This document shows positions 1 to 41,121 of a stretch of 41,121 bases of DNA, in pieces (within the stretch, counting starts at the first letter, position 1; each line of letters starts with the position of its first letter). The stretch covers positions 71,764-112,884 of the forward strand of contig JAUYIE010000005.1 of the NCBI GenBank assembly GCA_030688365.1. Direction: 5' to 3'. The position numbers were made by a program, and so were the translations under genes. The DNA is from a bacterium. GTDB taxonomy: Bacteria > Patescibacteriota > Patescibacteriia > JACQRZ01. The notes under the pieces are model-generated. The model saw only the letters and a program-made list of their open reading frames with translations. It had not been told where the DNA came from and did not search any database.

Positions 1-2507
1 AACCGTCGAATAAAAAGCTTTACGATTTCTGTGACAACAAAGTACCCGACGACCAAAGCCCCGACGACAACCATATTATGAGTATTCGGGGTAGTAAAAC
101 CAAGCCAATCGTGTCCTATTGTGGTAAAGGGTAATATGATGGTGAGAAATACAGCGACACCTGAACTCCACACCAACACAGGCGCTGGAGCTCTAGCACG
201 CCATATAGGATGCAATGTTCGTATAGAAAACAGTAATACGAGTTCGGTAAAGACCGATCCCATAAACCACATGGTGCGCAGTATCTCTTTCCCGTGTCCA
301 ACAAAGTATCCAAAAAAGGCAAAGTCAAACACCGTACTTACCAACCCCAATATAAAAGCCACAACCAATATATCGCGCACGTGGTACCGTTGCGGTCGTC
401 GTTGTGCCACTCCCCCATCTCTATCGGCTGCAATAGCAATCATCGGCCCATCAGTAAAAAGATTGAGAAGCAATATCTGCACCGTCAGCATCGGTAAATA
501 CGGTAATGTCAACGTGGCAAATATCAGTGCATAGAAATTTCCGAGATTGGATGTCAATGTGGCGCGGATATACGTAATCGTGTTAGCAAAAATATGTCTT
601 CCCTCTTGTATACCGTCAATAATCGGCCCAAAATCTTTGCTCGTCAAGATAATCGGTGCACTATCCTTTGCCATTTCTGATGCGTTATTGACCGCCAACC
701 CGACATGAGCAAGACGTAATGCAGGCGCATCATTGAATCCATCACCCAAAAATCCAACAATGTGTCCTTGTTGTTTGAGATGTTCTATCACTTCAAGTTT
801 TTGCAGTGGCATCATGCGCGCAAACGCGACAGGTTTCTCAAACACAAGAGCTTGCGCCCTTGCATTCATTGCAGAAAATTCATCCCCCGTAATCACGGAT
901 GTACGATCTTTGATTAGTCCCACTTTTTCTGCCACATACCCCACCACATCTGGTGCATCACCACTGACAATCATTACTTTGATTCCCAAACGATGTGCTT
1001 GTGCCAATATGGCTTTGACATTTCGTTTCAACGAGTCTTCAAATGAGATCATGCCGACAAAATCAGACTCCGCAATCATGTGACTATGTGAAATATGTTC
1101 ACCCCGTGCGATAGCGACTGCCACCACACGTCTCCCTTTTTGACCTTCCTCTTTTAGCCAATTCTGTGCACCCTCACGCTCTTTTTCAGACAATAATAAA
1201 AAAAATATTTCAGGGACACCTTTGAGAATATGAAGTTTTTTGCCATGTTCAAGGATCGTCGTCTGCTCGGTCCGCGTGATGGGATCAAACGGCGAGGAGT
1301 ATTCAATCATGAGTCTCGTACAACTCTCTCGCTCTTTTTGTGTCATGTCTTTGACAAGCGCATGAGTAAACGTATCTTCTTTAAATCGTTGCGTATCGCT
1401 ATCCCATGCACTATATCGCGCCCACGACAGTACCTCTTTCTTATTCCCCCAGATTGATGCGACGGTCATCTTGTTTTCTGTCAACGTCCCTGTCTTGTCC
1501 GCACATAGTATATCCACGCCACCCAAATCTTCAATCACGGACAATCGTTTGATGATCACACCCTTTTTCGCTAAACGTATCGCCCCACGCGACATCGAAA
1601 ATGTCGTCACAAATGGCAAAGCTTCAGGTACTACACCAACAACCAATGCTATTCCAAACACCGCCAACTCCACCGCGTTTGTTTCGTGTTGGAATAAAAT
1701 CTTAAGAATGACTAAGAGAATGATCGTAATAGAAACAACTGCAAACAACATAGCACCAAGTCGTTGGATACCATGTTCAAACTCACTGGGCTCGTGCTTG
1801 TTATTTGTTTTGGAAAAAAGTGAACCCGCAACGGTTGCATCACCGATTGCCGTCACCAAAAGCGTCCCCTTTCCCGCAACAACTTTTGTTTGAGAAAAAC
1901 CGATATTGCTCGCTTTAAAATAATTCGTCGGCGCACGCTTTGGTGTTTGAGTATTTTTCGTAATAGACAACGACTCGCCTGAAAGTACAGACTCATCAAG
2001 CTCCAGATGTTGAGCGGAAAGCCACACACCGTCAGCAGGTAGTATATCGCCCGGCCCGATAATAAGGATATCCCCTACAGTTACTTGTTCACTGCCAACG
2101 ATTGATACCGCGCCGTCACGGAGTACTCGCGCATGACGCTGGATATACTTTCGTAAGTGACTTCGTGCTTTGAGTGCGCGCATTTCTTGAAAAAATCCCA
2201 ACGCGACATTGATACACACAAAGGCACCAATCATGCTTGCTTCTATAGTATCGCCGATGAGCGCGGACAATAGTGATGCAATGATCAACAGATATACAAA
2301 TGAAGATGTACATTGATTCCACAGGATATGATACCAACGCGACTCATCTTTGCTGACACGATTGGACCCGTATTGATTACATCGTTTTACTATATCCTCT
2401 GTCGCAAGGCCGTGCGGAGAAGTTTTGAAATACTCAAAAAGCACGGACGGATGACGTGTCGCGACATGTGCATATGATAATTGTTCTGGAAAAATTTCCC
2501 GTTTCAC
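1..2507 (-). CDS. mgtA: P-type cation-transporting ATPase, MgtA (Mg2+)-like; 3' end runs off the window
   Basis: Absent from the ORF track because it is edge-truncated. Translated by hand from GTG 2507 (in-frame ATG at 2528 also possible): MKREIFPEQ..GFFQE..PGDILPADG..DESVLSGES..VVPEALP..CADKTGTLT (phosphorylation site, about 1480-1505)..GDGFNDAPAL..YFVVTEIVKLFIRR. Family is secure; ion specificity is inferred. Confidence 0.85.
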   Translation of the reverse strand, partial: MKREIFPEQLSYAHVATRHPSVLFEYFKTSPHGLATEDIVKRCNQYGSNRVSKDESRWYHILWNQCTSSFVYLLIIASLLSALIGDTIEASMIGAFVCINVALGFFQEMRALKARSHLRKYIQRHARVLRDGAVSIVGSEQVTVGDILIIGPGDILPADGVWLSAQHLELDESVLSGESLSITKNTQTPKRAPTNYFKASNIGFSQTKVVAGKGTLLVTAIGDATVAGSLFSKTNNKHEPSEFEHGIQRLGAMLFAVVSITIILLVILKILFQHETNAVELAVFGIALVVGVVPEALPFVTTFSMSRGAIRLAKKGVIIKRLSVIEDLGGVDILCADKTGTLTENKMTVASIWGNKKEVLSWARYSAWDSDTQRFKEDTFTHALVKDMTQKERESCTRLMIEYSSPFDPITRTEQTTILEHGKKLHILKGVPEIFFLLLSEKEREGAQNWLKEEGQKGRRVVAVAIARGEHISHSHMIAESDFVGMISFEDSLKRNVKAILAQAHRLGIKVMIVSGDAPDVVGYVAEKVGLIKDRTSVITGDEFSAMNARAQALVFEKPVAFARMMPLQKLEVIEHLKQQGHIVGFLGDGFNDAPALRLAHVGLAVNNASEMAKDSAPIILTSKDFGPIIDGIQEGRHIFANTITYIRATLTSNLGNFYALIFATLTLPYLPMLTVQILLLNLFTDGPMIAIAADRDGGVAQRRPQRYHVRDILVVAFILGLVSTVFDFAFFGYFVGHGKEILRTMWFMGSVFTELVLLFSIRTLHPIWRARAPAPVLVWSSGVAVFLTIILPFTTIGHDWLGFTTPNTHNMVVVGALVVGYFVVTEIVKLFIRR

Positions 2508-2552
2508 ACAAAAAAATGGTATATTCATTATTATACCGCAGATGATTCACTA

Positions 2553-2580
2553 TTGACATCTTTATTGGATGTTATATAGT
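2553..2580 (+). promoter_or_regulatory. sigma70-type promoter of clpB
   Basis: TTGACA (2553-2558), 16 nt spacer, TATAGT (2575-2580), directly upstream of the CIRCE element. Confidence 0.7.
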
Positions 2581-2584
2581 GACA

Positions 2585-2611
2585 TTAGCAGTCACTCATA
2601 CAGAGTGCTAA
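2585..2611. promoter_or_regulatory. CIRCE element (HrcA operator)
   Basis: TTAGCAGTC-actcataca-GAGTGCTAA versus consensus TTAGCACTC-N9-GAGTGCTAA: one mismatch, exact 9-nt spacer, upstream of a heat-shock gene. Confidence 0.93.
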
Positions 2612-2638
2612 ATCAAAACTTCACTATCCTATGTGCAT

Positions 2639-5260
2639 ATGATGAACAACAAATTCACAACACGAGCCCAGGAAACATTGCAAGCCGCGCAGATGTTATG
2701 CGCGGATAAAAATCATCAAGAACTTACTCCTACTCACCTTCTGTATGCATTGGTCAGTCACGCGGAAGGCGTTGTCACCAGTATTTTGCAAAAACTTGAA
2801 ATATCCGTGACAGATCTCAATGAAAAACTGGATGGAGAACTCCAACTACTTCCCCAGGCCCCATTAGAAATGGGAGGTCAGGTGTATGTATCTCAAGAAT
2901 TTGCACGAGTGATGAGTCAAGCGGATCGTGAGGCAAAAAATCTTGGTGATGAATATATCAGCACAGAGCATATTTTTCTTGCATTGATCCAAGTCCCATC
3001 TGTCGCACAATATATATTACGAACGATGAATGTAGAGTATGATTCAGTATTAAAGATACTTTCAGAAGTTCGCGGTAGTCACAAAATCACCGATCCTGAC
3101 CCAGAAAGTAAATATCAAGTATTTGAAAAATACACGATCAACCTCACTGATCTTGCACGCAAAGAAAAACTTGATCCTGTGATTGGAAGAGATGAGGAAA
3201 TCCGACGTGTGATACAGGTGCTTTCTCGGCGTACAAAAAATAATCCCGTCCTTATTGGTGAAGCAGGAGTAGGAAAAACTGCTATTGCCGAAGGTTTGGC
3301 ACAACGCATCGCATCAGGTGATGTGCCGGAATCACTAAAAGATAAAGAGCTCTTATCGTTGGATATCGGTGCGTTGGTGGCTGGTACGAAATTTCGCGGA
3401 GATTTTGAAGATCGACTCAAAGCAGTGTTAAAAGAAGTCAAAGCAGCCGCAGGTAAAGTCATTATGTTTGTGGATGAATTGCACACATTGGTCGGTGCCG
3501 GCGGTGCTGAAGGTGCTATTGACGCGTCAAATCTCCTCAAACCGGCGTTGGCTCGCGGAGAATTAAGTATGATTGGGGCTACCACCTTTAAGGAATATCG
3601 CAAACACGTTGAAAACGATGCGGCATTTGAACGCCGATTTCAACATGTATATGTATACGAACCAAGCGTGGATGACACGATTGCTATTTTGCGTGGCATC
3701 AAAGAAAAATACGAAGTCCATCATGGGGTACGTATTACCGATTCAGCAATCATTGCTGCAGCACAACTTTCACATCGATATATTTCTGATCGATTTTTAC
3801 CTGATAAAGCCATTGACCTGATTGACGAAGCCACATCTGCTATTCGCTTGCAGATAGATAGCCAGCCGATTGAACTTGATACGTTGAAACGTAAAGTCAT
3901 CAAACTTGAAATTGAAAAACAGGCATTACAACAAGAATCAGACACCCACTCAAAAAAGCGCCTCAAAGAATTGCAAAAAGAACTTGCGGAGATCAAAGAG
4001 GAATCCAATCATCTAGAGTTGGCATGGAAACACGAAAAAGAACTTATCACGAGTGTGCGTAATTTTCGTAAAGAAATAGAACAGCTCAAACAAGAAGCTG
4101 ATATTGCCGAGCGTCAAGTAAATCTTTCTAAGGTAGCCGAAATCCGTTATGGAAAAATTCCACAATTGCAACTAGAGATTGAAAAATCCGAAACAAAACT
4201 AAACTCACTGCAAAAAGATCACCGTTTTCTCCGAGAAGAAGTGACGGAGGAAGATATTGCCGGCATTGTCCAACGTTGGACTGGTATCCCTGCCGTACGT
4301 ATGCTCCAAAGCGAAGCGGAAAAACTCGCCCATGCAGAAAAATATATTGCACAACACGTTGTCGGACAACATACGGCAATCCAAGCGGTTTCAAACGCTC
4401 TGCGTCGCTCTCGTGCCGGCCTTTCAGAAGAAGGGCGTCCTATCGGATCGTTTATTTTCATCGGCCCTACCGGTGTGGGAAAAACAGAACTCGCTAAAAC
4501 GCTGGCAAATTTTATGTTCAACGACCCGACCGCATTGGTACGCATTGACATGAGTGAGTATGGTGAAAAACATTCTGTCGCTCGTCTTATTGGTTCACCT
4601 CCCGGCTATGTCGGGTATGATGAAGGTGGACAGCTCACTGAACAAATTCGCCGTAAACCATATAGTGTCATATTATTTGATGAAATCGAAAAAGCCAATC
4701 CAGAGGTATTTAATCTTTTACTACAAATACTTGATGAAGGACATATCACTGATGCCAAAGGACGAAAAGTCAACTTCAAAAACACCATTATCATCATGAC
4801 ATCAAATCTTGGTGGTGATCTAATCCGCTCCGTAGATATGGGCTTTGCTGAAAATGAGAAAGCAAAAGCACGAATTGACGTGAAAGATATGGAAACACGT
4901 ATCCACCAACTTCTTCAACAACAATTCAAGCCCGAATTTCTTAACCGTATTGATGAAGTTATCACCTTTCACCCTCTTGATGAAGAACACATCAATCATA
5001 TCGTGGAACTTCAACTTCGCAACGTCGTCACACGCCTTGCCAAACAAGATATCACTGTCAAATACTCCAAAAAACTCGTTGAGTTGCTTGCAATACGCGG
5101 TTTTGACCAATACTACGGCGCGCGCCCCCTCAAGCGCGTCATCCAACAAACCATCCTTGATCCCCTTGCTTTACGTATTGTAGACGGCGAAATCAAGGAA
5201 AATGCAAAAGTAAAATTGGACGCCAAAGATGAAAGTGTTGCCATCACCAGCGGATCGTAA
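2639..5260 (+). CDS. clpB: ClpB-family AAA+ chaperone with an extra ClpC-like MGF loop
   Basis: Clp-N repeats, NBD1 ([12 protein letters not shown]), long coiled-coil M-domain with AEIRYG, NBD2 ([15 protein letters not shown]), YGARPLKR. Start ATG 2639 or 2642 (track uses GTG 2633). Confidence 0.95.
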
Positions 5261-5267
5261 AAAATTC

Positions 5268-5296
5268 TTGTTCCTTCTTTTCCACTGTGCTATACT
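5268..5296 (+). promoter_or_regulatory. promoter with extended -10, near-leaderless
   Basis: TTGTTC-17 nt-TATACT preceded by TGc; ATG 5305 lies 8 nt after the -10 box. Confidence 0.6.
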
Positions 5297-5304
5297 GCTA
5301 CTAT

Positions 5305-6744
5305 ATGAAGCATCACGCTTTTTCATCAAAAAAACGTCAATTTAGTAACCGTATAACATCAGTTGCAGTCGTCGGTATGCTTATCCTCACTTTGCTGACA
5401 CCGTTTGACACCTATGCCGCTCTGACCTTTAACCCTAATAAAATCATCTCTGATGGTGAATTTTTTGATGTCAATTCCATGACATCTGACGAAATTCAAA
5501 ATTTTCTCGTAGAAAAAAAATCCGCGCTTGCTTCAAAGATATTTCCCGATGTAGACGGTCTAGTCAAACGAGCAGCCGACATCATCCAACGTGCAGCAAA
5601 AGAATATAATCTGAACCCAAAAGTATTGATCGTATTACTTCAAAAAGAACAAAGTTTAATTGAAAACCCTTCACCACGCCAATATAGTTATGATTGGGCG
5701 ACGGGCTATGGCGTATGCGATAGTTGTTCCCCTACTGATCCTCGTCTCCAGAAATTTAAAGGATTTGCAAACCAGATAGAAAATGCAGCATTTCAAAAAG
5801 TGTATTACACCACAAACCCTGAAAGATTCAATTTCAAACTGGGTTTTGCCGCAGACATAGACGGACAGTTGGTGATACCGGAGACAGTCGCTACCGCTGC
5901 ACTATACAATTACACACCACACCTTCATGGCAATGAAAACTTTTGGAAGCTGTGGACGCGATATTTTGGTAAATTTTATCCCGATGGTCTTGTAGTGCAA
6001 GAGGAAGGTGCCGGTGCGGTCTGGTTGTTGCAAGGTGGCAAAAAACGACTATTTGCCTCCGCAGGTGCACTTTTTTCACGATATAGCAAAAGCCAAATCA
6101 TTCAAATTAAAAAAGGTGACTTGGATACATACGAAACGGGTGATGTGATAAAATTTGCACAATACTCTCTTCTCCGTTCACCAAAAGGTGCTGTATTTTT
6201 GATTGTTGACGACAAACGGTATGGTATCACATCAGGAAAAGTCTTTAGAGAAATTGGATTCAATCCTGAAGAAGTCGTAGAAGCGACAGATGCAGAGTTG
6301 GCAGATATTCCTGTAGGCGGATTGATTACCCATACTAATGACAACCCTCGTGGACAACTATACCAGGATAAAAAGACTGGTGGCGTGTTCTTCGTCAAGC
6401 AAGGTATCAAACATCCGATCTGGGCGCGCGAGATACTGACGGTCAATTTTCCGTACACAAAATCTACACCAAAATCACCACAAGAGTTGGACGTACTCCC
6501 TACTGGCGCCCCGGTACTCTTTGACGATGGTACACTCATCACATCAGCCGAAAGTAGCGCAGTCTACATCATTTCAAATGGAGAGCGACGTCCGTTTGCT
6601 TCAAAAGAAGTATTTGAAACGCTTGGCTTCCAGTGGGACAGTATCGTCAACACCACCGATCGCGCACTGCATTTACATGCACAAGGTGATCCTATTGATA
6701 TAGGTATTGACTCATCTCCTGTAACGACTGCAACCCTTCCATAA
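5305..6744 (+). CDS. secreted protein: lysozyme/transglycosylase-like N-domain plus four repeats of about 58 aa
   Basis: Signal peptide (basic N-terminus, hydrophobic core, TYAA); AAKEYNLNPKVLIVLLQKEQ, GFANQ, ATAALYNYTPH; four repeats from about 5977 (YPDGLV.., FAQYSLL.., NPRGQLY.., FDDGTLI..). Confidence 0.6.
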   Translation: MKHHAFSSKKRQFSNRITSVAVVGMLILTLLTPFDTYAALTFNPNKIISDGEFFDVNSMTSDEIQNFLVEKKSALASKIFPDVDGLVKRAADIIQRAAKEYNLNPKVLIVLLQKEQSLIENPSPRQYSYDWATGYGVCDSCSPTDPRLQKFKGFANQIENAAFQKVYYTTNPERFNFKLGFAADIDGQLVIPETVATAALYNYTPHLHGNENFWKLWTRYFGKFYPDGLVVQEEGAGAVWLLQGGKKRLFASAGALFSRYSKSQIIQIKKGDLDTYETGDVIKFAQYSLLRSPKGAVFLIVDDKRYGITSGKVFREIGFNPEEVVEATDAELADIPVGGLITHTNDNPRGQLYQDKKTGGVFFVKQGIKHPIWAREILTVNFPYTKSTPKSPQELDVLPTGAPVLFDDGTLITSAESSAVYIISNGERRPFASKEVFETLGFQWDSIVNTTDRALHLHAQGDPIDIGIDSSPVTTATLP

Positions 6745-6748
6745 CCAT

Positions 6749-7540
6749 ATGCCTCTTGTATACGCGGCGGTTCTTCCTCACACTCCACTTTTGGTACCTG
6801 CAATCGGCAAAGAAAAACGCGATGCATTTACCAATACATTATCGGCATACAGCAAAGTCCGCGAACACCTTGCATCTCATAAAATTGAGAATGTTATTAT
6901 TTTGGCACCGCATGCACAGGAAACAAAACCCTTTTTCCAAATACAACATAGCATCACGTATAAGGCATCCTTTGAAGAATTCGGAGATCTTGTCACAACC
7001 AAAAATTATAGAGTAAATCATGTCTTCATCGATTATCTCAAACATTATTTTGAGGGTACAAACATACCATGGGTATACCACACGGATGAACAAGCTGAAT
7101 ATGCCGCAACAGTGCCCCTCCTTTCGTTGGAAATAGATAGAAAGATACCCATAACCATAATCTACCCACCCACATCTTCTGATCTTTCTGCTTTGTATCG
7201 TACAGGCATCTCCTTGTATGATGCGATTGCCAGTCATCACGCCAACATCGCTATTATTGGATCTGCAGACCTTGCACACACACTTTCTAAAGATGCTCCG
7301 GGGGGATTTCAAAAAAATGCAAAAGCATTTGACCAACGTATTGTGAGTGCCTTTGAAAAAAAACAATTTGATGCTTTACTGACCACACCAGAGTGCACTG
7401 TTGACGAAGTTAAGACGTGTTCCATGCCTATTTTGGCTATGTTATCGGGCATATTAAAAAATCTTCCCTACGAGCATCATACGCTTTCATACGAAGCGCC
7501 GTTGGGTGTGGGTCATCTTGTTATGGAATTTACAATATAA
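6749..7540 (+). CDS. MEMO1/LigB-like (class III extradiol dioxygenase fold, AmmeMemoRadiSam B-type) protein
   Basis: AVLPHTPLLVPAIG, ILAPH, GSADLAH, FDQRIV, SYEAPLGVGHLV motifs. Confidence 0.75.
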   Translation: MPLVYAAVLPHTPLLVPAIGKEKRDAFTNTLSAYSKVREHLASHKIENVIILAPHAQETKPFFQIQHSITYKASFEEFGDLVTTKNYRVNHVFIDYLKHYFEGTNIPWVYHTDEQAEYAATVPLLSLEIDRKIPITIIYPPTSSDLSALYRTGISLYDAIASHHANIAIIGSADLAHTLSKDAPGGFQKNAKAFDQRIVSAFEKKQFDALLTTPECTVDEVKTCSMPILAMLSGILKNLPYEHHTLSYEAPLGVGHLVMEFTI

Positions 7541-7545
7541 CTGCC

Positions 7546-9432
7546 ATGTTACACCAAGTATCCGTCATACCATCACTTAGACTCCCCAGACAGCTGGGTT
7601 TTTTTGACTATACCTACGATGACTCAACAAACGAAAAAATTAAAAAAGGCCAATTTGTTACCATACCTTTTAAAAATCGAGAATGCACTGGCGTTGTCAT
7701 GAACATTGAAAAACTTCATACAAATAAAAAACAGGTACAACTTAAAAGCATTTCTACTATTCGTCATGATCTTACCCCACTCCTTGAATCAGAAATATCA
7801 TATATTCTCAATATTTCTAGACACTACTGTGTATCGCCTTCCACCATGTTGCATTTGATGTACCCTCTGACACTTATAAAATTAAGAAAACGGGCAAAAA
7901 TAGAAAAAAGTACCGATAGTATCAAAGCACGACATCAACTCCCATTAAAAGGAAAACTGCAATCTGTATCATTTCATTATCAGCACATGCACGAAGCGAG
8001 TGATTATTACAAAGTCCTCGTCCGTACTGCCATCAAAAAAAAGGAACAGCTTATTATCGTTACGCCCACCTTGCAACGAGCGAAATATTTATTTGAACAC
8101 TTATCTCAATATAAATCGTCAATAACATTGGCAGAAAATGAAGGTATACGGGAACAACGATCGGTACGTACGATGGCACAGCGCGGTGACAATTTGATTT
8201 TTATCGGAGCGCGTTATTTGTTGGGAATCCCCTACTCCACTTTAAAAACAATTATCATAGACCAAAGTGAGCATCAAAATCACAAGCTTCATTTAGGAAA
8301 CCCGCTTATTGATAATAATGTTTCCGCTGTTTTTAAAGCATCGGCGTATCACGCACGTATCATTTTCTCATCGTGCGCGCCACGGCTGGAAGAATTTTCT
8401 TTTATCCCCTGCACTCATCCAAAAAGACATACAGCGTTTGCGCCGATTGTAATAAATATGCATGATGAATTCCGTGGCGGTAACGTTGATTTTATCAGTC
8501 AACGACTGCAAGAAGAAATCAGTAGTACACTCTTTGAAAAAAAATCCGTTGTATTGTATCTCAACCACAAAGGAGGAGGAAAATCCGTCGTATGTAAAGA
8601 ATGTAAATATGTTTTTATCTGTCCATCCTGCCAACAATATCTGCGTTTTAGTCAAAAAAATACACAATTACACTGTTTGACGTGCAAACACACACAGATA
8701 GCTCCTGATCAATGCCCACATTGTCATGGTGTATCATTATTATTTCTCGGACTTGGTATTGAAAAAATTGCACAACGACTCTCACAACTTTTTTCCAAAA
8801 TACCCATCTTCACTTTGGACAGCGAGACCACAACCGCGCATCTCTCGCCCAAACAACCCTCAATAATTGTTGCAACATCTCGTATCCTCTATGATACAAC
8901 TGATTATATTTCTTCAGCTGGTCTTATTGCATGCATTGCAACAGACCCTATTGTATCCATGGAACAATTCCGCGCGGTTGAAGGGCAATGGCAAGAATAT
9001 GCACAGTTTTTTTCCATGCGCAACACAGAGGCGACCTGTCTGATACAAGTATTTAACACTGACGTACCATTTATCCAAACACTAAAACTTCTTGATTATC
9101 ATTCATTTGCAAATAATGAACTGGCCATGCGAAAAAAATACCACCTTCCTCCTTTCACTCGCCACATCTTATGTACCTTTAAAGGTCGTGAAACAGAAGA
9201 AAATACCCAAGTAAAATCACTATGTAACGCGTTACAAGAAACGATTGACTTTTCATCAAATTCTACTACAATAACTCTAATTCCAAAATCATCAACACGA
9301 CGATCTAGCCGCATTTTAATACAGATCACCGCACCGTATGATTCGTTATATGTTACTCCAGAAGTCATCCATGCAGTCTTAATGAAATTATCAGCGGATT
9401 GGATGATTAATCCTGATCCGCGTATACTATAA
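7546..9432 (+). CDS. priA: primosomal protein N' (PriA), degenerate helicase motifs
   Basis: N-terminal FDY..GQFVTIPF..GVV 3'-binding domain; eight-Cys Zn region CKEC/CPSC/CLTC/CPHC; GLGIEKI; RKKYHLPPF; upstream of def-fmt. Start ATG 7546 (the track's 7417 overlaps the prior gene). Confidence 0.88.
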   Translation: MLHQVSVIPSLRLPRQLGFFDYTYDDSTNEKIKKGQFVTIPFKNRECTGVVMNIEKLHTNKKQVQLKSISTIRHDLTPLLESEISYILNISRHYCVSPSTMLHLMYPLTLIKLRKRAKIEKSTDSIKARHQLPLKGKLQSVSFHYQHMHEASDYYKVLVRTAIKKKEQLIIVTPTLQRAKYLFEHLSQYKSSITLAENEGIREQRSVRTMAQRGDNLIFIGARYLLGIPYSTLKTIIIDQSEHQNHKLHLGNPLIDNNVSAVFKASAYHARIIFSSCAPRLEEFSFIPCTHPKRHTAFAPIVINMHDEFRGGNVDFISQRLQEEISSTLFEKKSVVLYLNHKGGGKSVVCKECKYVFICPSCQQYLRFSQKNTQLHCLTCKHTQIAPDQCPHCHGVSLLFLGLGIEKIAQRLSQLFSKIPIFTLDSETTTAHLSPKQPSIIVATSRILYDTTDYISSAGLIACIATDPIVSMEQFRAVEGQWQEYAQFFSMRNTEATCLIQVFNTDVPFIQTLKLLDYHSFANNELAMRKKYHLPPFTRHILCTFKGRETEENTQVKSLCNALQETIDFSSNSTTITLIPKSSTRRSSRILIQITAPYDSLYVTPEVIHAVLMKLSADWMINPDPRIL

Positions 9433-9436
9433 TTAT

Positions 9437-9943
9437 ATGAAAAAACTCGCACTCGTACCTGCCAACGTGGCGGTATTACATGAAAAAACAAAAAAAATAC
9501 CGCTTGCAACAATCGTACAGGCGGATTTTCAAAAATTGATTGATGAGATGATCTATACGATGTATGAAGAAAACGGCATCGGTCTTGCGGCAACTCAAGT
9601 GGGAAAAGATATCGCGCTCGCTACATTAGTACCTGACCCCCATCGTTTTGATTTTTACAAAAATGGATCACGTGAAGCCATTGTTATCATAAATCCAACC
9701 ATAGCCAACACATCTATTCGCTCCAAGAGCGAAGACGAGGGTTGCTTATCAGTCCCCGGTTTTGTCGGTACGGTCAAACGACATAGTGCTGTCACCGTAC
9801 AGTTTACCGATCGCGATGGTACAACGCAAACAGTAAAAGCAAGAGGACTTCTTGCACATGTTTTTCAACATGAGATAGATCATCTCAACGGCACGTTGTT
9901 TCTAGATCGTGCGGAAAAATTATTCAAAATTGAACACGCCTAG
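9437..9943 (+). CDS. def: peptide deformylase
   Basis: GIGLAATQVG, EGCLSVPG, QHEIDHLNG. Confidence 0.97.
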   Translation: MKKLALVPANVAVLHEKTKKIPLATIVQADFQKLIDEMIYTMYEENGIGLAATQVGKDIALATLVPDPHRFDFYKNGSREAIVIINPTIANTSIRSKSEDEGCLSVPGFVGTVKRHSAVTVQFTDRDGTTQTVKARGLLAHVFQHEIDHLNGTLFLDRAEKLFKIEHA

Positions 9944-9947
9944 ATAT

Positions 9948-10880
9948 ATGCGCATTATTTTTTTTGGCACTCCAGCATACTCGGTCGGTTTTCTTCATAG
10001 TTTGATTTCCGCCGGCATGAAACCGATCACTGTTGTGTCCCAACCTGACCGTCCAATAGGTAGAGAAAAAGTAATTGTAGCGACACCTACAAAAGAACTT
10101 GCGCTGGCAAACCATATTCCCGTTTTACAACCCGAAGACGTCAACGATCCAACATTTATTTCAGCGTTAAAACAACTAACACCAGACTTGATCATCGTCG
10201 TCTCTTTTGGACAAATCATTTCTCAAGATGTCATCAATATACCTAAATACGGCTGTATCAATGTTCATCCATCATTATTACCGGCTCTACGGGGTGCCAC
10301 ACCGCTTCAGAGCGCTATTTTGCAGGGTTTATCCGAGACAGGTATCACTATCATGCTTATGGACGAGAAAATGGATCATGGCCCCCTGTTGGCCCAAAAA
10401 CACATTCCTATTTCCATGGATGAAACCTATATTTCGCTTACTGAAAAAACTATAGATCAAGGAAGATCATTGCTTGTGGATACGATTCAAGACTTTGTCG
10501 ATGGAAAAATCACACCCCAAACGCAGGACCACGAAAAAGCGACATTTACAAAAATGTTAAAAAAAGAGACTGGCAAAGTAACCGGTGAAAAATCAATCAC
10601 TGAAGTACGTCGTATGTTGCGCGCGTTGTATCCATGGCCAGGATTGTGGTGTGAATACAACGGCAAACGTATTAAGATACATTCTATTGGTGAAGACACC
10701 ATTACCGATCCACCACACCCTCCTGGCACCCTTTTTACTCTACCTGATTACCCACATTCGTTGTGGTACCAGTTATCAAACGGATCTATTGAACTTGTTA
10801 CCGTGCAACCTGAAGGAAAAAATAACATGTCCGGCGAAGAATTTGCCCGTGGTTATCTACGCCCAGAGTCTCAATTTTAA
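9948..10880 (+). CDS. fmt: methionyl-tRNA formyltransferase
   Basis: MRIIFFGTP, VVSQPDRPIGR, INVHPSLLP..RGATP, MDHGP; follows def. Confidence 0.96.
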   Translation: MRIIFFGTPAYSVGFLHSLISAGMKPITVVSQPDRPIGREKVIVATPTKELALANHIPVLQPEDVNDPTFISALKQLTPDLIIVVSFGQIISQDVINIPKYGCINVHPSLLPALRGATPLQSAILQGLSETGITIMLMDEKMDHGPLLAQKHIPISMDETYISLTEKTIDQGRSLLVDTIQDFVDGKITPQTQDHEKATFTKMLKKETGKVTGEKSITEVRRMLRALYPWPGLWCEYNGKRIKIHSIGEDTITDPPHPPGTLFTLPDYPHSLWYQLSNGSIELVTVQPEGKNNMSGEEFARGYLRPESQF

Positions 10881-11599
10881 ATCGTAGATTTTTTTGGCGC
10901 TTTCCAATAGACCGAACGTTGAAACTTCAGATTGCCGTCTAGTTTTTGAAATTCCTTATTGTGAAAATTATAAATTATTGGCTCTCCCCAATCAAAATCC
11001 AGATTCGGAATATCCTTTGAAGATATATTTTCAATGTATTTTATAATAGCTCGCATGGTGTTTCCATGACTGGCGATGATTATATTTTTTCTTTCTTTTA
11101 ACAATGGGGTTATCCTTTTTCTAAAAAAAGGAATGACGCGACCATACACGTCCTTGAGACTTTCACCCCCAGGTGGACGATCAGTATACCCGCGCCTCCA
11201 TGCCAACACCTTTTTCTTTCCAAATTTTTTACTGGCGACGTCCTTTCTCATACCCTGTAACTCGCCGTAATATCGCTCATTGAGTAAGCTTGTAGCGTTT
11301 ACCAATATCTCATCTCGTGCAATATTATCGGCAAAAAGGAATCGTTTTTTCTTCTTATCAGTAGGATGAAGAAAAATGGCACCCTTTTCCTGTTCCGCAA
11401 GGATAATATTCAGCGTATCTTGCGCGCGCTCCAAGTGAGATGTAAATCCCTGATGAATTGTTAGGTGTTTTAATTTTTTCGCACAGTCCATCGCTTCCTG
11501 CACTCCCTTTTGGCTTAACGTAACGTCAACCCAGCCGGTAAATCTATTTGAAAGATTCCAGCGAGATTGTCCGTGACGCACGAGAATAAGATATGACAT
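10877..11599 (-). CDS. gpmA: 2,3-bisphosphoglycerate-dependent phosphoglycerate mutase
   Basis: LVRHGQSRWN..FTGWVDV, LNERYYGELQG, WRRGY..PPGGESL, SHGN. Convergent with fmt, sharing TTAA stops. Confidence 0.95.
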   Translation of the reverse strand: MSYLILVRHGQSRWNLSNRFTGWVDVTLSQKGVQEAMDCAKKLKHLTIHQGFTSHLERAQDTLNIILAEQEKGAIFLHPTDKKKKRFLFADNIARDEILVNATSLLNERYYGELQGMRKDVASKKFGKKKVLAWRRGYTDRPPGGESLKDVYGRVIPFFRKRITPLLKERKNIIIASHGNTMRAIIKYIENISSKDIPNLDFDWGEPIIYNFHNKEFQKLDGNLKFQRSVYWKAPKKSTI

Positions 11600-11610
11600 A
11601 ATAAAAATTA

Positions 11611-13962
11611 TTATACCATATCATCAAATACTCGTCCTACCATGATAAGATATGCGATACCCAAAGGATGATTAAGATATGGTGTAAAAAAATGCGTAAT
11701 CGCAAGTGCAATAAGTCCCAACCATATCCCCATACGCCATGCATACTGCATACCGTTTTTCTCAATGACGGTATTTTTTATCGCTTTCCATCCTCGATAC
11801 AATATATGAAGAAAAAACAGTGCATAGACAATAAGACCAACAAGACCAAGTTTTAACAAAATATCTAAATATCCCCACTCAAATGCGTATGTCGTATATG
11901 TACCACTTGGATCATTTTCAAGTACGCGTGGATCTTGAGAAATATATGTCAACGTTTTACCAAAACCATATCCGATGAGCGGATTGTGTAGCACTTCTTT
12001 GCTCATAACGGGCAATAGACTCCATCGCGAGCCTACCGCTGCTTCACTTTCAAATCTTTTTTTGACAGAATTGACCCCCACATCAGTTTGAGTTGCAAAA
12101 AAAGGAATTTTTATCACTCCAATGATGATCACAAGCGCAAATAGCCCCATGCAGACCCCTTTACCAATCAATACCGCATATCGTTTCCACGATATTCCTT
12201 TTGCCGCTAACACTGCCAATACGACACCACTGCACACTAACGCGACACCAAGACTACGAGACTGGCTAATAATAATTCCACTTACAATAAGTGATCCTAC
12301 CCATATCGCCCTGCCGGTATACCGTGGCATATAGGGAGACTTTCCTTCTCCACCCCATCGTACATACGCAAGTATACCAAGAAAAAATGGCAACAAATAT
12401 ATCTGACTTTGCAAAAACGTGCGATAGACGTTTTGACTGACAAGAGTGATTTCTCCCACACCCGTATCTCGGACCCAACGATACACTGCCGTCATCAAAT
12501 CTGACCCAATACCTGGATGCGACATCAAGTACACCAGTGATAATGTCTTTGTTATTTGCAAAGCGATAGCAACACATATCAACCGCGCCATTTGTTTATA
12601 ACCTCCTTTATCCGCAAACGTGTCATATAGCACCGGCGCAATGAAAAAATAATACCATGCGTTTGCATCTGCAAAGACTGATGAAACATCATTACGCGCC
12701 CAACCATATAATGTCCCTGCGATAATAATGACCCCCATAGCGACATACCACCAACGGAATACGGATTTTCTCATCGTCAAAAATCCTGCTGGAAAAAACG
12801 TCTTGGTTTGTATTGCAGAATATACATATTTTAAAAACCATGCGAGGCAAATCCCTATGAAAATGATAATACGCACATTGATCGTGTTGTCCCCGATTGA
12901 CCAGGCAAACAAACCGCCTTTTGAGCCAATGATGAGTTCTGCCAACACGACAAGACCTGCATACGGCAAATGATATAGCCCGAGAATTAATGTCAGTGTC
13001 CCCACGATCCAAAACATCATGCTATTTATGGTTGGCACTGACCATCCAACAAACGACAGCACTTCAACACCGGCAATCAGCAAACTTATCCACACCCAAA
13101 ATTGGAGATGTATTTTCCTATACTTGCGTACTGCCAATGACGGCTGATTTTTTAACCATACAAACACAAACCCTACCGGATACATGATAGCAAGCACAAG
13201 CCATGCAAAAAATCCTTTGTGTTTATACATATACGTCTTGCAACTCGCGCTATAATTCCGAAATCGCGAGAGACTAGGGTATTGTGCAAAACTTGATCCC
13301 CCTTCATGTATTATTTCCGCTGATGGCGTATACATAACACGATTATCACTTTCCTTAATACGTGCACAAAGATCCACTTCTTCAAACCAAACAAAGAATT
13401 TTTCATCAAAAAGACCCACCTTTTCCAGCACCGACGCGCGTATCATCATGCATGCACCCATGATTTGCGGGACTTCTTGTTCTTTTTCATAATCAAAATC
13501 ATGCCAAAAATAACGTTGTACGATTGCGAGCTTTGAAAAAACAAATAACAGCTGTGACCAAAATGTCGGCAATCTGCGTACTGACGGTTGTATACTGCCA
13601 TCGGGATTCAGGATCTTCGGCCCGACAACCCCTACATCAGGATGTGTATCCAAATACGCAATCAATGCATCCAGCGTTTCCGACTTGATTTGTGTATCGT
13701 CATTGAGCACCAAGATGTATTCTCCCTTTGCATGACGAATACCCTGGTTGTTGGCGGTACTAAAACCCTTGTTTTCTTCATTAGCGATAAGGTTGACCTG
13801 CGGAAACTCCTGGCGTACCATGTCAACACTGCCATCTGAAGAAGCGTTATCCACAACAATCACTTCAAGCGACTCTTTTGATGGATATGCAAAAAGAGAC
13901 GCGAGGCAATAACGCAAATGTTCCCGTACGTTCCAACTGGCAATCACAATGGAGAGTTTCAT
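11611..13962 (-). CDS. fusion of GT2 (WbbL rhamnosyltransferase-like) and O-antigen ligase/Wzy_C-like polytopic membrane domain
   Basis: About aa 1-250: SIVIASWN, VVDNASSDGS, NKGFSTANNQG, GACMMIR, FDEKFFVWFEEVDLC. Remainder: many TM helices with SQSRS, SRW..HNPLIGYGFG, GYLDILLKLGLVGL. Confidence 0.85.
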   Translation of the reverse strand: MKLSIVIASWNVREHLRYCLASLFAYPSKESLEVIVVDNASSDGSVDMVRQEFPQVNLIANEENKGFSTANNQGIRHAKGEYILVLNDDTQIKSETLDALIAYLDTHPDVGVVGPKILNPDGSIQPSVRRLPTFWSQLLFVFSKLAIVQRYFWHDFDYEKEQEVPQIMGACMMIRASVLEKVGLFDEKFFVWFEEVDLCARIKESDNRVMYTPSAEIIHEGGSSFAQYPSLSRFRNYSASCKTYMYKHKGFFAWLVLAIMYPVGFVFVWLKNQPSLAVRKYRKIHLQFWVWISLLIAGVEVLSFVGWSVPTINSMMFWIVGTLTLILGLYHLPYAGLVVLAELIIGSKGGLFAWSIGDNTINVRIIIFIGICLAWFLKYVYSAIQTKTFFPAGFLTMRKSVFRWWYVAMGVIIIAGTLYGWARNDVSSVFADANAWYYFFIAPVLYDTFADKGGYKQMARLICVAIALQITKTLSLVYLMSHPGIGSDLMTAVYRWVRDTGVGEITLVSQNVYRTFLQSQIYLLPFFLGILAYVRWGGEGKSPYMPRYTGRAIWVGSLIVSGIIISQSRSLGVALVCSGVVLAVLAAKGISWKRYAVLIGKGVCMGLFALVIIIGVIKIPFFATQTDVGVNSVKKRFESEAAVGSRWSLLPVMSKEVLHNPLIGYGFGKTLTYISQDPRVLENDPSGTYTTYAFEWGYLDILLKLGLVGLIVYALFFLHILYRGWKAIKNTVIEKNGMQYAWRMGIWLGLIALAITHFFTPYLNHPLGIAYLIMVGRVFDDMV

Positions 13963-13971
13963 ATACTGGCA

Positions 13972-14000
13972 ATCCTACGGTATTTGAGCGGTTTTGTAAA
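13972..14000 (-). promoter_or_regulatory. promoter, near-leaderless
   Basis: Minus strand TTTACA-17 nt-TAGGAT, 9 nt before ATG 13962. Confidence 0.5.
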
Positions 14001-14059
14001 TAAACAAATAAGCTTACCGGAAGGATCTTAGTGTCCCGCGTGATAAGCTTTAAAATTTT

Positions 14060-14272
14060 TTAAGTTAGACGGCCATGACGATCGAATGAATGCCTAACGA
14101 ATCTTTCTTTATTCTTTTTTTCACTGTTATCAGCATCTTCGCTGACAAAAGTAGTAGACTTGCTCAAATTTTTACTAATCCGTAGGTCATTTTGGGCAAT
14201 TATATCCCTTAACTCCTCATCGGTGAGCGGGCGATACTCATAAACTTTTTTAAAATTTGCTGTTTTTTTCAT
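14060..14272 (-). CDS. small hypothetical protein (70 aa)
   Basis: Fills an intergenic gap; GGAGGT Shine-Dalgarno 4 nt before ATG; own promoter TTGACA(14338-14333)-16-TAGTAT(14316-14311). Confidence 0.6.
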   Translation of the reverse strand: MKKTANFKKVYEYRPLTDEELRDIIAQNDLRISKNLSKSTTFVSEDADNSEKKNKERFVRHSFDRHGRLT

Positions 14273-14362
14273 TCTTACCTCCCGGTAAAATAAAAATAAA
14301 TATCTTGACTATACTACCACGATAAAGTATTTTGTCAAGTGGATAATAGACGAATAAAAAAT

Positions 14363-14998
14363 ATGAAAGAAAATGGCCTCTATCTCATAAATAAACCCGC
14401 TGGCTCCACATCTCACGATATGGTATCAAAAGCGCGTCGTATCACTGGTGAACGGCGCATCGGACATGCAGGCACGCTTGATCCTTTTGCTCAAGGATTG
14501 CTTATTATTCTTGTCGGACGAGAATGGACCAAGCGCCAGTCAGAATTTTTGCACATGGATAAAACGTATGAAGCGACACTCATTCTCGGTGCAACCAGTG
14601 ACACTGAAGATTGCACAGGGATTATCACACCACAAGAATGTAATCCCCTCTCTCTGCATGACATCCAAAACGTGTGTGCATCTTTTATGAAAACATACGA
14701 TCAAATGCCGTCCTCTTTTTCCGCAAAAAAAATTAACGGACAAAAAGCGTACGATCTCGCCCGTAAAGGAATCGTCCCAAATCTAAAAACACAATCTATT
14801 ACTATTCATTCACTTGAAATATTAGACTACACATGGCCAAACCTCACTGTCCGCGTTCATGTATCAAGCGGTACATACATACGCGCACTCGCACGTGATA
14901 TCGGTAATGAGCTTGGTTGTGGCGCATACGTAGAAAACCTCAAACGTACTTCCATAGGACCATACAAACTAGGGGATGCAATGCAAATAGATATATAA
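14363..14998 (+). CDS. truB: tRNA pseudouridine(55) synthase, short form without C-terminal PUA domain
   Basis: NKPAGSTSHD, IGHAGTLDPFAQG, SAKKING..AYDLAR, SSGTYIRALARDIG. Confidence 0.96.
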   Translation: MKENGLYLINKPAGSTSHDMVSKARRITGERRIGHAGTLDPFAQGLLIILVGREWTKRQSEFLHMDKTYEATLILGATSDTEDCTGIITPQECNPLSLHDIQNVCASFMKTYDQMPSSFSAKKINGQKAYDLARKGIVPNLKTQSITIHSLEILDYTWPNLTVRVHVSSGTYIRALARDIGNELGCGAYVENLKRTSIGPYKLGDAMQIDI

Positions 14999-15010
14999 AA
15001 TCCCCCAACG

Positions 15011-15709
15011 TTATAACTTGTGTTTCTTTTGTATCACCTTCATCGCCGTCTCATACTTTTCAATCGCTTTGATGTGTATACCAAACTTTTTCCATGGTAT
15101 TTTATACATAATTTTTGGCATCCATGTACTGATTCCTGTTCCCGCTTTACGTTGCACTATTGTAGCAAGTACATCATCTACAAAATATCCTGTATGACCT
15201 TGCTCTAACATCGTCAACCATAAATCCCAATCCTGAAATTTTTTGATAGATTCATCAAACCCGGGAAACTGCTCTCGTCGAATCAATGCAGAGGTGTGTA
15301 TATATGGTTGACGGCGTAAAAAATCAGCATCAAATGGCCGTCCGGGAAACAACTTCACACCCCAATAGAATGAATAATATGCATACGAAGCGTCAGGATG
15401 AGTCTCCAGCGCGCTTACGAGAGTGGAAAAGGCGTGAGGCGCAAACTCTTGATCGTCATCCGCAAACATCAGATATGCACCCTTACTATGTCTAAAACCC
15501 AGATTACGTGCCACAGGCGCACCTTTATTTTCTTGTTTAAAATAATGAATCCTATCCCAATATGGCGCCAGGATGTTTTCTGTATCATCTGTACAACCGT
15601 CATTGACCACAATAACCTCAATCTCCTTATAATTTTGTGTAAAAATAGCGTCCAATGTTTTTGGAAGCTGATCGGCTCTATTGTACGTTGGAATAATAAC
15701 AGAAATCAT
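15011..15709 (-). CDS. glycosyltransferase family 2
   Basis: ISVIIPTYN, VVNDGCTD, GAPVARN, FADDD, FDE..QDWDLW. Confidence 0.92.
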   Translation of the reverse strand: MISVIIPTYNRADQLPKTLDAIFTQNYKEIEVIVVNDGCTDDTENILAPYWDRIHYFKQENKGAPVARNLGFRHSKGAYLMFADDDQEFAPHAFSTLVSALETHPDASYAYYSFYWGVKLFPGRPFDADFLRRQPYIHTSALIRREQFPGFDESIKKFQDWDLWLTMLEQGHTGYFVDDVLATIVQRKAGTGISTWMPKIMYKIPWKKFGIHIKAIEKYETAMKVIQKKHKL

Positions 15710-16818
15710 AGCTTCACTCTATCAATCACATTGATAAGATTACGCGCCTGGATGTTCCAAGAAAAATCACGTAACACTCTTTCTTTACCGTATCGTCCCA
15801 ATACATGTGCATACTCTGGATCATCAAACAATCGCACAATCGCCTGTGAAATAGACGATACTTCTCCTTGTCGCACAACAATACCACTCTGACCATCTAT
15901 CACCGCCTCCTCCACGCCCCCTGTTGCGGTTGCGATGACAGGTAGTGCAAATGCATTTGCTTCCAAATAAACAATACCAAACCCTTCCACATCTCCTGCG
16001 ATATCCACAGGAGTCATCACAAATACGTCGGCCTGACCATACCATGCCCGTACTTCCTGATCAGGAAGTGCCCCCATAAATCGTACAGAAGTTTCCAGTC
16101 CCAATTCTTTCACCAGTGAATGTAATGTTTGTTGATACGGTCCGTCTCCAACAATCACATAGTGCGTATCAGGGTATTTTTTTAAAACTTCGGGAAGTGC
16201 TTGGATGACATACTCATGTCCTTTGCGAGGAACGAGCCGGCACACAGTCAGCAATGTATGTCCTGTCTTATATTGTGTACTCTGTGACGATGTAGCCGTT
16301 GGAGTATTCACTGGGCAAGGGTAGACATATGAGATACGCGACGTAGATACATCCAATGACTCCAATGCGTTTGCCGTGTAATGACTATTGACGATAACAG
16401 CTGATGCTCGCGACAAAATAGATTTCATCAACCAACGTTTTCGTGTAGATTTCTGGTGCACGATATCCATACCATGACAAGAGACAACGTATGGCAATTT
16501 CATAAAAAATGAGAGGATCCATACCGCGGTTCCTACTGGTAAAATCTGACCGACGATGACAACATCAGGTTTTTGAGTCTTGATCACACGCAATAAATTT
16601 ATTATTAAAACCACCCACGCAGGTCTAAAAACACGCGACAAAAATGGCAAGCGGACGATTGGATATGAGGTAGACATTTCTTGTACTCCCGCCGGTAACG
16701 GTGGAGCCATCACAACAAAATCAGAAGATCCAATCGCATGTGCTAACTTCATCCAATAATATGAAACGCCACCCACGGATGGGAAAAAATCAAACGTTAT
16801 GAGGAGAGTTTTTTTCAT
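15706..16818 (-). CDS. glycosyltransferase family 4 (PimB-like GT-B)
   Basis: Start MKKTLLITFDFFPSVGG (ATG 16818); CRLVPRKG, IVGDGP, EGFGIVYLEA. ATGA overlap with the next gene. Confidence 0.92.
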   Translation of the reverse strand: MKKTLLITFDFFPSVGGVSYYWMKLAHAIGSSDFVVMAPPLPAGVQEMSTSYPIVRLPFLSRVFRPAWVVLIINLLRVIKTQKPDVVIVGQILPVGTAVWILSFFMKLPYVVSCHGMDIVHQKSTRKRWLMKSILSRASAVIVNSHYTANALESLDVSTSRISYVYPCPVNTPTATSSQSTQYKTGHTLLTVCRLVPRKGHEYVIQALPEVLKKYPDTHYVIVGDGPYQQTLHSLVKELGLETSVRFMGALPDQEVRAWYGQADVFVMTPVDIAGDVEGFGIVYLEANAFALPVIATATGGVEEAVIDGQSGIVVRQGEVSSISQAIVRLFDDPEYAHVLGRYGKERVLRDFSWNIQARNLINVIDRVKL

Positions 16819-18337
16819 AAGCAAGAGGTTCATCTTTCTGTAATATTGAATGCGTAACGTCTCGTATTTGACGCAATGTGATACCACGAAGTAATAATAG
16901 CAACAAACCATATACCATAGCACCAACCATGATACTTCCCAGTGCATGCATAATAGATACCACTTCCTGTTTATTTATAATGTGTGAAAGAACATACTGA
17001 TTGATTACACTCCCATATAACCGTTCAATACCAAGGATAACACCCGCCATGCCGGCCGATGCAATCAACATTTTTATAAACGAAGACAATAAAAATTTTA
17101 TACGACTTCTCCATAACTTCCATGTAAAAATTACGCTCACCACCAAAATAAAGGTATAGGTAAAAGCTGATGTCCACGCCGCTCCGACTTCCTGATAACG
17201 AGGAATCAATATCAGGTTTAACATTACATTTAAGACAGCGGCAACAGCCATTATAATACCATTTTGTTTCTGTCGATTGCTCGCTGCTTGTAATGATCCA
17301 AGGGGGAAAATAAGAAATGCACTTACTAATGCGATAGATAAGATTTGCAATACAGGTACTGATTGTACATATTCACTCCCCCCTATGATAGAAATAAAAT
17401 ACGGTGCTAAAACTGCCAATCCAACACCGATAGGAATCACCAACAACATCAAATAATAGGTTGCCATAGCATACGTGCGTCCCATCTGATGTTTATCGGT
17501 TTCAAACTGCGCACTCATTGGCGCATATACCGCTGCTGCCATTGCAGCCGGGATAAATTGAAGAGCTAATACGATTTTATTCGCGGCAGAATACCATCCC
17601 GCATGTGCATCGCCTGCCATGCGAGCAAGTAAATTGATATCAATGTTCGTATATATACGAGATGCAATAACACCGACTGCAAACGGCGCTGACCAGATCA
17701 AGATCTGTCGCATGATGACATGTTGATATGACAAACTAACATAAATGTTCGCCTTCTTTCGCAGTAGTATTACAGCATAGAAAAAATTAAATACACTTGA
17801 TAATACAATCGCGACAATCAATAAATATAGAGGCCCATGCAACAACGCTACTGTTGTACCCATCCCAACCATAATACCAGTAACAATCAATACGCTGCTA
17901 GATTCAAACTGTAGACGTTGAAGACCCCGAAATACTGCCCAACAAGGTGTGGCAAGCATATCAAACCAAGAAGCGATTCCAGCCAGTGCAACCAATAATA
18001 TAATATGAGATGAGTCGCCTATACCCCACAAGACTAGTAGTGTAGCACCATAGACTATCAGTCCGACAACCATGCGGAAAAGAAGCGCTTGCCCCAAAAG
18101 AATATTTGCTTTCTCCGGATGACGTGCAACTTCGCGAGTGAGCACTGATGAAATACCCAAATCAACTGCAACAGCAAACAATGCAGTAAACGCTAATGCG
18201 GCGCTATACTGCCCTTGTCCTGCCGGCCCGTACATGCGAGCAACAATGATAAAATACCCTAAGGTGAGGGCTTTTTGTATGATATACGCCATCGTCAGAT
18301 ATGACGTATTTTTTGTAAGTCGCTGATGTGCGGCCAT
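16790..18337 (-). CDS. Wzx/MOP-family polysaccharide flippase
   Basis: LTKNTSYL, DLGISSVLTREVAR, IYTNIDI..AGWYSAA, LNLILIPRY..GAAW; roughly 12-14 TM segments. Confidence 0.9.
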   Translation of the reverse strand: MAAHQRLTKNTSYLTMAYIIQKALTLGYFIIVARMYGPAGQGQYSAALAFTALFAVAVDLGISSVLTREVARHPEKANILLGQALLFRMVVGLIVYGATLLVLWGIGDSSHIILLVALAGIASWFDMLATPCWAVFRGLQRLQFESSSVLIVTGIMVGMGTTVALLHGPLYLLIVAIVLSSVFNFFYAVILLRKKANIYVSLSYQHVIMRQILIWSAPFAVGVIASRIYTNIDINLLARMAGDAHAGWYSAANKIVLALQFIPAAMAAAVYAPMSAQFETDKHQMGRTYAMATYYLMLLVIPIGVGLAVLAPYFISIIGGSEYVQSVPVLQILSIALVSAFLIFPLGSLQAASNRQKQNGIIMAVAAVLNVMLNLILIPRYQEVGAAWTSAFTYTFILVVSVIFTWKLWRSRIKFLLSSFIKMLIASAGMAGVILGIERLYGSVINQYVLSHIINKQEVVSIMHALGSIMVGAMVYGLLLLLLRGITLRQIRDVTHSILQKDEPLAYEKNSPHNV

Positions 18338-18400
18338 ATGAAGGATCAAAGTACCCTCTGCCCACTGACAGAAAGGAAAAACCTCATAAACAATAAAGGT

Positions 18401-18865
18401 TTAACGCTTTGAAAATTGCGGTGCGCGACGTGCGCGAAGCAATCCCGGCTTTTTTCTCTCTTTCACACGCGGATCTCGAGTCAAAAATCCTTCAGATCGA
18501 AGTGTTTTTCTAAAATCAGGGTTATATTCCAAAAGTGCGCGTGAAATACCGTGTCGTACTGCTTGAGATTGCCCGTGAATACCGCCACCTTGAACTTTGA
18601 CTGCCACAGCCATGATTTCCTTTGTACTGGTTATATCCAACGGCGCGTTAACAAATGACTGCATTTCAAATGTGGGAAAATATATTGCAAGTTCCTTACC
18701 GTTTATACTGATGTCTCCATGGGATCCTCGCTGTAAACGGACACGCGCTACTGCTGATTTTCTACGACCGACAGCAGTATATACATCACCGGCCATCACA
18801 GAAACCGCCGAATCATTTTCTTCGGTGGCAACTTTTTTAACTGTTTTTTTCTTTGCCGTTGGCAT
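18401..18865 (-). CDS. rpsI: 30S ribosomal protein S9
   Basis: AVGRRKSAVARV, GGGIHGQ, LTRDPRVKERKKPG..PQFSKR. Confidence 0.98.
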   Translation of the reverse strand: MPTAKKKTVKKVATEENDSAVSVMAGDVYTAVGRRKSAVARVRLQRGSHGDISINGKELAIYFPTFEMQSFVNAPLDITSTKEIMAVAVKVQGGGIHGQSQAVRHGISRALLEYNPDFRKTLRSEGFLTRDPRVKERKKPGLLRARRAPQFSKR

Positions 18866-18874
18866 ATCGTAAAA

Positions 18875-19246
18875 TTATACTTCAAGTGTAAGACGTTTTA
18901 ACATTGAGTTCCGCAATTTAGTCCTTGGTAACATACGACTGATAGCCATTTGCAATACTTGCGTTGGATTACGTCGTACTACTGCTGCCATATTTTCCGT
19001 TTTCAAACCACCAGGATGCCATGAGTGATGATGATACAGTTTGTCATTCATCTTTTTCCCCGTCACTTTGATCTTTCCTGCGTTAATTATTTTTACAAAA
19101 TCTCCCTCGTCAAGATGCATCTCAAACGTAGGTTTGTGTTTACCACGAAGCAACACGGCGACGCGTGAAGCAAGACGACCGAGGACTTGTCCTTCAGCGT
19201 CAATCACGTGTATTTTTCGTATCGTATTTTTTCTTGAAGGAATCAT
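18875..19246 (-). CDS. rplM: 50S ribosomal protein L13
   Basis: [39 protein letters not shown]. Confidence 0.97.
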
Positions 19247-19248
19247 AT

Positions 19249-19599
19249 TTATACAAATTCAATGTGCGCCATTTGAGCACCGTCGCCCTCGCGCGCACCT
19301 GTTTTGGTAATACGCGTATACCCACCAGCACGTTCCTTATATCGTGGACCGAGCACCTCTAACAATTTTTTCACTGCATTTGGCATGGAGACATATCGCA
19401 TGAGTTGACGACGCGCAGCAAGATCATTGGGACGTGATTTTGTCACCAAACGTTCAACATATGATCGAATAACCTTTGCTTTTGCTTCTGTCGTCTTCAT
19501 TTTTTCGTGTAATATAAGTTGCGCTGCCATGGTTTTGAGCATTGCAGTACGGGGCGCCTTTTTGCGATCTAAAATTTTCGTCTTATTTCGGTGTCTCAT
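19249..19599 (-). CDS. rplQ: 50S ribosomal protein L17
   Basis: [32 protein letters not shown]. Confidence 0.98.
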
Positions 19600-19608
19600 A
19601 ATGTGGCG

Positions 19609-19637
19609 ATATTAACATGCTTTACACAGGTTGTCCA
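19609..19637 (-). promoter_or_regulatory. internal promoter for rplQ-rplM-rpsI, near-leaderless
   Basis: TGGACA-17 nt-TAATAT with TGn extension, 9 nt before the rplQ ATG. Confidence 0.5.
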
Positions 19638-19641
19638 GTCA

Positions 19642-20505
19642 TTACTCGTCTTCGTGCTTTTTTGGACGACCACGCTTTTTTTTGCCATCTTCATCATCTA
19701 CATCTGCCTCTTCTGTCTTCTCTTCCTGCTCAATAATCTCTGGATTTGGCATTTCAAAAGTAGATTGTAGCGCCTCAACACTTTCTTCCGGATCTTCAGG
19801 TAGATCAGTGCGTGCCACTCCTGGATTGAGAATCATCTTAAACTGGCTAATCAAAACTTTACAGCTTTGTTCCATTGCATCTTGTGCAGTTATACTACCA
19901 TCCGTTTCTATGGTCAATATGATACGATCAAAGTTCGTCATCTGACCCACACGAGCGTTTTCCACATGCAACGCAACGTTGCGTACGGGGGTAAACGTCG
20001 CATCAATCAAAATAGTCCCCACTTCAGGTTTTTCTCCTTCATGCATTTCAGTAGAAAAATATCCGTGTCCTTTGCGCACGGTAAGATCCATCTCAAGTTG
20101 CGCATTTTTATTTGTTAATGTGCAAATGTGAACATCAGGTGTAGAGACCTCCACTTCATGAGTCCCTTCAATGTCCGCACCAGTAACTGCTTTTTCACCT
20201 TTTGCATGCAAAGTGATTTTCACCGGTTCATCGGTGTGTACATTAAACTTCAAACGTTTCAAGTTGAGAATAATGTCAACAACATCTTCTTTGACGTATG
20301 GCAATGTTGAAAATTCGTGGTCGGCTCCTTTGATCTTCGCAGCGATGACAGCGCCACCAGACAATGAAGAAAGAAGGACACGACGTAGAGCGTTGCCAAT
20401 AGTAAGACCATAGCCGGAGTACAAGGGCTCTATCGCAACAATCATCTCATTGTCTTTACTGCCTGGCTTATAATCAACGCGTGTAGGCAATAAAATATGT
20501 TCCAT
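19642..20505 (-). CDS. rpoA: RNA polymerase alpha subunit lacking the canonical alpha-CTD; acidic tail ending in an AT-hook
   Basis: IEPLYSGYGLTIGNALRRVLLSS, HEFSTL..VKEDV, IDATFTPV, ARVGQMTNFDRIILTIETDGS; position rpsD-rpoA-rplQ; ends GKKKRGRPKKHEDE. Confidence 0.97.
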   Translation of the reverse strand: MEHILLPTRVDYKPGSKDNEMIVAIEPLYSGYGLTIGNALRRVLLSSLSGGAVIAAKIKGADHEFSTLPYVKEDVVDIILNLKRLKFNVHTDEPVKITLHAKGEKAVTGADIEGTHEVEVSTPDVHICTLTNKNAQLEMDLTVRKGHGYFSTEMHEGEKPEVGTILIDATFTPVRNVALHVENARVGQMTNFDRIILTIETDGSITAQDAMEQSCKVLISQFKMILNPGVARTDLPEDPEESVEALQSTFEMPNPEIIEQEEKTEEADVDDEDGKKKRGRPKKHEDE

Positions 20506-20525
20506 ACAAAAACGTTATAAGTAAA

Positions 20526-21161
20526 TTATCGTGAATAAAATTCAATAATTGATTTCATATCAAAAAGACCTTGTACCGTTTCTTCAGTCTTTGGAGCATC
20601 AACTACTTTTGCTGAATATGTTCCTGGCTCTGTCACCAACCAACTTGGTAGATTCTTTTCTGAAAGTTTAGGAAGCAGTTCCATGAAATAACTGTATTTC
20701 TCACTGCGCGGTTTGATGGTAATAACACTACCGGGCTTAACAAAGTAGGAAGGAATATTCACCTTTTTACCATCTACAAGGAAATACCCATGACCCACAA
20801 ATTGACGTGCCTGTGCATGGGAAGTAGCCCATCCGAGTCGGTAAATAACATTATCAAGACGCATTTCTAAAAACTGCACCATAATATCCGCTGTGTTACC
20901 CACTTTACTGTTGGCACGGGTGAAATAGTTGGCAAACTGTGTTTCAGAAACGCCATAAAACTGTTTTGCCTTTTGTTTTTCACGCAACTGGATACCATAG
21001 CCAGTAAGACGTGGCTTTGAATTTTTTGCACCTGCCTGGCCTGGAGGATAATTTCGACGAACTATTGCACACTTTGTAGTATAGCAACGATCCCCTTTTA
21101 TGAAGAGTTTCATGCCTGCTCGGCGACACATTCTACATTTTGCTCCAAGTACTTTTGCCAT
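20526..21161 (-). CDS. rpsD: 30S ribosomal protein S4 (Cys4 zinc-binding type)
   Basis: CRMCRR..GDRC..KC, YGIQLREKQK, LEMRLDNVIYRLG, IIEFYSR. Confidence 0.98.
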   Translation of the reverse strand: MAKVLGAKCRMCRRAGMKLFIKGDRCYTTKCAIVRRNYPPGQAGAKNSKPRLTGYGIQLREKQKAKQFYGVSETQFANYFTRANSKVGNTADIMVQFLEMRLDNVIYRLGWATSHAQARQFVGHGYFLVDGKKVNIPSYFVKPGSVITIKPRSEKYSYFMELLPKLSEKNLPSWLVTEPGTYSAKVVDAPKTEETVQGLFDMKSIIEFYSR

Positions 21162-21167
21162 ATTATA

Positions 21168-21665
21168 TTATACCCTTCTTACTTTCTTAGGGCGACATCC
21201 GTTATGAGGAATCGGTGTCACATCTTTAATAGAAATAATATTCAAATCATTTGCATGCATTGCACGAATCGCTCCTTCACGCCCTGAACCGACCCCGCGA
21301 ACAAATACTTGCACATCAACCATACCATACGGCTTGAGACGTTCTGCCGCTGCTTTTACAATCACCGATGCAGCATAAGGAGTAGATTTTTTTGGACCTT
21401 TAAAACCACATGCACCAGCCGAGGATGTTGCGACCACATTTCCGTTTAAATCGCAAAACGTAACAATAGTGTTGTTGTAGGTTGCTTGTATATGCGCTTG
21501 ACCTGTTGCTACTTGATGCACCACCTTCTTTTTCTTACTCTTACGTTTTGTACTTGATACTTTATCAGATTTTTCTGATTTTACGGTTGTAGCAGAAACA
21601 TCCTCACTTTTTGATTCAGTGGGCATACCTGCCAGTATGGATTCTGTTGTTTCTTCGTCATTCAT
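21168..21665 (-). CDS. rpsK: 30S ribosomal protein S11 with N-terminal extension
   Basis: AHIQATYNNTIVT, GFKGPKKSTPYAA, DVTPIPHNGCRP. Confidence 0.98.
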   Translation of the reverse strand: MNDEETTESILAGMPTESKSEDVSATTVKSEKSDKVSSTKRKSKKKKVVHQVATGQAHIQATYNNTIVTFCDLNGNVVATSSAGACGFKGPKKSTPYAASVIVKAAAERLKPYGMVDVQVFVRGVGSGREGAIRAMHANDLNIISIKDVTPIPHNGCRPKKVRRV

Positions 21666-21678
21666 ACATCAATATAGA

Positions 21679-22071
21679 TTAGGTCTTTTGTGCTGACATT
21701 TTCTTTCCCGATGTAGCAGTCTTTCGTACATTTCCACGTACAGTGCGAGAATTTGTTTTTGACCGCTGTCCGCGCGCTGGCAGTCTTTTGGCATGTCGGC
21801 TTCCTCGAAAACTCCCAATTTCTTTTAGACGTTTGACATTACCTTGCACTTCGCGTCGTAAGTCGCCTTCAATTTTGTAATTTTTTTCAATATATTCACG
21901 AAGTTTGTTTGCAGTAGTTTCATCTAGATCCTTTACGCGAATGTTTGGATCAATCGTAAGTGTTGAAATAATAAAACGCGAAGCGGTAGCTCCGATACCA
22001 TAAATATACGGCAACGCATATTCTATTTTTTTATTTTGAGGAAGGATTGCTCCTGCAATACGAATTACCAC
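21679..22071 (-). CDS. rpsM: 30S ribosomal protein S13
   Basis: RIAG..IYGIG, IEGDLRRE, RGQRSKTNSRT; GTG start. Confidence 0.98.
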   Translation of the reverse strand: MVIRIAGAILPQNKKIEYALPYIYGIGATASRFIISTLTIDPNIRVKDLDETTANKLREYIEKNYKIEGDLRREVQGNVKRLKEIGSFRGSRHAKRLPARGQRSKTNSRTVRGNVRKTATSGKKMSAQKT

Positions 22072-22089
22072 AATGCTGACTATTAAAAA

Positions 22090-22203
22090 TTAGCCTTGAC
22101 GCTGTTTGTGTTTAGGATTTTCACAGATCACTCGCAAGCGACCTTCACGACGAATCCTTCTACACTTTAAACATATCGGTTTGACTGACGCTCTGACTTT
22201 CAT
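22090..22203 (-). CDS. rpmJ: 50S ribosomal protein L36
   Basis: Below the ORF track cutoff. Hand translation: [37 protein letters not shown] (37 aa), between infA and rpsM. Confidence 0.98.
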
Positions 22204-22205
22204 AA

Positions 22206-22436
22206 CTAATATCTATAAGTGACACGCCCCTTAGTTAAATCATAGGGGGTCATCTGAATCTTTACCTTATCCCCTGGGAGGAGACGGATACGGTTCATAC
22301 GCATCTTACCCGAGAGGTGCCCCATGATTTCATGGCCATTTTCCAATCGGATACGAAATGTTGCCGCAGGAAGCAGTTCAATGACCTCGCCGTCTATATC
22401 AAGAAAGTCCTTCCCTTCGTTGGCGCTTTCGCTCAT
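22206..22436 (-). CDS. infA: translation initiation factor IF-1
   Basis: [52 protein letters not shown]. Confidence 0.98.
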
Positions 22437-22498
22437 AATTCGCGTAAAAATAATAATAATCTCTGGTGCTTTAGAGATTATTAACTAAAGCCTAACTA

Positions 22499-22527
22499 AT
22501 AATACCCAAAAACCCCCAAATTTGCAA
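22499..22527 (-). promoter_or_regulatory. proximal promoter (P2) of the infA operon
   Basis: TTGCAA-17 nt-TATTAT on the minus strand. Confidence 0.65.
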
Positions 22528-22566
22528 GTGCGAATGGACTTTTAAGGGATTTTACGCGGTAGGGCT

Positions 22567-22595
22567 ATGATATCATAAGGAGAAAAGGATGGCAA
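22567..22595 (-). promoter_or_regulatory. distal promoter (P1) of the infA operon
   Basis: TTGCCA-17 nt-TATCAT with TGn extension; -10 lies within the palindrome TATGATATCATA (22566-22577). Confidence 0.65.
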
Positions 22596-22607
22596 GAGGA
22601 CGAATCT

Positions 22608-24503
22608 CTACCCCACCGACGCACGTATCCTTCTGACTCCTGATCCACTTGATTCTTCTTTAGCGATCTTAAAAGTGCCGATTTCACCGGTATGCGTGAC
22701 ATGAGGCCCGCCACAAAACTCTTTGCTATATGCGTCTACAATCGTGTCCCCTACATAATAAACACTGACCTTCTCCGGATATTTTTCTTTGAAAAAATAT
22801 AAAGCGCCGGTTTTTTTCGCTTCTTCAATGGGTAATTCTACCTTTTGCATTGGCATATCTTTCTTGATCACATCATTGACCTCATCTTCCACTGTTCTTA
22901 TCTCTTCAGGAGTCAGCTTATGATCGCAATTAAAATCAAACCTGGTACGCTCTGGCGTGATATCCGACCCCATCTGATGCACAGAATCTCCCAACAGATG
23001 ACGAAGTGCTTGTTGCATGAGATGGGTGGCCGTATGAAGACGCGTTACGACTTTCAGTTCTTCTTCATTTCCCGCTTTCAGTTCTCCCGTATCCAAAAGT
23101 AATCCGTGTCCACCAAATTTTTTCTCCGCACCGGCGCGTGAGATCTCTTGATGTTTTTCAAACGCTTTACGAAATTCACCATACTCCACGTTTTGTCCTT
23201 TTTCCCGTGCTATCTCTTCGGTAAGTTCAAAAGGAAAGCCAAACGATTCGTATAGTCTAAATGCTATCTCTCCATCTAAAATAGGATTTTTATTCACTTC
23301 CTTTAATCCTTGCGCAAGAGTCGCAGTAAACTTTTTTTCTTCTTTATCTAGCTGTTCCAAAATCATTGCCTTTTTCCCCAAAAGATCCGGATACTGTTTC
23401 GTATACATTTCAATCACCACCTCCGCCACCTGCGGGGCAAATGGCAACATATAGGTAAACGGATAGATTCGTAAAAAACGTACCGCCCGACGGATGAGGC
23501 GTCGCAGGTAATATCCTTGTGCTTTATTTGACGGCTCCACACCAGCCGCAATCAACATAGTTGCCGCTTTGAGATGATCTGCCATGATCCGATATACACG
23601 GGGGATACTCTTGTAATCATTTAATCCCTCTTTTGCCTCTACAATCTGCTCAATACGTTTTATGATGGGCGCAAAACTGTCCGTCATAAAAATATCTGAC
23701 TGATTTTGTGATGCGGCAGTAATACGCTCAAGCCCTCCTCCAAAATCCACATTTTTTGAGGGGAGAGGTTTAAAACTTCCGTCTTCCTGTTTTTGATACT
23801 CCATGAATACATTGTTACCGATCTCAATGAACCGACCGCAATCGCAGTTTACATGACAAACCTTGCCAAACTTCGCCTCGTCATGTTGACCTATACCACC
23901 AAAATCATAAAACATTTCTGAATCAGGACCACCCGGCTCCCCTGCCGGCATATGCTCCGGCTTGCCAGACCGTGACCACCAATTTTTTTCTTCATCATAA
24001 TAAAAAATCCTCCCGTCTTGCATACCATCTTTTTCTGCATGTTCCACATCTTTTGCGTCTATCCCTACACTTTTAAATAATCCTTTCCATATCTCCACGG
24101 ATCGCTCATCGCGACCAATCTGCTCATTTCCCCCAAACACCGTAACATATATATTTTTGGGGTTGATACCGATTTTATTCACTAACAAATCAAACATCCA
24201 TGACAGTTGTTCATTTTTGTAATAATCACCAAACGACCAATTGCCCAACATTTCAAAAAAAGTCGTGTGGCGATTGTCTCCCACTTCTTCAATATCGGTA
24301 GACCTGAAACATTGCTGTGAATCAGCAACACGTGTCCCGCCCTCATGTTTTTCACCAAGTAAGTACGGCATCATTGGTTGCATGCCGGCAATGGTAAAAA
24401 GTACTGTGTAGTCATCAGGCAACAGTGATACAGACGGCACGATAGTGTGCCCTTTTTCTTTGAGATATTGCAAATATGTTTTTCGTACTTCGTTTGAATT
24501 CAT
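22608..24503 (-). CDS. alaS: alanine--tRNA ligase, short form (no C-Ala domain)
   Basis: LFTIAGMQP, RHTTFFEMLGNWSFGDY, EIGNNVFM, VDFGGGLER, editing motifs HTATH and EFCGGPHV, ends GVRRIRASVG. Confidence 0.97.
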   Translation of the reverse strand: MNSNEVRKTYLQYLKEKGHTIVPSVSLLPDDYTVLFTIAGMQPMMPYLLGEKHEGGTRVADSQQCFRSTDIEEVGDNRHTTFFEMLGNWSFGDYYKNEQLSWMFDLLVNKIGINPKNIYVTVFGGNEQIGRDERSVEIWKGLFKSVGIDAKDVEHAEKDGMQDGRIFYYDEEKNWWSRSGKPEHMPAGEPGGPDSEMFYDFGGIGQHDEAKFGKVCHVNCDCGRFIEIGNNVFMEYQKQEDGSFKPLPSKNVDFGGGLERITAASQNQSDIFMTDSFAPIIKRIEQIVEAKEGLNDYKSIPRVYRIMADHLKAATMLIAAGVEPSNKAQGYYLRRLIRRAVRFLRIYPFTYMLPFAPQVAEVVIEMYTKQYPDLLGKKAMILEQLDKEEKKFTATLAQGLKEVNKNPILDGEIAFRLYESFGFPFELTEEIAREKGQNVEYGEFRKAFEKHQEISRAGAEKKFGGHGLLLDTGELKAGNEEELKVVTRLHTATHLMQQALRHLLGDSVHQMGSDITPERTRFDFNCDHKLTPEEIRTVEDEVNDVIKKDMPMQKVELPIEEAKKTGALYFFKEKYPEKVSVYYVGDTIVDAYSKEFCGGPHVTHTGEIGTFKIAKEESSGSGVRRIRASVG

Positions 24504-24512
24504 AGTATTTCG

Positions 24513-25610
24513 TTATATTATCAAACCACCACCTAAGACTTTTTGTCCTTTATACATCACGAGTGCTTGACCAGGAGCGATAGCGCGTCGTGGTTGTGTA
24601 AATAGTGCCTCGTACGTCGTCTCATCAATCTTATGGACCGTACATATCCCCAACTCCTCTCTATAACGCACCCGCGCGGTACATTTCAAAGGAAACGTCA
24701 GTTTCTCCTCTATCCAATGTACCCTAGCAAACTTTAGTGAACTCTTAAAGTGCTCTTTTTCTGTAGCCATCGGCACAACGTATACGATATTTTTCTTGAT
24801 GTCCTTATCAAGAACAACATAACTTTGGTCACCACCCCTAAAACCAATCCCATGACGCTGACCAATAGTATAATACCACGCGCCGTCGTGCTCCCCGACT
24901 TTTTTGCCATCTGGCGTCATGAGCACCCCTTTTTTAGGTTTAATCTTACTTTGCAAAAAATCCTGCATTGAAATCTTACCAATAAAACACACACCTTGGC
25001 TATCTTTTTTGTCAGCCGTCGGTATACCCCATTTTTTTGCCATCATACGCACGTGTGGCTTTTTATAATCACCAACAGGAAACAGACAGTGTGCTAATTG
25101 TTTTTGCGACAAACCCCACAAAAAGTAAGTCTGATCTTTGTTGGTATCTACCGCTTGTAACAGTTGTGCACCAACCGTGGAATCTCGCTTCACGCGCGCA
25201 TAATGTCCAGTCGCGATAAAATCTGCCCCCTCTTTGAGTGCGCGATCCAGAAAGGCACCAAATTTGATATAGGTATTGCACATAACATCAGGATTTGGGG
25301 TACGGCCTGCTTTGTATTCAGTTATCATATAATCTACCACGTCTTTGTGATACTCCTTACGAAAATCCCATTCACGAAAGGGTATATCAAGATGTGCCGC
25401 CACACTGATAGCGTCTCGACGATCTTTTTGCCACGAACATTCTATCGCTACGTTGTCAGACTGCCCAAGTTCGGTATCATATTGACGCATATATACACCA
25501 ACAACACGACATTTTTGTTTTAACAAAAGTGCCCCGGCCATAGCAGAATCCACTCCACCGGAAAGCGCGACATAGACTAATGATTTTTTATTGTCATTTT
25601 TACTTGCCAT
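24513..25610 (-). CDS. mnmA: tRNA 2-thiouridine(34) synthase
   Basis: ALSGGVDS, GRTPNPDVMCN..IKF, ATGHYAR, KDQTYFL, DSQGVCFIG, YTIGQR, APGQ. Confidence 0.98.
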   Translation of the reverse strand: MASKNDNKKSLVYVALSGGVDSAMAGALLLKQKCRVVGVYMRQYDTELGQSDNVAIECSWQKDRRDAISVAAHLDIPFREWDFRKEYHKDVVDYMITEYKAGRTPNPDVMCNTYIKFGAFLDRALKEGADFIATGHYARVKRDSTVGAQLLQAVDTNKDQTYFLWGLSQKQLAHCLFPVGDYKKPHVRMMAKKWGIPTADKKDSQGVCFIGKISMQDFLQSKIKPKKGVLMTPDGKKVGEHDGAWYYTIGQRHGIGFRGGDQSYVVLDKDIKKNIVYVVPMATEKEHFKSSLKFARVHWIEEKLTFPLKCTARVRYREELGICTVHKIDETTYEALFTQPRRAIAPGQALVMYKGQKVLGGGLII

Positions 25611-25672
25611 ATAAAAATCACTCTAACAAATATTCGTATAAAAAAATAGGTACACTGTCTCATAATTAGACA

Positions 25673-25690
25673 AAAGGCCTGGTGGCCTTT
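25673..25690 (-). terminator. probable intrinsic terminator of the small ORF 25737-25910
   Basis: AAAGGCC-tggt-GGCCTTT inverted repeat; the minus strand reads aggcc acca ggcc ttttgt. Confidence 0.5.
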
Positions 25691-25736
25691 AGTGTTGCCT
25701 TTTAAGAAATGTACCTCTCTAAATTTTTTTGATCCC

Positions 25737-25910
25737 TTATTTTGTCGGGATCTGCGATACTCCATTTGGCGCGCTATGACCTGCACCATTATAAGTATTC
25801 TTTTTATCTAATTGGATCACCATTATGGCGATCAAAAAAGAAATAATTAATACAGGCAACGCAACACCCGATCGCGCCATCGCCATGTGTACCCCTAAAC
25901 TTTTTTGCAT
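25737..25910 (-). CDS. small single-TM hypothetical protein (57 aa)
   Basis: MQKSLG..GVALPVLIISFLIAIMVIQL..; GGAGG 5 nt before ATG 25910; promoter TTGACA(25975-25970)-17-TAGTAT(25952-25947); downstream hairpin. Confidence 0.6.
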   Translation of the reverse strand: MQKSLGVHMAMARSGVALPVLIISFLIAIMVIQLDKKNTYNGAGHSAPNGVSQIPTK

Positions 25911-26014
25911 TTTTTCCTCCAAATATATTACATATACAATCAACTCATACTACACTGTTATTCCCCATTTGTCAACTAGGGCGCTATCAGCTACCCTATA
26001 CCATATCAGTCATT

Positions 26015-26782
26015 ATGAAATTTAAACTATTTTTATTGGTTATATTGTTCATTGGAGGGCTGACTATTGCCGGCTATTTTTTGCCAAACCCCGTTAGATC
26101 ATTTTTTATATCTCCTATGCAGTCAATCACCCTAACAACTCCAGATGGTGTCATTTTGGCAGGGAATTACCTCGCTTCCCGCGAACCAAAAGGTGCAGTG
26201 CTACTTCTCCACATGATGCCTGCCACCAAAGAAAGCTGGGAACCACTCCAACAAGCACTAGAAAAAGTGCATATCTCAAGTCTTGCTATTGACCTACGTG
26301 GGCATAGACAAAGCACCAAAGGACCTGCTGATATAATACTAGACTACAACACATTTACCGATCGTGAACACCAACTCACTCGCAACGACGTCACGACCAG
26401 TATTGAATATCTCGTGAGCCAAGGGTTTACCAAAAATAAAATCGTTATCAGCGGGGCCAGTATAGGCGCAAATCTGGCAATACAAGAGCTTAGTCAAGAC
26501 CCTGAAATCAACAGTGCGATTCTGCTTTCCCCTGGACTGGATTATCACGGTATTGAAACAGAACAGTATGCGCGCAGTTTGGCAGATGTACAAGCGCTCT
26601 TTACCATTGCATCTCGGGATGATGGATATTCATTTGACTCCAGTCGCAGACTCTATGATGTTGCGACAATAAAAAAAGATATCGGCGAATACGACGATAT
26701 CGGACACGGCACGACAATGCTTGAAAATAAACCTGAATTGATTGATACGTTAGTCGCATGGATTGTAGAGAGGATGCAGTAA
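26015..26782 (+). CDS. membrane-anchored or secreted alpha/beta hydrolase
   Basis: N-terminal hydrophobic helix; LLLHM, IDLRGH, nucleophile elbow GASIG, Asp in SRDD, His in GHGT. Confidence 0.9.
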   Translation: MKFKLFLLVILFIGGLTIAGYFLPNPVRSFFISPMQSITLTTPDGVILAGNYLASREPKGAVLLLHMMPATKESWEPLQQALEKVHISSLAIDLRGHRQSTKGPADIILDYNTFTDREHQLTRNDVTTSIEYLVSQGFTKNKIVISGASIGANLAIQELSQDPEINSAILLSPGLDYHGIETEQYARSLADVQALFTIASRDDGYSFDSSRRLYDVATIKKDIGEYDDIGHGTTMLENKPELIDTLVAWIVERMQ

Positions 26783-26790
26783 ATATCCCC

Positions 26791-28362
26791 CTACTCCAGA
26801 TCCTCCTTCTTTTCCCTCATAAAACTCCACCACTCTTCAGTGATTTCAATCAGCGCCTGTAACGGCAACTCAATCATGATGTCAAAAATAAACACAAATA
26901 CATTGACCCGCGATACATTGAACGATAACCACCTTCCCACTTGCACGATCGGCAACAAAAACGGATCAATAAACGCCACCCATAATGATGCTTTTGGTTT
27001 GAGAAGATACAATTCTGTCACGGAACGACGTAAAGTCACCCCGAAGAACGTAATCAGACAGAAGAAAAGGAAAAACACTACACCACTTGCGCCATTGAAA
27101 TGCAACGAATGCAATATCTTTGCAAGCAATGCAAACGATAGAAAAAATAATGCGAGATACAAAAGAGAAAAAATCACCCATAGAACAACTTTTTTCTTCT
27201 TTTCTCCGATCTTTTGGGGCACGAATATTTTTCGTGGTTCATCTTCATAAACGATTTCGTTGACTGCCTGCACTATACTGTCGGTGTTATCTTTATTGGG
27301 AAATTTTGCACTTAAAGTGATAACTGCAAGAAGTGCTGGCGGAAATAATACATTGATAAACAGTGGACCCCACATAATAAAACCAGCATGCAAAAGATCA
27401 TACGGCAATTCAATAATCAATCCCATTGTTATTTTCGTGATGAAGATGTAGACAAATGCGCGGATCGTACGGACATGCAATTTCCGCTTATATACATTGT
27501 AAAATCCATCACAAATACGACGTATCTCCTTTTCTAGCGCTTCTTTATCAGCAAAAATCGCTTCGCCATTACTTCGCAATACTGTGACAAGGACAACAAA
27601 CGGTATACGAAAACGACGATACGTTCCCATAAACTTTTTTTGCAATGGATGGCGAATATGAGTACGTATCTTTTTTCGCAGATCATAGCACTCCGCCGCC
27701 ATCTGATCCACTGGCATCGAGCCAGGTTTCGCCCAGTGCGGTGCCAATTTTTTAAGCAAAAAATATTCAAGTCGATGCACATCAGGTTTGAGCAAGATGC
27801 GATACACTGATATATACAGTTGTACACGTCGTGTTTTCTCATCAACTGTCGCACCCAATATGTTTGTCGTCGGATCCACCATCTGATTCATGGCATGCAC
27901 CAATGATTCCAACTCCTGCGTCGGTGCAAGCACTTCGTCAATCGCGCATGCCGCCATAAACAACACCCAATCTTGATCCTTGTCAGTAAGGATATGACGC
28001 ATACGCAACTGATCCAATACACCAAGATATTGATCCAGAACTTCCTTTATCTTATGTACGGTAGTGACCGGAATGGTCTGATTCCGAAAATATCGAGAAC
28101 GCACCAATTCCTTCACCAACCCCATCGCCATCTGTTCAGTTGGTTGTGTCAAAATGAACCGACGACCTAAGACGCGCCGTATCGCATGCTGACGTACCAA
28201 ATGTTCATCACGATATTCAACAATACCGCGTATTTTTTCATAATAAAAAGCAATGGCACTGACCGCATCATTGACGGTGACACTACCTTCTTCTGATGCT
28301 GTGATTTCTTCTTCTCGTACACGAGTAGAAAGAAACGAAGTAAATACGCTTGAAAATGCCAT
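26791..28362 (-). CDS. hypothetical membrane protein (523 aa; helical cytoplasmic domain plus about 4 C-terminal TM helices)
   Basis: Long ORF starting 1 nt after the cysteine desulfurase stop; AFYYEKIRGIVEYRDEHLVRQHAIRRVL motif; hydrophobic segments after about aa 300. Confidence 0.8.
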   Translation of the reverse strand: MAFSSVFTSFLSTRVREEEITASEEGSVTVNDAVSAIAFYYEKIRGIVEYRDEHLVRQHAIRRVLGRRFILTQPTEQMAMGLVKELVRSRYFRNQTIPVTTVHKIKEVLDQYLGVLDQLRMRHILTDKDQDWVLFMAACAIDEVLAPTQELESLVHAMNQMVDPTTNILGATVDEKTRRVQLYISVYRILLKPDVHRLEYFLLKKLAPHWAKPGSMPVDQMAAECYDLRKKIRTHIRHPLQKKFMGTYRRFRIPFVVLVTVLRSNGEAIFADKEALEKEIRRICDGFYNVYKRKLHVRTIRAFVYIFITKITMGLIIELPYDLLHAGFIMWGPLFINVLFPPALLAVITLSAKFPNKDNTDSIVQAVNEIVYEDEPRKIFVPQKIGEKKKKVVLWVIFSLLYLALFFLSFALLAKILHSLHFNGASGVVFFLFFCLITFFGVTLRRSVTELYLLKPKASLWVAFIDPFLLPIVQVGRWLSFNVSRVNVFVFIFDIMIELPLQALIEITEEWWSFMREKKEDLE

Positions 28363-28363
28363 G

Positions 28364-29521
28364 CTACAATTTTTTTAATACTTCTGTGATGTTCTCTATT
28401 GTGAAACGAATATCACTGCGCGTTGTATATCTGCCGAGTGAAAAACGCACACCACCTCGCACCCGATCTCCATCAAATCCGCACGCTTGTAACACATGTG
28501 AGGCCTTCCCAGCTTGCGCAGTGCATGCAGCACCGGTGGATACGTAAATTCCTCTACTATTCAAAAACAAAACGATTGCTTCACCGTCATATCCCAAAAA
28601 TGAAATATTCGCATTATTGGGCAATCGTTGTGATTGAGAACCATTGACAATGGCGCATGATACACGCGTGCATATCCCTTTTATCAACATGTCTCGTAAA
28701 ACAGTTAATCTCCGTGTCTCCTTCATAGCATGTTTTCGTGACACCTGCAATGCTTTCGCCATACCCATGATACCTGGAACATTTTCTGTGCCACCACGCA
28801 TACCAAACTCCTGATCGCCTCCCCACAACAAAGGCGCCATGACCGTTCCCGCGCGGACATACAATACGCCAACACCTTTTGGGCCATATACCTTGCTTGC
28901 ATTTAGGGTCATCAAATCAACATGAAGACGTGCAGTATCTATATCACAATACCCACCCACCTGACATGCATCAGAATGAAAATATGGGTACGAATGTCCA
29001 AAACGATTCCGTGCTGATCGAATTTCTTTTGCAATTTCACGAATAGGTTGGATTGCACCAATTTCATTGTTTGCATACATGACAGAAACTAACACTGTGC
29101 GCTTTGTGATTGCTTTTCGTATCGCTTGCACATCTACAATTCCATCCGAATCAACCGGCACAAAAGAAACCGATACTCCCCGCCTTTGTAACTCCTGTGC
29201 CGCTTGAAATATAGAGCTGTGTTCAATACGAGAAACAATCACATGTGGACGGGAAATCTTAGTTGCAGCGATTACAGAAAAAAGTGCCGTATTATTGCTT
29301 TCCGTTCCGCATGAAGTGAAAATGATCTCACGAGCTCGCGCGCTAAGTATCTTGGCAATATCCGCACGCGCAGTTTCGACTGCGGTATGTGCTGATTGTC
29401 CCATACTGTGTATTGCGGAAGGATTACCAAACTCTTGCGCAAAAAATGGTTCCATCACCTTTTTTACATCTGGATCAATCGGTGTTGCCGCTGCATAATC
29501 AAGATAAATATTTTTTTTCAT
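28364..29521 (-). CDS. iscS: cysteine desulfurase (IscS/NifS group I)
   Basis: YLDYAAATP, FGNPS, MYANNEIG, HSDACQ, SKVYGPKG (PLP Lys), RGGTEN, STGAAC (catalytic Cys), RFSLG. Confidence 0.95.
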   Translation of the reverse strand: MKKNIYLDYAAATPIDPDVKKVMEPFFAQEFGNPSAIHSMGQSAHTAVETARADIAKILSARAREIIFTSCGTESNNTALFSVIAATKISRPHVIVSRIEHSSIFQAAQELQRRGVSVSFVPVDSDGIVDVQAIRKAITKRTVLVSVMYANNEIGAIQPIREIAKEIRSARNRFGHSYPYFHSDACQVGGYCDIDTARLHVDLMTLNASKVYGPKGVGVLYVRAGTVMAPLLWGGDQEFGMRGGTENVPGIMGMAKALQVSRKHAMKETRRLTVLRDMLIKGICTRVSCAIVNGSQSQRLPNNANISFLGYDGEAIVLFLNSRGIYVSTGAACTAQAGKASHVLQACGFDGDRVRGGVRFSLGRYTTRSDIRFTIENITEVLKKL

Positions 29522-29536
29522 ACTCTAGGCCATTTT

Positions 29537-31171
29537 TTAAAAACGTTTTGTATGATGATGAGAAATCTGGTCAAGAGACATATCATCATCGTCTTCTTCA
29601 TCATTTGATGCGGGCGTTGGTATAACAACCGTCGGTGCAGGAGAAGTCGGTGGTATAAGAGGACGGGTAGGCGAAGTAATACCCTTTTCTTTTTCTTCTC
29701 GTACGATCGCAAAACAATCACGACAATACACTGGTCGAACGCCATCGGGTTGAAAATTGAGGTACACGGTTTTCGCACAGCGTGTACACGTCCCTGAATA
29801 CGGGCGTTCTGGAGTTGGACCCGTCGGTTCCTCAAACTTTTTTATTTTCTTCTCGGGTTCAAGAGCGCTTGCCTCTTCATTCAGTGTTTCCGCCCAGCGC
29901 ATAATCTTTTCTTCAACGATATCTTTTGGCGTTGCATATCGCTCACGACTCACGCTTATCACTTTTTCCATATTATGACTTTTTTCTTCTTCACCCCACG
30001 GTGGTAATCCTGCCGCTGAAAATGGCTCGGATGCGATACCGTCTATCATGAGTTTAAGAAAAAAATTATATTTTGGCAGACTGACAAAATCTTCTTCTAT
30101 AAAACGCGGAGCAAATTCTTTTGCTAGATATTCGGCATCTGTCGCACCAACGCGAAAAGAAACAATCGTTCCAACGTTCCCAAATACCCCCGCACATACT
30201 TTTTCATCCAACTGCTCTATATATTGATGTGCCATAATCAAATTGAGTCGATATTTTCGTGCCTCTGATAAAATACTCGCAAAACTTTCCGTCGCGAAAT
30301 TTTGAAATTCATCTACATATAAATAAAAATCTTTTCTATCATCTTCTTTTGGTACATCAACACGCTCCATTGCCGCCATTTGAATTTTGGTAACCAACAT
30401 TCCTCCCAACAAACGACTATTATCTTCTCCGATTCGCCCCTTGGAAAGATTTACAATAAAGATCTTCCCTGAATCCATGATCTCACGAATACTGATTGTC
30501 GATTTGACTTGCCCGATGATATTGCGAATCACCGCCGCAGACAAAAACTGTCCGACTTTATTTTGGATAGGCGCAATTGCCTCCTGTGCAAATTTTTCTG
30601 TATATTTTCCAAATTCATCTACCCAAAATGATTTTACAATAGGATCTTTGATGTGCTCAATGACTTTCTTGCGAAACGCCTTATTGGAAAGCATTTGATT
30701 CACTGCCAACATCGTACTATCTTTGTAATCCAAAAGCGCAAGGAGAGTATTATTCAAAATATATTCCATACGTGCACTCCACACATCCGGCCATATCTTT
30801 TTAAACACCCCCATCATTGCCGATGCTACCAAGTGTTTTTGATTTTCATTAACGGTCTCAAGGATGTTAAATGCAACAGGATATTCAAAATCAGCTGGAT
30901 TAAAATATACGACATCATTCACACGGCTTGATGGAATAAAATCAAGCAATTTTTCTGCGGTATCTCCATGCGGGTCTATGTATGCCAGTCCATGACCTTC
31001 ATATATATCATCCATCACCATATTCTCAAGCATGACTGACTTTCCCATACCGGTTTTTCCTATCAAATACATGTGTCGTCGTCGGTCATCCCGTTTAATA
31101 CCAAAACGTCGCCGTTGATTACGGTAATTTGTTTCGGCAAATACAGTGATGTCGGGACGTTCGTCGTACAT
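29537..31171 (-). CDS. VirD4/TraD (HerA-FtsK superfamily) coupling-protein-like ATPase with C-terminal CxxC-x17-CxxC domain
   Basis: DRRRHMYLIGKTGMGKS (Walker A), IDPHGD, FYLYVDEFQNF (Walker B), LSEARKY..AHQYIEQL; CTRC-x17-CRDC at 29714-29788. Confidence 0.88.
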   Translation of the reverse strand: MYDERPDITVFAETNYRNQRRRFGIKRDDRRRHMYLIGKTGMGKSVMLENMVMDDIYEGHGLAYIDPHGDTAEKLLDFIPSSRVNDVVYFNPADFEYPVAFNILETVNENQKHLVASAMMGVFKKIWPDVWSARMEYILNNTLLALLDYKDSTMLAVNQMLSNKAFRKKVIEHIKDPIVKSFWVDEFGKYTEKFAQEAIAPIQNKVGQFLSAAVIRNIIGQVKSTISIREIMDSGKIFIVNLSKGRIGEDNSRLLGGMLVTKIQMAAMERVDVPKEDDRKDFYLYVDEFQNFATESFASILSEARKYRLNLIMAHQYIEQLDEKVCAGVFGNVGTIVSFRVGATDAEYLAKEFAPRFIEEDFVSLPKYNFFLKLMIDGIASEPFSAAGLPPWGEEEKSHNMEKVISVSRERYATPKDIVEEKIMRWAETLNEEASALEPEKKIKKFEEPTGPTPERPYSGTCTRCAKTVYLNFQPDGVRPVYCRDCFAIVREEKEKGITSPTRPLIPPTSPAPTVVIPTPASNDEEDDDDMSLDQISHHHTKRF

Positions 31172-31185
31172 ATGATTGGGAAAGA

Positions 31186-32628
31186 TTATGCAAAAGGAAG
31201 ATTATCAGGTACGTCGGTTTCTGCAAAGGTTTTTTGCCGTTCAGGCTCCAATAAAGGAGTATTTACGGTCGGCTTTACCCTCTTTGGTTGTTGTGAGTCT
31301 ACACTGTCAGGACGCATTGGTAGAAAAAATGGCGGTTCCGCAGTCTTGATCTCTGACCGCTGGATCAGTGGCACCTTCATATCCATCATAGGGAAATGCC
31401 AGAGAGTCGCAAGTTCTTCAGTATTTAAGATGTATGCAGTGCCTCCTGACATGGAACGATTGACAAAGGCCTTAAATGTCCAATTTTGATTTCGGATAGA
31501 TGCATGTTTACGCCAAAAATAATCATACAATCGCTTATTATATTTAAAGGGTTTAAAACTGTTAATCAACGGCGAGCCAAACTGTCTATACGCCCCCAGA
31601 ATACCAGTGGACGCTCGTCCTTTGTTAAACACTGTTTTAGGGGCAATGTATGCAATACGTAATTTTCCAAAATATGCCGGTTTGGATGCTTTTATTTGAA
31701 TTTGTTCTACTGCCGATCGTTCTCCTGGTGATAGGTGCTGCATTTGAGATGCTGCTTCAGTTTTTTCCGCTGATTTTACTGGCACCCCCGCGCCAACCGC
31801 GCCAGGTGTCAACTGTGTCAACAGTATATTTGCGAGATCTCTACCAGTTGCGCCAAACTTTGCAAAGTGACCTTTTTTCGCTTCCGGTTCCTTGGCGCCT
31901 ATCAACGTGCGCACCAACTGTGCTGTTGTTTCTACCCAGGTATCATCTGTCGCTTGTAATACTATCTGTATCCACACTTCCTCACCATCTTTGATGGTAC
32001 CCAAAAATTCAAATAACGAATTCAAAGGATCTTTAAAAGTCGCATCCAACGAATGTTCAAACGCCGTATATGTTTTGAGAGGATATTGGTGTGGCCGTGC
32101 CAATCCTACTTCCGTCCCCCACGTTTCGTATGTTTCATCCGGATATTGTTGAGGTACGTGAGTAGTATAATCCGCAACTTCTACTACTTCTGCGTCAGGA
32201 TATTGAGCATAGATCGACGCCTCAATCACATCACGAAAAGACACAGGTGCATGAATAAAATACTGGATAAAGCCTCCACGACTAACCAACTCAACAGAAA
32301 AACTCTCCCCCACCTTTCCATCCCAATACTTTTCTTTCAATGTTCGAGACCCCAGCGCAGTCCCAGTCAAATGTGCAAAAATATTTTCCACCGCCTTGGG
32401 TGTTTGTTCTGTATTGCGAGGAACACGGATAGCTAATAACATCTTTGGTATTCTCGCGCTATATGAGCTCTGTATCTCATGCATCCACATATACCATAGC
32501 CCTTTAAAAATCACATATATCCATATCAAAAAACCACCATGTATAAACACATACCATAGTGTCGAAAAAGGACTGGAAAACTGCGCAATAAAATCACTAA
32601 ATTGTGCCACGTCAAGAGTGAGCTCCAT
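31186..32628 (-). CDS. hypothetical membrane-anchored protein, likely partner of the VirD4-like ATPase
   Basis: N-terminal TM; LLAIRVPR..PKAVENIF, IYAQYPDAEVVEVADY, YPLKTY, WIQIV, LNTEELATLWHFP; 14 nt upstream of the ATPase. Confidence 0.8.
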   Translation of the reverse strand: MELTLDVAQFSDFIAQFSSPFSTLWYVFIHGGFLIWIYVIFKGLWYMWMHEIQSSYSARIPKMLLAIRVPRNTEQTPKAVENIFAHLTGTALGSRTLKEKYWDGKVGESFSVELVSRGGFIQYFIHAPVSFRDVIEASIYAQYPDAEVVEVADYTTHVPQQYPDETYETWGTEVGLARPHQYPLKTYTAFEHSLDATFKDPLNSLFEFLGTIKDGEEVWIQIVLQATDDTWVETTAQLVRTLIGAKEPEAKKGHFAKFGATGRDLANILLTQLTPGAVGAGVPVKSAEKTEAASQMQHLSPGERSAVEQIQIKASKPAYFGKLRIAYIAPKTVFNKGRASTGILGAYRQFGSPLINSFKPFKYNKRLYDYFWRKHASIRNQNWTFKAFVNRSMSGGTAYILNTEELATLWHFPMMDMKVPLIQRSEIKTAEPPFFLPMRPDSVDSQQPKRVKPTVNTPLLEPERQKTFAETDVPDNLPFA

Positions 32629-32635
32629 ACAAGAA

Positions 32636-32664
32636 AGTATGGCACCAAATTACAAAAAAAACAA
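32636..32664 (-). promoter_or_regulatory. promoter, leaderless-type
   Basis: TTGTTT-17 nt-CATACT with TGn extension, 7 nt before ATG 32628. Confidence 0.5.
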
Positions 32665-32679
32665 TGTAAAGAAAGTAGT

Positions 32680-33579
32680 TTACGTGCGGTGTTTTATTCG
32701 TCGTGTGTAATTATGCCACACAACCAATAATGGTGAAGCGACAAAGATAGATGAATATGTACCTACCGCAACACCCAAAAGGAGCGCCAATGCAAAATAC
32801 TGCAACGTTTCTCCTCCGAATAAAATTATAGCCAATAATACCAAAATAACTGTCGCAGACATATTTAACGAACGCATGATTGTCTGATTCAGCGACATAC
32901 TCACTACATCCTCAAATTGCCCCCCACGTTTAAGAAGATTTTCACGAATACGATCAAAAACAACGATCGTGTCATTGACAGAATACCCCAATACCGTCAA
33001 AAATGCCGCGATAAAGGCCGCAGTGATCTCAATACCGGCAAACTGTCCCAGCACTGAAAAAATACCAATGACAAAAATGACATCATGAAGCAAGGCCACG
33101 ATAGCAATCACGCCATATTTCCAGGATGCAACCGTGTGCGACACCTTACGAAATACGTAACTGATATATGCCAAAATCAATACTAATGCTATACCGATGG
33201 CCCATGTGGATTTCGTACGCAATTCATTACCAATCACCGGCCCAATAGAATCAAAACTGTTTTCGGTGAGATCTCCTGATGCATGCAACGCATCAATGAT
33301 GGCCTGATGTATCGGTTGATCCACTTCTTTAAAACGCAAGATGACTCCTTTTTCACCTGAACCTTTCACATCAACATCACCAATGTTGAGGGGCTCTATC
33401 TGACTTCTGATTGTATCCAAAGATGGAACGTCTTGAGCGTATTCTACTTCAAGTATACTTCCACCGGTAAAATCAATACCAAAACGTAATCCCCATACGG
33501 AAATAGCAATCACTGCCAATACAAACATCACGGTAGAGAATGTGAGCCAGATGCGTCGAGTTTTGACAATATTTATCAT
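32680..33579 (-). CDS. secF: protein translocase subunit SecF
   Basis: GLRFGIDFTGG, IGPVIGNEL, ALLHDV, GYSVNDTIVVFDRIREN, GTYSSIFVASP; ATG 33579. Confidence 0.97.
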   Translation of the reverse strand: MINIVKTRRIWLTFSTVMFVLAVIAISVWGLRFGIDFTGGSILEVEYAQDVPSLDTIRSQIEPLNIGDVDVKGSGEKGVILRFKEVDQPIHQAIIDALHASGDLTENSFDSIGPVIGNELRTKSTWAIGIALVLILAYISYVFRKVSHTVASWKYGVIAIVALLHDVIFVIGIFSVLGQFAGIEITAAFIAAFLTVLGYSVNDTIVVFDRIRENLLKRGGQFEDVVSMSLNQTIMRSLNMSATVILVLLAIILFGGETLQYFALALLLGVAVGTYSSIFVASPLLVVWHNYTRRIKHRT

Positions 33580-33592
33580 AGAAATACAAAAA

Positions 33593-35752
33593 TTAGGTAA
33601 CGGGAATGTTCTTCTTAGAAGGCCCGCCAAACAACCATGTGTGCTTACCTATTTTCCATCCAGCGGTCAAACGTAGTAACTGACGTGATACAGTAATGGC
33701 AGAAAATAGACTAAGTACAATACCAACTGACAAGATCAATGCAAATCCTTTAATCAAACTGGTGGTGAATGCATACAAAACAATTGAAGTAATCAATGAT
33801 GAGACATTACTATCACGGATAGAAGTCCATGCACGTGTAAACCCATCACGAATTGCAGATTCTAAAGTCTTTCCGGCACGAAGCTCTTCTTTCATACGCT
33901 CAAAAATCAAAATATTTGCATCCACTGCTATACCGATAGAAAGAATAAAGCCAGCAATACCCGAAAGCGTCAACGTGACGCCAAATACCTTCAAAACTCC
34001 AAGAGTCAATGCGCTATAAATACACAAGGCAATAACAGCAAGTACTCCTGGAATGCGATAATATACAATCATAAATAACGCCACCAGTAACAATCCAATA
34101 CATCCTGCAAAAATACTTTTTTGGAGAGATTCAACCCCCAAACTAGCACCAATTGTTTTTTGACTGATTAATGACACTGGCACCGGCAATGCACCGGCAT
34201 TGAGACGTTGCGCCAGCAACTTTGCCTCTTTGTTGCTCATATTACCTTGAATCACTGCACTGCCTCCAATAATTTCGCCATTGACATTAGGAGCGTACAT
34301 ATCTTGATCGTCAATTATGCTGTCCCCATTTGAGTCAATGATTGATTTTCCATCTAAGAAAATACCCAGTGGTTTTCCAATATTGCGTTTAGTGATTTCT
34401 TGAAAGAGTTTTGTCCCTTCATCATTAAAATCAAGACCTACCTGTACCTGTCCGCTTTGTTGATCTGTCGTGACAAATGCTTTCTTCAAATGTTTTCCTG
34501 TCAGACCTGTTGAGAGAAAATATTCAGGTGGTGGCAATATATCTGCCGGTGTTTTTTTTGTAAAAAGTATTCGCGCGATATGATACTCACTGACAGGACG
34601 TTCCCCCGTCTTCAAAATTATATGAAAACCAAAATCTGTTTCTACGACGTCTGATATTTGATTATCTGAAAGTGCAAATGCTGCGGTTTCAAACGGTGGC
34701 ACCATCATACCCATTGAAAAATAACCAAGATTACCACCGCCAGGCGCTGAACCAATATCATCCGAATTTTTGGTTGCTATATCGGCAAAATTTTCCGGAG
34801 TCAACATTTTTTGTAATGTTTCCGCCAAGGTCTTTGCTTCATCCTTTGTACGATCTTTTGTACATCCAGTGGTATCTTTGTAACAAATCAAAATATGACT
34901 TGCCGACATCTCATGTTCGTCTGTATCACGCTTTTCAAGCAACTTCACAATCTGTTCACTATTTGGCGATTCATACAAGGTCGGTGAAATCGTACCAGGA
35001 TCAATGGCTTGTACAAACGGAAGCAATCCCGCATCTTGACTGTTATTATTAACCCATCCAATATCTCCTCCATTTTCTTTGGTAGCAGAATCTTCTGAAT
35101 ATTGTTTTACAATGGCGCTAAAGTCAGCATCTTTAACAAGAGACGCTTGAAGCGCTTCTTTTGCACGTTGGTTTGCAATATTATTATAACCCTCCATTTG
35201 AAGCTTTTGATCTTCTGTCAATTCCGTCGCACGATCGCTTCCTAACGCAGCAGGGTTTTGCTCTTTAAACTCCAACAATGTGCGTTCCCCGATTTGCGCA
35301 ATAGTCTTTGCAGGATCAGAAATACCGGCAAGTTCTACAATCACCCTATACATACCATTAGTTTTGGAAGTCTGGACGATGGGCTCTGATACACCAAAAA
35401 TATTGACCCGTCGTTCTACAACATCCCGAACACCTTCTAGCGCTGAACCACGGTCTCCGGACGCAATGTCTTTCATATCGGCCTCATACACCAAATGCGT
35501 CCCTCCTTGTAGATCAAGGCCAAGACGAAAATCACGCGGTGGCCATGATGACCAATCGATCGCCGGTAATGTCAGTGATATACCCTTTTCATGGAGACCA
35601 TTATTGATATAGTCACGATTTGAGTTGTACCACCCCATGCCATTATAAAGAGTGACAACAAGTGCCAACATTACCAATGCAAAAATGTTCCATCGAAGCT
35701 TTCCCCGCCCTCTCGGGCGAAACAGTCGTCCAATTCCCATAAAAACATTCAT
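33593..35752 (-). CDS. secD: protein translocase subunit SecD with inserted parvulin PPIase domains
   Basis: LGLDLQGG, RRVNIFGVSEP, LNAGALPVP, IGASLG, GIAVDANILIFERMKEE; insert with YSED..GGDIGW, SHILI, SDD..GGNLGYF..MVPPFE..ETDFGFHII. Confidence 0.96.
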   Translation of the reverse strand: MNVFMGIGRLFRPRGRGKLRWNIFALVMLALVVTLYNGMGWYNSNRDYINNGLHEKGISLTLPAIDWSSWPPRDFRLGLDLQGGTHLVYEADMKDIASGDRGSALEGVRDVVERRVNIFGVSEPIVQTSKTNGMYRVIVELAGISDPAKTIAQIGERTLLEFKEQNPAALGSDRATELTEDQKLQMEGYNNIANQRAKEALQASLVKDADFSAIVKQYSEDSATKENGGDIGWVNNNSQDAGLLPFVQAIDPGTISPTLYESPNSEQIVKLLEKRDTDEHEMSASHILICYKDTTGCTKDRTKDEAKTLAETLQKMLTPENFADIATKNSDDIGSAPGGGNLGYFSMGMMVPPFETAAFALSDNQISDVVETDFGFHIILKTGERPVSEYHIARILFTKKTPADILPPPEYFLSTGLTGKHLKKAFVTTDQQSGQVQVGLDFNDEGTKLFQEITKRNIGKPLGIFLDGKSIIDSNGDSIIDDQDMYAPNVNGEIIGGSAVIQGNMSNKEAKLLAQRLNAGALPVPVSLISQKTIGASLGVESLQKSIFAGCIGLLLVALFMIVYYRIPGVLAVIALCIYSALTLGVLKVFGVTLTLSGIAGFILSIGIAVDANILIFERMKEELRAGKTLESAIRDGFTRAWTSIRDSNVSSLITSIVLYAFTTSLIKGFALILSVGIVLSLFSAITVSRQLLRLTAGWKIGKHTWLFGGPSKKNIPVT

Positions 35753-35767
35753 TTATTCACAAGTACA

Positions 35768-35800
35768 CAAAAGTATAGCTGGATAACTATACTTTTGCAA
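35768..35800 (-). promoter_or_regulatory. secDF promoter embedded in an 11-bp inverted repeat
   Basis: TTGCAA(35800-35795)-17-TATACT(35777-35772); CAAAAGTATAG-N8-CTATACTTTTG at 35768-35797. Confidence 0.65.
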
Positions 35801-35833
35801 TAGGCACAAATAATAATGCCATCAAGACAGAAA

Positions 35834-36952
35834 TTACACTGCACTGTACGCCTGTACAGTTTCACCCACAAGGTGATCAAAATTGTAGTTCACCTTTACG
35901 TGAGCACGATTTTTCTTCGCTTCAAGAGTAGCGTGTGTCGGTGTTGCAAAAAAATGTTCAAGTTTGTGTGTAAGATCTTTTACATTTTTGTTGTGAAACG
36001 ATGCACCAACCCATGGTACCACCTCTTTATTTTCTGCAATGTCAGAAACTAAAACCGGAGCTCCATAACTCATAGCTTCAAGTAATGCAAGAGATAGTCC
36101 TTCTTGCTCTGATGATTGTATAAAAAGCGCGGTGTTGCTAAAGAGCTCAGCTAACGTATCACCTTGCTTTGCACCAAGAAATAAAATATCCTTATCGCCT
36201 TTTGCTTTCTCTTTCAACTCCTTCACATAGCCATCAGTAAATGAAGACTCGCCCACAATTACCAACGTGGGAAGTGTAACACCTAATCCCTTAAGTGCCT
36301 GATATGCGTCAATCAAATAATGAATACCTTTATGCCGTACCAGTCGAGATACTGATAATATATATCCTTTATGGGTCAAACCGTATCGCACGATCTTTTT
36401 TATAGGGCGACGATGTGGAATAGTAACACCGTTTGGAATATAGATAGCTTTACGTCCGTATCGTGATGCAACGTACCGTTGCAAAAGTTTTGAAACAACA
36501 ATTGTTTTGTGCGTCATCGTACATGCGACATATTCTCCAATACGAAATACTACACGTGAAATCGGTCCCCATTTTGCATGATAATAATCTTTACATTGAA
36601 ATGTTGCATACACTTTTGAACGCGGGGAAAAAATGCGAGGAATCCACGCAAAGATGGACGGCCCTATCCCGTGATAATGGATCACATCCGCTTTTTGAAA
36701 CAGCGAATGAATGGTGCTCAAAAAAACATGAATCACCATCTCAAAATATTTTGATCGAATGGTAGGAAGATACACAAGTGTGATGCCCTTATAGTCCTGA
36801 ACAAAATTTGCATTCAGCGTGTAATTTTTTCGACAATAAGCGACGACCTCGTGACCTTGAGCCACCAATCGTGTCGCCAATTCATCTACTGCGCGTTCTA
36901 CACCGCCGATATGAGCGGGTAATCCCTTTTGTCCAATCATCACAATTTTCAT
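35834..36952 (-). CDS. glycosyltransferase family 4
   Basis: MKIVMIGQKGLPAHIGGVE, IPNG, SRLVRHKG, EGLSLALLEAMSYG, SDIAEN. Confidence 0.93.
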   Translation of the reverse strand: MKIVMIGQKGLPAHIGGVERAVDELATRLVAQGHEVVAYCRKNYTLNANFVQDYKGITLVYLPTIRSKYFEMVIHVFLSTIHSLFQKADVIHYHGIGPSIFAWIPRIFSPRSKVYATFQCKDYYHAKWGPISRVVFRIGEYVACTMTHKTIVVSKLLQRYVASRYGRKAIYIPNGVTIPHRRPIKKIVRYGLTHKGYILSVSRLVRHKGIHYLIDAYQALKGLGVTLPTLVIVGESSFTDGYVKELKEKAKGDKDILFLGAKQGDTLAELFSNTALFIQSSEQEGLSLALLEAMSYGAPVLVSDIAENKEVVPWVGASFHNKNVKDLTHKLEHFFATPTHATLEAKKNRAHVKVNYNFDHLVGETVQAYSAV

Positions 36953-37007
36953 AAAATTTTCCAATAGCCCTATATTTATAATAAAAAATGGCTATTTAGT
37001 TGACGAT

Positions 37008-37036
37008 ATTATAGCACAAAATCAACTGTTCGTCAA
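37008..37036 (-). promoter_or_regulatory. near-consensus sigma70 promoter
   Basis: TTGACG-17 nt-TATAAT with TGc extension. Confidence 0.75.
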
Positions 37037-37062
37037 GGGTATTTTAGAGCTTTTCATTATAT

Positions 37063-38301
37063 TTACGGTTTTTTTTGAGATTTTATGGCCTTTTTATACA
37101 ATTCCATAAGTTTGTTGTAGTGATCCAAAGGAAAAAGGTTTTTTTGCACCCATGAACGGGATTTTTGACCCAATTGTTGAGACACGTGGGGATTGGATAA
37201 CAGTATTTGTGCCTTTTTGGCCATATCTGAATAGTCACCGGGGATAAAAAGGAGTCGATTATCAATCATATCCAATACTTCAGCAATCCCGCCGATCCGC
37301 GCGCCAAGCACTGCTTTGCCCATCGCCATCGCCTCTGTCATAGAGTATCCGAGTACTTCATACCATATAGAAGGCATCAGCACTAATGCGGATTGACGAA
37401 CAAGCTTTTTGAGAGCAATACCTTTTACAAATCCAAGAAAATCAACCCTGTCACTTATCCCCTCCTTTATACAAAGTTGCTTAAGGTACTCTTGTTGCGG
37501 ACCCACACCTGCGATCTTCAAACGATAATCGCGCAGTACCTTCATCGCGCGAATAGCTGTATCAAATCCTTTCTCTTCTGACAAACGTCCATAACACAAA
37601 AGATATGATCCTACTGTCGTCGCCGGAGCGATCATTGTCGTATCAAGCGGATAGTACATAGTGACAATCCGTGTTTTTGGCATACCATATTCTACTAATA
37701 GATCTTTCACTGCTTTAGATGGGGCAATCCAATAATTCACCCCCTTGTCATATATATGCATCCACTTATGAATATACATTTCTATAGCAGTCAGTACGCT
37801 CGCAAAAAATGATCGTTTTGTACAACGATTAAATACTTCCCTATAAAACATCCCTCCTTTGCATAATGTTTCAATCTTTCCACTGCAAAATAGCTTGTAA
37901 TTTGGACAAATCAATTTGTAGTCATTTACGGTTTGTACAACAGGAATATGATACTTTCTACATACGTCCAATATAGATGGCGATATTTGATGATAGATAT
38001 TTTGTATATGTACGATGTCGGGTTTGACCTCTCTGACCAAACTTTCAAACGTTCGTTTTGCTTCATGTGAGTAAATCATCCGCATCGCTACGTGTATTTT
38101 TTCCCTTAATCCTGTGGGATGTTCAAAGTCAATAAAAGACACAAAATATTTACTCCAGGGAGTACGCTCGTTGGATGGATGTTGCATAGCAAACGGGATC
38201 ACCTCATGACCGTGTTCTTTCAAAAGATCTATCAAATCAAACAAATATGTAGTTGATCCGTCTCTGCGATAAAAATGTTTGTGTGCGATTATTATTTTCA
38301 T
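37063..38301 (-). CDS. glycosyltransferase family 4
   Basis: KPDIVHIQNIYHQISPS, DYKLICPN, GRLSEEKG, PSIWYE..EAMAMGK. Confidence 0.93.
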   Translation of the reverse strand: MKIIIAHKHFYRRDGSTTYLFDLIDLLKEHGHEVIPFAMQHPSNERTPWSKYFVSFIDFEHPTGLREKIHVAMRMIYSHEAKRTFESLVREVKPDIVHIQNIYHQISPSILDVCRKYHIPVVQTVNDYKLICPNYKLFCSGKIETLCKGGMFYREVFNRCTKRSFFASVLTAIEMYIHKWMHIYDKGVNYWIAPSKAVKDLLVEYGMPKTRIVTMYYPLDTTMIAPATTVGSYLLCYGRLSEEKGFDTAIRAMKVLRDYRLKIAGVGPQQEYLKQLCIKEGISDRVDFLGFVKGIALKKLVRQSALVLMPSIWYEVLGYSMTEAMAMGKAVLGARIGGIAEVLDMIDNRLLFIPGDYSDMAKKAQILLSNPHVSQQLGQKSRSWVQKNLFPLDHYNKLMELYKKAIKSQKKP

Positions 38302-38302
38302 A

Positions 38303-39223
38303 CTATATCTTTTTCCATGATTGCCACTGCATCTCTGTGCTATATACGCGCATGGTTGATGTAGGATATATCAACAACTTCACTGCGAGTTTTGTCTTCA
38401 ATAAAAATCGTAAGCATGTATATCTCAATACTTGTGTGGAGTGCCATAATTTCCAAAATGACAATATACTATGCGCCTCCAAAATATTTGCGTACGTGTA
38501 TCGCCCGACGTCATGACCAAATGAACCGCTATGAATATGGGTAAGTACTGCAGACGACAGATACCACACCCTATACCCCTGATTCTGTATACGCAAACAT
38601 AAATCCACATCCTCAACATACATAAAATATGTCGGATTAAATAATTCAGTATTTTTTTTCAACGCGCGCCTTCGTATCATCATGCATCCACCGCTTACCC
38701 ACGATACCCCGTGACTATGTTTAAACATATACGCAGTCAAAATACCGGGCATCACTATTTTTCCAATAGGTAATACTCTATACACGAATATTTGCTGAAA
38801 CACCTCTCGCCAAAATGTTGGACGATAACCAAAACTGCCCTGCATAGAACCATCAACATTACGCATCTGCGCACCGACAATACCAATATCGTCACGTGTG
38901 TTTAAAAACGAGACCATTTTTTTTGCGCATAAGTTGTCAACAAACACATCAGGATTTACCAGCCATACGTACGCCCCTTTTGTACATTTATATATTTCAT
39001 TATTTGCCTTACCAAATCCTACATTTTTTTTAGACATGACAAACGTGAACTTTTTTTTATATTTTTTTAAAATATCTATCGTGTCATCTGTCGATGCGTT
39101 ATCTATCACAAACACCTCGTTGTGTATGTCTTTTAGAGATACAAAAAGAGTATCAAGGCATTGTTTTATATACCTACTGTTATTATGAGTAACAATGATG
39201 ACAGAAAGCAAAGGTTCTTTCAT
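38303..39223 (-). CDS. glycosyltransferase family 2 (WbbL-like)
   Basis: Start MKEPLLSVIIVTHN (ATGA overlap at 39220-39223); IDNASTD, NVGFGKANN, VNPD, VSGGCMMIR, FMYVEDVDLC. Confidence 0.92.
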   Translation of the reverse strand: MKEPLLSVIIVTHNNSRYIKQCLDTLFVSLKDIHNEVFVIDNASTDDTIDILKKYKKKFTFVMSKKNVGFGKANNEIYKCTKGAYVWLVNPDVFVDNLCAKKMVSFLNTRDDIGIVGAQMRNVDGSMQGSFGYRPTFWREVFQQIFVYRVLPIGKIVMPGILTAYMFKHSHGVSWVSGGCMMIRRRALKKNTELFNPTYFMYVEDVDLCLRIQNQGYRVWYLSSAVLTHIHSGSFGHDVGRYTYANILEAHSILSFWKLWHSTQVLRYTCLRFLLKTKLAVKLLIYPTSTMRVYSTEMQWQSWKKI

Positions 39224-40554
39224 GAGCGTACACGAGAATATGCAACGAAAATCCCAATGACATACCAAAAAAGTATACCATAGATCAATCCAATGATCGT
39301 TACTTCAAACATTGAGTTGATCGCAACCGTGAGCAATACGCCAGACAATGTTGCCCACATGATGAGATTTTTTTTACGTCGTGAAAAATATCCATTACGA
39401 TACAAAAAACTTAGTTGATACAACAGATAACCAAAAAGTGCTAAACCTACAAGGCCAAATTCTGCAGTGTACTGCACAAAGATATTATTCGCCTCTCCAT
39501 CATAAAATCCTGTATGATCATCATACGCAACCTTCAGATTTCCCGCACCCTGTCCGATCAAAGGACTTTCCAAAAAGATCTGCCACGCTGTTTGTAATTC
39601 TAAAATACGAAACCGTGTACTCGCATCAGATAAGACGTGAGTGAATCGATTGGCCACCAACGATACACCAGTTGCAGGTGCGACTTGATCCGTCAAAAGA
39701 CCTTCAGCACTTCTTATGGCAACCAATATGGTTGTGCCAGGAAATATTTTTGTAGGTAAATACGTGATGCCTGCATACAATACTATGGCAGATAGTGTCA
39801 AAGCTATAATTCCGAGGAAATGTTTTCGTATTAGTAGAGTCATACATGCAATCGCGCATGCAATCGCAATGATTGCCGCCTTACTCGCTGCAAATAACAC
39901 GGCTACCACAAGAAAAATGTACACTACTGCCATAGTGATACGTTTCCAACGTTGAGTAGCAATGGCAAATAATCCCAACGTAACAGGTATGGTAAGTGCG
40001 ATCATTGCTACCACTGCTGACATCGCCCCCAAGGGCGTTACAAGAAACGCACGGTTCATATACAAAAGATCCCCGTAGGGAATACCAAGAATGATATAGA
40101 GAACAAAAACACCACCTACAATCGCAGGTATCACCAGTGCTGACAGTGCTGTGATGCACTGTCGCTTTGTTTTAAAAAAATTGATGACAAGAAAAAAAAT
40201 CGCATATTGATACAACAATACGCGTATCGCAATAATCCATTTATCAAGATTATTCACCCACAATACCGATAGAACATTGAGGATGAACAATGCAATCAAG
40301 GTATAGCCGATTGGTGTGATATTTATCTTTGCAAATTTCCTTGGCGAACTCAAAAGATACACAAGATACGCAATCGTCATCAGGGCGATGACTATCTCAC
40401 TCAATGTGATCTCATATTGAAAACCAAGTACAGGGATCATAATGCATTTACCAAAAATGAAAAGAACAGGCACCGCAAGAAGCGCGTACCACATCTTTGT
40501 TTCAAAAAAATGATTGAGAGAGAACGCTGTATTTTTTCGTTGCCGTCGTTTCAT
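39220..40554 (-). CDS. O-antigen ligase/polymerase (Wzy_C)-family membrane protein
   Basis: About 12 TM helices; AASKAA, RFRIL..AWQIFLESPLIGQGAGN, ANNIFVQYTAEFGLVGL. Confidence 0.85.
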   Translation of the reverse strand: MKRRQRKNTAFSLNHFFETKMWYALLAVPVLFIFGKCIMIPVLGFQYEITLSEIVIALMTIAYLVYLLSSPRKFAKINITPIGYTLIALFILNVLSVLWVNNLDKWIIAIRVLLYQYAIFFLVINFFKTKRQCITALSALVIPAIVGGVFVLYIILGIPYGDLLYMNRAFLVTPLGAMSAVVAMIALTIPVTLGLFAIATQRWKRITMAVVYIFLVVAVLFAASKAAIIAIACAIACMTLLIRKHFLGIIALTLSAIVLYAGITYLPTKIFPGTTILVAIRSAEGLLTDQVAPATGVSLVANRFTHVLSDASTRFRILELQTAWQIFLESPLIGQGAGNLKVAYDDHTGFYDGEANNIFVQYTAEFGLVGLALFGYLLYQLSFLYRNGYFSRRKKNLIMWATLSGVLLTVAINSMFEVTIIGLIYGILFWYVIGIFVAYSRVRS

Positions 40555-40579
40555 ATTGCATATAATTATACCACAAATT

Positions 40580-40610
40580 AAAATAGATTCAGTTTTAGTG
40601 AATCTATTTT
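40580..40610. repeat. 12-bp perfect inverted repeat (terminator or operator)
   Basis: AAAATAGATTCA-gttttag-TGAATCTATTTT, covering the -35 position of the promoter whose TGgTATAAT -10 is at 40565-40570. Confidence 0.6.
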
Positions 40611-40621
40611 TAATATTATTG

Positions 40622-40644
40622 TGCTACGTCCTTTCTACGTAGCA
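40622..40644 (-). terminator. hairpin just after the stop of the ATPS-repeat gene
   Basis: TGCTACGT-cctttct-ACGTAGCA, 7 nt past stop 40652; no clear U-tract. Confidence 0.4.
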
Positions 40645-40651
40645 TTAAATG

Positions 40652-41121
40652 TTATGAGTGCTTCCGGAACACTCCGTCCATGTATCCAATATCATTGGCG
40701 TGGAGTGCGGGACCTGCGGTCCCGTTGAACAAGAACGCACTGCCATCGACCTGGCTCGGATTTAGCCAGGCAACAATTTCAGCAGTGGTGGTATTGAATA
40801 CCACTATCTGTCCAAATCCGCTCCCTGTGGGTGCGGTCAAGGCAACCGAATGGTCGCTTCGCATAAAAACGCCTGTGGTCGGCGGACCATTTGAATAGGC
40901 GTAATACGCGACGACCAAATCTTTTGCGACCAGTGCCGCATGCAGATTATCAGGTCTGCCATAAAAAGGTGAATCCGAATACATCCACCATATATCACGA
41001 TTCATGTTCGTGATAGTGATGGTGCTTGTTTCCGCACCTTCCATTGCCGCCCTTACTGTCGGAGCCGGTGTTGCAGACGGCGTTGCTGAAGGCGTGGCAC
41101 TCGGAGTTGCAGACGGCGTTG
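40652..41121 (-). CDS. partial hypothetical protein with Pro/Thr/Ser/Ala-rich linker (5' end outside window)
   Basis: The frame of track ORF 40652-41044 stays open to the window edge: TPSATPSATPSATPSATPAPTVRAAMEGA.. Confidence 0.75.
   Translation of the reverse strand, partial: TPSATPSATPSATPSATPAPTVRAAMEGAETSTITITNMNRDIWWMYSDSPFYGRPDNLHAALVAKDLVVAYYAYSNGPPTTGVFMRSDHSVALTAPTGSGFGQIVVFNTTTAEIVAWLNPSQVDGSAFLFNGTAGPALHANDIGYMDGVFRKHS
41066..41121 (-). repeat. 12-nt coding tandem repeat, (Ala-Thr-Pro-Ser)n
   Basis: At least four units with synonymous variation (gca acg ccg tct / gca act ccg agt / gcc acg cct tca / gca acg ccg tct). Confidence 0.85.

What the first reader, a model, noticed from the sequence alone, without database searches (positions are those of the whole stretch)
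19642..19830. RNA polymerase alpha subunit with alpha-CTD replaced by an acidic linker and an AT-hook
Seen: RpoA is 287 aa. After the NTD ends (..LISQFKMILNPG) there is no helix-hairpin-helix alpha-CTD (no 'IEELELSVRxxNCL'-like segment). Instead there are about 45 very acidic residues, then GKKKRGRPKK (KKKRGRPKK at 19657-19683), a clean stop and rplQ, with no leftover CTD fragment in the 42-nt gap. Known: alpha-CTD binds the minor groove of AT-rich UP elements and contacts activators and NusA; the RGRP AT-hook of HMGA proteins also binds AT-rich minor grooves. Inference: a roughly 10-residue hook on a flexible tether may replace the folded UP-element reader, and the acidic linker may act as a DNA-mimic that damps it. 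This would be an unusual minimal mode of promoter recognition.
Basis: partly seen in the sequence, partly recalled or inferred. Interest (0 to 1): 0.85.

Follow-up and report, generated by a model that had tools for sequence, protein, structure and literature searches.

The report
RNA polymerase alpha ending in AT-hook
In this tiny groundwater bacterium and its whole family, the RNA polymerase alpha subunit has lost its usual DNA- and activator-binding end domain and instead ends in a floppy acidic tether tipped with a strictly conserved AT-hook, a short DNA-gripping peptide best known from animal chromatin proteins.

Summary
rpoA (window 19642-20505, minus strand, 287 aa) has only the N-terminal domain families. 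No alpha-CTD was found in it or anywhere in the 844-kb genome (91% complete). Residues 229-274 are a disordered acidic linker, followed by KKKRGRPKK and HEDE-stop, then 42 nt to rplQ.

It is not an artefact. 109 of the 120 closest database homologues share this build. All 15 RpoAs recovered from the genome's own family carry KK[R/K]GRP[K/R]K. Codons at the hook are synonymously scrambled, while the linker is only 19% identical between homologues.

Loss of the CTD from RpoA is class-wide (0 of 43 genomes). Most of the phylum keeps the domain (255 of 301 genomes). Sister lineages have lysine-rich, acidic-only or no tails.

The most likely function is a minor-groove tether to AT-rich DNA. The closest parallel is the acidic region plus AT-hooks of myxobacterial CarD.

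My promoter scans found no positioned AT-rich signal.

CTD loss in Parcubacteria has one passing mention in print. I found no paper describing the AT-hook replacement.

The parts
19642..20505 (-). rpoA coding sequence, 287 aa plus TAA stop
   Evidence: ORF list and sequence. TIGR02027 scores 242.1 bits against a cut-off of 227.8; PF01000 and PF01193 match.
19822..20505 (-). alpha N-terminal domain, residues 1-228 (dimerisation and insert domains)
   Evidence: PF01193 spans residues 26-222 and PF01000 spans 57-172. AF2 pLDDT is mostly above 90, and the last helix is residues 207-226. Mean pairwise identity among homologues is 0.67.
19684..19821 (-). acidic disordered linker, residues 229-274 (18 D/E, 2 K/R)
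   Evidence: Composition. pLDDT is below 50 for 234-274, with no secondary structure. In 109 homologues the linker is 34-60 aa (median 40), net charge is -20 to -3 (median -14), and pairwise identity is only 0.19.
19657..19683 (-). AT-hook KKKRGRPKK, residues 275-283
   Evidence: PF02178 scores 16.6 bits against a cut-off of 17.4. K276, K277, R278, G279, R280, P281 and K283 are at least 90% conserved in 120 homologues. The amino acids are held while all 4 Gly, all 4 Pro and 5 Arg codons are used across 17 loci.
19642..19656 (-). last four residues HEDE and the TAA stop
   Evidence: Sequence. In 108 of 109 hook-bearing homologues the GRP core lies 2-6 residues from the C-terminus.
19600..19641 (.). 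42-nt spacer between rpoA and rplQ, with no CTD remnant
   Evidence: Sequence. No PF03118 match in any frame of the genome at E<=10.
19249..19599 (-). rplQ (L17), the downstream gene
   Evidence: TIGR00059, 122 bits.
20526..21161 (-). rpsD (S4), the upstream gene; it is preceded by rpsK, rpsM and infA
   Evidence: NCBIfam equivalogs over their cut-offs.

Best explanation
This is the single, functional rpoA of a Patescibacteria genome; database names of the close homologues say Candidatus Uhrbacteria. The folded alpha C-terminal domain has been replaced over evolution by an intrinsically disordered module. That module is a ~40-residue strongly acidic tether ending in one canonical AT-hook (KKRGRPKK) at the extreme C-terminus.

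Shown:
- The CTD is absent from the gene and from the assembled genome.
- The tail is predicted to be disordered.
- The hook is held by purifying selection on the protein across a family-level clade, while the linker keeps only its length and negative charge.
- Loss of the CTD from RpoA is class-wide.

Inferred: because RNA polymerase carries two alpha subunits, each enzyme would dangle two AT-hooks on flexible anionic leashes from the upstream face. The hooks would insert into the minor groove of AT-rich DNA, which here is mostly intergenic (63% A+T against 59% genome-wide). This would give the enzyme extra affinity for upstream or promoter-proximal DNA. It would partly substitute for the DNA-binding role of the alpha-CTD, though not for its activator-contact role. 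The acidic leash would act as a spacer that is repelled from DNA. It might also fold back on the hook to lower non-specific sticking, as in HMGA proteins.

Whether binding is positioned (UP-element-like) or diffuse is open.
For: Architecture:
- Only the N-terminal domain families match. PF03118 is absent at E<=10 in the protein and in six frames of the genome, and there is one rpoA locus.
- The gene sits in the canonical infA-rpsM-rpsK-rpsD-rpoA-rplQ-rplM-rpsI order.
- AF2 models the N-terminal domain confidently and the tail as disordered.

Conservation:
- 0 of the 120 closest homologues match PF03118 at E<=0.05.
- 109 of 120 carry [KR]GRP[KR] in the tail, and the hook residues are at least 90% conserved.
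- Linker pairwise identity is 0.19 against 0.67 for the N-terminal domain. The linker nevertheless keeps a length of 34-60 aa and a net charge of -3 to -20.
- Across 17 relatives' genes the hook amino acids are fixed while third positions are scrambled. This rules out DNA-level conservation tied to the nearby rplQ start.
- All 15 RpoAs of the own family carry the hook.
- On an N-terminal-domain tree the window lies in a 17-row, all-hook clade with 100% local support.

Precedent for function:
- The AT-hook of WhiB7 contacts promoter DNA in RNA polymerase complexes (PMC8786299, passage read).
- M. xanthus CarD binds the RNA polymerase beta subunit through its N-domain. It binds DNA through a contiguous acidic region plus four AT-hooks. 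Its lysine-rich, H1-like counterpart in Anaeromyxobacter is reported there as exchangeable (PMC2919716, passages read).
- The same hook-versus-lysine-rich alternation is seen among CTD-less RpoAs here.
Against: - No binding data exist.
- The Pfam AT_hook score is just under the curated cut-off (16.6 against 17.4). Pfam reports the model for only 8 of the 120 homologues at E<=0.05; the model is 13 positions long and HMMER's filters drop most such matches.
- My promoter analysis gave no positioned AT signal. A+T upstream of the -35 hexamer is 0.59-0.72 against an intergenic mean of 0.63.
- An A5 tract lies within 45 nt upstream in 37 of 134 candidate promoters, against 8 of 49 antisense controls and 30 of 134 in the next window upstream.
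- The candidate 16S promoter (TTGACA-17-TAGTAT) has no clear UP-like block.
- Tail type shows no link to local G+C. Hook-bearing loci are 42-55% G+C.
- In the same class, 26 of 43 CTD-less RpoAs lack the hook and 9 have no basic tail at all. The hook is therefore not required for a CTD-less polymerase to work.
- From recall, not from a call: a single AT-hook binds DNA weakly compared with the multi-hook HMGA proteins.
Confidence: 0.55

Rival explanations
1. The tail is a generic polycationic tip on an anionic leash. It would give non-specific electrostatic affinity for any nucleic acid or for the nucleoid, with no AT or UP-like specificity. RGRP would then be just one workable flavour of a basic tail.
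For: Sister lineages of the same class end in motif-less lysine-rich tails: 12 basic plus 5 weakly basic of 43. Of 150 50%-identity representatives, 25 have basic tails without a hook. No positioned AT signal was found at candidate promoters. Tail type shows no link to G+C. In CarD orthologues the HMGA-like and H1-like domains are reported as exchangeable (PMC2919716).
Against: Within the hook-bearing clade the exact residues G279 and P281 and both arginines are held in at least 90% of 120 homologues despite saturated synonymous change. A purely compositional constraint would not do this, and the linker shows what compositional constraint alone looks like. RGRP appears on separate branches of the N-terminal-domain tree: at least 2 changes are forced by well-supported branches and 6 by parsimony. 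That suggests repeated selection for this motif.
Confidence: 0.25
2. The tail does not act on DNA. It would bind RNA, or a protein partner with an acidic surface such as a transcription factor, NusA or the ribosome. Alternatively it pairs with the acidic linker of the other alpha subunit to regulate assembly or clustering of the polymerase.
For: The acidic tail of HMGA2 binds its own AT-hooks and drives self-association (PMC4482583, passages read). The acidic linker is conserved in charge. No DNA target signal was found.
Against: No candidate partner has been identified. The motif matches the DNA-binding AT-hook core, and Pfam's AT_hook model is its best tail match. The only bacterial precedents I read act on DNA. 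This rival was not directly tested here.
Confidence: 0.12
3. The tail is neutral low-complexity sequence left after CTD erosion in a reduced genome, or the gene is truncated by an assembly or annotation error.
For: Charged low-complexity extensions occur on neighbouring ribosomal proteins S11 and S9. CTD loss accompanies genome reduction in some endosymbionts (PMC8321222, passage read).
Against: The hook is under amino-acid-level purifying selection. The same build occurs in more than 100 independent assemblies. The contig sequence is reproduced with 0 differences in Logan contigs of two samples, one of which may be the source. The stop is clean and there is no CTD in any frame.
Confidence: 0.03

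Closest known systems
Canonical bacterial RpoA with alpha-CTD (PF03118) reading UP elements and contacting activators
   Same: The N-terminal domain, the operon position and a flexible linker leading to a C-terminal DNA-contacting element are shared. There are two copies per enzyme. Both elements target the minor groove of AT-rich DNA; for the CTD this is established knowledge and recalled.
   Different: There is no helix-hairpin-helix fold. The linker is about three times longer and strongly acidic. The DNA-contacting element is a 9-residue peptide, so the protein surfaces used by class I activators and NusA are missing.
Myxococcus xanthus CarD (PF02559 N-domain plus HMGA-like C-domain)
   Same: An RNA-polymerase-attached module is followed by a highly acidic region and RGRP AT-hooks. 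A lysine-rich (H1-like) version occurs in a related species, matching the hook and lysine-rich alternation among these RpoAs (PMC2919716, passages read).
   Different: CarD is a separate factor that docks on the beta subunit and has four hooks. Here a single hook is part of the core alpha subunit itself. That 2010 paper stated that CarD and its Stigmatella orthologue were the only known prokaryotic HMGA-like domains.
WhiB7 of mycobacteria (sigma-bound activator with a C-terminal AT-hook)
   Same: An AT-hook carried into the initiation complex contacts promoter DNA (PMC8786299, passage read).
   Different: WhiB7 is an inducible Fe-S regulator bound to sigma region 4, not a core subunit, and it has no acidic leash.
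Eukaryotic HMGA1/HMGA2
   Same: They are disordered, have an RGRP core flanked by K/R, and carry an acidic segment that can interact with the hooks (PMC4482583, passages read).
   Different: HMGA proteins have three hooks and the acidic part is C-terminal to them. They are free chromatin proteins.
CTD-less alpha subunits of extreme endosymbionts (Hodgkinia, Tremblaya) and Euglena plastids, plus the passing mention of Parcubacteria
   Same: The alpha-CTD is lost while the N-terminal domain is kept. PMC8321222 states in one sentence that the loss 'is also present in Parcubacteria' (passage read).
   Different: That paper reports plain erosion and describes no replacement module. The paper it cites for Parcubacteria (PMC4508563) has no occurrence of 'polymerase', 'RpoA' or 'alpha' in its main text. 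Its supplements could not be opened.

Membership tests
Bacterial RNA polymerase alpha subunit (rpoA, TIGR02027) | N-terminal dimerisation and insert domains (PF01193, PF01000), with the whole-protein score over the equivalog cut-off | tested here: met
   PF01000 scores 99.5 bits and PF01193 75.9 bits. TIGR02027 scores 242.1 against 227.8.
Bacterial RNA polymerase alpha subunit (rpoA, TIGR02027) | Conserved position in the rpsM-rpsK-rpsD-rpoA-rplQ cluster, as a single copy | tested here: met
   The neighbours were identified by NCBIfam. There is one PF01000 locus in the genome.
Bacterial RNA polymerase alpha subunit (rpoA, TIGR02027) | C-terminal helix-hairpin-helix domain (PF03118) | tested here: not met
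   No match at E<=10 in the protein or in six frames of the genome. 0 of 120 homologues match at E<=0.05, and 0 of 43 class RpoAs match.
AT-hook motif (PF02178) | Score over Pfam's gathering cut-off | tested here: not met
   16.6 bits against 17.4, E=0.0065, residues 275-286 against model positions 1-12 of 13. This is a narrow miss.
AT-hook motif (PF02178) | R-G-R-P core flanked by lysine or arginine (definition recalled, not from a call) | tested here: met
   The sequence is KKKRGRPKK. The core is held in 107 of 120 homologues strictly, or 109 counting KGRPK.
AT-hook motif (PF02178) | Binds the minor groove of AT-rich DNA | not testable with these tools
   No assay is available here. Indirect promoter scans were inconclusive.
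HMGA-like domain (as in CarD and HMGA1a) | Multiple AT-hooks plus a flanking highly acidic region, intrinsically disordered | tested here: inconclusive
   The acidic region is present (18 D/E in 46 aa), as is predicted disorder. There is only one hook per chain, which would give two per alpha2 enzyme.

The most novel reading that the evidence does not exclude
A family-level lineage of Patescibacteria has built an HMGA/CarD-type 'acidic leash plus AT-hook' directly into the core RNA polymerase in place of the alpha-CTD. Upstream promoter DNA would then be read, or the enzyme parked on AT-rich intergenic DNA, by two nine-residue minor-groove hooks rather than by a folded domain. This would be the first AT-hook in a core polymerase subunit and a minimal form of upstream promoter contact.

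In the same class the alpha-CTD fold survives only on free proteins, in one case fused to sigma region 4. This suggests the CTD's functions were redistributed in trans in some lineages and replaced by the hook in others.
Probability: 0.4. Interest if true: 0.85.

Novelty: new variant of a known kind. Interest (0 to 1): 0.78.

Why it matters
The alpha-CTD is textbook equipment of bacterial RNA polymerase. It reads UP elements and is the docking site for class I activators.

A whole class of Patescibacteria lacks it on RpoA. One family has fixed a eukaryote-style AT-hook on an acidic leash in its place. This says three things.

- Upstream DNA contact can be reduced to a short disordered peptide.
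- Activator-dependent recruitment through alpha is probably absent in these organisms. This fits the reported absence of full-length CRP/FNR regulators from the CPR clade (PMC12531629, passage read).
- AT-hooks, described as rare in bacteria (PMC8786299), are a fixed part of the core transcription machinery in an abundant groundwater lineage.

The idea is directly testable with peptides, chimeric alpha subunits or reconstituted enzyme. The module could also serve as a minimal, portable promoter-tethering part.

Tried and rejected
Promoter tests. I called 799 ORF-based genes and took 323 upstream gaps of at least 60 nt. I scored sigma-70-like -35/-10 pairs; the sense median was 7.3 bits against 5.3 antisense, so real promoters are being sampled. 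I then looked upstream of the -35 hexamer in several ways.
- A+T content.
- Runs of 5 or 6 A/T.
- 6-mer enrichment. AAAAAA occurred 32 times against 14.9 expected, but it was not positioned.
- A5 and T5 tracts.
None gave a clear, positioned UP-like signal. I treat this as inconclusive, because the start sites are predicted, not measured.

An AAATATA-like word peaked 21-30 nt upstream of the hexamer (13 hits in that bin). I did not follow it up.

Local G+C against tail type showed no link.

Pfam's AT_hook model across the homologues reported only 8 of 120, so I counted the motif directly instead.

Expression: no RNA holder was listed for this stretch.

Literature. The only related statement is one sentence on CTD loss in Parcubacteria (PMC8321222). 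Its cited source does not mention polymerase in the main text. Supplements are closed and might hold it.

Tree. I did not run a careful tree or an AU test. The tree is a FastTree of 126 rows, made after dropping 45 of the 150 representatives. The dropped rows had truncated or frame-garbled tails or were fusions over 400 aa. I used every sixth of the 120 close homologues. Deep branches are weak.

Full report
**What is there.** The window's minus strand carries infA, rpsM, rpsK, rpsD, rpoA, rplQ, rplM and rpsI in the usual order. All were identified by NCBIfam equivalogs over their cut-offs.

rpoA is 19642-20505 and encodes 287 aa. Pfam finds the RpoA insert domain (PF01000, 99.5 bits) and the dimerisation domain (PF01193, 75.9 bits). 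It finds no alpha-CTD (PF03118) even at E<=10. The only tail match is AT_hook (PF02178), residues 275-286, at 16.6 bits against a 17.4-bit cut-off. TIGR02027 (rpoA) passes its cut-off but covers only model positions 4-226 of 298.

After the last N-terminal-domain helix (207-226) come 46 residues with 18 D/E and 2 K/R. They are followed by KKKRGRPKK (19657-19683), then HEDE, then TAA, and then 42 nt to the rplQ start.

AlphaFold2, run with 120 homologues, models the N-terminal domain mostly above pLDDT 90. It leaves residues 234-274 below 50 with no secondary structure.

**Is it an artefact, or is the CTD elsewhere?** The assembly has 844,435 bp in 30 contigs, is 91.1% complete and has 41.4% G+C. 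It holds no PF03118 match in six frames at E<=10, and exactly one PF01000 locus.

A Logan contig of one run spans 19200-20600 without a difference, though that run may be the source sample. A contig from a second sample of the same study covers the hook, the stop and the spacer (19553-19727) without a difference. The strongest argument against an artefact is that the same build recurs in many independent assemblies, as described next.

**Conservation.** All of the 120 best hits among 5.8 billion proteins are 219-306 aa long and carry PF01000 plus PF01193 only. When rescanned, 0 of 120 match PF03118 at E<=0.05.
- 107 of 120 have RGRP in the last 45 residues.
- 109 of 120 have [KR]GRP[KR].
- 8 of the rest have motif-less basic tails.
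- 3 are 'other', of which two look like fragments.

In the alignment K276, K277, R278, G279, R280, P281 and K283 are at least 90% conserved, while no linker column reaches a 50% consensus.

Among the 109 hook-bearers:
- The linker is 34-60 aa, median 40.
- Median D+E content is 40%.
- Net charge is -20 to -3, median -14.
- Mean pairwise identity is 0.19, against 0.67 for the N-terminal domain.
- The GRP core lies 2-6 residues from the C-terminus in 108 of 109.

In 17 relatives' genes the eight hook residues are kept while all four Gly codons, all four Pro codons and five Arg codons are used. Selection therefore acts on the peptide, not on DNA near the rplQ start.

**Distribution.** In a sample of 301 genomes of the phylum, 255 have PF03118 at E<=1e-5, mostly in open frames of about 305-345 aa, which are full-length RpoAs. 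One of those 255, G194, is flagged unpublished.

The window's class is different. I recovered RpoA from 43 class genomes: G000-G040 without G009, where none was found, plus G086, G135 and G263.
- None carries a CTD.
- 17 carry the hook: 15 of 15 in the window's own family, plus G029 and G035.
- 12 have lysine-rich tails.
- 5 have weakly basic tails.
- 9 have acidic-only or no tails.

Named records with the hook include bins labelled Veblenbacteria, Kuenenbacteria and Parcubacteria BM507. Close homologues are labelled Uhrbacteria or Patescibacteria. That these belong to GTDB class ABY1 is my recollection, not a tool result.

Among the 150 50%-identity representatives nearest the query, 84 have a CTD, 25 a basic tail, 4 a hook and 37 other or garbled tails.

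I built a FastTree of the N-terminal domain with 126 rows, after dropping 45 representatives. It puts the window in an all-hook clade of 17 rows with 100% local support. That clade is nested in a 34-row group of hook and basic tails without any CTD, with support of 82. The hook label needs 6 changes by parsimony, and at least 2 are forced by well-supported branches. The CTD label needs at least 4. CTD loss and basic-tail gain therefore look recurrent in the phylum, and the hook probably arose more than once. The deep branches are weak.

One family that scored negative for PF03118 (0 of 15) in fact keeps a divergent helix-hairpin-helix CTD.

**How it most likely works.** The shown steps are given above. 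The rest is inference from what AT-hooks do elsewhere.

WhiB7 brings an AT-hook onto promoter DNA within the initiation complex (PMC8786299, passage read). M. xanthus CarD docks on the polymerase beta subunit. It binds DNA through a contiguous acidic region plus four AT-hooks. Its Anaeromyxobacter counterpart has a lysine-rich, H1-like domain instead, reported there as exchangeable (PMC2919716, passages read).

The RpoA tails of this class show the same two flavours behind the same kind of acidic segment. I therefore read the tail as a CarD/HMGA-type DNA tether built into alpha. There would be two hooks per enzyme on anionic leashes, inserting into AT-rich minor grooves upstream of the enzyme.

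HMGA2's acidic tail binds its own hooks (PMC4482583, passages read).

The tail cannot replace the CTD's protein-contact surfaces. Full-length CRP/FNR regulators are reported absent from the CPR clade (PMC12531629, passage read).

**Evidence against the specific UP-element reading.** I found sigma-70-like promoters in 323 upstream gaps; the sense median was 7.3 bits against 5.3 antisense. I found no positioned AT-rich block, run of A/T or A/T tract upstream of the -35 hexamer. An A5 tract lies within 45 nt upstream in 37 of 134 candidates, against 8 of 49 antisense controls.

The candidate 16S promoter (TTGACA-17-TAGTAT) has no obvious UP-like block. Hook-bearing loci are not more AT-rich than the others. 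In addition, 26 of 43 class RpoAs manage without the hook.

These tests used predicted rather than measured start sites, so they are inconclusive rather than negative.

**Novelty.** Ten full-text searches found no paper on an AT-hook in RpoA or in CPR polymerase. [quoted passage not shown] The source it cites does not mention polymerase in its main text, and supplements were closed.

The CTD loss is therefore known in passing. The conserved acidic-leash-plus-AT-hook replacement appears undescribed in the library searched. I file it as a new variant of a known kind: a known subunit and a known motif in a new and surprising combination.

**Verdict.** The replacement module is real, ancient at family level and under selection. 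DNA tethering through the hook is the best-supported mechanism, at about 0.55. Its positional (UP-like) nature is open.

Noticed in passing
L127 260-1663 (-) = G086:C10; L126 739-1212 (+) = G135:C4; L004 1426-1956 (-) = G034:C2; L005; L002; L003: In this CTD-less class the alpha-CTD fold survives on free proteins. One is a 467-aa protein that fuses Sigma70 region 4 (PF04545, 54.8 bits) to RNA_pol_A_CTD (75.2 bits). Others are small proteins of 154-177 aa with a C-terminal CTD, and there is a 302-aa protein with the CTD in the middle. The three same-class genomes that were CTD-positive in the phylum scan (G086, G135, G263) have tail-less RpoAs in open frames of 243-264 aa. None of these proteins occurs in the window's own genome.
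   Followed up: partly
G000:C13:8917-11526 (+), outside the window: Among this genome's 2853 ORFs of at least 60 aa, three contain RGRP. Besides RpoA and a 95-aa ORF that looks spurious, the third is an 869-aa open frame with KRGRGRPPKD near its N-terminus. It has no Pfam family at E<=0.01.
   Followed up: partly
window 21168-21665 (-) and 18401-18865 (-): Ribosomal protein S11 has a ~44-residue N-terminal extension that is acidic and then KRKSKKKK. S9 has a ~27-residue lysine-rich and acidic N-terminal extension before the conserved domain. Charged disordered extensions may be a general habit of this lineage.
   Followed up: no
G000:C28:16572-18987 (L011): The 16S rRNA match spans 2416 nt against a 1533-position model, so the gene carries large insertions.
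   Followed up: no
L008, L009, L010 (G075, G100, G047): One Patescibacteria family scored 0 of 15 for PF03118 at E<=1e-5. Its RpoAs (309-336 aa) nevertheless end in a divergent helix-hairpin-helix-like segment. HMM-negative therefore does not always mean CTD-less.
   Followed up: partly
G000, several high-scoring promoter candidates (e.g. C6 near 108727, C24 near 83347, C27 near 3347, C26 near 23940): An AAATATA-like word, often in the form cgtAAATATAatg, recurs about 21-30 nt upstream of the -35 hexamer. That bin had 13 hits among 177 candidates. It could be a factor site or a preferred hook site.
   Followed up: no
L016, L019, L024, L027, L029, L041 (genome contigs records): Some Patescibacteria RpoAs are only 237-251 aa and end right after the N-terminal domain, with no tail at all.
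   Followed up: no
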